A stretch of 64,000 nucleotides of DNA from Candidatus Multivoradales bacterium. GTDB taxonomy: Bacteria; Acidobacteriota; Thermoanaerobaculia; Multivoradales; JAHEKO01. Made by a program: the position numbers and the translations under genes. Below the pieces are notes generated by a model, which made no database searches, was not told the DNA's origin, and worked only from the letters and a program-made list of their open reading frames with translations. Shown piece after piece: positions 1-64,000 of this stretch; within the stretch, counting starts at the first letter, position 1, and the number at the start of each line of letters is the position of its first letter. The DNA lies in contig CBDCXM010000008.1 of NCBI GenBank assembly GCA_965223855.1, forward strand, positions 576,001-640,000. The letters run 5' to 3'.

Positions 1-2235
1 GCCGGCAGCTTCGCGGACGCCACCGAGGCGATGGGGCTCGGCGGGCTTTCCGCCTCGTCGACCGCTGCGATCGATTTCGACATCGAGGGCGATCTCGATC
101 TCGTCGTCACCGGCGACCAGCTCGGGCTGCTGGTGAACAGCCTCCAGGGCCCGCTCGAGGCGCGCGGCTCCGACATCTTTCCCGCGTCGCAGCCCTCCTC
201 GACCTCCGCTGCCATCGGCGATTTCGATCGTGACGGCGATCTCGACGTCGCTCTCGCCGGTGCCGGCGGCGTCTGGTGGCTCGACAACCTCCGCCAGGGA
301 GCTTTCACACACGGTTCTACCGTGGCCGATACCGACGCGTATGTCGATCTGGAGTCCGCCGACCTCGACAACGACGGCTTCGCCGACCTCGTCGCCACCG
401 GTCGAGGCGCCGCCCTCTATCGCAACACCGGAGGCGCCTTCGCAAGCTGGTCACTGGGGGCGAAGCTCGCGACCAGCGCGGCGCTGACCGATGTCGAGTC
501 GCTCGACGCCGACAACGACGGACGGCTCGACCTGGCGTTCGCGGGTGCCGGTGGCGTCGTGGTGGCGGCGCAGCGAGGCGGCGGGCTGGAGTTTCTCGAT
601 GTCGAGGACGGCCCGCAGTCCGCCTTCGGCCTGGCAGCTGCCGACTTCGACGGCGACGGCGATCTCGACCTCGCCGTCAACGGCGATTCGGGTCTGTGGC
701 TCCTCGACAACGCCGGCGGCAACACCAACCACTGGATGACCGTGCAGCTTCGCGGCCTCACCAAGGGCAACAGCAAGAACAATGTCTATGGACTCGGCTC
801 GGTCGTCGAGGTTCGAGCGGGTGCCGCCTACCAGTTCCGCGAGGCGGCGAGCGACGCGGTGCACTTCGGTCTCGGCAGTCGCGAACGCGCCGACCTGTTG
901 CGGGTGGTGTGGACCAACGGTGTGCCGCAGAACCGGATCGACCCGGCGGTCGACCAGCGGATCGTCGAGGAGCAACTGCTCAAGGGGAGCTGCCCGTTCC
1001 TCTACGTCCTGGCGGACGGGGAGGTGCGGTTCGTCACCGACCTGCTGTGGAACGCCCCCGTCGGCCTGCCCCTGGCGCCGGGAGTCTTCGCTCCGGCCGA
1101 CCCGCAGGAGCTGGTCAAGATCGGCCCGGTTGCCCCTGTCGGGGGGCGATGGGATCTGAGGATCACCGAGGAGCTGTGGGAAGCCGCCTTTTTCGACTAC
1201 GTGCGGCTGTGGGTGGTCGATCACCCGGCCGACGTCGAGGTCGCCAGCAGCCTCAAGGTCGCCCCCGGCGAGGCGGGCCCCGACAGGGTGCTCGGCAGCC
1301 GAGACGTCCGGGCGCTGGCCGGCGCGTGGGACGCACGAGGAGAGGACGTGACCGGACGGGTCGCTATGCGCGACGAGGTCTACGCCGACGGCTGGCGACG
1401 GAGCCCCTATCAGGGGGTCGCCGAGGAGCGCTGGACGTTCACCTTCGATCTCGGCGAGGCGCCGGCGGCGCCGGTGCGGCTGCTGCTCGACGGCTGGATC
1501 TTCCCGGCCGATGCGAGTCTCAACCTCGCCGTCGCCCAGCGCAGCGACTTCGACACCCGGATGCCGTCGCTCGAGGTCGAGGTCGACGGCTCATGGCAGC
1601 CGTTGATCGAGACGATCGGCCACCCGGCCGGCAAGACGAAGACGATGGTCGTCGACACTCCGCCGCTGCCGGCCGGTGCCCGACGCCTGCGGATCGTCGC
1701 CGGCCAGTGGCTCTCCTGGGATCGCATCGCCTGGACGGCCCGGCCCGACGACCGGAGCGCCCGCGTCGTGGCGCGACTCGAACCGGCGACCGCCGACCTC
1801 GCCTTCCGCGGCTTCTCCAGGGTCGTCCGGCGAGCGCCCAACGCACCTCACGAGTTCGACTATTCGGTGGTCTCCCGCGAGTCCCCGTGGCTGCCGTTCC
1901 CGGGCCGCTACACACGGTTCGGCGACGTCCGCGAGCTGCTCGTGGAGAGCGACGACCGCTCCGTCATCATGGCCGCCGGCGACGAGATGCGTCTCACGTT
2001 CGACGCCGCGTCTCTGCCGGCGCCTCCGGCCGGCTGGAAGAGGACGCTCTTCCTCGAAAGCCACGGTTGGGACAAGGACGCCGACCGCAACACCTTCGAG
2101 GGGCGCCGGATCGAGCCGTTGCCCTTCCAGGCGATGGAGACCTACGGCGAAGCGTTCCCCGACACCGAGTGGGCACGTCTCTACCGCGAGCGCTGGCTCA
2201 CCCGCGAAGTGGTCGCTTCACCCGAGCCCCGCTAG
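1..2235 (+). CDS. FG-GAP repeat / ASPIC-UnbV (CRTAC1-like) protein, 5' end outside the window
   Basis: Frame is open from base 1. Repeated DFDxDGDLD FG-GAP motifs, then 'HWMTVQLRG...GSVVEVRAG...VHFGLG...LLRVVWTNG' (ASPIC/UnbV) and a 'GSCPFLY' C-terminal extension. Confidence 0.85.
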   Translation, partial: AGSFADATEAMGLGGLSASSTAAIDFDIEGDLDLVVTGDQLGLLVNSLQGPLEARGSDIFPASQPSSTSAAIGDFDRDGDLDVALAGAGGVWWLDNLRQGAFTHGSTVADTDAYVDLESADLDNDGFADLVATGRGAALYRNTGGAFASWSLGAKLATSAALTDVESLDADNDGRLDLAFAGAGGVVVAAQRGGGLEFLDVEDGPQSAFGLAAADFDGDGDLDLAVNGDSGLWLLDNAGGNTNHWMTVQLRGLTKGNSKNNVYGLGSVVEVRAGAAYQFREAASDAVHFGLGSRERADLLRVVWTNGVPQNRIDPAVDQRIVEEQLLKGSCPFLYVLADGEVRFVTDLLWNAPVGLPLAPGVFAPADPQELVKIGPVAPVGGRWDLRITEELWEAAFFDYVRLWVVDHPADVEVASSLKVAPGEAGPDRVLGSRDVRALAGAWDARGEDVTGRVAMRDEVYADGWRRSPYQGVAEERWTFTFDLGEAPAAPVRLLLDGWIFPADASLNLAVAQRSDFDTRMPSLEVEVDGSWQPLIETIGHPAGKTKTMVVDTPPLPAGARRLRIVAGQWLSWDRIAWTARPDDRSARVVARLEPATADLAFRGFSRVVRRAPNAPHEFDYSVVSRESPWLPFPGRYTRFGDVRELLVESDDRSVIMAAGDEMRLTFDAASLPAPPAGWKRTLFLESHGWDKDADRNTFEGRRIEPLPFQAMETYGEAFPDTEWARLYRERWLTREVVASPEPR

Positions 2236-2265
2236 CCTGGATGTCTCCCCAGGTCGGCCCGCCGC

Positions 2266-2910
2266 TCAATCGTCGAGCCTGACGACCGCCTCACCGACGC
2301 CGACGTCCACCCGGACCCGCGACTCACCCGGGCCGTCCCGCCAGTGGCTCTCGCTGCCGACGAGGAACGAGCGATCGCCCTCGATCCAGCCGTCCGGGAC
2401 CAGCAGCTCGGTCTCGCCGATGCCGGCATCGAGCTGCACGGACGCGAAGTCGGCGAGCTCGAGATCGATCCGCACCTCTCCGACTCCGAGGTCGACCCGA
2501 AGATCACCCCTCACTCCCTCGATTTCGAGTTCTCCGACTCCCATGTCGATCTCGAGATCGGTGTCGGCCGGATGTCGAACCGAGGCCTCCAACTGCAGAG
2601 AGTTCCACCAGCGCCACTTGGAATGCGGGGCGACCTCGACGTAGAAGTTGCCGCGCTTCTCGACGATCTCGATCGCGACGTCGTCGAGCCGCTCCTCGCA
2701 GCGATCGCGATCGCGCTTGCAACGCGCCGAGACCTCGATCAGGAAGGGCCCGGCGGACGCCCCCTCGACGTGCAGCTCCCCGACCGGGAAGTCGAGCACG
2801 ATGCGGCCGTCGCCGCTGACGTTGGCGGTCCCCTGAAGCACGCGATCCTCGGCGAGCAGGCCCGAGGGCAGGGCTAGAAGAGCGAGCAGAGCGACGGATG
2901 TCTTGCGCAT
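2266..2910 (-). CDS. Secreted DUF4097-like (beta-strand repeat) protein
   Basis: Signal peptide MRKTSVALLALLALP after an AGGAGG RBS; repeated 'GVGE' beta motifs. Confidence 0.7.
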   Translation of the reverse strand: MRKTSVALLALLALPSGLLAEDRVLQGTANVSGDGRIVLDFPVGELHVEGASAGPFLIEVSARCKRDRDRCEERLDDVAIEIVEKRGNFYVEVAPHSKWRWWNSLQLEASVRHPADTDLEIDMGVGELEIEGVRGDLRVDLGVGEVRIDLELADFASVQLDAGIGETELLVPDGWIEGDRSFLVGSESHWRDGPGESRVRVDVGVGEAVVRLDD

Positions 2911-2934
2911 CGGATGATTCCTCCTGGGCATCCC

Positions 2935-2960
2935 TACGGACTTCGCCCTCAGAGGTTTCG
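2935..2960 (-). promoter_or_regulatory. Candidate ECF sigma factor promoter (CGAAAC-N16-CGTA)
   Basis: Minus strand cgaaac-ctctgagggcgaagtc-cgta about 25 nt upstream of the DUF4097-like gene; resembles the SigW-type TGAAAC-N16-CGTA. Confidence 0.5.
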
Positions 2961-2984
2961 GCGCCGGGGTTCCCGGCGCGGGCC

Positions 2985-6031
<3,047 letters not shown>

Positions 6032-6041
6032 TCGACTGTTC

Positions 6042-7076
6042 TCAACTCCCCAGGGTGAGGTTGGGATTCAGGTTCAGGGCGTAGCTGCGCACACCTTCCA
6101 TCAGCGCTTCGGCGAGAAACTGGCGGTAGTCGGAACGCTCCAGCAGCTTCGCTTCCTCCGCGTTGGACAGACACCCTATCTCAGCCAGCACCGCCGGCAT
6201 CTCGGTACGAATCAGGACTCCGAACGGCGCCGATTTCACCCCCCGATTCTCCACCCAGGGGTTGATCGTCCGCAGCGACTTGAGCAACTCCCGCTGGATC
6301 GCCTGGGCCAGCTCCCGCGACTCCGAGCGCCGCACGCCGACATACACCCTCTCGAGCGCTTCGCGGAAGTCGCGCAGGGCGAGCTCGGTCCCGAGGTTTT
6401 CGCGCGCGGCGTGCCGCTGGAGATCCTCGTCGTCCGTCGGCCCGAGATAGAACGTCTCCACCGCCCGCACGTCGTTCTCGACGAACCAATTGATGTGGAT
6501 CGAGACGAAGATGTCCGCTCCCACCTCGTTCGCACGATCTCCGCGCGCTTCGAGCGAAAGCTCGCGATCCTCTTCGCGCGTCAGGAACACCTCGAACCCC
6601 TGTTTCTCGAGCAACTCGCGAAGGCGGAGCGCAATGTCGAGGGTGATCTCCTTCTCCTGCAGGCCGGTGGCGCTCGCCGTGCCGCGATGGATCCCACCAT
6701 GGCCCGGATCGAGCACTACACGGCGCACGGAGAACGGCAGCACACCACGGCCGAGCGCCGCCGAATCTCCATCGCCTACAGCGCTCTCCCGCGGCGGGGA
6801 GTTCGGCCTCGCCGCCGGGGGCGGCACCAGCAGGACGGTGCGCTCGCCGGCGGGGGCCGGATCCTGGGGTCGCAGGTAAGCGGTTGCCAGCACGTAGGAA
6901 GCCCCGGCCAGCACCATCAGGCCGATGCTCAGAGCGAAGGCACGGACGATGCGCTGGCGGCGCCGGCGGCGGGACTCGGAGGGCGCCGGTATCCCGTGCA
7001 TGGTGCGGTAGTTCTCCTCCACTGCCTGACGCAGCAGGCGGCGGCGCAACGCACGTTCCCTGGCCAGCGATTTCAT
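6042..7076 (-). CDS. Membrane-anchored N-acetylmuramoyl-L-alanine amidase (Amidase_3)
   Basis: 'VVLDPGHGG', 'EKEITL', 'LTR', 'FVSIHIN', 'MPAVLAEIGCLSN' zinc/catalytic motifs. Basic N-terminal tail followed by a single TM helix. Confidence 0.93.
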   Translation of the reverse strand: MKSLARERALRRRLLRQAVEENYRTMHGIPAPSESRRRRRQRIVRAFALSIGLMVLAGASYVLATAYLRPQDPAPAGERTVLLVPPPAARPNSPPRESAVGDGDSAALGRGVLPFSVRRVVLDPGHGGIHRGTASATGLQEKEITLDIALRLRELLEKQGFEVFLTREEDRELSLEARGDRANEVGADIFVSIHINWFVENDVRAVETFYLGPTDDEDLQRHAARENLGTELALRDFREALERVYVGVRRSESRELAQAIQRELLKSLRTINPWVENRGVKSAPFGVLIRTEMPAVLAEIGCLSNAEEAKLLERSDYRQFLAEALMEGVRSYALNLNPNLTLGS

Positions 7077-7142
7077 CGATGTCGCTCTCCGCACAGAAGG
7101 CTCTCACGGCGGAAGTGCCCGCTGCTACCCTGTGCCATCACC

Positions 7143-8081
7143 ATGGCGCAGCTCCCTCCAGGGCCGAGGCCCGTCGATCGGGTTCGAGACCAGCCGCCCG
7201 AGGACCCTCAGTGGCGCGCCGACGCGCTCGCGCAAAGCGGGCACTCCCGCCTCGAGGACGAACTTCGGGAGCCCCTCGACGACCACGACCCCGAGAAAGC
7301 GGCCGAGATCTGCGCGCAGGTCTCCCGCGACCTGCTGGGCGATCTCGCCCCCGCGCTGTTGCTTCTTCCCGAGCGCGAAAGGGTGCGGGTTCAGGCGCTG
7401 TGCGCCTTCGCGCGTACGCTCTTCGACTTCGCCCGGCAGTCGGGCCTCGAAGGAGAGAAGCTGGCGCAGATCAATCGCTGGTGTTTCGACCTCGAGGCGG
7501 CGCTCGACGGCGAGCCGCCCGGCCAGCCGGTGTTCGTTCAGATGGCGGCCTGCGAGCGGGGCCGGCCGTGGCCGCGCGAAGCGCTCGACGGGATCGCGGC
7601 CGCGGCGCGCAACCGGGCGATGAAGCCGCGGGTGCGCTCCGCCGAAGAGGCCGCCGACCGCGCGGAGCGGCTCGGGCGGTCGCTGGCAGAAGCGCTGGTA
7701 CCCGACGGTGGCGCCGGGTTCGGGCCGCTCGGCGGAGCTCTCCTGCGCGTCCGCGCGCTCGAGATGCTCCACGACGACCAGCGCCGTCACCTTTCGTCGC
7801 TGCCGATCGAGGACCTGCCCGATGCCGTCACCTCGGGACGCGAGGCCGACGAAGCTCTGACGGCCGCCGCGATCGATCGCGAGATCGTGCGCCTGCGTCC
7901 CCTGCTCGTACGGATCGATCTGGCGACGCTGCGGCCGCCCTGGCGCCGGGCGGCGAGCTATGCGGTGCGGGTCGCACGGCGAGCGCTCGAGCGGCCCCGC
8001 GAGTTCGGGCGCGAGCCGAGGCCACTCGGACTGGGGCCTCGACTGGCGATCCTGCTGCTCAGCCGGCTCCGCCCTCTCTAG
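7143..8081 (+). CDS. Squalene/phytoene synthase-fold protein with degenerate Asp-rich motifs
   Basis: 'LLLPERERVRVQALCAFARTLFD' and 'W...LEAALDGEPPGQPVF' resemble the SQS_PSY/HpnC family; no canonical DDxxD. Confidence 0.7.
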   Translation: MAQLPPGPRPVDRVRDQPPEDPQWRADALAQSGHSRLEDELREPLDDHDPEKAAEICAQVSRDLLGDLAPALLLLPERERVRVQALCAFARTLFDFARQSGLEGEKLAQINRWCFDLEAALDGEPPGQPVFVQMAACERGRPWPREALDGIAAAARNRAMKPRVRSAEEAADRAERLGRSLAEALVPDGGAGFGPLGGALLRVRALEMLHDDQRRHLSSLPIEDLPDAVTSGREADEALTAAAIDREIVRLRPLLVRIDLATLRPPWRRAASYAVRVARRALERPREFGREPRPLGLGPRLAILLLSRLRPL

Positions 8082-8151
8082 CCGAAGAGTCCACTCGGGC
8101 CGCGGCCGCCGACACCGGTCGGCGGCATGATCCCCCGGCGAGCGTTCTCGT

Positions 8152-8715
8152 CTACCAGGTGAACGCGATGCCGAGGTGCAGCGCTCCGCCGGTCAGGTCG
8201 ATCGGGCCGTCGCGCTCCAGGCCGAGGTCGTCCTCCTCGAACTCGGCCTCGAGGATGCGGTAGACCCCCTGCACGTAGATCGCCGTGGAGTCGTTGAGAT
8301 CGAAGTCGAGACCGACCTGTACGTAGTAGCCCCACTCCGGATCGATGTCGGTCGTGCGCTGCGGATTGGTGATCGTCGAATCGACGCCGAAATCGAGCAC
8401 CGCGAACGTGCCGCCGCCGCCGACGTACGGATGAACCCGATCCCCGGAGCCGAAGTTGTAGTTGAAGCCGAAATCCACCGGCGTCGCCTCGAGAATCAGC
8501 CTCGGCGAGGTACCTTCGACCTCCAGCTCTTCGTAGATCGTGACGCGGAACTCGAAGTCCCACGGGCCGGAGCCGAAACGGGCGTCAAAGCCGAAGCCCG
8601 GACTCTCGTCCGTCCCGTCCGGGGAGAAGGTCGATGCGTGCACTCCGATGGTGCTGGCAGCCGCGGGTGCGGCGCACAGTGTCACTACGAGCAGTCCTAG
8701 GATCCATCTGTTCAT
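8152..8715 (-). CDS. Small outer-membrane beta-barrel protein (OmpW/OmpA-like)
   Basis: Signal peptide, alternating beta strands, 'HPYVGGGG', C-terminal aromatic 'LGIAFTW'. AGGAGG-like RBS (ggaggt) precedes ATG 8715. Confidence 0.85.
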   Translation of the reverse strand: MNRWILGLLVVTLCAAPAAASTIGVHASTFSPDGTDESPGFGFDARFGSGPWDFEFRVTIYEELEVEGTSPRLILEATPVDFGFNYNFGSGDRVHPYVGGGGTFAVLDFGVDSTITNPQRTTDIDPEWGYYVQVGLDFDLNDSTAIYVQGVYRILEAEFEEDDLGLERDGPIDLTGGALHLGIAFTW

Positions 8716-8877
8716 CCAACACCTCCGGTGTTCGGTGTTTCGGCTGTCCAACGATCGCGGCGATTCTCAAGGAATCGTTGAGGGATTGCAAGCCAAGGGT
8801 GCACGATGATGGGGTTTTCTGGCTGCGGAACCTTCCGCAGGGGCGGCGAAACGGGGATCGCGGCTATGATCCGTCCG

Positions 8878-9921
8878 ATGCGCGCTTTCCAGGTCCGTGA
8901 GCATGGAGGTCCCGAGGCGCTGGAGCCGCGGGAGCTGCCGACGCCGGAGCCGGGACCGGGCGAAGTCAGGGTGAAGGTCCGGGCCTGCGCCCTGAACCGG
9001 CTCGATCTGTGGGTGCGCGAGGGCGTTCCCGGACACACCTTCCCCCTGCCGCTCATTCCGGGAAGTGAGATCGCAGGCGAGGTGGATCGGGCGGGACCCG
9101 ACACCGACTCACTGCCACCGGGCAGCGAAGTCCTGCTCGCTCCGGGTGTCTCGTGCGGTGAGTGCGAGCGCTGCTCGACCGGCGAGGACATGCTCTGCCG
9201 GCACTACGGCATTCTCGGCGAGCATCGCGACGGCGGCTACGCCGAGTTCGTCGTCGTCCCCGCCCGCAACGTGCTGCCGAAGCCGGAGCGCCTGAGCTTC
9301 GCGGAGGCGGCGGCGATTCCGCTCGTCTTCCTCACCGCCTGGCACATGCTCGTCGCACGCGCCGCGCTCGCCCCCGGCGAGGACGTGCTGCTCCATGCTG
9401 CAGGCTCGGGCGTGTCGAGCGCCGGCATCCAGATCGCCCGCCTGCGGGGCGCGCGGCACATCCTCGTCACGGCGGGCAGCGACGCCAAACTGGAGCGCGC
9501 CCTCGAGCTCGGAGCGACCCACGCGGTCAACTACCGTCAACAGGACTTCCTCGACACCGTCCGGTCGGTCGTCGGTAGAAAGGGAGTCGAAGTGGTCTTC
9601 GACCACGTCGGCGGCGCCACGTTCGAGAGGAGCCTGCGGGCGCTCGGCTGGGGCGGCCGCCTCGTGCTGTGCGGCGCCACCTCGGCTCCCACCGCCGAGG
9701 TCAACCTGCGCGCCCTGTTCTTCAAGAACCAGTCGATCCTCGGCTCGACGATGGGCGGCATGCCCGAGCTGATCGAGCTGCTGAAGTTCGTCACAGCCGG
9801 GCGACTCGACCCCGTCATCGACCGCGTCCTGCCGTTCGAGCAGGCGCCGGCCGCCCAGGCGGCACTCGAGCAACGTGAACAGTTCGGCAAGATCGTGCTG
9901 TCGATGGACCCGTCCACCTGA
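8878..9921 (+). CDS. Zinc-binding dehydrogenase / quinone oxidoreductase (MDR family)
   Basis: 'HGGPEAL', structural zinc 'CGECERC...C', 'AAGSGVSSAGIQ', C-terminal 'FGKIVL'. Confidence 0.92.
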   Translation: MRAFQVREHGGPEALEPRELPTPEPGPGEVRVKVRACALNRLDLWVREGVPGHTFPLPLIPGSEIAGEVDRAGPDTDSLPPGSEVLLAPGVSCGECERCSTGEDMLCRHYGILGEHRDGGYAEFVVVPARNVLPKPERLSFAEAAAIPLVFLTAWHMLVARAALAPGEDVLLHAAGSGVSSAGIQIARLRGARHILVTAGSDAKLERALELGATHAVNYRQQDFLDTVRSVVGRKGVEVVFDHVGGATFERSLRALGWGGRLVLCGATSAPTAEVNLRALFFKNQSILGSTMGGMPELIELLKFVTAGRLDPVIDRVLPFEQAPAAQAALEQREQFGKIVLSMDPST

Positions 9922-9949
9922 CCTACCGCGACCGACCAGGAGCTGAACC

Positions 9950-10837
9950 TTGACCTCATCCCCCGAAGCCATTCGAGAAGTGGCCGTCCTCGGCGGCGGC
10001 ACCATGGGACTGGGCATCGCCCACGTTGCCGCGCTGGCCGGCTACGGTACGCGGCTGTTCGACATCTCCGAGGAGGCGCTCGAGAGGGCGACCGGTCGGA
10101 TTCACGCCAACCTCGAGAAGGGAGTGGCGCGCGGGAAGGTGGAGGCGGACGCCGCCGACGCCGCCAGGAGTCGCCTCTCCACGACCACCCGGCTCGAGGA
10201 GGCGGTCACCGATTGCGATCTGGTCATCGAGGCGGTGCCGGAGTCGATGTCGCTCAAGATCGAGACCTTCGAGAAGGTGGTTGCCGCCTGTCCCGAACAC
10301 GCGCTGCTCACCTCCAATACCTCGGCCCTGTCGATCACCGAAATGGCCGCCGCCACCGACCGGCCCGAGCGCTTCGCCGGGATGCACTTCTTCAACCCGG
10401 TGCACCTGATGAAGCTGATCGAGCTGGTGCGCGGCCTCGAGACCGACGCAGCGACGCTCACGACGCTCACCGAGGTCGGTCGTCGCATGGGAAAAGAGGT
10501 GGTGACGGTGAGCGAGTCGCCCGGTTTCGTCACCAGCCGTATCAACGCCCTCATCGGCAACGAGGCGTTCCGCATGCTCGAGAGCGGGGTTGCCAGCGCC
10601 CGGGACATCGACAAGGCCCTCAAGCTCGGGCTGAACCACCCGATGGGGCCGTTCGAGATGGTCGATCTCGTCGGGCTCGACGTCCGGCTGTCGATCCTCG
10701 AGTTCCTGCAGGCGTCGCTCGGCGACACCTACCGGCCGACCAGCCTGATGAAGCAGTACGTCAAAGCAGGCCGACTGGGGCGGAAAGTCGGGCGCGGGGT
10801 CTACGACTACGACGCCGACGGCAGGAGGGTCGACTGA
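9950..10837 (+). CDS. 3-hydroxyacyl-CoA (3-hydroxybutyryl-CoA) dehydrogenase
   Basis: 'VLGGGTMGLGIA', 'IEAVPE', 'SNTS', 'GMHFFNP', 'HPMGP', 'GRLGRKVGRG'. TTG start. Confidence 0.93.
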   Translation: MTSSPEAIREVAVLGGGTMGLGIAHVAALAGYGTRLFDISEEALERATGRIHANLEKGVARGKVEADAADAARSRLSTTTRLEEAVTDCDLVIEAVPESMSLKIETFEKVVAACPEHALLTSNTSALSITEMAAATDRPERFAGMHFFNPVHLMKLIELVRGLETDAATLTTLTEVGRRMGKEVVTVSESPGFVTSRINALIGNEAFRMLESGVASARDIDKALKLGLNHPMGPFEMVDLVGLDVRLSILEFLQASLGDTYRPTSLMKQYVKAGRLGRKVGRGVYDYDADGRRVD

Positions 10838-11628
10838 TGCCCGGCCAGGACCTCACCGACCGGGTCGCTCTCATCACCGGTTCGAGCGCCGGGCTCGGCT
10901 ATGCCGCCGCCGAGGCGCTGGCCGCCCGCGGCGCTCGTATCGCGCTGTCGAGCCGCGGCGGCGAGAAACTCGAAGAGGCAGCCGCCCGCCTCGTCGCCGC
11001 CGGGGTCGACGTAATCGCCGTGCCGGCTGACGTCACTCAGCTGAGCGATCTCGAGGATCTCGTCAATGAGGTCGAGGACAGCTTCGGGCCGGTCGACATC
11101 CTCGTCCCGAACGGCGGCGGGCCGGTGGCGAAGCCGGCGCTCGAGCTCGACGACGCCGACTGGCAGGCGGCGCTGCCACTGGCACTGCTGTTCGTGCCGC
11201 GGCTGTGCCGGCTCGTGCTGCCGGGGATGGTCCGCCGCGGCTGGGGACGGATCGTCGCGATCAACTCGGTGTCGTCGCGCCAGCCGATCGCCAATCTCGC
11301 CCTCTCGAACGCCCTGCGACCGGCGGTGCTGGGCTATCTCAAGACGCTCGCGCTCGAGGTCGCCGCCGACGGCGTCACCGTGAACGCGGTGCTCCCCGGC
11401 TACACCCGCACCAGCCGCCAGATCGAGCTCGCCGAAATGCGCTCCGAGCGCACCGGCGAGGACTTCCAGTCGCTCCTCGACGCACCGGCAGCCGACGCCG
11501 CCATCGGCCGTCTCGCCGAGCCGGAGGAGATCGGCGAAGTGATCGCCTTCCTCAGCTCACCGGCGGCAAGCTACGTCACCGGCCAGGCGATCTCGGTCGA
11601 GGGGGGCTGGGTGAAAGGGCTGTTCTAG
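10837..11628 (+). CDS. SDR family oxidoreductase (3-oxoacyl-ACP reductase-like)
   Basis: 'LITGSSAGLG', 'DILVPNGGGP', 'VTVNAVLPG', 'SYVTGQAISVEGG'. TGATG overlap with the upstream gene. Confidence 0.92.
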   Translation: MPGQDLTDRVALITGSSAGLGYAAAEALAARGARIALSSRGGEKLEEAAARLVAAGVDVIAVPADVTQLSDLEDLVNEVEDSFGPVDILVPNGGGPVAKPALELDDADWQAALPLALLFVPRLCRLVLPGMVRRGWGRIVAINSVSSRQPIANLALSNALRPAVLGYLKTLALEVAADGVTVNAVLPGYTRTSRQIELAEMRSERTGEDFQSLLDAPAADAAIGRLAEPEEIGEVIAFLSSPAASYVTGQAISVEGGWVKGLF

Positions 11629-11637
11629 GGATTCCCG

Positions 11638-11991
11638 TCAGTTGAGACCTGTTCCGGACAAGATCTCAAGGTACACCTTGAAGAGGAGAACCAGCGAGAC
11701 CACCATCGTAAGCGAACCCGTTACCCACAGCTTCTCTCGCAACTTCCTCGGGGCCTCTTCGACGTACCACCGCTCGAAGAGCGACTTCGAGAGTCCCACC
11801 GCGAAGTTCATCGCTCCTGCCAGGAACAAGTAGACGCCGAAGGCGAGAAATCCCCAGGCCTCCGACCGGAGCCACGCCAATACGAGGACGGGGAGAACAA
11901 GCCAAGACCAGCGCATCCTGCGTCTGATCGCCGGCCGCAAGTGTCTCCACTCGCTCCTAGCTCTCCACCGACTCAGCCACAGGAGCATCAC
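11638..11991 (-). CDS. Small hypothetical membrane protein (about 3 TM) in a lower-GC patch
   Basis: Three hydrophobic segments; fills the gap between convergent genes; more AT-rich than its neighbours. Confidence 0.55.
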   Translation of the reverse strand: MMLLWLSRWRARSEWRHLRPAIRRRMRWSWLVLPVLVLAWLRSEAWGFLAFGVYLFLAGAMNFAVGLSKSLFERWYVEEAPRKLREKLWVTGSLTMVVSLVLLFKVYLEILSGTGLN

Positions 11992-12100
11992 TGTGAATAG
12001 CCCTTCTTCGGTACTCGCGGCAGGACCTGGCCAGGAGGCATTGAGAACCGACCGGTCGGGGTAGGAGCCACATAGCGGAACGAGATGACCGAGGACCGGA

Positions 12101-13150
12101 TCAGGGTAACGCCGCCAGCGAGGCGTACTTCGAGTAGAGCACCCAGCCGGTCAGCGCGGCCAGGACGGCGAACCAGCCGATCAGGCTCCTGCGGGCCGCT
12201 TGGCCGGCCCGCACCGCCTGCCACCACTCCCGCGGCCGGATTCCCTGCATCAGGAAGGTGGCGATCGCGGCGACGTTGATGCACACCACGTTGGTCGCCA
12301 GGAGCAGCGCCGCGTTGCCGGCGGCGGCGAGTTCGCGCGCGCCCACCAGCATGCCGAAGGCGACCAGCGGCGGCATCAGCGCCACGGCCACCATGACGCC
12401 GATAAGGGTCGCTGAGGCACCGGTGGTGAAGGCGAGCGCACCCGCAACACCTGAGGCGAGAGCGAGCGCGACGTCGCTGGGAAAGACCTGAGTCCGCTCG
12501 GCGATCGCCGGAATCTCGAGCAGGCTCTCGACGTCGACGCCCGCCACGCCGGGCACCAGCCCGATCGCGACCGAGAGCGAGAGACCGATCAGCAGGCCGA
12601 AGCCCGCACGACGCAGCGCCACCACCGCGAGCTTCCCCTCCCCCAGCGTCGTAGCGAGCGCCAGCGCGATGTTGGGGCCGAGCAGCGGCGCGATCACCAT
12701 CGCGGCAATGATCATGGCGAGCGAGTCTCGAAGCAGGCCGATGGCGGCGACGAAGACCGACAGAGCCGTCATGGTCGCGTGAACGTTCCAGGCCCCCAGA
12801 CTCTCGGTCACGTTGTGGAACAGCTCCTCACTGCTGACGCGGGCAAACTTGCGCGGCCGCTCCGGCTCCTCCGCCTCGCCGACCGGAGCCGCCGCCTCCT
12901 CTTCAGGCCGCGGCAGCACCGCCTCGAGCGGGTAGAGCAGGACCCGGAAACCCTTCACCCGACTGAACCGCTTCTCCACCCGGTCGAGAATCGGCTCCGC
13001 CTCGCCCGCCTCGAGAACCAGGTTGATGGCGATCCGATCGCCCGATCGCGCCTGCTGCCAGCAGCTCACCGGTTCGTGCCCTTCGAGCAGGCTCTCGAGG
13101 TCGAGCCGGTCGACCTCCGGAACGACGATCTGCATCAACCTCAGGGCCAT
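12101..13150 (-). CDS. TIGR00341 / DUF389 family membrane protein
   Basis: 'MIIAAMVIAPLLGP', 'ALALASGVAGA', 'LIGVMVAVALMPP'. GGAGG RBS upstream. Confidence 0.9.
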   Translation of the reverse strand: MALRLMQIVVPEVDRLDLESLLEGHEPVSCWQQARSGDRIAINLVLEAGEAEPILDRVEKRFSRVKGFRVLLYPLEAVLPRPEEEAAAPVGEAEEPERPRKFARVSSEELFHNVTESLGAWNVHATMTALSVFVAAIGLLRDSLAMIIAAMVIAPLLGPNIALALATTLGEGKLAVVALRRAGFGLLIGLSLSVAIGLVPGVAGVDVESLLEIPAIAERTQVFPSDVALALASGVAGALAFTTGASATLIGVMVAVALMPPLVAFGMLVGARELAAAGNAALLLATNVVCINVAAIATFLMQGIRPREWWQAVRAGQAARRSLIGWFAVLAALTGWVLYSKYASLAALP

Positions 13151-13166
13151 CGTCGGCCTCCCTCCT

Positions 13167-13643
13167 TCATGACTCTCTCCCCCCGTCGCCGGACGACGGT
13201 CCAGGGCGCGATCGGCGGACGTAGAGGGTCTTCTGTGCCCGGGCGACGACCTTGCCGCCACGATCGACGATCTCCACCGGCCAGGTCGGGGTGTACTTCT
13301 CGCCCTGTGCCGTCGCGCGGCGCACCTCCTCGAGCCGCTCGTCGCCGACCTCGAAACGGGCCGTCACGGTCCCGCTGCCCGGACGCAGGAAGTCGATGCT
13401 CGCCGCCTGGTCCCATACCCGGTAGCCGCGGCCCAGCCGGTTGACCAGCATCAGGGTATAAACCGGGTCGATCATCGCGTAGAGACTGCCGCCGAAGTGC
13501 GTTCCGAAGTAGTTGCGGTTGTAGAACCTCAGCGCCATGCGAGCCTCGGCCCAGCGGTAGTCGGGAGCCATCCGGACCGAGATCCCCGTCCCCCAGTAGG
13601 GCGGGTACCAGGACAGCAGCCGGCCGAACCAGGTGCCCTTCAA
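13167..13643 (-). CDS. DUF4442 / hotdog-fold thioesterase-like protein
   Basis: 'YPPYWGTGI', 'NRNYFGTHFGGSLYAMIDP', 'VWDQAASIDFLRPG'. TTG start overlaps the upstream stop. Confidence 0.88.
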   Translation of the reverse strand: MKGTWFGRLLSWYPPYWGTGISVRMAPDYRWAEARMALRFYNRNYFGTHFGGSLYAMIDPVYTLMLVNRLGRGYRVWDQAASIDFLRPGSGTVTARFEVGDERLEEVRRATAQGEKYTPTWPVEIVDRGGKVVARAQKTLYVRRSRPGPSSGDGGRES

Positions 13644-14062
13644 CCGGCCGCCCCGACCCGGCGATGCGGTTCGACCGGTGCCAGCGAGTAGGCCTCGCGC
13701 TCGAAGCGGTTGTCGCGATAGGGGTCGCGCCCCCGGGCCCACTGCCACAGACTCGAGAGGCCGTACGCCGGCAGAAACAGCGGTCCCCAGCGCGCGTACT
13801 GCCGCACATGCACCTGCTCGTGAGCGCGGCAGCGATCGAGGCAGTCGGGATCGCGCCCCAGCACTACGTGGCCCAGAGTGATCGCCTCGATGCCGAACCC
13901 GGTCGCGCTTCTCAGGAGCAGGAGCTTCGCGATCCACGGACCGCTCGCCTCGAGCACTCCGTCGACCACCTGCCAGCGCCCCCGACCGGCTGCCGCCATC
14001 GGCGCCAGCAACAGGCCGAGGAGTGTGTTGGGGAGCGCCCACAGATAGCCGAGGAGCTTCAA
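13640..14062 (-). CDS. Conserved hypothetical protein with HExxH motif
   Basis: 'YLWALPNTLLG', 'AITLGHVVLG', 'HEQVHVRQY..WGPLFLPAY', 'YRDNRFEREA'. Confidence 0.8.
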   Translation of the reverse strand: MKLLGYLWALPNTLLGLLLAPMAAAGRGRWQVVDGVLEASGPWIAKLLLLRSATGFGIEAITLGHVVLGRDPDCLDRCRAHEQVHVRQYARWGPLFLPAYGLSSLWQWARGRDPYRDNRFEREAYSLAPVEPHRRVGAAG

Positions 14063-14074
14063 CCAGGCTCCGCG

Positions 14075-15367
14075 TCAGCCACCGTCGGCGGCCATCTCGT
14101 GAACGCCGCGCACCAGCGTGTCCACCAGCCGCGGCAGGTCGTCGCCACGGACCGAGCAGAAGGCGATCCGCAGATAGCTCGGCTGGATCGAAATCAGCCC
14201 GGTCGAGTGATGCTCGAGCAGGTGGCGCCGCACCCGGTCCGGATCCAGCCCGCCGGCGAGCTCGACGAGGGCGAAGCAGCCGGCGTTGAACGGCAGCGGT
14301 CGCAGATGCGGCGAATCGATCGTCGCCAGCGCTCGCGACAGTTCCCGGTAGCGCCCCTCGAGCTCGCGACGCACTCGCTCGACCTGATCGGCGATGTCGG
14401 TCGCCGCCAACCCCTGCTCGAGCACGACCTGCGCTGTCGCCACAGGCGAGCCGAGAACCGCCCGGGTCAGGCACTTCACCTTGCTCTCGAGCGCGAGTGC
14501 CGCTTCACTCTCAGGTTCGAAGGGGAAGGTCAGGAAGCCGACGCGGCCGCCGAAGTACGAGAACTCCTTGGTCGCGCCGTCGATCTTGACCGGTACCAGA
14601 TTCTCCTCCAGACCGACGAGGTCCCAGAAGAGGGAACGCCCCGGCACCTCCTCGTAGACAAGGCCGGCGTAGGCGTCGTCGCACAGCACCACCAGCGGGC
14701 GGCGTCTGGCGATCTCGCGCAGTGACGTGACCAGCTCGCCGCGCTCCTGGGCGGTCGGCATGTAGCCGCCCGGGTTCGACGGCAGGTTGACGATCGCCAT
14801 CACAGGGTGATCGCCCGGCTCGCCGGCCAGCGCCTCGGCATAGGCATGCGGGTGGTAGTGACCGTCGCGGTAGGCGTCGGCGGTAACGACCCGAGCCCCC
14901 GTGCGGGTCGTGAAGGTCTGCCGGTAGTTGCCCCAGAAGGGAGCGGCGACGGCGACGGCCCGCTCCGGGGAACCGAAGAGGTCCGCGGCCAGCGACAGGC
15001 CGTGGGTGAGTCCCGCGGTGACGATGGGCAGCGACGAAGGGACATCGTCCGCCACGCCGCGTCGCTGCCAGCTGCGCCACGCCTGCCGCACGCTCTCGAT
15101 CCCCTGCACCGGTGAGTAGAGGAACGCACGGTCGCGCTGCTCGTCGTCGAGGGCGAACGCCGCGGTCATCGCCGGAATCGCGAGCGGTCTTCCCGCGCCG
15201 TCTGTGACCTGCCCGATCGTGCCGTTGAGACGCGCGGTTCGAGCCTGTGCCGCCTGGAACGGTATGTCCGGCGGGAACGCGACGCGCCGGCCCAGCGGCG
15301 AGAGGGCCGACCACAGCGCGGGAGCGGCGGAGTGGATCGCTTCGCGCAGCGCTTCGTCACCCGGCAT
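14075..15367 (-). CDS. PLP-dependent aminotransferase class I/II
   Basis: 'NLPSNPGGY', 'CDDAYAG', 'DGATKE...GGRVGF'. Confidence 0.9.
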   Translation of the reverse strand: MPGDEALREAIHSAAPALWSALSPLGRRVAFPPDIPFQAAQARTARLNGTIGQVTDGAGRPLAIPAMTAAFALDDEQRDRAFLYSPVQGIESVRQAWRSWQRRGVADDVPSSLPIVTAGLTHGLSLAADLFGSPERAVAVAAPFWGNYRQTFTTRTGARVVTADAYRDGHYHPHAYAEALAGEPGDHPVMAIVNLPSNPGGYMPTAQERGELVTSLREIARRRPLVVLCDDAYAGLVYEEVPGRSLFWDLVGLEENLVPVKIDGATKEFSYFGGRVGFLTFPFEPESEAALALESKVKCLTRAVLGSPVATAQVVLEQGLAATDIADQVERVRRELEGRYRELSRALATIDSPHLRPLPFNAGCFALVELAGGLDPDRVRRHLLEHHSTGLISIQPSYLRIAFCSVRGDDLPRLVDTLVRGVHEMAADGG

Positions 15368-15465
15368 GGCCGGTAGAGACTAGCAGTCTGTGGCGGTAGC
15401 CCGGGGCTCGCCTCGGGAGGCCGCAAGTCCGGTTCGGGAGAGCGGCGAGGGCGTAGGATGGCTCG

Positions 15466-16863
15466 ATGCAGCGACGCCGGACGCCCGGGACGAAAACCCC
15501 AATCTACGCGGTCGCGGCGCTCACGGCACTCTTCCTGGCGCCCGGCTGTGCTTCGGATCGAAGCGGTTTCACTTCGCCCCGCAATCTACTGCTGGTGACG
15601 CTCGACACCCTGCGGGCCGATCACCTCGGTGCGTACGGCTATCCGCGAGCGACCTCGCCCCGCCTCGACGCCTTCGCAGCGCGGGCCCATCTGTTCGAGG
15701 ACGTCACCTGCTCCGTTCCCACGACGCTGCCGTCCCACGTCTCAATCTTCACCGGCCTGCGACCGGGCGACCACGGCGTACGGCGTAACGGTGTCGAACC
15801 CGAGCGCGACCTGACGACGATCTTCGATCTGCTCGCCGATCAGCGGGGAGCGACGACCGCGGCGGTCGTAGCCGCCGGCGTGCTCGCCGAACCCTACCTG
15901 ACAGGCCTGGGGTTGGGCGAAGTCTCTTTGCCGGCCCGTCGCGACGAGTTCCAGATCCCCGGTTCCCGGGTGACCGGCAGCGCTCTGGCATGGCTCGATC
16001 GGCACCTCGCCGCCGAAGCGCCGGCGCCGTTCGCCCTGTGGGTCCACTACTACGACACCCACGAGCCGTACACGCCGCCGGCGAGCGTGTTCGAGCGCTT
16101 CGACCACGGCTACGGCGGCCCGCTGCCGCGACTGCTGACGACCGAGGACCTGGTGGCGCTCAACCGGGGGGAGCGTTTCGGCCCGCTCGAGGCCGCCGAT
16201 CTTCGTCACGTCGAGGATCTGTACGACGCCGAGATCGCCGCCCTCGACGCCCACCTGGGCCGCCTGCTCGATGCAATCGCCGTCCGCGGACTCGAGGATG
16301 ACACGGTCGTCGCCATCGTGGCGGACCACGGGCAGTCGCTCGGCGAGAGCGGCTACTTCGGCCACGGCAAGCGACTCTTCGAGCCGATCGTCAAGATCCC
16401 GATGCTGATCCGCCTCCCCGGGCAGACGGAGGGCCGCCGGATCACCGCGCCGGTCGAGTCGATCGATCTCATGCCCACTCTGGCGGAGCTCTTCTCCCTC
16501 GACGCGCCGGCGCAGCTCGCCGGCGTCTCGCTGGCCCCCGCGCTCGCCGGAGAGCAGCTACCGGGCCGGCGCCTGAGAGCGATCGAGCGTCGCCGATTCC
16601 CCGAGGACCCGGCGAACGTCGGCGCCGCCCTCCATGGCGGCGACTGGAAGGCGGTCTTCTACCGCGACGAGGACGGCTCCGAGTGGCACACCTTCGGCGA
16701 TCGCGAGCGGGGCCTCGACGCTGCGGAGCAGCTCGACGGCGCCGATCCCCGCTGGCAACAGCTCACCGCACTCGTCGCCCGAGTCCGCGGCGGCTTCGAC
16801 ACCGACCGCGACCTCGAGCCCGAGGAGGTGGAGATGCTGAGGACACTCGGCTACCTGCAGTAG
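15466..16863 (+). CDS. Sulfatase-like hydrolase/transferase, probable lipoprotein
   Basis: 'NLLLVTLDTLRADHLG', 'TLPSHVSIFTG', 'HYYDTHEPY', 'YDAEI', 'ADHG', C-terminal 'LRTLGYL'; lipobox-like LAPGC. Confidence 0.9.
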   Translation: MQRRRTPGTKTPIYAVAALTALFLAPGCASDRSGFTSPRNLLLVTLDTLRADHLGAYGYPRATSPRLDAFAARAHLFEDVTCSVPTTLPSHVSIFTGLRPGDHGVRRNGVEPERDLTTIFDLLADQRGATTAAVVAAGVLAEPYLTGLGLGEVSLPARRDEFQIPGSRVTGSALAWLDRHLAAEAPAPFALWVHYYDTHEPYTPPASVFERFDHGYGGPLPRLLTTEDLVALNRGERFGPLEAADLRHVEDLYDAEIAALDAHLGRLLDAIAVRGLEDDTVVAIVADHGQSLGESGYFGHGKRLFEPIVKIPMLIRLPGQTEGRRITAPVESIDLMPTLAELFSLDAPAQLAGVSLAPALAGEQLPGRRLRAIERRRFPEDPANVGAALHGGDWKAVFYRDEDGSEWHTFGDRERGLDAAEQLDGADPRWQQLTALVARVRGGFDTDRDLEPEEVEMLRTLGYLQ

Positions 16864-16906
16864 GCCTCCGTCCGCGGCGATCCCGAGTTGCCGGTGGGCC
16901 GTCGGA

Positions 16907-19174
16907 TCACGACCCCCGTTCTTCGCCCTCCGGAACACAGGGATCGTCCGTCCCCCCCGGGACCAACCATCTCGTGCCGTTGCCGAGCCAGGTGCCGTAA
17001 GGGTTGATGAACTCCGGCCAGGTGAGACGAAGCTTGCACTGAAGGGTCGACTCCGCCGAGTTGAGCGCTCCCTGCACCCACCCCTGCACGTCGGAGAACG
17101 CCTCACCCACGATGAAGACACTCGCCTCCGGAATCGGCTGGCGGACGGCGGGAATCAACCTTTGCTGATCGCTCCCCGAGCCCCATGCGTGCCAGCCGGC
17201 GCCGAACGGGTCCTTCGTCCAGTTCTGGAAGTGGGCGTAATACGGCAGCGGAATGTCGGGCCGATCCTTCTCGGGAACGTTGCTGACCTCCATCAGCTGA
17301 CGGTGCGCCTCGAGCGCCATCGTCTTGCTGCAGTGGCGCGGCCCACCTTTCTGCGCGGCGGCCGCCTGACCGGCGGTCGCCTTCGAGTAGCCCTCCTTCC
17401 CAAGCTTCGCCGGAGGGATCGTCGTCAGTGCCGAAGGGTCGGCGCCGCCCGCCTCGTGATCGTAGGGATCGCCGTCCTGAATCTCCTTCCAGTAGAAGGT
17501 CGCCTGCCCGCTCACGTAGCTCGCGAGGGTCAGGCCGTTCTGGTTGGCGTTGCCGCTCGCCGGCGTCCACCAGTTGTAGTACTGACGCAGGCCGAGATCG
17601 GTGGTGTTGCGGCCCATGGCGGGACCGGGTGCGGGAGGATCGATGCCGTACCTGAGCCACCACGGCTCCGAATAGGCGATGAACATCCGCAGCGCGGGTA
17701 TGTTGTTGACCGTCCCACGGGTCAGCGCCTGCACCCGGGAGTCCTGAAAGAAGAAGTTGTCCTGGTCGATCAGCTCGAGCGAGCGGCCGGGAAGAGCGAG
17801 GAAGAGGAGCTTCGCCCGGATGCGGCGACACTGCTCGGGGCTCTCCCTGCAGATGTTCTCGGCCGCGACCGAGCCCTTGATGAGCTTGATGCCCGGCTGC
17901 CGTCGATAGAAGAGCAGGTCGTAGGGACCGGCGTCCTTCTTTCCTCCCGGCAGATCCACGTTCTCGAAGCTGACGAGCTGGTGGTTGAAGTACGAACGGC
18001 CCAGCGCATCGAACCGCTTCCACAGGTTGCCGGGGATCGCCGAATACCCCTCCCGGATGTGCCGCCAGTAGTAGACGTCGGTCTGCGAGCAGCCCGGCTC
18101 GTCACCGAACGGCCCGACGACGAAGTAGAAGTCCTCGTTGGTGTTGGCCGAGAAGTTGCCGGCGAACCCTTCGGAGTTGTAGCCGCCGGCGTCCTCCAGC
18201 AGATCGACCGCCTCCTGACTCAGGACGTGCCGATTGAGCGCCCAGCCGGACCAGTCGGACAGCGGCCGACCGAAGACGTACGGCCGCTCGGCGGTCGCCG
18301 ACGCCTTGGCAGCCTCGTAGGCGTCGCCGTACTGCTTCACCTGCTTCCACAACGCGTCTGCGCTGCCGCCTCCCGCCTCGGCCTTCTCGGCGGCGAGAAA
18401 GGCCGCGTGGAACTGGCTCCTCAGGAGCGTGTAGCCGTTGGGGGCGTCTCCGAGGCCGTACTGCTTCTTCTCGGACGGCGTGGCGTTCGGCAGCACGTGC
18501 TGGAACGCCTGATCGCTGACGTAGTCGCTGATCGCGCCGGTGCCCCCCTGCTTCAGCAGGCCGGCCTCGAACTCGGTCAGGTTGTAGAGCTCGAGGAGCG
18601 TCGCGGCACCCGAGGGACCGTTGACCTCCTCCCGCGTCAGGTGCTGCCCCCGCACGTAGACGAGGTTGTCGTCGCAGTCGAAGTTGAACGGCTCGTCGGT
18701 CAGGCCGAGATGCTGCGCCGTGTTCCAGACGATGTGCATCGTGCGGGCGAAGCGGAACCCGCCGAACTCGGCGAGCGACTCACCGACCCCTTCCGCCCCC
18801 GGCTCGTCGGCGTTGATGCCGGGCACCTTGACCGACAGGAGGCGGCCACCGACGCGGCCCGAGTACTCGAAGAGGGCGACGTCGAGCTTCGACTTGTTCG
18901 CGAACAGCGGTCGAAGCGGTGAGTCGGGCCGCAGGTCGTCGAGCGTCGCGTTGGCCAGCCTGTAGGCGAGGTAGCAGCCCGCGACTCCGGCGCCGACGAT
19001 GGCGACGTCGCAATCCTCGAGGGACGGCACTTCCGCGCTAACGTCGGCAGCGTCCGCCGCCCTCGCCAGGCCGAGGCCGGCTCCTGCGGCACCGACGGCA
19101 GCCGACTTGATGAGGTCGCGGCGGGACGAACTGCGCGGTCGCTCCCGTCGATCCGGGTTGGGCTCTGTGCTCAT
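16907..19174 (-). CDS. Tat-exported flavin amine oxidase / L-amino-acid oxidase-like protein
   Basis: Twin-Arg 'SRRDLIK', FAD motif 'IVGAGVAG', 'VGGRL', 'EFGGFRF', C-terminal 'VGEAFSDVQGWVQGALNSA'. Alternative start at 19213. Confidence 0.85.
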   Translation of the reverse strand: MSTEPNPDRRERPRSSSRRDLIKSAAVGAAGAGLGLARAADAADVSAEVPSLEDCDVAIVGAGVAGCYLAYRLANATLDDLRPDSPLRPLFANKSKLDVALFEYSGRVGGRLLSVKVPGINADEPGAEGVGESLAEFGGFRFARTMHIVWNTAQHLGLTDEPFNFDCDDNLVYVRGQHLTREEVNGPSGAATLLELYNLTEFEAGLLKQGGTGAISDYVSDQAFQHVLPNATPSEKKQYGLGDAPNGYTLLRSQFHAAFLAAEKAEAGGGSADALWKQVKQYGDAYEAAKASATAERPYVFGRPLSDWSGWALNRHVLSQEAVDLLEDAGGYNSEGFAGNFSANTNEDFYFVVGPFGDEPGCSQTDVYYWRHIREGYSAIPGNLWKRFDALGRSYFNHQLVSFENVDLPGGKKDAGPYDLLFYRRQPGIKLIKGSVAAENICRESPEQCRRIRAKLLFLALPGRSLELIDQDNFFFQDSRVQALTRGTVNNIPALRMFIAYSEPWWLRYGIDPPAPGPAMGRNTTDLGLRQYYNWWTPASGNANQNGLTLASYVSGQATFYWKEIQDGDPYDHEAGGADPSALTTIPPAKLGKEGYSKATAGQAAAAQKGGPRHCSKTMALEAHRQLMEVSNVPEKDRPDIPLPYYAHFQNWTKDPFGAGWHAWGSGSDQQRLIPAVRQPIPEASVFIVGEAFSDVQGWVQGALNSAESTLQCKLRLTWPEFINPYGTWLGNGTRWLVPGGTDDPCVPEGEERGS

Positions 19175-19214
19175 CGCGCTCTCCTCGAGATGGGTCTTGG
19201 ATCGGGAGCTCATG

Positions 19215-21161
19215 TCACTCCTCCTGGTGGCTCGCGCCGGCGACGTCGAAGTGGGACTGCGTGTCGGTCGTGGCACCGGCGTACCCCCCCTTCAGGACGA
19301 AGCTGAAGGAGTAACCGAGGGTCTGAGCGACTCCGTGGCAGCCCATGCACCCACCCATGTTGTAGCCGCTGCGGGCGAACGACAGGTTGTTGCCCGACCG
19401 GTCGTAGTTGAGCGTTTCGTTGGGTGCCACACCGACACCGCTGTACTTGTCGATCGTCGGCACCCCCGGAGGGATGCCCTGAAACAGTTGCAGGTCGGCG
19501 TTGGTCTCGATGACGAGGTTCGCCAGGTAGGCGGGCTGCCCGATTCCGGTCGGGTCGTACTCGGTGACCGGATACCTCGTTTCAGGGTACGGCGTCTGCG
19601 GTGGCTGGCCCGGCCGCTCCTGCGCCGCGACGGCCGTGACGTCGACCGCCTGGAACTGGGTTCCGATCAGCTGGTAGTTGAGCCATACCGAGCCCGGATT
19701 GCGGGCCTTGATGGCGGCCCAGACCGCCTCGTTGACTTCCTTCGTGCCGAGAGGCCTGGGCGCCTGCTGTGAGATCGGCTGAAACCTGCGGACCACCGGA
19801 TAGGCGTCGGTGAGTGCCGGGTAGAAGTCGGCCGGATAGGGCTTGCCGTCTTCCAGAGGCAACTCCGGCGGGTAGGGACCGTCGGGAGTCGCGGCCGGGA
19901 AGGCGGGATCGTTGAGCGGGTCGTAGTAGTTCGAGTAGGTGTACCCGGCAGTGTCGTTGTCGACGTGCTCGAAGGTCGCGAAAACGAAGGTCCCACCGCG
20001 GGCGTCGGCCGACGTCTCCCCGCTTGCCGTGTGAATCCGCTGGATGATGTGAATGCCGACCAGCCCGAAAGTCGCCTGCTGCGCTCGAGGCTCGCCGTCG
20101 ACGGTCGTGAAGTAGGTCGCCTCCGCCGTGTGGTAGCGACCGGACGCAGCCTCGTCCGCCGACAGGATCACCCAGGCCGCCTTGATCTGAATCGAACCGA
20201 CCGCCGGTGGTGTGAGATCGGTCGACGGCGAAGCCTCGGCGTAGGCGGCGTTCGTGTCGGCCGCGGAATAGCCGATGACGATCTGGTGGTCGGCCTGCGG
20301 CTGCTGCCGCTTCGGCCCTGCCGGAGCCGACGTGCGATACGGGAAGGCGATCAACCCCTGGAGAGCATCGTCGTTGGTGTTGTCGTTGACCGGCGTGCCC
20401 GGCGGCAGAGGGGCCGCCACGTTGTAGTCGTGCTCCGCGACATAGCGGTAGTAGTCGTAGTTGACCTTGACCTCGTAGAACACCGCATTCTCTGGACTCG
20501 GCTCCCCCCTCCAGACCCTCGGGCCGACCGGGCGCCCGCTGCGCACTCCGGGGACCGGCCCGAGAGGGTTGTCCGAGCCGTCCGGATAGGTCGTCTCGAG
20601 GTTCTCGGAGACCACTTCGATCGTCTCGTCGAAGCTGTCGTAGTGGTGCTGCTTCGAAGTCGTGGCGAGGACCCTCAGGGACGAGTCGTACGGCCCCTCG
20701 AACATCTCGTCTCCGGCGGGGCGGATCGGGCCGTAGTCGAGGGGGTGATTCCAGGGAGGGAGTGCTGCGGGATCGCCCGGGAAGGCGGAACCGCTGACCG
20801 GGAAGTTGAAGACCTCGCGCTTCTCCTTGAACGTCTCCCAGACGGTCAGCGTGCCGGGACCGGCGTCGACGAAGCTCTGCTCCAGGTCGGGGAAGCCTCG
20901 CTGGTCGTTGTGACTCTCCGGGTCGAGCGCCGGCCAGAACATCGCCACGAAGCTGTTCCAGGCGAAGAAGTCGAAGTCCGGCTGGTGCAGGAGGTCGGTC
21001 TCCGGCGGCGCCGGGCTGTCCAGTTGCAGCGACGCGCCCGAGGAGTCGGCGACCCTCTCGGCACCCGACTCTGCGAGGCGCACCGACAGCAGAGTCGGCA
21101 GGAGCGCACCGAGAGTGAGACCGACGGCGAGTGGAAGGGAGTGGCTGCGAGATCGGAGCAT
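19215..21161 (-). CDS. Large secreted protein with one C-terminal CxxCH heme c motif
   Basis: Signal-like N-terminus; blocks 'FDFFAWNSFVAMFWPA', 'VWETFK', 'LVGIHI', 'FATFEHVDN', 'LANLVIET', 'CMGCH'. Confidence 0.8.
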   Translation of the reverse strand: MLRSRSHSLPLAVGLTLGALLPTLLSVRLAESGAERVADSSGASLQLDSPAPPETDLLHQPDFDFFAWNSFVAMFWPALDPESHNDQRGFPDLEQSFVDAGPGTLTVWETFKEKREVFNFPVSGSAFPGDPAALPPWNHPLDYGPIRPAGDEMFEGPYDSSLRVLATTSKQHHYDSFDETIEVVSENLETTYPDGSDNPLGPVPGVRSGRPVGPRVWRGEPSPENAVFYEVKVNYDYYRYVAEHDYNVAAPLPPGTPVNDNTNDDALQGLIAFPYRTSAPAGPKRQQPQADHQIVIGYSAADTNAAYAEASPSTDLTPPAVGSIQIKAAWVILSADEAASGRYHTAEATYFTTVDGEPRAQQATFGLVGIHIIQRIHTASGETSADARGGTFVFATFEHVDNDTAGYTYSNYYDPLNDPAFPAATPDGPYPPELPLEDGKPYPADFYPALTDAYPVVRRFQPISQQAPRPLGTKEVNEAVWAAIKARNPGSVWLNYQLIGTQFQAVDVTAVAAQERPGQPPQTPYPETRYPVTEYDPTGIGQPAYLANLVIETNADLQLFQGIPPGVPTIDKYSGVGVAPNETLNYDRSGNNLSFARSGYNMGGCMGCHGVAQTLGYSFSFVLKGGYAGATTDTQSHFDVAGASHQEE

Positions 21162-21358
21162 CTTCGACGCCTCCTCTGGAGAACGCCCCACGACGGGTCT
21201 TCTCCTTTCGCTTCCACGACCCTGGGGCGGCGGAAGACTGAGTTGCAACTTCGGACTGGTGTTTGGATGGAGCCTAGCACTAATATGCATACTCAAGAAC
21301 CCGCAGTCCGAGTCTTCCCTACCCTGCCGCCCGGTCGCCGACGGCCGAAAGGAGCGCC

Positions 21359-23665
21359 ATGTCCGCACAGAGTCGATCCATCGCCTCGCCAGAACGCCCT
21401 CTCCTTGTGCTGGCCCTCCTGCTCGGCGGGTGTTCGCCACAGGAGGCGCCACAGCCCGATATCGGGGCCGAACCCAGAGCCGTCTGGATGACCGAGATGG
21501 AAGAGCTCAACGACGGCCCGTGTGCACCGGGGCAGAAGTACGTTCAGGAGCCGCTCCGCGAGCCGGTGACGATCGCCGGCGTCGACGCCGAGATCGAGAC
21601 CGAGCTCGTCGTTCGGATCCGCGAACGGTGCGTGCCGGTTTGGGTCAGCGAGCCCGAGCCGCATTGGGAGATGCAGACGCTCAGTCTTCGGACCTACGGC
21701 TTTCCCCGCGATCCCGACGAGCCGATCACCGAGGCCGACGCCGACGACCCGCTGAGCTCGAAGATCGCCTGGAGTGCCCCCGGGCCCACCTTCCTGATGG
21801 CACCGGCAAATTCGCCGGGCTCGGGTGACGGGACTCGATTCAGGATGAGGCTCTACAACCGGATGCCCCACGACGGCGACCCCCACGCGTGCAACCCGAG
21901 CTACAAGTGCAACACCAAGGGGCCGAATGCCGGCGTCGATCCTGCGACCGGGGAGTGCAGGGTACCTCCCGATCCGGCCCAGGGCGGCGTACCCGAATTC
22001 GTTCCGAGCCAGGTGGTCGACGGCAAGGTGATCGAGCCGCCCAACTGCTTTCATGGCGACAACTCCACCAACTTCCACTTCCACGGCTTCCACGTGTCGG
22101 CCCAGCTGGGGCAGGACTTCGTCGGCCTCGAGTTGAGACCGCCCCTGTCACCCGGCACCACCGAAGCCGACATGCCGGCTCACGGAACTCATGGCGAGAT
22201 GGGTGCCGTCGCCTACGGCCACTTCGACTTCGACGTCGACCCGCTCCGCTACACCCAGCCGCCGGGTACCCACTGGTACCACGCGCACAAGCACGGCTCG
22301 ACCGCGCTTCAGGTTCTCAACGGACTGGTCGGAACCTTCGAGGTCAGAGGCGAGTTCGATGCAGCTCTCGACGACTTCTACGACCCGCAGGGAGGCCTCG
22401 AGGACCGGTTGATGGTCGTTCAGCAGCTCCAGGAGCGACAGCCCGGCCTCGGAGGCGCGGACCAGAACGGCTCCGTGCTGGTGAACGGTCAGGCGAACCC
22501 GATCGTTCGCATGGCCAGAGGCGAGGTCCAGCGCTGGCGCTTTGTCGGCGCGACGATGCAGGCCTCGGCGGCACTCAGAGTCGGGTTCCCCGAAGTCGAA
22601 GGACGCGAGAGCCCGCAGGTGCGTCAGGTGGCGATGGACGGCGTCCAGTTCTCCCCTCAGAACTACGGCTGCCAGCCCTTCCTCAACAACCCCGACTGCT
22701 CCCCCGAGCCGGACAACAGTGAGTTCGACGAGCTCACTTCGTTCCAACTCTCACCCGGCAACCGGATCGACGTGCTCGTCCAGGCACCGATGGAAGCAGG
22801 GACCCACTGCATGGTTCACGACATCACCACCGAGCTGCACGAGAACGCCCGGCTCAAGATCGGCGCCGCCATGCTGGAGCGGGCCGAGGCCGCCTCCGGC
22901 ACCTGCGGCGTCGACGGTCTCGGGCCGATCTTCACACTCGTCGTCGAAGACCGCGAGAAGCCGATGACCTTCCCGACCGAGGACCAGTTTCCACCCCTTG
23001 CGAGCTACCTCGTGGACATCCCACCCGTGACCGACCCGACGCTCGAGAAAGACGTCTACTACGAGATGGTCAATCAGGGCGACCTCGCGGGCACCCAGTT
23101 CTGGATCAGCCAGCAGAAGTACGACCCCGAGTGCGCCAACGAAACGCTCGTACTCGACCGGCCCGAGCAGTGGACCCTGTGGAACAACAACGGCGCGATC
23201 GCCCACCCCTTCCACATCCATCAGAACCCGTTCCAGCTGCTCTCCGCTTCGGATCGGGTTCCGAGCCGGTTCCGCTACCCGGTGTGGCGGGACACCCTGG
23301 CGATCCCGCGAGCGAAGGCGACCGTGGCGCCCAACTCCGACCCCCGCGATCCGGAGAACCCGTGGGGCAACGCGGAGATCCTCTACGTGGCCAGGGAGTT
23401 CACCGGTCTGTTCGTGAATCACTGCCACATTCTCGGCCACGAGGACCGCGGGATGATGCACAACACCCAGGCCAGCTGTGCCGACGGCACCTGGGGCATC
23501 ACAGGACCGGTACCGCCCGGGGCGGAGTGCGACGAGGAGGGTTTCTGCCCGGGCGACTGCGAGCTCGGGAAAAGGATTCCCGCAGCCGCCGCCTGTGCCG
23601 CGCCGCCCGACCAGCAGTCCGACTGGCCGGAGGCCTACGGCGTGTCGGCGGCGAACCAGCCTTGA
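21359..23665 (+). CDS. Multicopper oxidase (laccase-like) lipoprotein with Cys-rich tail
   Basis: All four Cu-binding motifs present: 'TNFHFHG', 'HWYHAHKH', 'HPFHIH', 'HCHILGHEDRGMM'; lipobox LLGGC. Confidence 0.92.
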   Translation: MSAQSRSIASPERPLLVLALLLGGCSPQEAPQPDIGAEPRAVWMTEMEELNDGPCAPGQKYVQEPLREPVTIAGVDAEIETELVVRIRERCVPVWVSEPEPHWEMQTLSLRTYGFPRDPDEPITEADADDPLSSKIAWSAPGPTFLMAPANSPGSGDGTRFRMRLYNRMPHDGDPHACNPSYKCNTKGPNAGVDPATGECRVPPDPAQGGVPEFVPSQVVDGKVIEPPNCFHGDNSTNFHFHGFHVSAQLGQDFVGLELRPPLSPGTTEADMPAHGTHGEMGAVAYGHFDFDVDPLRYTQPPGTHWYHAHKHGSTALQVLNGLVGTFEVRGEFDAALDDFYDPQGGLEDRLMVVQQLQERQPGLGGADQNGSVLVNGQANPIVRMARGEVQRWRFVGATMQASAALRVGFPEVEGRESPQVRQVAMDGVQFSPQNYGCQPFLNNPDCSPEPDNSEFDELTSFQLSPGNRIDVLVQAPMEAGTHCMVHDITTELHENARLKIGAAMLERAEAASGTCGVDGLGPIFTLVVEDREKPMTFPTEDQFPPLASYLVDIPPVTDPTLEKDVYYEMVNQGDLAGTQFWISQQKYDPECANETLVLDRPEQWTLWNNNGAIAHPFHIHQNPFQLLSASDRVPSRFRYPVWRDTLAIPRAKATVAPNSDPRDPENPWGNAEILYVAREFTGLFVNHCHILGHEDRGMMHNTQASCADGTWGITGPVPPGAECDEEGFCPGDCELGKRIPAAAACAAPPDQQSDWPEAYGVSAANQP

Positions 23666-23700
23666 CGGTCCTGCAGCGGGAAACTGGCGAGAGGTTCAGG

Positions 23701-25764
23701 CTAGCGACTGCGAACCTCGAGCCCGAGAGTCACGGTCCGACCCGGCGAGGGAAAGCCGATCGACTGCACGAAATCCTCGTCGAGGGCGTTCGCCACCCGG
23801 CAGTGGATTCGCAGCCGATCGTCGCGGAGCGACTGCCTCAGCACCAGGTCGAGCGTCAGGTAGTCGTCGAGCCGTGCGGCTCGAACCGGCTCGTTTCGGG
23901 TGAGGGCGTAGTTTCCCGCTACGTAGGTCGTGCCCACACGCAGCCCGAGGCCCCGAGCCGTCTCGTGGTCGAAGGCCGCATCGAGCTTGTGCTCCGGCTG
24001 ATTCTGAAGGAGGGTCGTGGTGGCCCCGGGTGAGCGGTTCTCGGCATCAAGGTAGGCATAGCTCCAGCGCCAGGCGGTTCCCGGTCCCGGCCCCAGGCGG
24101 TGACTCCCCTCCACCTCGATCCCGCGCAGGAGCGTCTGAGCGAAGTTCCTCAGGATGTCGCCGGGCGTGCGTTGGATGAAGTCGTCGGCCTCGGTGCTGA
24201 AGAGCGACAGACTCATCCGGGAGCGGCCGCTGCGACTGGTGAAACGCCATCCGACTTCGAAGCTCGTCGTCTCCTCCGCGGTGAGATCGGGATTGCCGCG
24301 GTCGGTGGCGTAGAGATCCCGCAACGTCGGGAAGCGAACCCGCCGTCCTGCCATCGCACGAAGCGTCTGCCGCTCGCCGACCACGCGAGTGACGGCGGCG
24401 AGCAGGTTCCACCCTTCGTCACTCTCCGTCTCCCGACGATCCTGGATCGCGTAGCCGCCCCCCACGGCCCACGAGAAGCGAGCGGACGATGCCGTCTCGT
24501 GCTCCGCCGCGATCGATGAGACCCGAACCGATCGATCCTCGTCGAGCCTCTGCACCTGAGGCGCACCGCCTGCACCTCCACCTCCGCCGCCTCCACCTCC
24601 GCCGCCACCGCCGGCCACGAGCTCGAAGCCGGAGGCGACCCAACGCTCCTCGCGCAGGTCGAAGGCCCAGGTCAGGAGCCGTTCGCGCCGCAGATCGAGC
24701 TCCGTCTGCACACCGACACCGAGGATGTCGACCTCGGCGTCCTCATGGAAGGCGCCGGCCGCATCCTGAGTCGAGAAGGTGGCGTCGTCCCAGGCGTCGG
24801 TCCGCTCCTTCGCACGGTTGAGGAAGAGCGAGGGGCGCCACGTGACCCGTCCCCTCTGCCAGGAGGAGGCGGCGTGGAGCGAGAGCGCCTCGTGGTCGAC
24901 GCGCTCGAAGCGGGCACGCGGGGCGAAGTCGGAGAACCTGAAGTCTTCGGTGACCGGAGGCTTTCCCCGGTCACCCGCGCGCAGGCTCAGGTTGATGCCG
25001 AAGCTGCTGCGGTCGTCCGTCTCGCCGGTCCAGCTCAGGAACGCCGAGCGATCCGTCCGGTCACTGTTGAGCCTCTCACCGCCGTCCTCGAGGCTCGTCG
25101 GCTGGAAATCCGCGGAGAGCTCGAAGGCGTCCTGGTCGAACAGACGTCCGCTGGCGAGCCAGCCGCCCCGTGAGGATCGACGCGAGCCGCGAAAACGACC
25201 GTCCACCGCAGAATCGCTCCCCACCTCGAAGCGGACCATGCCGGTCGTACCGTCCGGCGCAGCGCGGGTGATGACATTGAGGACCCCCCCGTTGCCGCCG
25301 GGGCCGTAGAGCACCGAGCTCGCACCGCGCGTCAACTTGATCTGCGCGACGTTGTCGACAGCGACGGTGGCGGGGTCGAACAGACCGTTGAACGAGGAGT
25401 TGAGCGGAACGCCGTCGAGGAGCAGGAGCACGTTGCGCGTTCGCAGGCCGCGAATGTCGACGAGCGGAACACCCTCCGCACCGGTGCGAACGAAGACGCC
25501 GGGGAGGTGATCGATCGCCTGGTCCAGGCTGGCCGCGGCGGCGCGCGTCATCTCGTCCGCCGTGACCAGCGAGACCTGAGCGCTGGACTCGACCACGCGC
25601 GACGTCTTTCCGGTCACTACGATCTCGCCGAACTCGTAGAGAGGCGGCTCCTCGACGGCCACCGGCGGCGTGCCTCCCGACTGTGCTCCGAGCGCCGACG
25701 CACAGAGGGCGGCCGCCCCCAGAGCCGTCAGGCGACTGCTCCCGAACCTCCGAATGAGTGGCAT
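23701..25764 (-). CDS. TonB-dependent receptor
   Basis: Signal peptide, TonB box-like 'EIVVTG', plug 'IRGL...LLLLDGVP', 'RGASSVLYG..GNGGVLNVIT', 'GNPDLTAE', C-terminal 'VANALDEDF...PGRTV'. Confidence 0.93.
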   Translation of the reverse strand: MPLIRRFGSSRLTALGAAALCASALGAQSGGTPPVAVEEPPLYEFGEIVVTGKTSRVVESSAQVSLVTADEMTRAAAASLDQAIDHLPGVFVRTGAEGVPLVDIRGLRTRNVLLLLDGVPLNSSFNGLFDPATVAVDNVAQIKLTRGASSVLYGPGGNGGVLNVITRAAPDGTTGMVRFEVGSDSAVDGRFRGSRRSSRGGWLASGRLFDQDAFELSADFQPTSLEDGGERLNSDRTDRSAFLSWTGETDDRSSFGINLSLRAGDRGKPPVTEDFRFSDFAPRARFERVDHEALSLHAASSWQRGRVTWRPSLFLNRAKERTDAWDDATFSTQDAAGAFHEDAEVDILGVGVQTELDLRRERLLTWAFDLREERWVASGFELVAGGGGGGGGGGGGGAGGAPQVQRLDEDRSVRVSSIAAEHETASSARFSWAVGGGYAIQDRRETESDEGWNLLAAVTRVVGERQTLRAMAGRRVRFPTLRDLYATDRGNPDLTAEETTSFEVGWRFTSRSGRSRMSLSLFSTEADDFIQRTPGDILRNFAQTLLRGIEVEGSHRLGPGPGTAWRWSYAYLDAENRSPGATTTLLQNQPEHKLDAAFDHETARGLGLRVGTTYVAGNYALTRNEPVRAARLDDYLTLDLVLRQSLRDDRLRIHCRVANALDEDFVQSIGFPSPGRTVTLGLEVRSR

Positions 25765-25892
25765 GAGCGCATAATACTCGCCCGCTGCCCGGTTCCCTCG
25801 TCCCGCTGCGCCTCGCCCACCCGCGGAGCCAAGTCGAACGTTCCGCCCGCTGCAGTCGCACTGCAGTCTCCACATGGCGGTAACCTACCGAT

Positions 25893-27518
25893 ATGTTCGA
25901 TCCTCACTGGCGCGAACGCAGTCTCTCCGCTCTCGACCGCACCTTCGACGTCGTCGTCATCGGCGGCGGGATCACCGGTTGCGGCGTCTTCTTCGATGCC
26001 GCCCAGCGCGGACTCTCGACGCTGCTGCTCGAACGCGCCGATATCGCCTCCGGTACGTCGTCGCGCTCCTCCAAGCTGGTGCACGGCGGCCTTCGCTATC
26101 TCAAGCAGATGCACTTCCGCATCACCGCGACAGCGGCGCGCGAGCGCGACCGCATGGCGGTGCTCAACCCGCTGCTCGTCGAGCCGCTGCGCTTCGTCTA
26201 CCCGGCGAACAAGGGCGACAAGATGCCGAGCTGGCAGGTCGATCTCGGCCTGTGGATGTACGACCGGTTGACTCGCAAGCGGCATCGCCATCGCCATCTC
26301 GAGGCCGAGGATCTCGAGCGCCTGGTCCCGGGGATGGCGACCGAGGATCTCGATCAGGCGTTCTCGTACGGCGACGCCCGGACCGACGACGCGCGGCTCA
26401 CCCTCGCGGTCGCCGCCACCGGGTACGCCTACGGCGGCTACCTGCTCACCCGTGCCGCGGTGCGCGACCTGACCCGTCGTGCCGGCGGCCGCATTGACGG
26501 TGTCGTCGTCGAAGACCTCGAGACCGGCCGCTCCCACGAGGTCAAGGCCAGGGTGGTGGTCAATGCCGCAGGGGTCTGGGCCGACGATCTACGCCAGAGG
26601 GCGGATCTCGGTGAGCCGCGGGTCCGTCCCTCGAGGGGGATTCACCTGGTTTTCCCCACCGCGCGCCTGCCGGTGCATGCGGCGGCGATGGTGCCCTCTC
26701 CCGACGACGCGCGACCGATCTTCCTGATCCCCCATCCGGAGGGCGTCCTCGTCGGCACCACCGACATCTACCACGACGGTCCCCGCGACGATCCGCGTCC
26801 GACCCGGGCCGAGGTGGACTACCTCGTGCGCGCCATGGCGACCCATTTCCCCGACCACGGACTGACGACCGACGACGTGGTGGGGGTCTTCGCCGGGCTG
26901 CGGCCGATCCTCGACAGCCACACCGACAACCCCTCGGACGCCAGTCGCGAAGAGGACATCTGGGAGGAACAGGGAATGGTGTCGGTCGCCGGCGGCAAGC
27001 TGACGACCTGGCGGACGACCGCCGAAGAGGTCGTCGACGAAGTGCTGCGCTACCTGCCGGACGAGGTCGAGAGCGAGGCCAACCGGTGCTACACCGGGGG
27101 AACCCCGCTGGTCGGCTATGCGCCGCCCGACCTCGGAGAGCGGCTCGAGCAGCTGCACGGGCTCGAGGCGCCGGTAGCCCGGGCGATGGCCCGGCGGCTG
27201 CGCAGGGACGCCCTGTGGGCGCCCCATCTCGCTCGCGATCCCCGGGAGCTGCGCCCGCTCGTCGACGGCACCGACCTGAGTGCGGCCGAGGTCCGCTGCC
27301 ACCTCACCCACGGCGCCGTGGTCCACCTCGAGGACCTGCTGCTGCGGCGGGCCCGGCTGGCGATGTGGCAGCCGGAGACGGCTCTCGAACTGGCACCGCT
27401 GACGCGCCCTCTGTTCGAGCAGGAGCTCGGCTGGAGTTCCTCTCGCTGGGACCGCGAGCTGGAGCAGTTCGAAGCGGCCGCCGAGGCGTGGTCGCCTCGC
27501 GGGGTTCTCGACGGCTGA
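25893..27518 (+). CDS. glpD: FAD-dependent glycerol-3-phosphate dehydrogenase/oxidase
   Basis: 'VIGGGITG', 'SGTSSRSSKLVHGGLRYL', 'DDARL', 'GTTD', 'AGLRP', 'GGKLTT'. Confidence 0.9.
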   Translation: MFDPHWRERSLSALDRTFDVVVIGGGITGCGVFFDAAQRGLSTLLLERADIASGTSSRSSKLVHGGLRYLKQMHFRITATAARERDRMAVLNPLLVEPLRFVYPANKGDKMPSWQVDLGLWMYDRLTRKRHRHRHLEAEDLERLVPGMATEDLDQAFSYGDARTDDARLTLAVAATGYAYGGYLLTRAAVRDLTRRAGGRIDGVVVEDLETGRSHEVKARVVVNAAGVWADDLRQRADLGEPRVRPSRGIHLVFPTARLPVHAAAMVPSPDDARPIFLIPHPEGVLVGTTDIYHDGPRDDPRPTRAEVDYLVRAMATHFPDHGLTTDDVVGVFAGLRPILDSHTDNPSDASREEDIWEEQGMVSVAGGKLTTWRTTAEEVVDEVLRYLPDEVESEANRCYTGGTPLVGYAPPDLGERLEQLHGLEAPVARAMARRLRRDALWAPHLARDPRELRPLVDGTDLSAAEVRCHLTHGAVVHLEDLLLRRARLAMWQPETALELAPLTRPLFEQELGWSSSRWDRELEQFEAAAEAWSPRGVLDG

Positions 27519-27593
27519 CGCGAGGGCCGGTACGCGCGATCCGACGCTCCGGGAATCGGACCACGGCAGGAGTGGTTCCCTCCACGGGAGACG

Positions 27594-27619
27594 GCAACCT
27601 GACGTCGATCTCCCTCGTA
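27594..27619 (+). promoter_or_regulatory. Weak candidate ECF promoter (GCAACC-N16-CGTA)
   Basis: Same spacing as the motif at 32310-32335; lies about 80 nt upstream of the CDS at 27698. Confidence 0.3.
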
Positions 27620-27697
27620 CCACTCCCAAGCCACCCTCTCGATCCCGAAACCCGAGGCGCGGATCGTCGATTGACGCAGCACCTGGAGGACATCGCA

Positions 27698-28861
27698 ATG
27701 ACGAGCACCGCCTCGCCCCTTCGCCGCCTCGGTCTCAGCTCCCTCACCGTCGCGCTGCTGGCACTGGCGCCGGCCCTGGCCCGGCCGGCCGACGCCACCG
27801 ACGGCTACCGCTTCGACCCCGGCGCACTCCGCTCGACCCCGGCCGACGGCGCTCCCGAAGCGACCGCCGGCCTCGCACCGCTCGTCGGTCGGTGGGCGGT
27901 GACACTGGAAGAGAGTGCCGGCGAGGAGACCTCTCGAAGAAGCTGCAGCGCACAGATCTCGTACGTCAACCGGGGACACGGCTTCTTCGAGCGGCTGCAC
28001 TGTCCGCGGGGCGACGACGAGGGCGCTCGCAGCTTTGACTCGATCGTCCTAGTCGCCTTCGACTCGGGACGCGATCTGTGGGCGCGCGGCGAAGCCGATA
28101 GCTCGAGCGAGAGCATCCGCATCACGACCGGAGCGTTCGACGGCGACAGGCTCGTGCTGCACGACGCAGGCCGCCCGGGCGGGGCAGGCGCGGTGACCTT
28201 CTGGCGGGACACCGTCTCGCCGGTCGCTCAGGGCGCCTTCACCGTCACCCGCGAACGCTCCCTGGACCAGGCCGGATGGCAGCCGGTCTGGCGACGCAGC
28301 TATCGGCGCTCCGAGGAAGACCGTCCACCGGAGACTTCGCCGACCGACTTCGGCACACCTGATCCCGACCGCCCCGCAGCGGCCGCCGCCTTCGACTTCC
28401 TGATCGGGCATCGACAGGCGAGCCACACCATGACGCTCCCCGACGGCAACACGGTGCAGTGGCCCTCGACGACGACGGCGATCCACACCCTCGGCGGGCG
28501 GGCGATTCTCGAGTTCGACTGGTTCGACCTCGATCCGCGCCTGCCGGACGCGGCGACGACGATCGTGCGCATCTACAACCGCGCCATGCGCCGCTGGGAG
28601 TCGCTCTATCTATCGAACCGCGGCAACGGCATGCTCCACTTCGGCGGCCGTCAGGAGGGCGACGAGATCGTGCTGACCAACTTCGGGACCGATACCTCCG
28701 TCGCACCGATTTCTCACTACGTCTTTCACGGCATCGAAGACGACCGCTACGACTGGTACGCCGAATCGAGCAGCGATCGGGGAGCCACGTTCCAGAAGAC
28801 CTGGATCATTGAGGTGCGTCTCTTCCCGCCCGCGGATCCACCCGTCGACCCTGAGGGGTAG
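27698..28861 (+). CDS. Secreted protein with two tandem DUF1579-like beta-barrel domains
   Basis: GGAGG RBS and signal peptide. Domain 1 'LAPLVGRW...SLDQAGWQ'; domain 2 'FDFLIG...IYN....W...SSDRGATF'. Confidence 0.7.
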   Translation: MTSTASPLRRLGLSSLTVALLALAPALARPADATDGYRFDPGALRSTPADGAPEATAGLAPLVGRWAVTLEESAGEETSRRSCSAQISYVNRGHGFFERLHCPRGDDEGARSFDSIVLVAFDSGRDLWARGEADSSSESIRITTGAFDGDRLVLHDAGRPGGAGAVTFWRDTVSPVAQGAFTVTRERSLDQAGWQPVWRRSYRRSEEDRPPETSPTDFGTPDPDRPAAAAAFDFLIGHRQASHTMTLPDGNTVQWPSTTTAIHTLGGRAILEFDWFDLDPRLPDAATTIVRIYNRAMRRWESLYLSNRGNGMLHFGGRQEGDEIVLTNFGTDTSVAPISHYVFHGIEDDRYDWYAESSSDRGATFQKTWIIEVRLFPPADPPVDPEG

Positions 28862-28942
28862 CGCCGTCATCGCCGGCCCCTCGTGTTCCAGGGGCGATCG
28901 CACGGGCGAGCCGGCCTGCATCGCCAGCGCCACTGTTCTCTC

Positions 28943-29037
28943 GGCCGTGGGCTGCTGACGATTCGAGGCTTCCGGTCACGAGCACCACAGTCAAAGCCGC
29001 AGCGACGTTTAGCAGGAGCGCGAGAACTTCAGGCTAG
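28943..29037 (+). repeat. Degenerate, internally deleted copy of the CTAG-ended repeat
   Basis: 'ggccgtgggctgctgacgattcgaggcttccggtcacgagcacc' matches 32142-32186, and the segment ends in 'gagaacttcaggctag'. Confidence 0.65.
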
Positions 29038-29050
29038 GATCGCCTCGCCC

Positions 29051-30823
29051 ATGCCTCGACGAAGCCTGCTGGTCACGCTGCTGGCCGCTTTCGGATGCTC
29101 GCGCGAGCCCTCCTTCCGCGACGTCCAGAAGGGGGAGATCGAGCTCGACGCCTCCGAACAGGTGGCGATCGAGCGCCTCCTCGACGAGAGCGACCTGAAA
29201 GCGAGCGAGCTGCGCCTGGCCGTCCCTGACGCTGTCGGCTCGACCCCGGCAGACTCATCCGCAACCCAACCGCCCGCGCCGAGCGTGACGATCGACGCGG
29301 GTCACGTCGTCCGTCTGTCGATCGATCGCGAAGTTCGCGAGCCTGCTCTCCTGGCACCCTTCGCTCGCCTGCGAGAGCTGAGGCTCGGCAGGCCTGAGTT
29401 CGCCGACCTCCAGCGGTTCGGCTCTCACCCCGAACTCGTCACGATGCGTCTCGGCGGCTGGTTCGGGTCGGTAGCGAGCCTCGCGGGGCTCGAAGGGTGC
29501 GACTCGCTCGAGGTGCTCCAGGTGCGGGGTCCGCTCGCGGACCTCTCGCCGCTGGGCAAGTGTTCGAACCTTCGCGAGCTGCATCTCGAGCGGGGCGCCC
29601 TGACGAGTCTCGAGACCCTCCCCCGTTCCGATGCGCTTCGCTCGATCACCCTTGCCTCGGGGGAGCTCGAGTCTCTCGCCGGTCTCGAGGCGGCTACGGC
29701 GCTCGAAACCCTCACCCTCGCCGATCTGGACCTCCTCACGACCCTCGCGACCTTGCCGTCGCTGGAAGCGCTACGGGAGTTGACCGTCCATCGCGGCGGA
29801 CTGACGACCCTCGCGGGGCTGCCGCCGCTGCCGTCGCTCGAGACGCTAACCGTCGCGGACGCGCCGCTGGCCGATCCAGGCGACTTCGGCCGCCGGGGCG
29901 CCGCCTGGCCTCGGCTGCGGACGCTCGAGCTGACTGACGGCGAACTCACCGGCGCCGTCCAGCTCGACTCGTTCGACGCTCTCGAGCAGCTCGACCTCAG
30001 CGGGAACGCCGTCACGGCTCTGACCCTGGCTCCGCAGCCGCAACTCACCAGCCTTTCGCTCGCGAACACCCGTTCGAGCGATCTGTCAGGCCTCGGCAGG
30101 CAGCCTCGTCTCGAGACCGTCGACCTCAACGCCACGCCGGTTCGGGATCTCACACCTCTGCTGGAACTGCCGGCGCTTCGTTATCTCGACATTCTCGACA
30201 GCGAGGTCGGCGAGGTGCCTCGCGGTCTGCTCGAGCGGGCGGTCGCGATTCGCCGCGACGAGGCTCAGGTCGAGGCCAACCAATGGGAGCAGACCCTGCG
30301 CGAAGCGTGGGAGGAAGAGGGCTTCCTCGAGCACCTTCCCTCAGGCGGCGGCGGGAGCGTTCGGCGCCATCGGAGCCGCTGTCGCTGGATCGCCGGGACC
30401 TTTCGCGACCCCAGGCTGTCCTGCGACAACAGCGCCGAGTCACTCGCCGGCTTCGTCTGGGTCCCGCTGGTCCGGGTCGATCCTCTGCGACCTGCCTCCG
30501 GCGGCCCCAACCAGGTCCGAGTCCGCGTGACACTGGAGGTCGAGGAGGGAACGGCCCGGGTCTACGTCCGCGATCGGATCGATTTCCGCGGGCTGGCCGA
30601 GGCGCTCGCCGGCTACCACGACTCCTCCGGGCCGATGATCTCGTTCGGCGATCAGAGGGACCCGGAGGACTACCGCGACGGCTATCGATTCGCCGAAGCG
30701 CGCCCGGGAGAGCCCGGCATCGTCAGCGGCGAGGCGGCCTTGCTGGTCGATCAGTGGGTGATCTGGCTCGAGTCAGTCGATGGCCCGGCTCGCGGTGTCT
30801 CGTACAAGGTCGAGCCGCGCTAG
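29051..30823 (+). CDS. Leucine-rich repeat lipoprotein
   Basis: Lipobox 'LAAFGC'; many LxxLxL repeats (LRELHL, LETLTL, LEQLDLSGN); non-LRR C-terminal domain. Confidence 0.85.
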   Translation: MPRRSLLVTLLAAFGCSREPSFRDVQKGEIELDASEQVAIERLLDESDLKASELRLAVPDAVGSTPADSSATQPPAPSVTIDAGHVVRLSIDREVREPALLAPFARLRELRLGRPEFADLQRFGSHPELVTMRLGGWFGSVASLAGLEGCDSLEVLQVRGPLADLSPLGKCSNLRELHLERGALTSLETLPRSDALRSITLASGELESLAGLEAATALETLTLADLDLLTTLATLPSLEALRELTVHRGGLTTLAGLPPLPSLETLTVADAPLADPGDFGRRGAAWPRLRTLELTDGELTGAVQLDSFDALEQLDLSGNAVTALTLAPQPQLTSLSLANTRSSDLSGLGRQPRLETVDLNATPVRDLTPLLELPALRYLDILDSEVGEVPRGLLERAVAIRRDEAQVEANQWEQTLREAWEEEGFLEHLPSGGGGSVRRHRSRCRWIAGTFRDPRLSCDNSAESLAGFVWVPLVRVDPLRPASGGPNQVRVRVTLEVEEGTARVYVRDRIDFRGLAEALAGYHDSSGPMISFGDQRDPEDYRDGYRFAEARPGEPGIVSGEAALLVDQWVIWLESVDGPARGVSYKVEPR

Positions 30824-30916
30824 CGGCCTGTTCTGCTAGTTTCGTCTACACCGGAACCGCAGTTGTCGAAGGCGTCTTCTCTCCTCCAAGAGGGAGCGCC
30901 GTGGGAGGAGAGCGCG

Positions 30917-32110
30917 ATGTCGGACACCGTGACCGAAGTCACCAGCCGCAGTTGGGGGAGCCGCCTCAAGGGTTCGTTCAAGGGGATCTTCTTCGGCATC
31001 GCGCTCGTCGCGCTGTCGTGCTGGCTGCTTTTCAAGAACGAAGGGCGCGCCGTCACCCGTTACAAGGCGCTCAAGGAGGGGGTCGCCACGGTGGTGAGCG
31101 TCTCCAGCGAGCGAGTCGATCCCGCACTCGAAGGGAAGCTCGTCCACACCACCGGCCTGGCGGATCCGACCGGCACGCTGGCCGACGTGCTCTTCGGCAT
31201 CAGCGCCGACGCGATCCACCTCGAGCGCAAGGTCGAGATGTACCAGTGGCACGAGACCGGCGACAGCAAGACCGAAAAGAAGCTCGGCGGCGGGACGGAG
31301 ACGACGACCACCTACTCCTACGAAACCAGGTGGTCCGAGCAGCATTCCGACTCCCGATCCTTCCGACAGCCGGCCGGGCACGAGAACCCGCCCTCGATGC
31401 CGTTCCGCTCGGAGTCATTCTCGGCCCCGAGAGTCCAGCTCGGCGCCTTCACCCTCTCCGACGGCCTCATCCGCCGGATGCGCGAGTTCGAGCCACACAC
31501 CGTCGGCTCCGTGAGCGGGCTGCCGCCCGCTCTGCTCTCTCGAGCGCGGCTTCACGACGGCGGCATCTATGTCGGCGGCAATCCGAGCTCGCCCGCGATC
31601 GGAGACCTCCGCATCTCCTACCGCAAGGTCGTACCGGCCACGGTCAGCGTCGTCGCCCGCCAGTCGGGGTCGGGACTTGCCGCCCACCCGACCCGCGCCG
31701 GCAGCTCGATCGAACTGCTCCGAACGGGGGTCGCCACCGCCGACGAGATGTTCGAAGCGGCGAAGGAGGCCAACAAGGTCACCACCTGGATCCTCCGCGC
31801 CGTCGGCTTCTTCATGATGCTGCTCGGCTTTCGCAGCATCCTGCGCCCGCTCTCGGTGTTGGCCGACGTGCTGCCCGCGCTGGGCAATCTCGTCGAGAAG
31901 GGGGTCACCGCCGTCTCCTTCTTCCTGGCGGCACCGCTGGCGCTCGTGGTCATCGCCTTCGCCTGGATTTTCTATCGGCCGCTCCTGGCGATCGTGCTTC
32001 TGGCCGCGGTCGGCGGACTGCTCGTCCTCTTCCTTCGCAGGCTTCGCCGCGCCGGGGCTGAGGTGCGCACCGCTCAGCCGCCACCCCCACCGCCACCACA
32101 GCCCGCCTAG
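30917..32110 (+). CDS. TMEM43 (DUF1625/LUMA) family membrane protein
   Basis: 'SWGSRL...NEGRAV', 'LERKVEMYQW', 'GHENP', 'P.IGDLRISY', 'TWILR'; C-terminal TM helices; GGAGGAG RBS. Confidence 0.88.
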   Translation: MSDTVTEVTSRSWGSRLKGSFKGIFFGIALVALSCWLLFKNEGRAVTRYKALKEGVATVVSVSSERVDPALEGKLVHTTGLADPTGTLADVLFGISADAIHLERKVEMYQWHETGDSKTEKKLGGGTETTTTYSYETRWSEQHSDSRSFRQPAGHENPPSMPFRSESFSAPRVQLGAFTLSDGLIRRMREFEPHTVGSVSGLPPALLSRARLHDGGIYVGGNPSSPAIGDLRISYRKVVPATVSVVARQSGSGLAAHPTRAGSSIELLRTGVATADEMFEAAKEANKVTTWILRAVGFFMMLLGFRSILRPLSVLADVLPALGNLVEKGVTAVSFFLAAPLALVVIAFAWIFYRPLLAIVLLAAVGGLLVLFLRRLRRAGAEVRTAQPPPPPPPQPA

Positions 32111-32306
32111 CCTGAACTTCTCGCGCCGGTGTGCTCTGGAAGGCCGTAGGTTGCTGAAGATACAAGGCTTCCGGTCGCGAGCACCGGAGGCATAGCTGTA
32201 GCTACGTCGAGGAGCGCAGTGGCCGGAGAACGCAGTAGATTCATTGACATACGGCCTTCCTGAGTAGTCCGGTGAGCAGTGCAGTGGCGTGAGAGGTTCA
32301 GGCTAA
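32107..32306. mobile_element. MITE-like non-autonomous element, copy A
   Basis: Imperfect terminal inverted repeats ctagcctgaacttctcgcgcc ... ggcgtgagaggttcaggctaa. The body aligns by eye with the reverse complement of 44782-44966. Confidence 0.75.
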
Positions 32307-32309
32307 CCT

Positions 32310-32335
32310 GGAACCTTCCGGCCGCTCTTCGCGTA
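32310..32335 (+). promoter_or_regulatory. Candidate ECF sigma factor promoter (GGAACC-N16-CGTA)
   Basis: ggaacc-ttccggccgctcttcg-cgta, 32 nt upstream of the DUF4097 gene. Confidence 0.55.
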
Positions 32336-32367
32336 GTGGGTGACAGAACCTGAACCGGAGGATTCCC

Positions 32368-33270
32368 ATGCGCACACGTTCGAGTCTCATCGCCCTCGCC
32401 GCAGGCCTCGCCCTGCTCGTTCCTTTCGCCGCTTCGGCCGACACGGTCGAGCGCACCTTCCAGGTCTCGGCCGGCGGTCGCCTCGAGATCGACACCGACC
32501 TCGGGCGGATCGATGTGCGCGAGGGGAGCCCGGGAACGGTCCGCATCGTCGTCGAGCGTGAGGTTCGCGGCGGTGACGACGACGACTTCGAGCTCGACTT
32601 CGAGCAGAGCGGCAACACCGTCCGGGTCACCGGCGAAAAGCCCGACTCCTGGGGCTGGGGCGGTTGGAATCGCTATCGGGTCGCCTACAAGGTCGAGGTG
32701 CCGCGCGACTTCGACGTCCAGCTCGAGACCTCCGGCGGCGACGTGTCGGTCGCCTCGCTCGACGGCGATGTCGACTGCCGCACCTCCGGCGGCGACGTCG
32801 AGCTCGCGGACGTCGGCGGCCGGGTCGATTGCCGCACCTCGGGCGGCGACATCGAAGTCGGCACGGTGACCGGGGCTGTGATGGCGAAGACCTCCGGCGG
32901 CGACATTCACATCGGCCGCTCGGGAGGGTCGGTGATCGCAAAGACCTCCGGCGGTGACGTGACGATCGACGAGGTCTTCGGACAGGTCGAGGCGACGACG
33001 TCGGGCGGCAATGTCCGGGCACGCCTCGCCGACCAGCCGCGCGCCGACTGCAAGCTCACCACCTCGGGCGGGCGCATCGAGCTGGCGGTCGATCCTTCGA
33101 TCTCCGCCGACATCGACGCCAGCACTTCCGGCGGCCGCGTGCACGTCGACTTCCCGGTGAGCGTCTCCGGCAGCCTCAGCAAGACCCGCCTCAACGCCGA
33201 GCTCAACGGCGGAGGCCCGCAGATCTACCTGCGGACCTCCGGCGGAAGCATTCACATCGAAGAGATCTGA
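32368..33270 (+). CDS. DUF4097 family beta-strand repeat protein
   Basis: Signal peptide; about nine 'TSGG[D/N/R/S]' repeats; GGAGG RBS. Confidence 0.9.
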   Translation: MRTRSSLIALAAGLALLVPFAASADTVERTFQVSAGGRLEIDTDLGRIDVREGSPGTVRIVVEREVRGGDDDDFELDFEQSGNTVRVTGEKPDSWGWGGWNRYRVAYKVEVPRDFDVQLETSGGDVSVASLDGDVDCRTSGGDVELADVGGRVDCRTSGGDIEVGTVTGAVMAKTSGGDIHIGRSGGSVIAKTSGGDVTIDEVFGQVEATTSGGNVRARLADQPRADCKLTTSGGRIELAVDPSISADIDASTSGGRVHVDFPVSVSGSLSKTRLNAELNGGGPQIYLRTSGGSIHIEEI

Positions 33271-33340
33271 GGCAGCGCCCGCCCCTCTCACGCGTCGGGC
33301 CGACGGCGAGAGGAGCGGGCCGGGTCGACTGCGTCGTCGC

Positions 33341-34672
33341 TCACGGGCAGGCATCGCTCACGCTCAAGTCAATCGTGTAGCCGGGCATCCCCGGCTGGTC
33401 GGAGCCGATCGCGAGCACGGTCGTCTCCGGACCCGCCTCCGCCATACATCCCTCGACCTCCAGAGCGACCGGCAGCGAACCCGGCTCGAGCGTCCAGGGG
33501 AGCTGGCCCAGAAGGACGCTGTCGAGCGTGTAGCCGACGTCGTCGTCTTCGAGGGCGACCGTCTGCACCTCGAGCCGCCCGGGCCCGGCATTGCCGATCA
33601 GCAGATCGACCGGGCTTCCGCACGGGCTGCCCCCCGCGACCTCGAAGCAGAGCTCGGTGACGGCTGCGCCCGAGTCGGCGGCGGTCACGGTCAACGCACC
33701 GCCGAGCCCGGTGCCCGTAAGCTCCAGCCGCCGGGATTCGTCCGAGTCGATCCGCACGTGGCCGCCGTGAGCGAACGGCACCTCCGGAGCGAAGGTCATG
33801 TTGAAGGTGCACGAGCTGGTGCCACCCGCACCGACCGGGGCGAGCAGCTTCCCTTGCGGCTCTGTCGCCGGATCCGGAATGCAGGTGTTGCCCGAGACGA
33901 AGAAGTCGGCCGGTGGGACCTCACTGAAGACGGTGCCGTCCGCCGACACCGCGATCGGCTCCGAGTCCGGGTCGGCGGTGCAGTTCGCGATCTTGACGGT
34001 CAACGGATCGGACGCGCCTCCCACCGCAACGCTGCCGAAGTCGCGCGCCAGATGAATCGTCTCGACGCCGCCCTCCACGACCGGCTGGCAGCCGGCGCAG
34101 GTGATCTCGAGACACGGCTCGACCGGCGGCGGATCGACCGGCGGCGGTGGCTCGACGCAGAAGATCTCCTCGTCCGGCTCCGCCGGCAGCGGATCGAGCA
34201 CGAAGTCGGGATCGGCGGGAATCTGGCGCCGCGGCACCAGTTCTCCGCTCACCCGGCAAACCAGAGTCTCCTCCTGCAGGCACCACGGTCCGGGAAGGAC
34301 AGCGAACTCCGATTCCGGGAAGGGCAGCTCTCCCGAGGCGAGCCGGCCGATCTGGCGCCAGGCGTACCGGCCCCAGTCCTCCTCGAAGTCCTCGACCCGG
34401 TCTCCCACCGGGATCTCGGGCTTCGCCTCTTCGAGGCAGTTCCCGTCGTCGTGGCAGACGTAGTAGCGCCGGCTCGGGAACCCGGCATCGAGACCGGTGT
34501 GAATCGGGACGAGCGCTCCGTCCCCCGAAACGGCCGTGGCGGCGCAGGTCACGACCCGGTAGCGCTCGACCGCGTTGGGATTGACGAACAGGGAACAGCC
34601 CGCAACGGTGGCGGTCGTCACCGCCGCCAGCATCAGGGTGAGCACCTTGTGACGTGTCGTCGTGTACCTCAT
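33341..34672 (-). CDS. Cys-rich lipoprotein with Ig-like (choice-of-anchor D/Hydin-like) domains
   Basis: Lipobox 'VAGC'; 'DFGSVAVG...VKIAN', 'SCTFNMTFAP', 'LTGTG', 'IGNAGPGRLEV'. ATGA overlap with the upstream gene. Confidence 0.75.
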   Translation of the reverse strand: MRYTTTRHKVLTLMLAAVTTATVAGCSLFVNPNAVERYRVVTCAATAVSGDGALVPIHTGLDAGFPSRRYYVCHDDGNCLEEAKPEIPVGDRVEDFEEDWGRYAWRQIGRLASGELPFPESEFAVLPGPWCLQEETLVCRVSGELVPRRQIPADPDFVLDPLPAEPDEEIFCVEPPPPVDPPPVEPCLEITCAGCQPVVEGGVETIHLARDFGSVAVGGASDPLTVKIANCTADPDSEPIAVSADGTVFSEVPPADFFVSGNTCIPDPATEPQGKLLAPVGAGGTSSCTFNMTFAPEVPFAHGGHVRIDSDESRRLELTGTGLGGALTVTAADSGAAVTELCFEVAGGSPCGSPVDLLIGNAGPGRLEVQTVALEDDDVGYTLDSVLLGQLPWTLEPGSLPVALEVEGCMAEAGPETTVLAIGSDQPGMPGYTIDLSVSDACP

Positions 34673-35700
34673 GACGCCTCCTCATCGAGAACTACCGAGA
34701 ACCGGCAGACCGCACGGCTCTTCGAGCCGAAGCGGTCCACGACATCGAGCGAGAACCAGTGCTCGGCGCCGAGAGCGAAGAGCTCGGGGCCGACCGACGG
34801 CCCGTGCCCGAGGAACGCGGCCTCGCCCAGCCGGCTGCGCATCCACATCTCGGAGCGCACGTCGGCGCGAGGCCAGGAGTACTTGGCGTCCCCCTCTTCG
34901 GCCGGATCGCCCTCCTCGCCCCACTTCACGTTGCCGTCCGGGTCGCTGGCTCTCGATACGAGGTGGATCAGCAATCCCTCCGGCGTGTTGGCCGCAGCCT
35001 TTGACGCCGGGCAGCCGTCGACAAGCTCTGCCGCAGCAGGACCTATGCTCGGCGGCTGCCACGCGACCGCAGCCATCGGAGGCCGATTGACATAGCTCCC
35101 GGCGAACGAGAGCTCGACCACGAAGCTCTCGCCGTCCTGATCGACGGCGAAGGTCGCCGAAAGAGCGAAGCTGTCGCCGTTCGGGTCGTGCTCGAGAGTC
35201 ATCGGGGTCGGGTTCTTCACCGTCAGGCTCCGCTCCTCGCCGCCGCACTCGCCGCTCGGCTTGCGGTCCGTGTTCCAGCCGAAGTGCAGCTCGGCAGTGC
35301 CGCTCTCGACGGCGATCTCGCCGGAGTCGGAAAGCTCCCCGGCGACCGGCTCCCCGAGCACTGCTCGACCGCAGCGCAGCGGTTCCGAGGAAACCGGCCA
35401 GCCGGCGAACTCGACCGGCAGGTCGATGTCGACGATCCACGCCCGCAGATCGCCGAGTTGGACGCCGCCGTCGGCAGCGACCGAGTAGTCGATGCGAGCA
35501 CCCCCTGGCGCGGCCTGCCCGTCGAGCTTGACGATACCGCTCGTCTCCGCAACGTAGTGGCGGGTCAGCTCCAGGACTTCCGACGGAGCGGGCGGAACGG
35601 GCGGAGGAGGAGTTCCCGGCACACAGCCGGCCAGAGCGACCGCCGCCGGCAGTAGGCCGAGCAATGCGCGAATCGCGATGGAAGGTCGGACTTCACTCAT
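34669..35700 (-). CDS. Hypothetical lipoprotein with PKD-like C-terminal segment
   Basis: Lipobox 'LAGC'; 'NRPPMA...ASDPDG...W...L.VVD..G' pattern. ATGA overlaps on both sides. Confidence 0.7.
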   Translation of the reverse strand: MSEVRPSIAIRALLGLLPAAVALAGCVPGTPPPPVPPAPSEVLELTRHYVAETSGIVKLDGQAAPGGARIDYSVAADGGVQLGDLRAWIVDIDLPVEFAGWPVSSEPLRCGRAVLGEPVAGELSDSGEIAVESGTAELHFGWNTDRKPSGECGGEERSLTVKNPTPMTLEHDPNGDSFALSATFAVDQDGESFVVELSFAGSYVNRPPMAAVAWQPPSIGPAAAELVDGCPASKAAANTPEGLLIHLVSRASDPDGNVKWGEEGDPAEEGDAKYSWPRADVRSEMWMRSRLGEAAFLGHGPSVGPELFALGAEHWFSLDVVDRFGSKSRAVCRFSVVLDEEAS

Positions 35701-36170
35701 GACGTCTCCTTTTCAGGGCCACGGGTCACGTCGCTCTCGAGGTCGAGGCAACGTCGGTTGTCATCGGGGGTCGGGTCCTCGGACGCCCGGCGGCGCGTCG
35801 TCTGCGCGACGACCGTCACGCACAGGTCGCCAAGACCGGGGGAGCGCTCGAGTTCGAGCGCCCCTTCGACAGGCCTCTCGAAGCCCGGGCCGGGCGCGTG
35901 CCGGCGGCGGTGGTGAAGACCGAGCGCGGAGCGGGCCGTGACGATGACGGCATCCGCAGGTTCACCGCTGCGATGGATCACCGCGTAGGCGACCCGCACC
36001 GGATCGCCGGGGACCGGGGCCTGCGGGCCTCGAAGCTCGACGACGAGCCCGAGGTCGGTCTCACAGCGTGCTTCGGCGCAGCCGGCAAGGCCGGCGAGGC
36101 ACACCGCGACGAGCACCAGCGAGGTGCGCTCCCGGTGCGCACGGCGGACGATCCGACCGACTCCATTCAC
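35697..36170 (-). CDS. Small lipoprotein, DUF11/CARDB-like Ig fold
   Basis: Lipobox 'LAGC'; 'DLGL...PGDPVRVAYAV...DPTPDDN' pattern; GTG start. Confidence 0.6.
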   Translation of the reverse strand: MNGVGRIVRRAHRERTSLVLVAVCLAGLAGCAEARCETDLGLVVELRGPQAPVPGDPVRVAYAVIHRSGEPADAVIVTARSALGLHHRRRHAPGPGFERPVEGALELERSPGLGDLCVTVVAQTTRRRASEDPTPDDNRRCLDLESDVTRGPEKETS

Positions 36171-36203
36171 ACCGGGAGCGTCCCGCCGACACGCAGCGAC
36201 AAG

Positions 36204-36233
36204 CTTGAGGCGCTCCTGATGGAGCCTTGATGG
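36204..36233 (-). promoter_or_regulatory. Three direct repeats at 11-bp period; candidate winged-helix operator
   Basis: Plus strand cttgagg (36204), cctgatgg (36215), cttgatgg (36226), immediately upstream of the lipoprotein operon. Confidence 0.5.
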
Positions 36234-36236
36234 TTC

Positions 36237-38156
36237 TCAGATCCGCAGACCGAACCGTCGTGCGAACGCGGCGCGCCGGATCTCCGCCCGCTCCAGCAGC
36301 GTTCGAGCTTTCTCGGTCGCGAGCACCGACCGCAGCGTCGGGTCGCCCTCGAAACAGGGCGTGCAGACGAAGCCTGCATCGATCGTGCGCTCGAGATTGC
36401 GCAGCGCTGCCCTCTCGTCTCCGGCGGCGGCGAAGAGCTGGGCCTGCTTGTAGCTCACTTCCCCGTCTCCATGACCGACCTCCTCGCGCTGGCGCTCGAG
36501 CTGGACGAGCACCGCCGCCGCAGCCTCCTCGCGTCCCTCGACGAGTTCCAGCAGGGCCTGCGAGTAACGTCCCCACAGGTCGTCCGGCCGCTCACGAAAC
36601 GCCGGCCGGAGCACTTCGACCGCCTCTTCCAGGCGGCCGTCCAGATAGAGCGCCCAACCGCGGTAGAAGCGGTGGTACGAAGAGGTCCCGGCCGGGAGCA
36701 GGTCGAGGAACTCGGAGTAGCGTTCCTGGTAGAGGAGCTCGTTCGGCACCATGCCGGAGTAGTCGAGGTAGAGGAGCGGATTGCGTTCGAGGTCGTTCCG
36801 CATCCGCTCTTCGGCGAGCTCCAGGAAGCCCATGTAGCGAAGGGCGTACCCCGCGCTCGACTCGAGGATCGTCGGCCACCCCTTGCTCTCCAGCTCGAGG
36901 TAGGCCGCGTAACCCTCTTCGACCCGGCCGGACTCGATCATCATGTCGATCTCGAACATCCGGTAGCGCGGCTCCAACTCGGGCGCCAGGGCGAGGGCGC
37001 GCCTGGCGGCCGTCACCGCTTCGTCGAGGAGTGCCTGGTCGCGCCCGCAGGACCAGGCGGCACCGTTGAGTGCCGCCGCGTAGAAAGACCATCCGTCGGC
37101 GTAGTCCGGTTCGAGCTCGGTCGCTTCCCGCGCCCACACGAGCGCCGCCTCGCTGCAGAAGTTCTCCTCGAGCGCATGCCACGCCTGCCTGGCCCGCTGG
37201 AACGCCTCGACGCTGGCGGCATTGCGCGCCTCGCTGAAAGGAGGAAGCCGGTCGATTTCCAGAGCACCGGCGAGCTGCTCGGCGACCTCGGCGCGCTGCC
37301 GGTTGAAGCGGTCGAGTCGTTCGTTCGTCGATGGGAGATCGAGTTCGAAGCGCAGCAGCGGAGCGCGATCGAACTCCCGTTCACGTCGCCAATAGAGCAC
37401 CGTCTCGGCCGCCAGCCGGTCCCCGGCGAGGGCTGCCATCCTCACTTCGACGAGCGCGTCCAGCCTGAGTGCCTCGACCGCCTCCTCGAGGCTCGCCGAC
37501 TCGAGCACAACCGTCTCCACGCGCCCCGGATCGACCCACACCAGCCGAGGCGCGCTGGCAAGGCGATCGCCCAGGTACTCCGCCACCGCCTGAGCGGTGA
37601 GCGGCACGAGCCCGTCTCCCTCCGGTACCGCCGCCAGCAGTCCGGCGCGAATCGCCTCTCCGCTCTTCCGATGCCACGCCGGGTCGCTTCGCTGCTGCGC
37701 AAACCCGACAACGAGCGTGGCCAGCACGAGCGCCGCGAGCGACCAGCGGACGAGACTACGGCTCCACCAGGCGACGGCCCGGGGCTCACGAACCTCGGCG
37801 GGCGGCCCGGATGCCCGATCGACGCTGTCGGGGCGCTTCACGTCCACCTCCGGCTCGAGCTCGCCTACGAAACGGAACCCCCGCCCGTGCACGGTCGCGA
37901 TGTAGCGCTGGCGCTTCGCATCGTCTCCGAGGGCCCGGCGGGCCTCGTAGACGCATCTCGACAGCGCCGCGTCGCCGACGATCTGCCCGTCCCAGACTTC
38001 CCGGTTGAGCTCCTCCTTGGTGACGAGTGCGCCGGGACGGCGCACCAGCCAGACGAGCAGGTCGAGCACGCGGGGCTCCACCGCGATCGGTTCGCCCGCC
38101 CTCGTGAGCGTGAAACCGTCGCTGTCGAGCTCGAAATCGTCCCAGCGAAACACCAC
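36237..38156 (-). CDS. CadC/ToxR-like membrane-anchored transcriptional regulator (wHTH + TM + TPR)
   Basis: 'FRWDDFELD...EPRVLDLL...VTKEEL...VW...LSRCVYEARRALGD...YIATVHGRGFRF' (Trans_reg_C); one TM helix; TPR-like C-terminal region. Confidence 0.9.
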   Translation of the reverse strand: MVFRWDDFELDSDGFTLTRAGEPIAVEPRVLDLLVWLVRRPGALVTKEELNREVWDGQIVGDAALSRCVYEARRALGDDAKRQRYIATVHGRGFRFVGELEPEVDVKRPDSVDRASGPPAEVREPRAVAWWSRSLVRWSLAALVLATLVVGFAQQRSDPAWHRKSGEAIRAGLLAAVPEGDGLVPLTAQAVAEYLGDRLASAPRLVWVDPGRVETVVLESASLEEAVEALRLDALVEVRMAALAGDRLAAETVLYWRREREFDRAPLLRFELDLPSTNERLDRFNRQRAEVAEQLAGALEIDRLPPFSEARNAASVEAFQRARQAWHALEENFCSEAALVWAREATELEPDYADGWSFYAAALNGAAWSCGRDQALLDEAVTAARRALALAPELEPRYRMFEIDMMIESGRVEEGYAAYLELESKGWPTILESSAGYALRYMGFLELAEERMRNDLERNPLLYLDYSGMVPNELLYQERYSEFLDLLPAGTSSYHRFYRGWALYLDGRLEEAVEVLRPAFRERPDDLWGRYSQALLELVEGREEAAAAVLVQLERQREEVGHGDGEVSYKQAQLFAAAGDERAALRNLERTIDAGFVCTPCFEGDPTLRSVLATEKARTLLERAEIRRAAFARRFGLRI

Positions 38157-38266
38157 GGCGCTACCCCCGGAGTCAGCCTAGCAGCTGGGCGAGCGCGGAG
38201 GTTGTCGCTCACTCCACGGGTCGGATCCGGGACGCGTTCCTCCCGTCGGTCCGGGAACTCGGCGGT

Positions 38267-38767
38267 CTACCGGCCAGGCCCGGGAGCGACGATCTCCTCG
38301 AGATCGGCATCGGCGATGCGCCATCCCTGAGGCGTTTCCACCCACTCGAGTCGGAAGCGGTAGGCGTCGTCGCCGACACCCTGCCAGCCGCCCTGGAATC
38401 GCACCACCAGCAGCTGCACGGCCCGTTCGCCCTGGACCTCGATCTCGGAATCGAGCAGTTGCGGCGCCACGCGATCGGAGCGGCTGCGGTAGAGCACGAT
38501 CCCCCGGATGAGGTCCTGCCGATTGCGGGTCTCGAAGTCGAACTGCCAAGCCCGGAAGCGGAACGGCTCGGCAAAGGAGCGCGCCGCCTCCTCCGCCTTG
38601 AGCGCGCCATGGAGTGGATTCTCGTCCGGCCCCTTCTCTACCCGCTCCATCAGCGCCTCGAGCTCGCGGGCGATCCTCCGCTCGGCGCTCGAAGCCCAGT
38701 TCCACCACAGCAGTGCTCCCGCGACCACGACGAGAGCCAGCAGCAGGTTGCGCAGCAAAGGCGACAC
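38267..38767 (-). CDS. Membrane-anchored hypothetical protein, NTF2/SnoaL-like fold
   Basis: N-terminal TM helix; C-terminal 'LEWVETPQGWRI' pattern typical of NTF2-like folds. Confidence 0.6.
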   Translation of the reverse strand: MSPLLRNLLLALVVVAGALLWWNWASSAERRIARELEALMERVEKGPDENPLHGALKAEEAARSFAEPFRFRAWQFDFETRNRQDLIRGIVLYRSRSDRVAPQLLDSEIEVQGERAVQLLVVRFQGGWQGVGDDAYRFRLEWVETPQGWRIADADLEEIVAPGPGR

Positions 38768-38834
38768 GGCGGCACGTTAGCAGGCTGCCGAGGGGGCGCC
38801 GCCGGGCAACCCGCGAGTGGGGTACCCTTGCCTC

Positions 38835-39143
38835 ATGACCGAGACTCATGACGACCGCCCCTTCGAGGTCGTTTTCGCCACCGCCGACCCCGATCTGTTG
38901 CCGGTCATCGAATCGCTGCTGCGCGCTCACGACATCCCGTTCGACGTCCAGGGACGCAACTCGATGGCACAGCTGCCGGCCGGCGTCCTCGGCGGGCCGT
39001 TCGCCCGCACCGGGCTGGCGGCGCGCTTCCTCGTGCCGGCCGAGCACGCACAGGCGGCGCGGGAACTGCTGGCGGCCGACGACGCGGTTCCGGACCTGGA
39101 ACCCGAAGATGACTCCGACGAGAGCGGCTCCGCCGACGAGTAG
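38835..39143 (+). CDS. DUF2007 family putative signal-transducing protein
   Basis: 'IESLLRAHDIPF...G....LVPAEHAQAARELL'. Confidence 0.75.
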   Translation: MTETHDDRPFEVVFATADPDLLPVIESLLRAHDIPFDVQGRNSMAQLPAGVLGGPFARTGLAARFLVPAEHAQAARELLAADDAVPDLEPEDDSDESGSADE

Positions 39144-39146
39144 CCG

Positions 39147-39977
39147 GTGAGCACCGTCCGCATCGCTCTCGCGCAGCTCCACGCCAGCGGCGATCGCGAG
39201 GAGACGCTCGGACGCGCCCTCGACGCCATGGACCGTGCCGCCGACGCCGGCGCCCGCCTCATCGCCTTCCCCGAGGTCGCGCTCGACCGCTTCTTTCCTC
39301 AGCATCGGCGGAGCGAGGGCAGCGCCGTCGCCGGCGACCCCATTCCCGGCCCGTTGACCGAGCGCATCTCGAGCAGGGCGAGGCGACTCGGGCTGGTGAC
39401 CGTCTTCAACCTCTACGAGACGGCAGGTGACGGCAGGTTCTACGACAGCTCTCCGGTGTTCGACGCCGACGGCTCGCTGCTCGGGATCACCCGCATGGTC
39501 CACATCACCCAGTACGACTGCTTCTTCGAGCAGGACTACTACGACCCGGGCGACTGCGGCGCCCCGGTGTACGACACCGCCGTCGGCAAGGTCGGCGTGG
39601 CGATCTGCTACGACCGCCACTACCCGGAGTACATGCGTGCCCTCGGCGTCGCCGGAGCCGAGATCGTCGTCATCCCGCAGGCGGGCACGGTCGGCGAGTG
39701 GCCGGAGGGGATGTACGAGGCCGAGGTCCGCACCGCGGCCTTTCAGAACGGCTACTTCACGGCGCTTTGCAACCGGGTCGGTCGCGAGGAGGCCCTGGAG
39801 TTCTCGGGAGAGTCGTTCGTCAGCGACCCGGAGGGCCGCATCCTCGCGCGTGGCGCGACCGGCGAGGACGACCTCGTGCTCGCCGACTGCGACCTCGAAC
39901 TGGCGCGCAACTCGACGGCGAGACGGCTCTTCTGGCGCGATCGGCGGGGCGAGCTCTACGGTGACTGGCTGCGGTGA
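39147..39977 (+). CDS. Carbon-nitrogen hydrolase (N-carbamoylputrescine amidase-like)
   Basis: 'IAFPE', 'ICYDRHYPE', 'NRVG.E', 'FSGESF..DPEG'. Confidence 0.9.
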   Translation: MSTVRIALAQLHASGDREETLGRALDAMDRAADAGARLIAFPEVALDRFFPQHRRSEGSAVAGDPIPGPLTERISSRARRLGLVTVFNLYETAGDGRFYDSSPVFDADGSLLGITRMVHITQYDCFFEQDYYDPGDCGAPVYDTAVGKVGVAICYDRHYPEYMRALGVAGAEIVVIPQAGTVGEWPEGMYEAEVRTAAFQNGYFTALCNRVGREEALEFSGESFVSDPEGRILARGATGEDDLVLADCDLELARNSTARRLFWRDRRGELYGDWLR

Positions 39978-40942
39978 CCGGCTGGCGTAGCGTCTCCCTG
40001 GCGGTGGCGCTGTCTATCGCTGCGACGGCCGCGTTCTCCCACGAGGAGCACGCGCAGGAGGAGAGGTCGCCCTTCATCCGCATCCTCGGCGTCGCTCAGG
40101 ACGGCGGCTTCCCGCACGCCGCCTGCGAGCACCGGGCCTGCCGCCAGGCCCGGGACGGCGAGATCCCCTCGCACCTCGTCTCGAGCCTTGCGCTGGTCCT
40201 TCCGGCAAGCGGCAAGGTCTACCTGTTCGACGCCACCCCCGATCTGCGCCGCCAGCTCGATCTGCTGCGCGACGTTCGCGATCTGCCGACGGACCGCGTC
40301 GATCGCGCGCCCCTAGACGGCGTCTTCCTGACCCACGCCCATATGGGGCACTACACCGGCCTTGCCTTCCTCGGTTTCGAGGCGGTGAGCGCTTCGGCGC
40401 TGCCGGTCTGGGGAACCGAGCGGATGGGTCGGTTTCTCAGCGAACACGGACCGTGGTCGCAGCTGGTCGACTTCGGCAACATCGAGCTGCGACGGATCGA
40501 CGAGAGGACCCCGGTCGAGCTCGGCGAAGGGGTCACCGTCCGCGCCTTCACCGTCCCCCACCGCGACGAGTTCTCCGACACTGTCGCCTTCGTCATCGAG
40601 GGACCCCGTCGCAAGGTTCTCTTCGTGCCGGACACCGACCGCTGGGAGAGCTGGCGGCCGGGCCTCGTCGAGCGACTCGGCGACATCGACGTGGCGCTCC
40701 TCGACAGCACCTTCTACTCGATGGACGAGCTGCCGGGAAGGAACCTCGAAGAGGCGCCGCATCCGTTGACCACCACCTCTATGGACCTCCTCCAGGGACT
40801 GGTCGACGACGGTCGAGTCGAGGTGCGCTTCCTCCACCTCAACCACTCGAACCCCGCACTGCTCGAGGACTCCATCGAACGCCGGGAGGTCGAGTCGCGA
40901 GGCTTCGCGGTCGCGAGCGAGGGCGACGAGATCGGGCTCTAG
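39974..40942 (+). CDS. PqqB-like metallo-beta-lactamase fold hydrolase, secreted
   Basis: 'LGVAQDGGFPH..C...C', 'DATPD', 'LTHAHMGHYTG', 'VPHRDE', 'HLNHSNP'; signal peptide. Confidence 0.85.
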   Translation: MTGWRSVSLAVALSIAATAAFSHEEHAQEERSPFIRILGVAQDGGFPHAACEHRACRQARDGEIPSHLVSSLALVLPASGKVYLFDATPDLRRQLDLLRDVRDLPTDRVDRAPLDGVFLTHAHMGHYTGLAFLGFEAVSASALPVWGTERMGRFLSEHGPWSQLVDFGNIELRRIDERTPVELGEGVTVRAFTVPHRDEFSDTVAFVIEGPRRKVLFVPDTDRWESWRPGLVERLGDIDVALLDSTFYSMDELPGRNLEEAPHPLTTTSMDLLQGLVDDGRVEVRFLHLNHSNPALLEDSIERREVESRGFAVASEGDEIGL

Positions 40943-42126
40943 TCGTCGATGTAGCCCATGCGGGTGCGCACCTTCGCCACCCCGCGCACCCGGACATCCA
41001 CTTCGCGCCAGCTTCCGTCGCGCTTCGCATTGCTCGGGTAGTAGCCGAGCACGTACTGGTTGCGCAGCTCTTCGAGAATCTCCGCGAAGGCGTCGGGAAG
41101 CTCGTCGGGGTCATCGAGCTCTTCGATCCGTCCGCCGCTCTCGTTGACGGCACGACGCAGCCGCCGGTACTCCTCCTGGTTCTCCTCGTAACCTCTCCAG
41201 GCGGAGTTGAACTCCGGGGGGCCCGACTGCCCATCGTGGCGCAGGTAGATCCAGTAGACGACCGCCTGACTCCGCTGCGCCTTCCAGAGCACATCTTCCA
41301 TGTCGAGCAGGCTGTGCACGTCCGAGCCGTCGGTGAAGAGCACCACCACGCGGCGTCCCTGCCGGCCGTCGAGGAGCTTGAGGCTGGCGTAGAGGTAGTC
41401 GTTGATCGCCGTACCGCCGGTGGGCTCGACCGATGAGAGCGCCGATTCGAGGATCGCCGGGTCCTTCGTGAAGGGGGTCGAGCCGAGCATGCGATCGGAG
41501 AAGAGCAGCAGCTTCGCCTCGTCGAGTTCACTCATCCCCTCGAGAAAGATGCGCGCCCCCGACAGGGCGGAGTCGAATCGCTCCCCCTCCATGCTGGCGC
41601 TGCAATCGAGCAGCAGGACGGCCGTCATCGGCACGTTCTCCGCCTCGAAGGTCACGATGTTCTGTCGCTCCCCTCCGTCGAAGATGCGGAAAGCATCTCG
41701 ATCGAGCCCGGACACCCTCTCGCCCTCCGCCGTCACATTGACGTAGAGCTGGCGCAGCTCGATCTCGAGCGAGTCATCGACCGAGAAGGTGCCTGTCATG
41801 CGGCTCGCCTCGACTCGGACGCCCCCCTCGAGACGGGCTACCACCCGCAGGGTGTGCTCCACGTTGTCGTAACCGACGTCGGCCACCACTTCCCAGGGAG
41901 CCTCGGTATCGACACCGACGCTTCGACCGTCGACGAAAAACTCGACCGCCAGGACCGGCAGCTCGCTCTCGACGTGGGCGGCGATCTCGACCGGCCCGTA
42001 GACCGCCACGCCCGCATCCGGGCTCAGGAACCAGGCGAGATCCTCGGCCGCGACCGGGCCGGTGAGCCCAACCGCTACGGAAGCTACGGCGATCGCCAGC
42101 GCCACCAGAGAGGTTCGAAAGGTCAT
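40939..42126 (-). CDS. Secreted VWA domain protein with N-terminal Ig-like domain
   Basis: MIDAS 'LLDCSASM', 'GTAIND', 'LFTDG', 'QYVLGYYP...DGSWR' (Acidobacterial-type VWA); 'VEFFVDG' Ig-like region. Confidence 0.88.
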   Translation of the reverse strand: MTFRTSLVALAIAVASVAVGLTGPVAAEDLAWFLSPDAGVAVYGPVEIAAHVESELPVLAVEFFVDGRSVGVDTEAPWEVVADVGYDNVEHTLRVVARLEGGVRVEASRMTGTFSVDDSLEIELRQLYVNVTAEGERVSGLDRDAFRIFDGGERQNIVTFEAENVPMTAVLLLDCSASMEGERFDSALSGARIFLEGMSELDEAKLLLFSDRMLGSTPFTKDPAILESALSSVEPTGGTAINDYLYASLKLLDGRQGRRVVVLFTDGSDVHSLLDMEDVLWKAQRSQAVVYWIYLRHDGQSGPPEFNSAWRGYEENQEEYRRLRRAVNESGGRIEELDDPDELPDAFAEILEELRNQYVLGYYPSNAKRDGSWREVDVRVRGVAKVRTRMGYIDD

Positions 42127-43211
42127 TGTCCGGTCGCTTCGCCGCCCACGGCTGCCGTGTTCGCCATCAGCAGGACGCTCCTGCCCTTCGCCGCCGCCTC
42201 CCGCAGCCGCGAGCGGGTCTCTTCGAGCGCCTGCTGCGGCCAGCGGGTGTAGAAGTAGCGCTCCGACTCCGACTCGGCCTGCTGCGGCAGCGCGCGGAGC
42301 GCGGTCAGCGCCTCGGTCGGCCTCCTGCGGCGTTCGAGCAGGAACGACTCGAGGATCGCCTGGCGCGAACTGTCCGGGTACTCGCGAGCTGCAGTCTTCG
42401 CAATCTCGAGTCCAGCGTCCCCAGCCAGCCGCCGTGCCCGTTCCTGCAGCGCCAGGCGGCGCATCCAGTCGGGGATCTCCATCGACAGCACCAGCTCGAG
42501 CTCTTCGAGCGCCTCCGCCCTTTCCCCCATCCGGGCGGTGACGAGAGCGAGGCGCAACCTCGGCTCGGGAAGCTCGGGCGCGAGGCGTACCGACTCCCTG
42601 TAGTGGTGCTGCGCCTGCCCCAGCTCGCCCCGACGTTCGTACATCGCCGCCAGACCGAGATGGGCCGCCATCTGACCGGGATACAGATCGAGCGCCTCCG
42701 AGTAGAGCGCGGCCGACCGGCGAACGACCAGAGCCTGCTGCAGATGTCCGCCCAGACTCGCGAGCAGGTCGGACGCAAGGACCTTCGACGTTCCCTCCTG
42801 CGAGTTCTTGGCGTAGAAGTGCGCCAGCTCGGCGGCCATCGTTCGGGAGTGGGTCGCAAGCCGCATCTTGCGCTGCGAGGCGTAATAGCCGCCGGCGTCG
42901 TGGTGGAGCATCATGATCGGCACGAGCACCTCGATCGAGCTGCGGCCGATCGTCTCCCGGATGACGGCCAGCTTGGACTTCCACATCTCCTCGACGTCAC
43001 GGGTCGCCTTCTCGGGGCGCACAAGGCTCGACTCCATCGCCTCCAGCGCCTCGAGAGCCGCATCTCCCTCGCCGGCCGCCCACATCTGCAACACCTGCGG
43101 ATAGGCGCTGCGCACCTTCGCGTCGATCTGCGGTCCGGCGGCCCCCGCCGGCGCCACGAGAAGCGCCCCGGCGACGACGGCTCGGAACAGCGATGGGCGT
43201 AGACGGCTCAT
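42123..43211 (-). CDS. Secreted tetratricopeptide repeat protein
   Basis: Signal peptide; TPR helices ('ALDLYP...AHLGLA', 'LAPE....LRLA'). ATGA overlap with the VWA gene. Confidence 0.8.
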   Translation of the reverse strand: MSRLRPSLFRAVVAGALLVAPAGAAGPQIDAKVRSAYPQVLQMWAAGEGDAALEALEAMESSLVRPEKATRDVEEMWKSKLAVIRETIGRSSIEVLVPIMMLHHDAGGYYASQRKMRLATHSRTMAAELAHFYAKNSQEGTSKVLASDLLASLGGHLQQALVVRRSAALYSEALDLYPGQMAAHLGLAAMYERRGELGQAQHHYRESVRLAPELPEPRLRLALVTARMGERAEALEELELVLSMEIPDWMRRLALQERARRLAGDAGLEIAKTAAREYPDSSRQAILESFLLERRRRPTEALTALRALPQQAESESERYFYTRWPQQALEETRSRLREAAAKGRSVLLMANTAAVGGEATGQ

Positions 43212-43429
43212 GGGGCGACAAGGCTAACCATGGTGCACCCTGCGCGCAAGCCGATCGGCAAAGGACGCCTTGCGGCGTGCGCAGGAAGGCCCGGTGCGGG
43301 GTACTGGAGGGCGGATGCCCGGTTGCGCCGAGCCTCTCTGGGTTCGATGTGAGCGTCAACTCGACGAAGCCCGGGGCTATTCCCGCTTCGCAGCGATCGG
43401 GCCGTTTCCGGCCGTATACTCGCTCCGCC

Positions 43430-44785
43430 ATGAAGAGCCGACTCCTCTCCGCCGTCGTTGTCGCCCTGCTCGCTTCCACCGCGTCCGCCTCCGCCGGCGG
43501 CGACTGGGTCCGCTATGTCGAGCAGACCTCGGGGCGCATCGACGCCGCGCCGACCGTCGGTATCTCCGACATCGAGGAGAAGGACCTCGCGGCGGCCGAT
43601 CTCGACAAGGACGGCGACGTCGATCTCGTGATCGTGCGCAAGGAGCCCTTCGCCGAGCCGGGTGGCAAGCGCAACGTGCTGCTGATGAACGTCGGTGGCG
43701 TGATGACCGATCTGACCGCCTCGCTGGCCCCGGACCTCCTCGACCTTACCGACGACCGCGACGTCGCCATCGTCGACGTCGATGGAGACACCTGGCTCGA
43801 CGTCATCACTTCGCCCACGTCGTACAAGAACGCCCAGCCTCACCAGCCGCGGGTCTACATGAACCTGGGAGAGTCGGCCGGTGTCTGGCAGGGCCTCGAT
43901 TTCGAGCCCGGCCGGCTGCCGACCTTCTCACCGGCACCCAACTTCTGCGCCATCTCCGTAGGTGACGTCACCGGCGACGACGCACCCGACATCTTCTTCT
44001 CGGACTACCAGAACGACCTCGAGGACCGGCTGCTGATCAATGACGGCAACGGCTTCTTCACCGACGAGACCGCCACCCGGCTCACCCCGAGCATGTCCGA
44101 ATCGGTGTTCGGCACCGACAGCGCGATCATCGACGTCGATGGCGACGACGATCGCGACATCATCAAGAACAACTCCTCCGGCAACTTTCCGCCGCCGGGT
44201 ACACAGCCCGAGGTGAGTGTCTTCTATAACGACGGTACGGGCCACTTCGACTTCGAGCAGGAGGTCTACACGGTCGCTCCCTACATGATCCAGGAGGCCG
44301 ACCTCAACAACGACGGCCGGGTAGACATCTACGTCGTCGATGACGGTCAGGACGCCTACCTGCTCAACCAGGGCAACGACGGCGCCGGCCACGTCATCTG
44401 GAGCACCCGCATCGTCACTAGTAGCCCGAAGACGGCGTTCTTCGGCGGCAACACCGCCGCCGGCGATCTCGACCAGGACGGTTTCGTCGATATCTACGTC
44501 GCCGACGTCGATACCGATATCGAGGGGTGCGACCGCGAGGCGGTGGCGCTGCGCAACCTCGGCAATGTGCCGAACGTCACGCTGACCGATCCGCTCGGTG
44601 GTGCCTCCCGCGACTGGATGCCGACCGGGGTCTACGACATCGCGATCTTCGACATCGACGGTAACGGCCTGGACGACATCTGGGCGGCGACCTGTACCGG
44701 CAACCAGGTCTTCATGGCGACTGCCGTCTTCGCCGACGGCTTCGAGAGCGGCGACACCTCCGCCTGGTCGGCGACGCTTCCCTAG
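43430..44785 (+). CDS. Secreted FG-GAP/VCBS beta-propeller protein with C-terminal 'FADGFESGDTSAWS' tail
   Basis: Signal peptide; about seven DxDxDGxxD repeats; characteristic tail motif. Confidence 0.88.
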   Translation: MKSRLLSAVVVALLASTASASAGGDWVRYVEQTSGRIDAAPTVGISDIEEKDLAAADLDKDGDVDLVIVRKEPFAEPGGKRNVLLMNVGGVMTDLTASLAPDLLDLTDDRDVAIVDVDGDTWLDVITSPTSYKNAQPHQPRVYMNLGESAGVWQGLDFEPGRLPTFSPAPNFCAISVGDVTGDDAPDIFFSDYQNDLEDRLLINDGNGFFTDETATRLTPSMSESVFGTDSAIIDVDGDDDRDIIKNNSSGNFPPPGTQPEVSVFYNDGTGHFDFEQEVYTVAPYMIQEADLNNDGRVDIYVVDDGQDAYLLNQGNDGAGHVIWSTRIVTSSPKTAFFGGNTAAGDLDQDGFVDIYVADVDTDIEGCDREAVALRNLGNVPNVTLTDPLGGASRDWMPTGVYDIAIFDIDGNGLDDIWAATCTGNQVFMATAVFADGFESGDTSAWSATLP

Positions 44786-44966
44786 CCCGGACTTCTCACG
44801 CCGCTGCAGCCTGGTAGGCCGTATGTCACTGAATCTACTTCGTTTTCCGGTCGCTGCGCTCCTCGACGTAGCTACGGCTATGTCTCCGGTGCTCGCGACC
44901 GGAAGCCTCGCATCTTCAGCAACCTACGACCTACCAGACCACACCGGCGTGAGAAGTCCGGGCTAG
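44782..44966. mobile_element. MITE-like non-autonomous element, copy B, with perfect 22-bp terminal inverted repeats
   Basis: ctagcccggacttctcacgccg (44782-44803) and cggcgtgagaagtccgggctag (44945-44966); central palindrome cgtagctacg; inverted relative to copy A. Confidence 0.8.
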
Positions 44967-45946
44967 CTTCCCCCGAGCACCCGGCGCAGCGACGCCTGAT
45001 CGATGTTGCCACCGCTGAGGTAGACGGCCACCGTTGTGCCCGAGAGGCGCTCGCCGAGGCGCCTCACCCCCGCGACGCCACACGCCCCGCCCCCCTCGAC
45101 CAGGTTGTGGGTCGTCTCGAGCAGCAGCCGGATCGCCGCGGCGATCTCGCCCTCCTCGACGGTGACGAAGTCGGCCAATCCCTCCTGCAGTCGCGGGAAG
45201 GTGCCGTAGACGTCTCCTGTGGCCAGCCCGTCGGCGAGCGTCTCGCCGACCGGTCTCGGCGTCCGTCGCCCGGCGTGCCAGGAGTCGTGGAGCGTCGGTG
45301 CGGCCGCGGCCTGGACGCCGTAGACCGGGACCGTGGGCGCGAGCGCCCCGGTGACCGTCAACGCACCCACCGCCTGAGAGCCGCCACCGGCGGAGAGGAC
45401 GAACGCCTCTACCTCCGGGGCCTCGCGCAGCACCTCCAGAGCGATGGTGGCGGCCCCGGCCAGGACCCCTTCGTGATCGGTCGAGTGCACGAAGGTCGCG
45501 CCCCTCTCATCTCGAATCTCCAGCGCCTTCTCGAGCGACTCGTCATAGGTGGCGCCGCTCACGACGAGCTCGGCTCCCAGCGCCTCCATCGCGCGATTCT
45601 TCTCCGGGTTGTTGCCATGCGGCACGCAGACGACCACCGGCACCCCGGCCCGTGCACACGCCCAGGCGAGTCCCTGGCCGTGGTTGCCGCGGGTGGCCGT
45701 GACGAGCCCTCGAGAGCGCTCGGCGGCGTCGAGGAGCGACAGGGCGACGATGCCGTTGCGGACCTTGAACGAGTTGGTCGGCTGGTGATTCTCGTGCTTG
45801 ACCAGCAAGCGGACGCCGTGCCCGACCGCTTCGTCGAGCAGCGGGTAGTTCCTCAACGGCGTCGGCGGCAGCAGCTCGCGGATCACCCGCTCCGCCGCCT
45901 CTACGGCTTCGAAGTCGAGCGCGAGAGCCGCGGCCGGATCACTCAC
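44963..45946 (-). CDS. Threonine/serine dehydratase (fold-type II PLP enzyme)
   Basis: 'PTPL', 'KHENHQPTNSFKVRNG', 'TRGNHGQG', 'SAGGGS', 'LSGGN'. Confidence 0.92.
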   Translation of the reverse strand: MSDPAAALALDFEAVEAAERVIRELLPPTPLRNYPLLDEAVGHGVRLLVKHENHQPTNSFKVRNGIVALSLLDAAERSRGLVTATRGNHGQGLAWACARAGVPVVVCVPHGNNPEKNRAMEALGAELVVSGATYDESLEKALEIRDERGATFVHSTDHEGVLAGAATIALEVLREAPEVEAFVLSAGGGSQAVGALTVTGALAPTVPVYGVQAAAAPTLHDSWHAGRRTPRPVGETLADGLATGDVYGTFPRLQEGLADFVTVEEGEIAAAIRLLLETTHNLVEGGGACGVAGVRRLGERLSGTTVAVYLSGGNIDQASLRRVLGGS

Positions 45947-46859
45947 CCGCCGCCGCCTCCCTCTCGCTCACGATCGAATCGTAGAGAAAGGCGACCACGG
46001 CATCCGGCGGCAGGAACGAAGTCCACTCCTCGTCCCACGGTGCGGTCGGCTTGGCGGCGATCACCTCTTCGCGGCTCTTGCCGGCCGCGACGAGCGGGCT
46101 GATGGCGTCGTGAAGCTCCTGCATCAACGCCCTGTAGGCCACCAGGTCCGCCTTCGTCGACAGCGGTCCATGACCGGGAATGATCCGTGTCTCGTCGTCG
46201 ATCATCCCGAGCACCGCGTCGGCGTGGCGGATCATCCCGGCGAGGGTGCCTCCGGTGCCGACGTCGATGAACGGGTACATCCCGGCGAACATCGTGTCGC
46301 CGAGGTGAACGACGTTGTCCTCCACGAAGTGAACGATCGAATCGCCGTCGGTGTGGGCGCTGCCCTCGAGGTGGAGAATGCGGATCGTGCGGCCGTCGAG
46401 GTGGAAGGTCATCGACTCACGGAACGTCAGCGCCGGCTTGGCGACTTCGGGGGCCGCGTCGGTCCGCATGTCGAACGTCTCGATGTACTGCGGCGCCGAC
46501 ATCTTCTCGCGCACGTTCTCGTGGCCGACGATCCACACCCCCGCCTGACCGAGGTTCTCGTTGCCGCCGGTGTGATCGCCGTGCCAGTGCGTGTTGAGGA
46601 CGAAGTCGATCGGCCGGTCGGTCACCGCTGCGACCGCCTCGAGGATCGCCTCCGTCGCCGGCGCGTACTGGTCGTCGATCAGGAACGTCGCCGACGGGCC
46701 GACGGCGAGGCCGATGTTGCCGCCTCTGCCGGCGAGCATGTAGATCCCCTCCGCCACCTCCTCGGTCGTGATCTCCGGCGCCTCCTGGCCGAAGGCCGCC
46801 GTCGCCGGAACTGTCGCCAGAACGAGAGTCGAAACCGCTGCTGCGAAACTTCGCTTCAT
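45939..46859 (-). CDS. Secreted MBL-fold metallo-hydrolase (cyclase-like)
   Basis: 'GGNIG', 'NTHWHGDHTGGN', 'AHTDGD', 'IIPGHG'; signal peptide. Confidence 0.9.
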   Translation of the reverse strand: MKRSFAAAVSTLVLATVPATAAFGQEAPEITTEEVAEGIYMLAGRGGNIGLAVGPSATFLIDDQYAPATEAILEAVAAVTDRPIDFVLNTHWHGDHTGGNENLGQAGVWIVGHENVREKMSAPQYIETFDMRTDAAPEVAKPALTFRESMTFHLDGRTIRILHLEGSAHTDGDSIVHFVEDNVVHLGDTMFAGMYPFIDVGTGGTLAGMIRHADAVLGMIDDETRIIPGHGPLSTKADLVAYRALMQELHDAISPLVAAGKSREEVIAAKPTAPWDEEWTSFLPPDAVVAFLYDSIVSEREAAAGE

Positions 46860-47116
46860 TGTGCACTCCTCCTGCGCCGATCATAGAGCCTGCCGTCGCC
46901 GCCTGCAGCCCACCCTCCATAAACAGCGATCAGTAAAGAGAATTTCGGCTGCGTCTGGAGCGTTTGACAAGCCCCGCCCGATCCTCCAACATACCCTCCA
47001 TGCGAAGAATCCACGTTCCCGACAATGTGGCAACCACCGACGGATCAGGGCGGTCCGCGGGGTTGGGCGAGGTGGGGCTCGCCATCAAGGGGTACGCCCA
47101 GAAAGGAGGTGGTCCT

Positions 47117-47161
47117 GTGGAGTTACATCAACCAGGTTTTGTGGAGGTGGCGACCCGTTAG
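47117..47161 (+). CDS. Putative 14-aa peptide MELHQPGFVEVATR
   Basis: AAAGGAGGT Shine-Dalgarno 6 nt upstream of GTG; the stop codon lies in a hairpin loop. Confidence 0.4.
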   Translation: MELHQPGFVEVATR

Positions 47162-47238
47162 CGGGTACCTCCAACGCCTCCGTGGTTCTGGAGCCCCGTG
47201 ATTCGCGGGAAACCCCTCGCCACCGAGACAAACCAAGG

Positions 47239-47270
47239 AAGCCCCGGCCGGAAACGGCCGGGGCTTTTCT
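47239..47270 (+). terminator. Rho-independent terminator
   Basis: gccccggccg-gaaa-cggccggggc followed by ttttct. Confidence 0.85.
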
Positions 47271-47279
47271 CGTTCCGGG

Positions 47280-47732
47280 CTAACGGTCCAGGAGAGACCG
47301 GATCTCGACCGGACCCTGGACGACGGCATGATCGTAGGCCGTCAGGCCGTCGTGATCGCGAAGCCCCAGACTCGTGCCGTGGTCGAGCAGCAGGCCGATC
47401 GTCCGCACGAAGATCGGATGCACCCGCTCCGCTTCCAGTTCCCCGCACGCGATCACAGCGTGCATGAGGGCGGTCATGCCCGAATCGTCCTGAGCGTCGG
47501 GATCGGCACCGGCAGCCAGCAGGTCTGCAACGACGAGAGCCTGCCCCCAGAAGCTCGCGGCCATGAGGGCAGTCGTTCCGTCCTCGTCACAGGAATCGAC
47601 ACTCGCGCCTTCCGCAAGGAGCCGCCTCACGACCTTCCTGTCGCCAGACGATGCCGCATCGCACAGCTGCGAGCCGGAGGTGAACTGAGGAGTCGGAACC
47701 TCGACCGAGCGGAGACGCCGCTGAGCGGGCAT
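47280..47732 (-). CDS. Ankyrin repeat protein
   Basis: 'GTTALMAA', 'LLAAGADPDAQD..GMTALMHA', 'GLTAYD'. Confidence 0.88.
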   Translation of the reverse strand: MPAQRRLRSVEVPTPQFTSGSQLCDAASSGDRKVVRRLLAEGASVDSCDEDGTTALMAASFWGQALVVADLLAAGADPDAQDDSGMTALMHAVIACGELEAERVHPIFVRTIGLLLDHGTSLGLRDHDGLTAYDHAVVQGPVEIRSLLDR

Positions 47733-48152
47733 CTACTCGATCCAGCGCAGAGCGCCGCCTGAGTGGCGCCGGTCGCTGCCATGCCTGCCTCGGCGTGGCC
47801 CGGCGGGCCGGCGATCGTTCGGGCGTTGTGGAAGGGAGTTCCAGGTGTCGTCCCAGTCACCCTCGTCGGGAGATTCCCACTCGTCCTCGTCGCTGTCCCA
47901 GTCGTCCTCGTCCGAGTCACCTTCCGAGTCCTCGTCAGGGTCGTCCATCGGATCGTCGTCCCAGTCCTCGTCCTCGAACTCGGACTCGGACTCGGACTCG
48001 GACTCGGACTCGAGAACACTCGACTCTCCGATCGCCGGAGCACGGCCGCGAACGGCGATACCGGGCCAACCGATGCCGGGAAATCCGAAGGCCTCTTCCG
48101 CCTCTCCGGCACCGGTGCAGGTCGGTCGATCGACAACAAGCTTCATCACCAT
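47733..48152 (-). CDS. Highly acidic low-complexity protein
   Basis: AAGGAGG RBS before ATG 48152; (ES)n tract and D/E/W-rich segment; stop abuts the ankyrin start. Confidence 0.55.
   Translation of the reverse strand: MVMKLVVDRPTCTGAGEAEEAFGFPGIGWPGIAVRGRAPAIGESSVLESESESESESEFEDEDWDDDPMDDPDEDSEGDSDEDDWDSDEDEWESPDEGDWDDTWNSLPQRPNDRRPAGPRRGRHGSDRRHSGGALRWIE
47978..48012. repeat. Hexanucleotide tandem repeat (GACTCG), about 6 units
   Basis: Seen directly; encodes the Glu-Ser repeat on the minus strand. Confidence 0.85.
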
Positions 48153-48391
48153 CCGAGGCCTCCTTGTGCCTGGGGACGAAAGACCCGTTGAGGCGCTCAA
48201 CGCGTCTGTCTGAAACGCTGTCGCTGACGAGACGCTATGCCCCCATTCTCGGCCCTGTCAAGCGCTTCCTGGACAGCGGAATCCGGGGGCGAGCGGCCGC
48301 AAAACAAGGTGCAGGAGGCGGGTCGAGACCGCCACTCGCCGGAGAAGAGCGCTCAGGGGTTCCCGACGGAGCCGACCGCCAGCCTGCCGGT

Positions 48392-51300
48392 TCACTCCGA
48401 AGGCGACACGGTGATCTCGTCGCCCGCCGAGAAGGCGGCAAACTCGGGCGCGTACATCGACTGCAGCGTCGCCGGGCCGACCCGGAAGGTACCGCCGAGG
48501 TTCGCCCGCAGACGGTAGCGCAGCGTGTACTCGCCCACCGGCAGCCACTCGAAGAAGAAGTCGGTGCCGCTGTCGCGGACCTGCTCGTACCAGCCGACGC
48601 CCGTGCCCCAGCGGTAGCCGGAACGCACCGCCTCCGGTTCGAGACCCGCCGCCCGCGGATCGCGCAGGTGAACGTATTCTGCCGCGTGGCTCGCACGGAT
48701 CGACAGCTCGACCTCGACCTGGTCTCCCGGCTCGAGAGTGGCCCCCGCCTCGATCGGCTCCAGGCGCCACTCGGTGCCGTCATGCGTGCGTCGCCAGTAA
48801 CGGCGCTCGACACCGAAGAAGTCGCTCGACGCTTCCTCGGGCATCGTCTCGGTCGAGTAGTGCCAGGTCGCCGAGGCGAAAAGCAGCCCGGGGGTGTCCT
48901 TCGTCACCGTCACCCGACCGTGACCGGGAGTGACCGCTTCACCCGCCACCACCCACTGCTGCTTGGCCGTGTCCGGATCGTCGGGAAGGAAATCGAAGCT
49001 CCGGCGCTCGCCGGCCAGCTCGACCGTGGCACGCTCCTCGACTCCGAGCTCCCCCTCGGCGGAGAGGTAGTGAATCAGGGAGTAGAGCACCTCCGCCGTG
49101 GCGCGGGTCGACTTCCAGTGGCTGAGCTTCTTGTTGAGCAACAGCCAGTGAACGAGGCCACGGCGCCGGGGATCGTCGCCGTCGAGTTCGCCGAGGACCC
49201 TCAGTGCGAAGGCGTGGGTCTCGATGGAGTCGTTGTACCAGAGCCAGGCGCGCTCTTCCGGGGCCCAGTAGGTGCCGAGATCCTCGGACTCCTTCGCCGA
49301 GTCCATGACGCTGTCGAACACGAGGCGCGCATCGCCCGATCGACCGGCCCGCTCGAGGGTCAGTGCGAGCTGCCCCTTGATGAGAGGCGAGTGGTTCTTC
49401 CAGTGGCGGAACGAGAGTTCGAGCATCCGCTCGCGATCGGCGGCCGTGAACACACCCCCGGTCCAGCTCTCGTCCGGGTAGCTCGACAGGACGAAGTTGA
49501 GCATCGTCATCAGCTCGTGCCCCCGCTCCTGCTCCTCCAGTTCCGCAATGAAGCGATCGAAGTAGTGCCGCCTGAGATAGCCCCAGGCGGGCTCGACCAG
49601 CTCCCGCGGCACGTCGACCCCGAACTCGAGCGCTCTCGACAGGCCGCCGAGGATGTAGAGGGTCATGTAGGGCGAGGGCGGCCCGCCCGGCCACCAGGGG
49701 AAGCCGCCGATCGCCGTCTGCGACTCGGTCAGCCGCGCCAGCGCCGCGTCCCGTTCTGCGCGGGCCACTTCGGGATCGAGAAGCCGGATGAGCCGCTCGT
49801 CGCCCGCCGCGCCTCCGGCGGCCGCGCCCAGCCACGGTGTCTCGACGAGCGCCATCGAGCGATTCGGATCGTCTCGATCCCACGGCTCGAGCCGGGTGTC
49901 GCGTTCGCTCAACCGGCGGCCGAGCTCGGCAACGAGCGGATGTGCTTCGAACACCTCGCGCACGATCCCGGTCGAAACGAAGCGGTTGAGCGTCTGCTCG
50001 GTGCACTCGTAGGGAAAATCGACCAGATACGGGAGCGCCGAGAGCACCGACTGAAAGAGCTGGCCGTCGAGGGTGACGACGAACTGTTCGTCGACTCGCG
50101 TCGCGTCACCGCCCTCCGCCAGAGCGGCGAACTCGAGCAGTCGCTCGGCGGTGCCGTCGAGCGCCGCGAAGCGCGACTCGATCAGGTGCACCCGCCCGGG
50201 CAGGAGCGGCAGCGGCCGCAGCTCGCCGTCGCTCCAGTCGCCGGCGGTGCCGACGGCGCGCACGGCCACCTCGCCGACGCCGTTGGGGGCCGCCACCGGC
50301 AGTGAGAACGTCTCGGCTTCTCCGGGGCCGAGCGCGAACGGAAGGTCGCTGCGCCGCGGCCCGTCGAGGTCGAACGCCGCCGCCACGCTCTCCTCGGTCT
50401 CGGGATCGAGAAGGTCGAAGTCCAGCCGGCCGGAGAGCGCCGACTCGCCGCTGTTCTGCACGACAACCCGCAGCTCGGCTCGATCGCCCTCCCTGAGGAA
50501 CCGTGGCAAGTACGGCCTTACCAGCAGATCCTTGGTCGTCCTCACCTGGCGCTCGAGCCGGCCGTAGTCGAGCTCCGTCGTCAGAGCGTGCACCCACACG
50601 CTCCACTCGGTCACCGAGTCGGGCACGGTGAACTCGAAGACGACCGAGCCGTCTTCGCCCGTCAGCAGGTGCGGCTCCCAGAAGGCGGTCTCCGAGAAGT
50701 CGGTGCGCAGTTCGGGTGCACCGGCATCGGTAGCTCCATCCTCCTCGATCTGCCCGCGCTCCGCCTCCCCGTCTGCCAGGTAGCCCAGCGCCTCGACGCC
50801 GTCCGACTGAGCCGCTACTTCCATCATCGCAGCGGGTGCTTCCACCGCCATCGGCGTCGGTGGTCCTCCCGCCCGGGCGAGCCGCCGGCCGGGCCCCCCG
50901 ATGCCGTAGTCATCGAACGCCTTCAAGCGATCGTCGCGGTAGTACGGCCGATCGGGAAGCGGCGACCAACCCTTCTCCCAGCGCAGCACCGGGTGCTGCG
51001 AGCCGAGCCCGCTCTGCCAGGCGTCGAGCCTCGCTCCCGTCCTGGCGAACGGAGCCGGCCGCGGCGGGGTGTGCGAGGCGAACAGATCGAGACTGCGGTC
51101 GAACATGTAGGCCAAGAGCTCCGCCGCCGCGGTGCCGAGAGACTCGCCGTCCGCGGTGGCCACCTCGATCCGCCAACGTTCTTCGTCTCCGGGCCGGAGC
51201 CGATCGCGGAAGGTCGAGAAACTCAGGCGGAGATCCTCGTCGCGCGGCGGCACCGCGACATGGGCGGTCATCGACAGCGGCTGGTAGTCGCGAACGGAGC

Positions 51301-54300
51301 GGAGCCGGAACTGCAGGCCGCCGACGTCCTCGGTCCCGACAGGCAGCTCGATCGTCTCGGGGTTCGGTCCCGCCTCGAAGTAGCGCACTTCCGGCTGCCG
51401 GCCGGGCCGGGCGATCTCGAGCGCCAGCCACTGCCCGGGGAAACCGGAGTGCACCAGGATCCTCGCCCGTTCTCCCACCGGCACCGTCCGGCGCTCGCTC
51501 TCGAGCAGCAGGGGGAGCGGCAGCGCGGCGTCGCCCGCGACGACAAACTCGACGCTGCGCTCGAAAGTCGAGCCGAAGGCGTCGTCGGTCGCGTAGTGGA
51601 GGCGGTAGGCACCGGCAACGAGGTCCGCCAGGGAGAGGACGGTAGCCCCGTCCTCGCCATGCTCGACGACGCCCGAAGAGTGCTCCGCTCCGTCGTCCCA
51701 CGAGCTGAGCATCCGCCCCGGCTGGAGTCCCGAATCCCAACGGGGTCGGAGCTCATCTCCCTCGGTCCTGTAGTCGCCCTGCCCGGCGACCGGCATGTCG
51801 GTGGGCAGACGGGTGTCGTCGGGCTGGTCCAGAGCGACGAGCCGCCAACGCGCCGACCCCGCTCGCGCCACCCCGTCGAGGTCGGAACGCAGGATCCGGT
51901 AACTCATCGAACCGCCGGCGCCCCCACTCACCGTCGCGAATGCCCGCTCGGCAGTGAGGGTCGCCTCGACCGTGGTGAAGCCGAGGGTGAACGTCCGCTC
52001 GGCGGATCGGGTCTCGCCGCCGGCATCGGTGGCGTCGACCGACAGCCGGTAGCGGAAGCGGAGCCCTTCGCCCGCCTTGCGCTCGTCCGCCTCCGGCAGG
52101 AAGGTGACGGTGAACGCGCCGTCGGCATCGAGCGCTGCGACTCCGCCGGCCACCGTCTCGCGCTGGCCGACCGGCTGCGGACGCCACCAGCCCCACCAGT
52201 CCGGGTAGCGCGGCTCGCGGGTCACCGTCCAGCGGATCTCGCCGTCCACCAGTGGAGCGCCAAAGTAGTAGCGCGCTTCGCCGGCGAAGGTCGCCGTCCG
52301 GTTGAGCCGCAGCTCGGCCTCAGGCTCCTCGACGGTCACCTCGAAGGTGGGCCGCTTGTACTCCTCCACCTTCACCGGCGCCGAACCGTTCGGGGTCGCA
52401 CGCAACTGCCAGTCGCCGAGAAGCCTCCCCTGAGGCAGTTCGAAGCTGCCGGAGGCGCTGCCGAAGGAGTTGGCCTCGACGGTCGTGCTCGCCACAACCT
52501 CCCAGTTGGCATCCACCAGCTCGACGGTGATCTGGGAGCCCGGCAGCACGGTCTGGCGCTCCTCGGCCTCGACTCGCCGATAGGCGACCGCTTTCCACAG
52601 CACCTGCTGCCCCGGTCGGTAGACGCTGCGATCGGTGAAGAGGAGCACCTGCTCGGTGTCGCGAAGCCGCGGGGAGTACTCCGCGCGCAGCGAGACCTGC
52701 TGGAAGGCCAGCTCCTCACCGTGGCGGGCCACCAGCATGGCTGCGGCCCCTCGACTGGCCTTATGGACGAAGCGGGCGGCGCCCTCGTGGTCCGTCTCGC
52801 GGGCCGTCTGACGCCGGTGCCCGCGCCGGTAGTCGAGGCCCCAAAGCTCGACCTCGGCCCCCTCGACTGGATCGCCGCTCGCGCCGTCGCGCACCTCCGC
52901 CACGGTCAGCCCGGCGCGGCTCACGGAGTCGAGGACGATCGCGCTGCGGATCCAGTGGACCGCCTCGACCCGGTTGCGCCGGCGCGAGAAGGAGCGATCG
53001 GCCGAGGCCGCCACGAGCCACAGCCCGGGACGCGAAGAGGGAGGGACGACGTAGGTCTGATGCATCTCGAGGTCGGGCGTGGCCGGCAGATCGACCTCCC
53101 ACTCGAAGTCCGGCTTCGCACCGATGAGCCGGTCCTCGACCTCACGGCGCCCCGGGAGGAGCGAACGGTCGAGCCCCTCGGTAAGCGCCTCTTCGAGGTC
53201 GACCCACCAGGCCCGGAAGAACAGGCGGTCGAGATTGCGATGACGCACCAGGATCGAGCGCCGCTCGGGACCATCGACCAACATCGACTGGAGCGAGAAC
53301 GAAGGCGCCTCGAGCGCCGCGACAAGGTGGCGGCAATAACGTCCGCCGAAGCTGTCGGGATGGACGGCGGCCCCTTCCGCAGCGAGATCGCGGGCTCGCG
53401 CAAGGGCATCGTCTGCGCCGGAGTCGCGCGTCCATTCGGCCAGCAACGCCCGGCCCGTCGACCACCATTCGACGTCGCGACCGAGCCGCCCGAGGGCTCC
53501 CTCGAGGTCCGCCCGCAGCGCCTGCCGCTCCTCGGCCGAACTGAAGTGTGCCGCGAGCGCCTGCAGACGCGCCATCCGGGCATCGAGAGCGGCTTCCCCG
53601 CGGCCGCCCTCGAGGTGCCAGCGCTCCAGGTCGCCATAGAGCGCTGCAAGTCGAGCGAGCGGATGATCGTCGGTTGCGGCTCGGCCGGCGATCAACGCCT
53701 CGAGGTCGAGCCGATGGATCTGGTTCGAGTCGCTCGCGGACCAGTGAGCAGAGTTGGCCAGGAAGCCCGCCCACAGATGGGTTACCGAATCGCGCAGCGT
53801 GCCGCGAATGCGCTTCGGGAGATCGTTGGGCTCGAGGGTCCCCGCAAGGTCGGAGGTCGGCTCCAGCCCCCACGACTCCCGGTCCACCCACAGACTGAGG
53901 AAGGCATCGTCGATTTCGGCCGCCAGCTGCGCGCTCGTCCAGCGGGTGAAGTCGAGATCCCGGCGCTCACCACTGCGCTCCCGCTGACCGATCTCCCAGC
54001 CGTAGCGGCCGAGGTAGAGAACGAGCGTCTGCGCCCGCAGGAGTGCGCGAGCCCGGCTCGCTGCACCGACCTGGCCGGCCGTGCCGGTCGGCTCTGGCCA
54101 CGCGGCCGACTCCACCAACCGCACCGCTCCCTCGAACTCGCCGAGCGACGCGGTGAGCTGAGCCTCGCGCACCAGGGCGCGCGCCCAGTCGTCCTCGAGG
54201 CCGGCGGCAGCCGCAGCCTCGCGCAGCCGGCCGAGCTCCTCGACGGCAGCCTGGTGTTTCTGCTCCTCCACCAGGCGATCGACCGTCTGCCAGCGCTCCT

Positions 54301-54427
54301 CCAGGCTCATCGATCCCGACGGCTCCGGCGCCGCCGCGTGGCCGCTGCCGCAGCCCGCCGCCAACGCGGCCATGAGGGCGACGAAGCCCGTCGCCAGGAT
54401 GAAACTCCTCTGTCGGTTCTGCCGCAT
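48392..54427 (-). CDS. Bacterial alpha-2-macroglobulin family lipoprotein (about 2010 aa)
   Basis: Lipobox 'LAAGC'; MG2 'FTDRSVYRPGQ', 'VEEYKRPTFEV', 'RTDFSETAFW.P.L', 'PRFLREGD', thioester 'CTEQ', C-terminal 'MYAPEF'. Confidence 0.93.
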   Translation of the reverse strand: MRQNRQRSFILATGFVALMAALAAGCGSGHAAAPEPSGSMSLEERWQTVDRLVEEQKHQAAVEELGRLREAAAAAGLEDDWARALVREAQLTASLGEFEGAVRLVESAAWPEPTGTAGQVGAASRARALLRAQTLVLYLGRYGWEIGQRERSGERRDLDFTRWTSAQLAAEIDDAFLSLWVDRESWGLEPTSDLAGTLEPNDLPKRIRGTLRDSVTHLWAGFLANSAHWSASDSNQIHRLDLEALIAGRAATDDHPLARLAALYGDLERWHLEGGRGEAALDARMARLQALAAHFSSAEERQALRADLEGALGRLGRDVEWWSTGRALLAEWTRDSGADDALARARDLAAEGAAVHPDSFGGRYCRHLVAALEAPSFSLQSMLVDGPERRSILVRHRNLDRLFFRAWWVDLEEALTEGLDRSLLPGRREVEDRLIGAKPDFEWEVDLPATPDLEMHQTYVVPPSSRPGLWLVAASADRSFSRRRNRVEAVHWIRSAIVLDSVSRAGLTVAEVRDGASGDPVEGAEVELWGLDYRRGHRRQTARETDHEGAARFVHKASRGAAAMLVARHGEELAFQQVSLRAEYSPRLRDTEQVLLFTDRSVYRPGQQVLWKAVAYRRVEAEERQTVLPGSQITVELVDANWEVVASTTVEANSFGSASGSFELPQGRLLGDWQLRATPNGSAPVKVEEYKRPTFEVTVEEPEAELRLNRTATFAGEARYYFGAPLVDGEIRWTVTREPRYPDWWGWWRPQPVGQRETVAGGVAALDADGAFTVTFLPEADERKAGEGLRFRYRLSVDATDAGGETRSAERTFTLGFTTVEATLTAERAFATVSGGAGGSMSYRILRSDLDGVARAGSARWRLVALDQPDDTRLPTDMPVAGQGDYRTEGDELRPRWDSGLQPGRMLSSWDDGAEHSSGVVEHGEDGATVLSLADLVAGAYRLHYATDDAFGSTFERSVEFVVAGDAALPLPLLLESERRTVPVGERARILVHSGFPGQWLALEIARPGRQPEVRYFEAGPNPETIELPVGTEDVGGLQFRLRSVRDYQPLSMTAHVAVPPRDEDLRLSFSTFRDRLRPGDEERWRIEVATADGESLGTAAAELLAYMFDRSLDLFASHTPPRPAPFARTGARLDAWQSGLGSQHPVLRWEKGWSPLPDRPYYRDDRLKAFDDYGIGGPGRRLARAGGPPTPMAVEAPAAMMEVAAQSDGVEALGYLADGEAERGQIEEDGATDAGAPELRTDFSETAFWEPHLLTGEDGSVVFEFTVPDSVTEWSVWVHALTTELDYGRLERQVRTTKDLLVRPYLPRFLREGDRAELRVVVQNSGESALSGRLDFDLLDPETEESVAAAFDLDGPRRSDLPFALGPGEAETFSLPVAAPNGVGEVAVRAVGTAGDWSDGELRPLPLLPGRVHLIESRFAALDGTAERLLEFAALAEGGDATRVDEQFVVTLDGQLFQSVLSALPYLVDFPYECTEQTLNRFVSTGIVREVFEAHPLVAELGRRLSERDTRLEPWDRDDPNRSMALVETPWLGAAAGGAAGDERLIRLLDPEVARAERDAALARLTESQTAIGGFPWWPGGPPSPYMTLYILGGLSRALEFGVDVPRELVEPAWGYLRRHYFDRFIAELEEQERGHELMTMLNFVLSSYPDESWTGGVFTAADRERMLELSFRHWKNHSPLIKGQLALTLERAGRSGDARLVFDSVMDSAKESEDLGTYWAPEERAWLWYNDSIETHAFALRVLGELDGDDPRRRGLVHWLLLNKKLSHWKSTRATAEVLYSLIHYLSAEGELGVEERATVELAGERRSFDFLPDDPDTAKQQWVVAGEAVTPGHGRVTVTKDTPGLLFASATWHYSTETMPEEASSDFFGVERRYWRRTHDGTEWRLEPIEAGATLEPGDQVEVELSIRASHAAEYVHLRDPRAAGLEPEAVRSGYRWGTGVGWYEQVRDSGTDFFFEWLPVGEYTLRYRLRANLGGTFRVGPATLQSMYAPEFAAFSAGDEITVSPSE

Positions 54428-54491
54428 CGTCGCCTCCACCGAGTTAGACCCACCAGAGTGACGAAACGAAACCGCCGGGCCCGAGTCGTCG

Positions 54492-55241
54492 TCACTCCTC
54501 GCGATGCACCGCGTAGGCGGTCGCCTGGTCGCGCGGTCGAACGACGATCTCGTCGATGTTGACGTGCGACGGCCGGGTCGCCGCCCAGGCGATGCAGTCC
54601 GCGATGTCGTCGGGTGTCAGGGGGGTCATGCCCTGATAGACCGCCGCCGCCCGCGCTTCGTCACCCCGAAACCGGATGCGCGAGAACTCCGTCTCGACCA
54701 TGCCGGGGCAGATCTCCGTCACCCGGATCGGCCGACCGAGGAGTTCGAGCCGCAACGTCTTCGTCAGGGCACGCAACGCATGTTTCGAAGCGGTGTATCC
54801 ACCGCCCCCGGCGTAGGCCTCGAAACCGGCGATCGACCCGACATTGACGACGTGTCCGTCGCCCGACGCCTCGATCGCCCCCACCAGCGCCCGGGTGACC
54901 CGCACCACGCCGACGACGTTGGTGTCGTACATCGCCGCCCAGTCGTCCACCGGGGTGTCGACCACCGGGTCGAGGCCGACTCCGAAGCCGGCGTTATTGA
55001 CCAGCAGATCGACCCTGTCGAGCCCGGCGGCGAAGCGTTCGACACTCGCCTCGTCCGTGACGTCGAGCCGGCGCGCCTCGGCACCGATCTCACCGGCCAG
55101 CCGCTCGAGTCGTTCGACCCGACGGGCTCCCACGACGACAGCGAACCCCTCGGCCGCAAGCCTTCGTGCGGTCGCCTCGCCGATCCCGGCGCTGGCTCCC
55201 GTCACCACGGCGGTTCGTGCGCTTCGCATCTTCCGGATCAT
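54492..55241 (-). CDS. NADP-dependent SDR oxidoreductase (YdfG-like)
   Basis: 'VTGASAGIG', 'LVNNAG', 'YTASKH', 'PGMVETEFS..RF', 'P.HVNIDEI'. Confidence 0.92.
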   Translation of the reverse strand: MIRKMRSARTAVVTGASAGIGEATARRLAAEGFAVVVGARRVERLERLAGEIGAEARRLDVTDEASVERFAAGLDRVDLLVNNAGFGVGLDPVVDTPVDDWAAMYDTNVVGVVRVTRALVGAIEASGDGHVVNVGSIAGFEAYAGGGGYTASKHALRALTKTLRLELLGRPIRVTEICPGMVETEFSRIRFRGDEARAAAVYQGMTPLTPDDIADCIAWAATRPSHVNIDEIVVRPRDQATAYAVHREE

Positions 55242-55320
55242 AGCGCCGTCATCCGCTACGGGCTCGTCCGGGAGGGGCAGGCTAAGATGCGCGCTCCATG
55301 AACCTCTGGAGGGAACTCTC

Positions 55321-56004
55321 ATGACCCGCACCGCTCTCTACCGGACCGCGATGATCGCGATCGCTCTGGTCGCCCTTTCGTCGACCGCGGCGCTCTTCGC
55401 GCAGGATCTCCACCCGTCCCGCCGTGCCAGCCCTATGGGCATCGCCCGCACCGACGTCGGCGACGCCTACGTCAGCATCACCTACAGCCGCCCCTACGAG
55501 CGAGGCCGTGACGTCATCTTCGGCAGTGAGGAGGACGGCGCCCTCGTCCCCTACGGCAAGCACTGGCGGACCGGCGCCAACGAGGCGACCCAGTTGACCG
55601 CCACCGCGGACATCACCGTCGGCGGCGAGACCCTGCCGGCCGGCACCTACTCGGTTTACACGATCCCCGGCGCCGAGAGCTGGACGCTCTCCTTCAGCTC
55701 GACGCTCGGCGGAACCGGCACGATGCGCCGCAATGCCGAGAGCGGCGAGCTCGAAGACGCCTATTCGCCCGACAACGACGTGCTGAGCATCGAGGTGGCC
55801 CCGACGGAGCTCGCGGAGGAGGACAAGGTCGACCAGTTCACCATCGCGTTCGAGGAGGTCGACGAAGCGACCCATCTCGTCCTGAGCTGGATCACGACTC
55901 AGATCCGCGTCCCCGTCGGCAACTCCCTGACGCACGTCCTGACGCAGCTGTTCAGGTGTCCTCGGCGTCGTCCTTCGTCTCCAGGCGGAGGGCGGCGCCG
56001 TTGA
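55321..56004 (+). CDS. DUF2911 domain secreted protein (C-terminus may be a frameshift read-through)
   Basis: 'RASP', 'ITYSRP..RGR', 'LVPYGKHWRTGANEAT', 'LPAGTYS'. As called, it overlaps convergent msrB by 53 nt. Confidence 0.85.
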   Translation: MTRTALYRTAMIAIALVALSSTAALFAQDLHPSRRASPMGIARTDVGDAYVSITYSRPYERGRDVIFGSEEDGALVPYGKHWRTGANEATQLTATADITVGGETLPAGTYSVYTIPGAESWTLSFSSTLGGTGTMRRNAESGELEDAYSPDNDVLSIEVAPTELAEEDKVDQFTIAFEEVDEATHLVLSWITTQIRVPVGNSLTHVLTQLFRCPRRRPSSPGGGRRR

Positions 56005-56428
56005 TGCAGTAGCGCTGCCCGGTCGGCTGCGGCCCGTCGGGAAAGACGTGCCCGAGATGCCCGCCGCAACGGCGGCAGTGCACCTCGGTGCGTCGCATGA
56101 AGAGGCTCCGGTCCTCCTCGGTCTCGACGTTCTCCTCCGAGACCGGCTCATAGAAGCTCGGCCAGCCGGTTCCCGAGTCGAACTTCGTCTCAGAGGCGAA
56201 AAGATCCGTGCCGCAACCGGCGCACTGGTAGAGACCGGCCTCCTTGCTATCCCAGTAGCGGCCGGTGAAGGCCCGCTCGGTCCCCTTGCGGCGCAGTACC
56301 CGGAACTCCTCGTCGTCGAGCACCTGACGCCACTCCTCCTCGGAACGATCGTCGCGCTCGACCACCTTCATCTCTCCGTCCGCCACCGAGAAGACCTCGA
56401 TCGCGTCGCTCGCCTGCCGTTCGCTCAT
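55952..56428 (-). CDS. msrB: Peptide-methionine (R)-S-oxide reductase
   Basis: 'GTERAFTG', 'KFDSGTGWPSF', 'HLGHVFPDGP', 'RYCING'; two CxxC zinc motifs. Confidence 0.96.
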   Translation of the reverse strand: MSERQASDAIEVFSVADGEMKVVERDDRSEEEWRQVLDDEEFRVLRRKGTERAFTGRYWDSKEAGLYQCAGCGTDLFASETKFDSGTGWPSFYEPVSEENVETEEDRSLFMRRTEVHCRRCGGHLGHVFPDGPQPTGQRYCINGAALRLETKDDAEDT

Positions 56429-56444
56429 CCGACGCCCCTCCAAT

Positions 56445-56476
56445 AGAAAACCGCCGACGCTCGAAGCGCCGGCGGT
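56445..56476 (-). terminator. Rho-independent terminator after the ferredoxin gene
   Basis: Minus strand accgccggcgc-ttcga-gcgtcggcggt-tttct. Confidence 0.7.
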
Positions 56477-56516
56477 GAGACTTCCTTCTCGTGCCCGTGG
56501 GGGCTTCTCGTGCCCG

Positions 56517-56834
56517 TTACGGGTTGACGATCTTGTTGTGCGGCTTGCGAGGCGGATCGTCCCGGGGACGGACCTCCACAGGCTCGTTGTCCGCCCACTC
56601 CGGGGCGAGTTCGGCGTTGATCGCCGCCCATTCCGGATCCTCGTCTTCGGTCTCGAAGATCGCGTCGATCGGGCAGGCAGGCTTGCACAGCGAGCAGTCG
56701 ATGCAGAGGTCAGGGTCGATGACCATGAACTCTTCACCCTTGTACTCGCCGGGGTAGATGCAGTCGACCGGACAGACCTCTACGCAGTCCGCGTACCGCT
56801 CCCCGAGGCAGGCTTCACCAATCACATATGCCAT
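56517..56834 (-). CDS. 7Fe ([3Fe-4S][4Fe-4S]) ferredoxin, FdxA-type
   Basis: 'MAYVIGEAC...[11 protein letters not shown]...[22 protein letters not shown]'. Confidence 0.92.
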
Positions 56835-56968
56835 CGCATGTCTCCCTAGGTCGTAGGTGTCCGCGCCCGCCCGACCGCTGCCGGCGCCTCGACAGCGCGC
56901 AGTGTACTGAGCAGATCGAAAAGGGAGCAAACTGGTGCGGTTTCGCTGGCCGGAATCACGGCCACCAG

Positions 56969-57009
56969 GTTTCGAGCCCCCTCCCTCCAGCAGGAAGGGG
57001 GCTCGAAAC
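56969..57009. terminator. 13-bp inverted repeat, probable terminator of the beta-propeller gene
   Basis: gtttcgagccccc ... gggggctcgaaac. Confidence 0.6.
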
Positions 57010-57025
57010 GAGATCCACGCCGGGC

Positions 57026-58732
57026 CTACTGCTCCCGGAAGCGGAAGCGGTAGACGACGTTGGCGTTGCCTCCCGTGACGTACATCCGGCCGCGCCGATC
57101 GACCGCCACGTCGTTGAAGATCCAGCTCGGCGGGGTTCCCGGGATCCCCGGTGCCCCCACTTCGAGGTCTTCCACGAGGACGGTCGCCGTCCCGGTGTCG
57201 AGATCCACCGAGGTCAGCGTTCGTGCCGCTCCCTCCACGGCAACCAGGGTCCGCTCGTCGAGAACCGCGATGCCCTCGGGCCCTCTCAGTCCCGAAGCGA
57301 CGGCCACCGGCGGGACATAGGCACCCTCTCGCCCCAGCTCCCAGACGACGCCGCTCCCCCAGTCCGCGGTCCAAAGGCCGTCGTCCGAGGCAGCGATCCC
57401 GAGCGGCAGGAAGACCGAGGTACCGTTGGCCGCGAGCAGGACCTCTCTCGTGCCGTCCGGCCGACGGCGGACGATCCGCGGCGGAACCTGCCCCGGTACG
57501 CCAGCCTCCGCGACGATGAGATCGTCGCCGAAACGCACGGCATTCAACGGCACGGCGAAGTCCGCATGGGTCTCCAATACGGCACCGCTCTTCGGATCGA
57601 TCCGCTCGACAGTGTTCGAGAACCAGCTCGTGGTCCAGATCGACTCGCCGTCCCACGACGCGGTGAGATGCGTCGCCGGCGTGCGCACCGTGCCGGTCCG
57701 CCGGCCAGTGGAGGCCCGATAGGTGCGCAGACCGAACACGTCGGCCACGGCGAGGATCTCTCGACCGCGCTCGTCCCTCGTAACGGCGATCCCGCCCGGG
57801 GCGATCGCACCGCCCCGGATGACCCGCGCTGAACTTCCGTTCGGCCTCACCCGGCGAATCGAGCCGTTCCAGGTACTCGAGACGAACAGCCGATCGGCGG
57901 CGTCGAAGGCGAGATTGTCGACTCCGGGCGCCAGCCGAGCGACAGGCTGCTTCTCTCCGGTCTCAACATCGACGCGCCACACTCTCCCCGTCGTCTGCTC
58001 GGCCACATGCAGCGCACCGGAGGCGTCGAACTTCGCCGCCACCGGGAAATCCAGCCCTGCCACCACCTCCTCGATCGAAGAGAATCCCAGATCGACATCG
58101 AGGCGGATGACCCTTCCAAGTCGTGGCTGGGGCACGTAGAGCAGTCCGTCGGGGCCGAAGTCCATCGCGTTGAGATCGCGGCTCGGATCTCCGGCGTCGG
58201 GAATCACGGCCTCGGGATCCGCCTCCAGATCCGGGTCGAGCTCGAAGAGCCCGTTGCCGAAGATGAACTGTCCGGCGAAGAGCCGCCCCTCGTCGGAGAC
58301 GGTGACGGGATTCATCCCGGGCGCCACGAACTGTCGGCCGGCCGCCTGGCCGTCGAGGAGGGCACCGACCTCCCCTCCGAGCAGCTCGGTGAAGTAGAGC
58401 CGGCCGTCGAAGCCGAAGGCGAGATCGTCCGGACCGTTGACGCCCACCTCGGGACCCCAACGGTCGAGGAAGCGGCCGGTACCCGGATGGAGCCTCACGA
58501 TCTCGCGACCAACGACGCTCGCCGCGTAGAGGCGACCGTCCTCACCGAACTGGATGCCGTTGGCGCCATGGAGCCCAGCCCCGGTGATCAGAATCCTCCC
58601 GGCCACCAGGTCGGAAGAGGGGGCACCCGCGGCCGCCACCGGCCGAGCAGAGGGTATCGAGGCGAGCGTCACCGCTGCGCACAGAAGAAAGAGCCAGTTC
58701 CCTGCTGCGTCCTTGATTCGAGTCCGTTTCAT
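57026..58732 (-). CDS. Secreted tandem beta-propeller protein (SMP-30/gluconolactonase/NHL-like)
   Basis: '[13 protein letters not shown]', 'PDDLAFG.DGRLY', '[12 protein letters not shown]', 'DNLAFD', 'PEGIAV'; signal peptide; AAAGGAG RBS. Confidence 0.85.
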
Positions 58733-58805
58733 CGACATCTCCTTTCGCAGAAGGCGGCGATCGACGCCGCCGGGCCACGGAAGCCAACGTAGGGACTCGG
58801 TCGGA

Positions 58806-58855
58806 CGACATTCAAGCGGTACCACGCGACATAGTGCCGATGTCGTGTCATGTCG
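58806..58855. promoter_or_regulatory. Four CGACAT/ATGTCG boxes in a divergent intergenic region
   Basis: cgacat at 58806 and 58827; atgtcg at 58840 and 58850. Confidence 0.45.
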
Positions 58856-58925
58856 TCTCCGTTTCGGGAGCGCGCAAGGGCCAAAAGGCGGAGCTAGACT
58901 AGAGAGAGTCCGAGAGATCCGCAGA

Positions 58926-60647
58926 ATGGTCGATAACCTCGACAAGCAGACAGAGGACCGTGAAGTCGGCGAGCCGCCTCGCAACGCCGATCGTCTCGAC
59001 TCATGGAGCGAGATCGCGGCCTACCTCGACCGGCGGGTCAGGACCGTGCAGCGCTGGGAGCAGCACGAGGGGTTGCCGGTGCATCGCCACCAGCACCGCG
59101 CGCGGGCGACCGTCTACGCTTTCCGATCGGAGATCGACGCCTGGCTCGAAGCAAGGCAACCGCCGGCGCGCCCCCGGGAGGCCGCTGCGCAAAGAGCGAA
59201 GTGGCTCGTCCTTTCCGCGGTGCTTCTGATCGCCGTCTTCTGGTTTGCGAGCCGCCGCATCTCGGACACCCCAATAGTCGAGGAGTCCGCCCAGGAGCTC
59301 GGGCCGCTCATCGTCCTGCCGGTGGCCAACGCCTCCGACGACCCCGCTCTGGACGCCGTCTGCGAAGCACTCACCGACGAGGTCAACCATCAGTTGGCGA
59401 TCCTCGACACCGACCGCCTCGCGGTCCTCTCTCGAACCTCGGCCCTATCGTTCGCCGGCTCCGGCCTGACGATCCGACAGATCGCAGAAGCCTCAGGATC
59501 AGGGCTGGCTCTCGAGTCGAGCCTGCGGCGGGAGAAAGAGGGCCTGCGTGCGATCTTCCAGCTGATCGACGTAAGTTCCGACTCCCATCGGATGTCGATC
59601 GCCGCCGTCGCGACGCCCGACGATGATGCACCTTTCGTCCGCACTCTGGCGCTCGCTGCGGCGAAGGCGGTAGCGGAGGAACTCGGCATTCCCGTCCCGG
59701 GCTACGCACAACCGCCCATCTCCACCGACGCCTTCGATGCCTTCGCCAGGGGGCGCCGACTGTTCGACACCCAGCAGGCTGCCAACCTCGAGCTCGCGAA
59801 GGTCGAGTTCGAGCGGGCCGCCGAGCTGCAGCCGGACTGGGCCGAACCTCTGGCATGGAAGGCGATGACTCTCGTCTCCGGCAGCGGGGGCCTCGCTGAT
59901 CCCGAGCAGATCAGGGAGTCCGCCCGTCGAGCCCTCGAGCTCGACCCGCACTCTCCCCTTCCCAATGTGGCACTGGCGCTCGCCGCCTACTACCACGACT
60001 TCGACTGGAACGAAGCCTACCGACGGTTCGAACTCGCCGAGCCGAGCGCCCGGAACTTTCCGCTCTACTACGTGTCGCGAGCCACATTCTCGAGCGCCAT
60101 GGCCCGGCACGAAGAGGCGGTCGAGCTTGCGGAGCACGCCTTCGGGCTCGACCCGAAGTCGAGCCTCGTGGCCGCCTACCTCGGAATGGTCTACAACAAC
60201 GCCAGGCTCTGGGAGGAAGCCGACTGGGCCTTCTCCCAGGCGTCGGGCCTCTCGACGGAGGCTCCCGAGCTCGTCTTTCAGCTCTGGTCGTTCGAGAATC
60301 GAGGGAATCTGGAGGCCGCGGTCGCATGGCGCGAAGCGAACGGCTGGGAGCAAGAGGCACGCGTCCTCGGAGACGCGTTCCGCGACGAGGGTCCGGTCGG
60401 CTACTGGCGCGCCTACCTGGAGCTGTTGGAAGACCCGTTCCGAGCCCCGAACGCCCGCCGTGCGGTTGCCTTCACCCAACTCGGAGACTTCGACACCGCC
60501 TTCACCATCCTCGAGGGCGCCCTCGAGAACCGTAACCCGACCATCAGTTTCCTCGACGCCTATCCCCTCCTCGAGCCGCTGAGAGCCGACCCGAGGTACG
60601 ACGAGCTACGAGACCGTCTGGAACTCCCCTGGTCACCGCCGGACTGA
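58926..60647 (+). CDS. Membrane-anchored regulator-like protein (N-terminal HTH + TM + TolB-like + TPR)
   Basis: 'LDSWSEIAAYL...VRTVQRWE...GLPVHR....VYA..SEIDAW'; TM helix; 'IVLPVAN'; 'ALELDP' TPRs; 'LRADPRY'. Confidence 0.85.
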   Translation: MVDNLDKQTEDREVGEPPRNADRLDSWSEIAAYLDRRVRTVQRWEQHEGLPVHRHQHRARATVYAFRSEIDAWLEARQPPARPREAAAQRAKWLVLSAVLLIAVFWFASRRISDTPIVEESAQELGPLIVLPVANASDDPALDAVCEALTDEVNHQLAILDTDRLAVLSRTSALSFAGSGLTIRQIAEASGSGLALESSLRREKEGLRAIFQLIDVSSDSHRMSIAAVATPDDDAPFVRTLALAAAKAVAEELGIPVPGYAQPPISTDAFDAFARGRRLFDTQQAANLELAKVEFERAAELQPDWAEPLAWKAMTLVSGSGGLADPEQIRESARRALELDPHSPLPNVALALAAYYHDFDWNEAYRRFELAEPSARNFPLYYVSRATFSSAMARHEEAVELAEHAFGLDPKSSLVAAYLGMVYNNARLWEEADWAFSQASGLSTEAPELVFQLWSFENRGNLEAAVAWREANGWEQEARVLGDAFRDEGPVGYWRAYLELLEDPFRAPNARRAVAFTQLGDFDTAFTILEGALENRNPTISFLDAYPLLEPLRADPRYDELRDRLELPWSPPD

Positions 60648-60690
60648 CGCTAGCCGGTGGTAGGGTCTCGACCACGTCGCGGCCGAACGA

Positions 60691-61485
60691 ATGAGAACCT
60701 ACCTCGACCTGATCCAGCGCATCCTCGACGAAGGGGTCGAGCAGGACGACCGCACCGGCACCGGCACTCTGGCCGTCTTCGGCCACCAGTCGCGCTACGA
60801 CCTGGCCGACGGGTTCCCGCTGCTGACGACCAAGAAACTGCACCTGCGCTCGATTCTCCATGAGCTGCTCTGGTTCCTGTCGGGCGACACCAACATCGGC
60901 TACCTCAAGGAGAACAAGGTCCGGATCTGGGACGAATGGGCGGACGAAAACGGCGATCTCGGCCCCGTCTACGGCAGCCAGTGGCGGTCGTGGCAGGGCG
61001 CGGACGGCCGGACGCACGACCAGATCCGCCAGGTCGTCGATGCGATCCGCGAAGACCCGGCCTCGCGCCGCCACATCGTCTCGGCCTGGAACGTCGGCGA
61101 GCTCGAACGGATGGCGCTGCCGCCGTGCCACACCCTCTTCCAGTTCCAGGTCGCCGGCGGCCGGTTGTCGTGCCAGCTCTACCAGCGCAGCGCCGACGTC
61201 TTCCTCGGCGTGCCGTTCAACATCGCCTCGTACGCCCTGCTGACCCTGATGATGGCGCAGGTGTGCGACCTCGAACCGGGCGACTTCGTCCACACTCTCG
61301 GCGACGCCCATCTCTACAGCAACCACCTCGATCAGGCTCACGAGCAGCTCGCCAGGGAGCCGCGACCGCTTCCGACCATGCGGCTCGACCCTGGCGTGCG
61401 ATCCCTGTTCGATTTCCGCTACGAGCACTTCACCCTCGAGGGGTACGACCCGCACCCGCACATCAGGGCGGAAGTGTCCGTTTGA
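60691..61485 (+). CDS. thyA: Thymidylate synthase
   Basis: 'DRTGTGT', 'FPLLTTKK', 'LGPVYG.QWR', 'MALPPCH', '[18 protein letters not shown]'. Confidence 0.98.
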
Positions 61486-61994
61486 AGGTCACGCTGATCG
61501 TCGCGGTGGCGCACGGCGGCGTCATGGGCCGCGACGGCTCCCTGCCGTGGCACCTGCCGGCGGACCTGGCCCGCTTCCGACGGCTGACGATGGGCCACCA
61601 CCTGCTCGTCGGCCGCCTGACCTGGGAGTCGATCGGCAAGCCGCTGCCGGGCCGCCGGATGATCGTGCTCTCGAGATCGGATCTCGAACTGCCGGAGGGA
61701 GTCGTGCGAGTCGGCTCGATCGAGGAAGCCGTGGAGTTGGCCCGGGCCGCAGGGGAGGAGGAGCTGTTCGTCGCCGGCGGCGCCCAGGTCTACGCGCTGG
61801 CGCTGCCGCTCGCCGACACTCTTCACTGGACCGCCGTCGAGGCCGACGTCGACGGCGACGTCGTCTTCCCCGAGTGGGATCGCAGCGCCTGGGAGCTGGT
61901 GAGTCGCGAGGAGGGGACGACCGACGAGCGCAACGCGCTCCCTCACGCCTTCCTCGAGTACCGGCGCCGGGAGGGCGAACTCCAGGCGGGTTGA
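61482..61994 (+). CDS. folA: Dihydrofolate reductase
   Basis: '[16 protein letters not shown]', '[15 protein letters not shown]', 'VAGGAQVY', 'GDVVFP'. TTGA overlap with thyA. Confidence 0.96.
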
Positions 61995-62001
61995 GGACTC
62001 T

Positions 62002-62709
62002 CTAGGCTCTCGCCACCGCGCGCCGGGTCGCGGCGCCTCGCAACCCCCAGGAGAGCGTGTGCATGCTGTCGGCAGCGAGGCTCTCGTAGCCGAGGGTCCG
62101 CACGGCGCGCATCGGAATCCGGTCGCCGTCGCGCCACTCGATCGACAGATCGACCGGGTTGCGGTCGGCCAGCGCGTCGATGGCGGCCGCCGGCTGGGCG
62201 AGCGAGCGCTCGCCCGCGATCCGGTGCGACCACTCCGCCAGCACCCATTCGCGCACCTCGTCGAAGGCTCTGAGCGGTACCGGCCCGCTTGCGACCAGCA
62301 CCCTCAGCCGATCGCGCTTGAGCATCTCCTCGAGAGAGGCGCGCAGCGCGTCTCCCAGGGTCGCGCTCCAGGCGGCCCGGCGACCGACGCGCACGGTGTT
62401 GCGCAATTCGGCGACGACCGCCGCAGCAGCCTGCGCCTTGACGGTCATGCCGCACAGCCGCCCCCAGTGCACCACCTCGGCGGCGGCGACGGCCCGTGCC
62501 AGCTCGACGCCGACCGGTTGCCGGCCGTAGATCTCAGCCACGTGGCGACTCGAGCGCGAGGTCATGCCGCGATCGAGGACGGTGACGCCGGCAGAGCTGC
62601 GGATCCAGGCGAAGAAGGGTCCGCTGTTCCACGACATCGGCACCACTCTCCTGGTCGGCATCATCGCCTGGATGCCGGCGAGGTCGCGCTCGCGAGCGCT
62701 GATCTGCAT
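62002..62709 (-). CDS. Hypothetical protein (start uncertain)
   Basis: Best gap-filling ORF with plausible amino-acid composition; no motif recognised. Confidence 0.45.
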   Translation of the reverse strand: MQISARERDLAGIQAMMPTRRVVPMSWNSGPFFAWIRSSAGVTVLDRGMTSRSSRHVAEIYGRQPVGVELARAVAAAEVVHWGRLCGMTVKAQAAAAVVAELRNTVRVGRRAAWSATLGDALRASLEEMLKRDRLRVLVASGPVPLRAFDEVREWVLAEWSHRIAGERSLAQPAAAIDALADRNPVDLSIEWRDGDRIPMRAVRTLGYESLAADSMHTLSWGLRGAATRRAVARA

Positions 62710-63113
62710 CGCCACCGGACGGCAACGGCGCTGGCCGTCCCCGGCTTCCAGGCCGTTCTCCAGGCCGCCGCGATCGGCGAGTCCCGTGAGTCTGAGAGCC
62801 GGCTGAGTGGCGTCGACGTAGACCCTTCCCGGCTCGAAGACATCCTCGTAGACACGATGCTCCGAGTACTGCGCCGTCGATGGAATGCGCACCATCTGAG
62901 GTGACGTACCGACCTTGGCTCCCAAACCGACCTCCCCCTGTGACCGCTCGCCCGTGAGCGGGGTTACCATCTCTTGAGTACAGGCTCGGGCGGAGGCGAT
63001 TTGTTACCGCAGGCCGGGGACGCGGACATGTCCGGGATCGTCAGACGCACCAACCGACCGCGGCTTCGGCCACGACCTTGCGGGGAGAGCGGCAGGGGAG
63101 GCAGACTGCGACG

Positions 63114-64000
63114 GTGACGATCGGCAAGCTGGAGGCAACCATCCCGAAGTTCACCCTCGGCCCGATCGCCCTCGCAGCGTCGCTTGCGATCGCGTCCTGC
63201 ACCGGCGGGGACGACCGGCCCGACCGCGCCTGCCCCGGCGGCCTCGCCCTGGTCGGAGTTTCGGTGATCGACGGGTACGGGGGTGCGCCTGCGCCCGGGC
63301 AGACGGTGGTGGTCTGCAACGGCAGGATCGCAGCGCTCGGCCCCGAGGGAGAGGTCGACGTCCCTCGCGGCGCCAACCGGGCCGAGCTTCGAGGGCGGTT
63401 CGTGCTGCCGGGCTTCGTCGACACCCATGCCCACGTGACGGTGCTGGAGCCGACCGGTGACGGGCTCGCCTACCGTCCGGACGCCTCGGCTCAGGCGCTA
63501 AAGGTCCTGCTCGCCTTCGGCGTCACGACGGTTCGGAACCCCGCCGCGCCGACCGACGAGGGGGTCTCCCTACGCGAGGCCGTCGCCGCAGGCGAGATCC
63601 TCGGCCCGCGGATCCTCACCGCCGGAGCGGCTCTCGACCGATCGCAGAGCCTCTACGGCCCGTTCGTCGCCACCCCGACTCCGGAGGAGGCGCGGGCGGA
63701 GGTCGCCGGGCAGGCGGCTGCGGGCGTCGACATGGTCAAGCTCTACGCGGCCCTCGAGCCCGACGTCGTCGCGGCCGCCGTCGAGGCGGCGGACGAGCAC
63801 GGGCTTCCCGTCGTCGGGCACCTGCAACGCACGAGCTGGTCCGAGGCGGTGCGTCTCGGCGTCACCCGCCTCACCCACGCCGCCTCGTGGTCGGTGGACG
63901 CCCTCCCCCCTGCCGTGCGCCTGAGCTACCGCGGAACGATGAAAGACCGGATCCGGTGGCTCGAGTCGATCGATCTCGAAGGGGAAGAGGTCGGCGAGCT
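63114..64000 (+). CDS. Amidohydrolase family lipoprotein, 3' end outside the window
   Basis: Translated by hand (absent from the ORF track): 'IASC' lipobox, 'VIDG', 'VLPGFVDTHAH', 'GVTTVRN', 'GPRI', 'GVDMVKLY'. Confidence 0.88.
   Translation, partial: MTIGKLEATIPKFTLGPIALAASLAIASCTGGDDRPDRACPGGLALVGVSVIDGYGGAPAPGQTVVVCNGRIAALGPEGEVDVPRGANRAELRGRFVLPGFVDTHAHVTVLEPTGDGLAYRPDASAQALKVLLAFGVTTVRNPAAPTDEGVSLREAVAAGEILGPRILTAGAALDRSQSLYGPFVATPTPEEARAEVAGQAAAGVDMVKLYAALEPDVVAAAVEAADEHGLPVVGHLQRTSWSEAVRLGVTRLTHAASWSVDALPPAVRLSYRGTMKDRIRWLESIDLEGEEVGE

What the first reader, a model, noticed from the sequence alone, without database searches (positions are those of the whole stretch)
46964..47270. Stand-alone structured RNA with a 14-codon ORF and a sequestered, very strong Shine-Dalgarno
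Seen: TTGACA at 46964; AGAAAGGAGGTGGTCC (close to the full complement of a 16S 3' end) 6 nt before GTG; ORF MELHQPGFVEVATR; a second GGAGGT closing a hairpin around the stop codon (47142-47173); a GAAA-tetraloop terminator. Ordered 5'-3' pairing: ggaggt 47105/gcctcc 47176, ccagaa 47098/ttctgg 47186, gggg 47089/cccc 47194, atca 47084/tgat 47199, ctcgc 47078/gcggg 47205, ggcgagg 47066/cctcgcc 47215. No downstream co-oriented gene exists, so it is not an attenuator leader. Known: type I toxin mRNAs hide their SD through 5'-3' pairing; 6S RNA is a long rod with a central bubble; Csr/Rsm sponges show repeated GGA. Inference: an unannotated sRNA, sORF or ribosome-binding RNA.
Basis: partly seen in the sequence, partly recalled or inferred. 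Interest (0 to 1): 0.7.

Follow-up and report, generated by a model that had tools for sequence, protein, structure and literature searches.

The report
Conserved small RNA with mini-ORF
This gap between two genes encodes a small, intricately folded RNA, conserved across several bacterial phyla, that carries a tiny 14-codon reading frame behind an ideal ribosome-binding site and probably works by engaging ribosomes rather than by making a useful peptide.

Summary
Real and conserved. Window ~47000-47273 (+) is a stand-alone gene for a ~270-nt RNA: a conserved TTGACA promoter, a 5' domain, a Shine-Dalgarno matching the whole free 3' tail of the genome's own 16S rRNA, a GUG-started 14-codon ORF, a three-hairpin junction and an intrinsic terminator. 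I collected 82 non-redundant relatives (records labelled Acidobacteriota, Krumholzibacteriia, Eisenbacteria, Latescibacterota, Gemmatimonadetes, Fibrobacteres). It is single-copy and has no conserved neighbour.

- **ORF:** 81 of 82 keep an in-frame ORF of 12-16 codons. None starts with AUG. The stop lies 9 or 12 nt after an invariant internal GGAGGUG.
- **Fold:** ORF codons 7-13 pair with the segment just before the terminator.
- **Rfam:** no family reaches its threshold. The RNA is a distant relative of the actinobacterial orphan sRNA Ms_IGR-5, which has the same mini-ORF, internal SD and spacing. It also resembles CC2171.
- **6S RNA:** it lies elsewhere in the genome.
- **Expression:** relatives occur in metatranscriptome contigs of four studies.

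Function is unknown. My best reading is a ribosome-operated RNA switch in which translation, not the peptide, matters. I class it as a new variant of a poorly understood kind.

The parts
46964..46969 (+). -35 promoter box TTGACA
   Evidence: Invariant in 5 of 5 same-genus sequences. An exact TTGACA lies 55-85 nt upstream of the model start in 46 of 80 family loci, against 2 of 78 control stretches. All 46 have nAnnnT 16-19 nt downstream.
46987..46992 (+). -10-like box CAACAT, 17 nt after the -35 box. The transcription start is inferred near 46999-47001.
   Evidence: CAnnAT recurs at this spacing across the family. The start site is inferred, not mapped.
47011..47030 (+). 5' leader hairpin (CCACGTT...AATGTGG), conserved only within the genus
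   Evidence: Predicted in the MFE fold. Conserved in 4 of 5 genus sequences.
47031..47065 (+). P1 (47031-37 with 47059-65) enclosing hairpin P1a (47042-45 with 47053-56)
   Evidence: P1 is paired in 87.9% of cells and all 7 of its pairs show double changes. P1a is paired in 83.2% and all 4 pairs show double changes. Coordinates.
47048..47052 (+). PK1 5' strand (GGGCG, in the P1a loop). It pairs with CGCCC at 47095-47099, just upstream of the SD.
   Evidence: 89.2% paired against 24-50% when slid. 18 double-change cells against 8.2 in shuffles (0 of 500 shuffles reach it).
47066..47083 (+). P2 hairpin (GGCGAG / CTCGCC, loop GTGGGG)
Evidence: 99.4% paired and all 6 pairs show double changes (15 sequences at one pair).
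47095..47099 (+). PK1 3' strand (CGCCC)
47100..47115 (+). SD1: 16-nt complement of the 3' end of the organism's 16S rRNA
   Evidence: 16S 3' end read. AGGAGGTG-TCC is invariant in the 76-sequence alignment.
47117..47161 (+). Mini-ORF: GTG start, 14 codons, TAG stop
   Evidence: 81 of 82 have an in-frame ORF of 12-16 codons; starts are GUG 66 and UUG 16. SD1-to-start spacing is 5 nt in 77 of 82.
47135..47142 (+). P6 5' strand (inside the ORF). It pairs with 47228-47234.
   Evidence: cognate duplexes average -7.76 kcal/mol against -5.98 for non-cognate ones. 0 of 5000 permutations are as low. Compensatory examples appear.
47143..47149 (+). SD2: internal GGAGGTG, 9 nt before the stop
   Evidence: Identical in 82 of 82 (65 of the 85 loci were found with a pattern that demands it, 20 were not). 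SD2-to-stop spacing is 9 nt in 74 and 12 nt in 7 of 82.
47146..47153 (+). P3 5' strand GGTGGCGA (ORF codons 10-13). It pairs with TCGCCACC at 47217-47224.
   Evidence: 98.3% paired. The closing pair shows 19 double changes.
47154..47165 (+). P4 hairpin with the stop codon in its loop (CCCG TTAG CGGG)
   Evidence: Read directly from the sequence. Family support is 77.6% paired with 2 pairs showing double changes. The model alignment is offset by 1 nt for this sequence.
47167..47193 (+). P4b/P4c region. CTCC (47169-72) pairs with GGAG (47190-93) around a loop that holds CCTCCGTGG. It is variable in the family.
   Evidence: P4b is paired in 81.8% of cells with all 5 pairs showing double changes; P4c is paired in 77.9%. 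This window's sequence aligns poorly here. CCUCC occurs within 32 nt after the stop in 35 of 82.
47195..47209 (+). P5 hairpin (CCCG...CGGG)
   Evidence: 83.2% paired and all 4 pairs show double changes. Coordinates read by eye.
47213..47216 (+). Candidate PK2 strand CCCC, facing the P2 loop GGGG at 47074-47077
   Evidence: 79% paired. A few compensatory cases exist, but the statistics are weak (35 of 500 shuffles reach the covariation score).
47217..47224 (+). P3 3' strand TCGCCACC
47228..47234 (+). P6 3' strand (ACAAACC)
47239..47275 (+). Intrinsic terminator: 12-bp stem, GAAA loop, T-rich tail
   Evidence: (hairpin): 98.4% paired, with 8 of 9 pairs showing double changes. The T-rich tail on the + strand is in the family consensus.

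Best explanation
The interval is the gene of a stand-alone, roughly 270-nt, highly structured RNA. A sigma-70-type promoter drives it and an intrinsic terminator ends it. It belongs to a single-copy family found in parts of Acidobacteriota and in several other phyla, and it is a distant relative of the actinobacterial orphan sRNA Ms_IGR-5.

Shown:
- A 5' domain of P1, P1a and P2, plus a pseudoknot whose 3' strand abuts the SD.
- An SD that complements the entire free 3' tail of the 16S rRNA.
- A mini-ORF whose frame, length, non-AUG start and stop position are conserved. Its amino acids are conserved only where RNA constraints explain them.
- ORF codons 7-13 form one strand of a long helix (P6+P3). 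The partner strand lies just before the terminator. This helix closes a three-hairpin junction, and the first hairpin carries the stop codon in its loop.
- An invariant internal SD-like GGAGGUG lies 9 nt before the stop.

Inferred mechanism:
- The RNA is operated by ribosomes. A 30S subunit binds the ideal SD, which may also shield the RNA from decay.
- A translating ribosome has to unzip P6, P3 and P4.
- When the stop codon reaches the A site, the ribosome's anti-SD can re-pair with the internal SD at initiation-like spacing: 6 nt to the P-site codon, against 5 nt at the start.
- Translation would therefore switch the RNA from a closed form to an open form that frees its conserved 3' strand.
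- On this reading the act of translation is the signal, and the peptide is a by-product.

What the open or closed RNA acts on is unknown.
For: Conservation and copy number:
- One copy in the own genome.
- BLAST matches in 22 of 40 other genomes of the order.
- The covariance model matches 23 of 150 other sampled genomes of the phylum, one match each.

Promoter: (46 of 80 loci against 2 of 78 controls).

ORF:
- 81 of 82 are in frame.
- All distances from the start codon to SD2 equal 2 modulo 3, even though the lengths vary (20, 23, 26, 29 and 32 nt). Shifts of the start codon compensate for this.

RNA-level rather than peptide-level constraint:
- GAG-GUG never varies synonymously in the 82 sequences, nor in 27-28 of the 29 public actinobacterial loci.
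- In the codon before GAG only the third base is fixed.
- The first base of the codon after GCG covaries with its P3 partner, with 19 double changes.

Fold:
- 90.4% of cells are paired, against 80.0% in shuffles and 42-55% when slid.
- 40 of 50 pairs show double changes.
- P6 is supported and PK1.

Strand: G.U pairs are frequent on the + strand, and the T-rich terminator tail is on the + strand.

Kinship with Ms_IGR-5:
- The alignment.
- This locus is the best RF02471 hit in the whole genome.
- A Solirubrobacterales locus matches both models: 27.8 bits to RF02471 and 20 bits, E 2e-4, to my model.
- Actinobacterial members share the ORF length, the GAGGUG-9 nt-stop spacing and a P3-like pairing.

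Expression: contigs 88-92% alike that cover 47041-47227 occur in 4 of 4 metatranscriptome runs laid, from 4 studies.

Known precedent: ribosomes initiating at a strong SD block RNase J1. I saw only the listing and the start of the abstract of PMC5737220.
Against: - No ribosome profiling, toeprint or mapped RNA ends exist for any member. Translation is inferred only from conservation of the frame.
- RNA-library contigs can include DNA, and one of them (555 nt) runs past both predicted ends.
- One of the 82 sequences (L006) has its stop 1 nt out of frame.
- Thermodynamic folding predicts SD1 mostly paired in 75 of 82 sequences (mean unpaired probability 0.31). The partners are inconsistent: upstream in 53, downstream in 15, within the ORF in 14. 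SD accessibility is therefore not settled.
- The counts were made on an alignment fitted to the structure.
- Sixty-five of the 85 loci were found with a pattern that requires both SD motifs. Their invariance is therefore partly by construction; the 20 loci found by BLAST also have both motifs.
- No target, partner or phenotype is known, and the open/closed switch is a model.
- The family is patchy (0 of 11 and 0 of 8 in some families), so it is not a core translation component.
Confidence: 0.45

Rival explanations
1. It is simply the mRNA of a functional micropeptide of 12-16 residues whose conserved C-terminal part is ...E-V-A-(S/T/A)-x. The RNA structure serves only stability and expression.
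For: The frame is conserved in 81 of 82. E-V is invariant in both phyla. The SD is very strong and so is the promoter.
Against: - Across two phyla there is no synonymous change in GAG-GUG, which is what an RNA motif predicts.
- The N-terminal two thirds of the peptide is variable.
- Residue changes after the Ala track a base-pairing partner.
- No modification or export genes lie nearby.
- Two pseudoknot candidates and a five-helix fold are more than an mRNA needs.
Confidence: 0.15
2. It is a non-translated or barely translated RNA that uses its two SD-like sites to bind and hold 30S subunits or ribosomes. It would be a ribosome sponge or a stabiliser tag on a base-pairing sRNA, and the ORF would matter only as a spacer.
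For: - The SD covers the whole 16S tail.
- The start codon is never AUG in the 82 sequences. In 7 of 29 actinobacterial loci it is CUG.
- The second SD is invariant.
- PK1 abuts the SD and could stack on the SD/anti-SD helix. This stacking is inferred.
- Precedent exists for strong-SD-bound ribosomes protecting RNA (start of the abstract of PMC5737220).
Against: A pure binding site would not need an in-frame stop at a fixed distance, nor indels in multiples of three. SD2 is half buried in P3 unless something, such as a ribosome, opens it.
Confidence: 0.15
3. The SD is hidden by an ordered 5'-3' rod, as in type I toxin mRNAs or a 6S-like rod, and the RNA is activated by processing.
For: The pairings exist in this sequence and dominate its MFE fold. 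SD1 has an unpaired probability of 0.008 here.
Against: - The rod is not conserved.
- It conflicts with P2 and P3.
- 6S RNA is elsewhere in the genome.
- The peptide is polar and too short for a membrane toxin, as the sequence shows directly.
- No Rfam toxin or antitoxin family matches.
Confidence: 0.04
4. It is a cis-acting leader or attenuator, or the 3' UTR or terminator region, of a neighbouring gene.
For: In 8 of 82 loci a roughly 480-aa GAF-PAS histidine kinase gene follows on the same strand, 6-51 nt away. The hairpin could also terminate the convergent ankyrin gene.
Against: There is no conserved neighbour. The RNA has its own conserved promoter. A terminator with a T tail on the + strand is present in every member. 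In this window both neighbours are on the opposite strand.
Confidence: 0.04

Closest known systems
Ms_IGR-5 (Rfam RF02471), actinobacterial sRNA of unknown function
   Same: - An extended SD of the same kind.
- An ORF of 12-14 codons ending ...E-V-(A/T/V)-x-x-stop.
- GAGGUG exactly 9 nt before the stop.
- A GGUG(G/A)C... segment pairing with ...CACC just before an intrinsic terminator.
- Single copy and stand-alone.

These points rest. One Solirubrobacterales locus matches both models.
   Different: - The score is 20.2 bits against a gathering score of 45.
- The acidobacterial type adds a roughly 100-nt 5' part (leader, P1, P1a, P2, PK1). The Rfam model begins a few bases before the SD.
- The junction hairpins differ.
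- AUG and CUG starts occur in Actinomycetota but not in this family.
- Rfam's consensus structure does not mark the P3 pairing. I read that pairing by eye in the actinobacterial sequences and did not test it statistically.
CC2171 (Rfam RF01867), alphaproteobacterial sRNA of unknown function
   Same: - Nineteen bases of SD plus GUG are nearly identical.
- The first codons pair with the segment just before the terminator, closing a three-hairpin junction (Rfam consensus).
- It is a stand-alone gene.
- Expression was shown by Northern blot in Methylorubrum, and the RNA was first found in Caulobacter (passages of bioRxiv 10.1101/2022.01.24.477521).
   Different: - 31.7 bits against a gathering score of 75. 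The score comes from the SD and the terminator only.
- The ORFs in the two examples read are 20 and 28 codons long and lack the GAGGUG-9 nt-stop arrangement.
- Homology is not shown. The shared SD may be convergence on the universal 16S tail.
Strong-SD 5' stabilisers of Gram-positive mRNAs (ribosome-bound SD that blocks RNase J1)
   Same: An SD with unusually long complementarity to the 16S tail lies near the 5' end of a stable RNA. A bound ribosome would shield the RNA (PMC5737220, listing and start of abstract only; the rest is recalled).
   Different: Those elements sit in the leaders of ordinary mRNAs. Here the SD serves a conserved mini-ORF in an RNA that has no other cargo.
Regulatory leader peptides and dual-function sRNAs with small ORFs
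   Same: The ORF is short, and it is the translation rather than the product that seems to matter. The ORF overlaps a helix that a ribosome must open.
   Different: There is no downstream gene to regulate. There is no run of a particular amino acid. No base-pairing target is known.

Membership tests
Ms_IGR-5 (RF02471) | Score at or above Rfam's gathering score (45 bits) | tested here: not met
   20.2 bits. It is still the best RF02471 hit in the 4.5-Mb genome, E 0.033.
Ms_IGR-5 (RF02471) | Extended SD followed by an ORF of 12-14 codons with GAGGUG 9 nt before the stop. These features I derived from members; Rfam does not state them. | tested here: met
   Window. Actinobacterial members: 19 of 29 public loci passed a filter. 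I read 8 or 9 of the remaining 10 by eye and they show the same. Three loci from unpublished genomes were left out.
Ms_IGR-5 (RF02471) | RNA begins just upstream of the SD, with no 5' domain | tested here: inconclusive
   The Rfam model starts about 8 nt before the SD. The window's RNA has about 100 nt before the SD. No transcription start is mapped in either.
CC2171 (RF01867) | Score at or above Rfam's gathering score (75 bits) | tested here: not met
   31.7 bits, aligned only at SD/GUG and the terminator.
6S RNA (RF00013) | Match to the 6S covariance model (a rod with a central bubble) | tested here: not met
   No hit in the window. The genome's 6S RNA is at C9:1925766-1925953, 84.6 bits.
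Type I toxin mRNA | Hydrophobic membrane peptide | tested here: not met
   The peptides are 12-16 residues long, polar and variable.
Type I toxin mRNA | Conserved 5'-3' pairing that hides the SD | tested here: not met
   58.1% paired against 57.3% in shuffles.
Type I toxin mRNA | Antisense RNA antitoxin | not testable with these tools
   Only contigs of RNA runs were available. They carry no strand information.
Transcription attenuator / leader peptide | A co-oriented downstream gene under its control | tested here: not met
   A same-strand downstream gene is present in only 8 of 82 loci.
Csr/Rsm-titrating sRNA | Many GGA motifs displayed in hairpin loops, and a match to a known family | tested here: not met
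   No Rfam match. The GGA motifs here are the two SDs and one stem strand.
Intrinsic terminator | G+C-rich stem-loop followed by a U tract on the transcribed strand | tested here: met
   (98.4% paired; 8 of 9 pairs with double changes).

The most novel reading that the evidence does not exclude
Ms_IGR-5 in Actinomycetota, this family in Acidobacteriota and allied phyla, and perhaps CC2171 in Alphaproteobacteria together form a cross-phylum class of stand-alone 'ideal-SD mini-ORF RNAs'. On this reading they act on the translation machinery itself. Each RNA would capture a ribosome at a weak start codon through a full-length anti-SD duplex, and capture it again at the stop codon through a second SD placed at initiation-like spacing. 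The RNA would thus read out or buffer initiation and termination capacity, for example IF3 or release-factor activity or free 30S subunits. It would be neither a base-pairing sRNA nor a peptide gene.
Probability: 0.2. Interest if true: 0.85.

Novelty: new variant of a known kind. Interest (0 to 1): 0.64.

Why it matters
- It adds a well-supported structured RNA family, with about 50 base pairs plus pseudoknot candidates, in poorly studied phyla where almost no small RNAs are known.
- It gives two orphan Rfam families a shared and testable anatomy: an ideal SD, a weak start, a mini-ORF locked in a helix, and a second SD at a fixed 9 nt from the stop.
- If ribosomes operate the RNA as proposed, this would be an RNA whose only cargo is its own translation. 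That points to a simple cellular gauge of ribosome or translation-factor availability.
- The actinobacterial relatives occur in cultivable laboratory species, so the idea can be tested directly.

Tried and rejected
**Rfam and known RNA classes**
- Rfam found nothing at gathering thresholds in the window. The E-value mode gave only sub-threshold hits.
- The other RF01867 and RF02471 sub-threshold hits in the genome are chance. One is a chaperonin gene's Gly-Met tail plus its terminator.
- 6S RNA is rejected.

**Structure tests**
- PK2 (P2 loop with the CCC strand) has suggestive individual compensations, but the counting test is weak. I keep it only as a candidate.
- An alternative hairpin of SD2 with the CCUCC after the stop is possible here. 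CCUCC is present in only 35 of 82 sequences.
- The model alignment of the variable middle (P4-P5) is imprecise for this window's own sequence. I set those coordinates by eye.

**Context and expression**
- No conserved neighbour was found. The flanking genes are unrelated to translation: metallo-beta-lactamase fold, ankyrin, PLP enzyme, and a histidine kinase in some relatives.
- The consensus promoter scan with default rules found none. The conserved TTGACA/CAnnAT pair was found only by comparison.
- Parts of the stretch without cover in the RNA contigs say nothing.

**Literature**
- Searches found no description of a mini-ORF in Ms_IGR-5 or CC2171, and none of an acidobacterial RNA of this kind.
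- This covers only the held library.
- The original Ms_IGR-5 paper is not held.
They may list such sRNAs or ribosome-profiling ORFs.

- I ran no protein-database searches, because a 14-residue peptide is below their limits.
Full report
**What is in the sequence**

The 420-nt gap at 46860-47279 lies between two minus-strand genes. One encodes a metallo-beta-lactamase-fold protein (45939-46859) and the other an ankyrin-repeat protein (47280-47732).

- TTGACA at 46964.
- The 16-mer AGAAAGGAGGTGGTCC at 47100-47115.
- GTG at 47117.
- A 14-codon ORF ending in TAG at 47159-47161.
- A second GGAGGT at 47143.
- A GAAA-loop hairpin at 47239-47266 with a T-rich tail.

The genome's own 16S rRNA ends in ...CUGGAUCACCUCCUUUCU. 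The 16-mer therefore complements its last 16 bases with one G.U pair, which is the whole single-stranded tail plus two bases. Long SDs are not unique in this genome. A 13-mer version with at most one mismatch occurs 19 times.

**It is a conserved gene**

The element occurs once in the genome. BLAST finds it in 22 of 40 other genomes of the same order, and the conserved part is 47048-47270.

A profile search showed that 65 of those 112 belong to the family. The other 47 are chance matches inside ordinary genes. Together with the 20 BLAST loci, and after dropping three duplicates, this gave 82 non-redundant members.

The record titles of the named members read Thermoanaerobaculia, Vicinamibacterales, Holophagales, other Acidobacteriota, Krumholzibacteriia, Eisenbacteria, Latescibacterota, Gemmatimonadetes and Fibrobacteres. 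Two low-scoring members are labelled Rickettsiales and one Verrucomicrobiia. These are labels as deposited.

In an even sample of the window's phylum, my covariance model matched 23 of 150 other genomes. Each had exactly one match. The distribution is clade-wise: families at 5 of 5 and 6 of 6, others at 0 of 11 and 0 of 8 (stricter filters may lose weak matches).

No neighbouring gene is conserved. The largest cluster of flanking proteins covers 12 of 82 loci. In 8 loci a GAF-PAS histidine kinase gene follows on the same strand.

**Promoter and terminator**

TTGACA is invariant in 5 of 5 same-genus sequences and is followed by a CAACAT/CAAGAT box. Across the family, an exact TTGACA lies 55-85 nt upstream of the model start in 46 of 80 loci. 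The figure for control stretches 330-400 nt upstream is 2 of 78. All 46 have nAnnnT 16-19 nt downstream.

The transcript should start near 47000 and end near 47273. Every member ends in a covarying hairpin with a T-rich tail on the + strand.

**The mini-ORF**

- 81 of 82 members have an ORF of 12-16 codons in the same frame. The breakdown is 14 codons in 55, 15 in 13, 13 in 9, 12 in 3 and 16 in 1. L006 has its stop one base out of frame.
- The start codon is GUG in 66 and UUG in 16, and never AUG. It lies 5 nt after GGAGGUG in 77 of 82.
- Length changes come in threes. Where the distance between the two SDs is off by one or two bases, the start codon is shifted to keep the frame.
- The stop lies 9 nt (74 sequences) or 12 nt (7 sequences) after an invariant internal GGAGGUG.
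- Stops are UAG in 49, UAA in 25 and UGA in 7. Long ORFs of the own genome, by contrast, end in TGA 67%, TAG 29.5% and TAA 3.3% of the time.

The peptide is conserved only as ...E-V-A-(S/T/A/P)-x, and RNA features explain that conservation:
- GAG-GUG-GCG never varies at the third codon positions.
- In the codon before GAG only the third base is fixed.
- The first base of the codon after GCG covaries with a pairing partner.

I conclude that a ribosome's passage and its stopping place are under selection, and the peptide sequence is not.

**The fold**

RNAalifold and a hand-built structure were re-aligned with a covariance model. All 82 sequences match it, at 49.7-231 bits (54 of them were seeds).
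- 90.4% of cells are paired, against 80.0% in shuffles (0 of 500 shuffles reach the observed value) and 42-55% with slid partners.
- 40 of 50 pairs show double changes. The caveat is that the alignment was fitted to the structure.

The helices are:
- P1 and P1a (47031-47065).
- P2 (47066-47083).
- P3, GGUGGCGA 47146-53 with UCGCCACC 47217-24.
- P4, with the stop codon in its loop.
- P4b/c.
- P5.
- The terminator.

Further elements were not in the model:
- **PK1** pairs the P1a loop with the CGCCC that abuts the SD. It is paired in 89.2% of cells, against 24-50% when slid.
- **P6** pairs ORF bases 47135-42 with 47228-34. Cognate duplexes average -7.76 kcal/mol against -5.98 for non-cognate ones, and 0 of 5000 permutations are as low.
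- **PK2** is a weaker candidate.

Codons 7-13 are thus one strand of a long helix whose partner sits just before the terminator.

It also uses bases of P2 and P3.

Thermodynamic folding predicts SD1 paired in 75 of 82 sequences, but with inconsistent partners. This window's own SD1 is predicted tightly paired, with an unpaired probability of 0.008. That may be a local peculiarity.

**Relatives among known families**

No Rfam family reaches its threshold. The two best sub-threshold hits are CC2171 (31.7 bits) and Ms_IGR-5 (20.2 bits). Each is the best hit of its model in the whole genome.

The Ms_IGR-5 alignment runs through SD1, the ORF, GAGGUGGC, the stop, the 3' strand and the terminator.

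Actinobacterial members were taken from 36 of 121 sampled genomes with a match, 17 of them above the cut-off. I read 29 public loci and left out three loci from unpublished genomes. They show:
- ORFs of 12-14 codons ending ...E-V-(A/T/V)-x-x-stop.
- GAGGUG 9 nt before the stop in 27 or 28 of the 29 loci.
- Starts of UUG in 12, CUG in 7, AUG in 5 and GUG in 3, with 2 unclear (some read by eye).
- A GGUGGCUG/CAGUCACC-type pairing before the terminator, seen by eye in three sequences and in the Rfam consensus.

A Solirubrobacterales locus matches both RF02471 (27.8 bits) and my model (20 bits, E 2e-4).

I take the window's RNA to be a divergent branch of the same superfamily with an added 5' domain.

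CC2171 shares the SD-GUG and the overall plan. Its ORFs are longer and lack the SD2-stop arrangement, so homology is open.

Both known families are orphans in function. From the literature I saw:
- CC2171 expression was shown by Northern blot, with "the condition affecting this sRNA ... not identified" (passages of bioRxiv 10.1101/2022.01.24.477521).
- Ms_IGR-5 is listed as RNA-seq-validated in Streptomyces lividans (passages of PMC8079986).
- The original Ms_IGR-5 paper was not available.

**Expression**

Seven metatranscriptome runs hold a few words of the stretch. In 4 of the 4 runs that I laid, from 4 studies, contigs of 151-674 nt that are 88-92% alike cover 47041-47227 or part of it. One of them has a depth of 112.

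These contigs come from close relatives. They show presence in RNA libraries. They do not show ends or strand, and they do not exclude DNA carry-over.

**Mechanism**

*Shown:* the anatomy described above.

*Inferred:*
- A 30S subunit binds the ideal SD. That SD could stack on PK1 and shield the RNA.
- Elongation must melt P6, P3 and P4.
- With the stop codon in the A site, the internal SD lies 6 nt from the P-site codon. SD1 lies 5 nt from the start codon. The anti-SD could therefore hold the terminating ribosome.
- Translation would then toggle the RNA into an open form that frees the conserved 3' strand.

The target is unknown. They are weighed in their own sections.

**Verdict**

This is a real, unannotated and widespread structured RNA with a translated-looking mini-ORF. 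It is a new variant of an orphan kind.

Noticed in passing
G000:C9:1925766-1925953 (outside the window): The genome's 6S RNA: RF00013, 84.6 bits.
   Followed up: yes
L134 (G000:C9:214028-217040): An rRNA operon end: 16S rRNA, two tRNAs, and the start of 23S rRNA. I used it to read the 16S 3' tail.
   Followed up: yes
window 47159-47161 and family-wide: The mini-ORF stop codons are UAG or UAA in 74 of 81 sequences and UGA in 7. About two thirds of long ORFs in the genome end in TGA. The cause could be a loop constraint or release-factor-specific reading. It remains unexplained.
   Followed up: partly
L006:1491-1739: This is the only family member whose stop triplet sits one base out of frame, which gives a 54-codon read-through ORF. 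It may be a sequencing error or a true variant.
   Followed up: no
L114, L123, L054, L068, L053, L055: Some members carry insertions of about 30-90 nt inside the junction (the P4b region) or after P2. These positions therefore tolerate extra hairpins.
   Followed up: no
L008:2-1483 (-) and 7 other relatives: A GAF-PAS histidine kinase gene follows the RNA on the same strand, 6-51 nt after the terminator, in 8 of 82 loci.
   Followed up: partly
window 47795-50305 (+) and 48392-54439 (-): Two very long overlapping ORFs lie on opposite strands: 836 aa, with no Pfam match, and 2015 aa. I did not settle which of them is the real gene.
   Followed up: no
G000:C9:1980835-1980982: The second-best CC2171-like hit is the Gly-Met-rich 3' end of a chaperonin-like gene plus its terminator. 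It is a chance match.
   Followed up: yes
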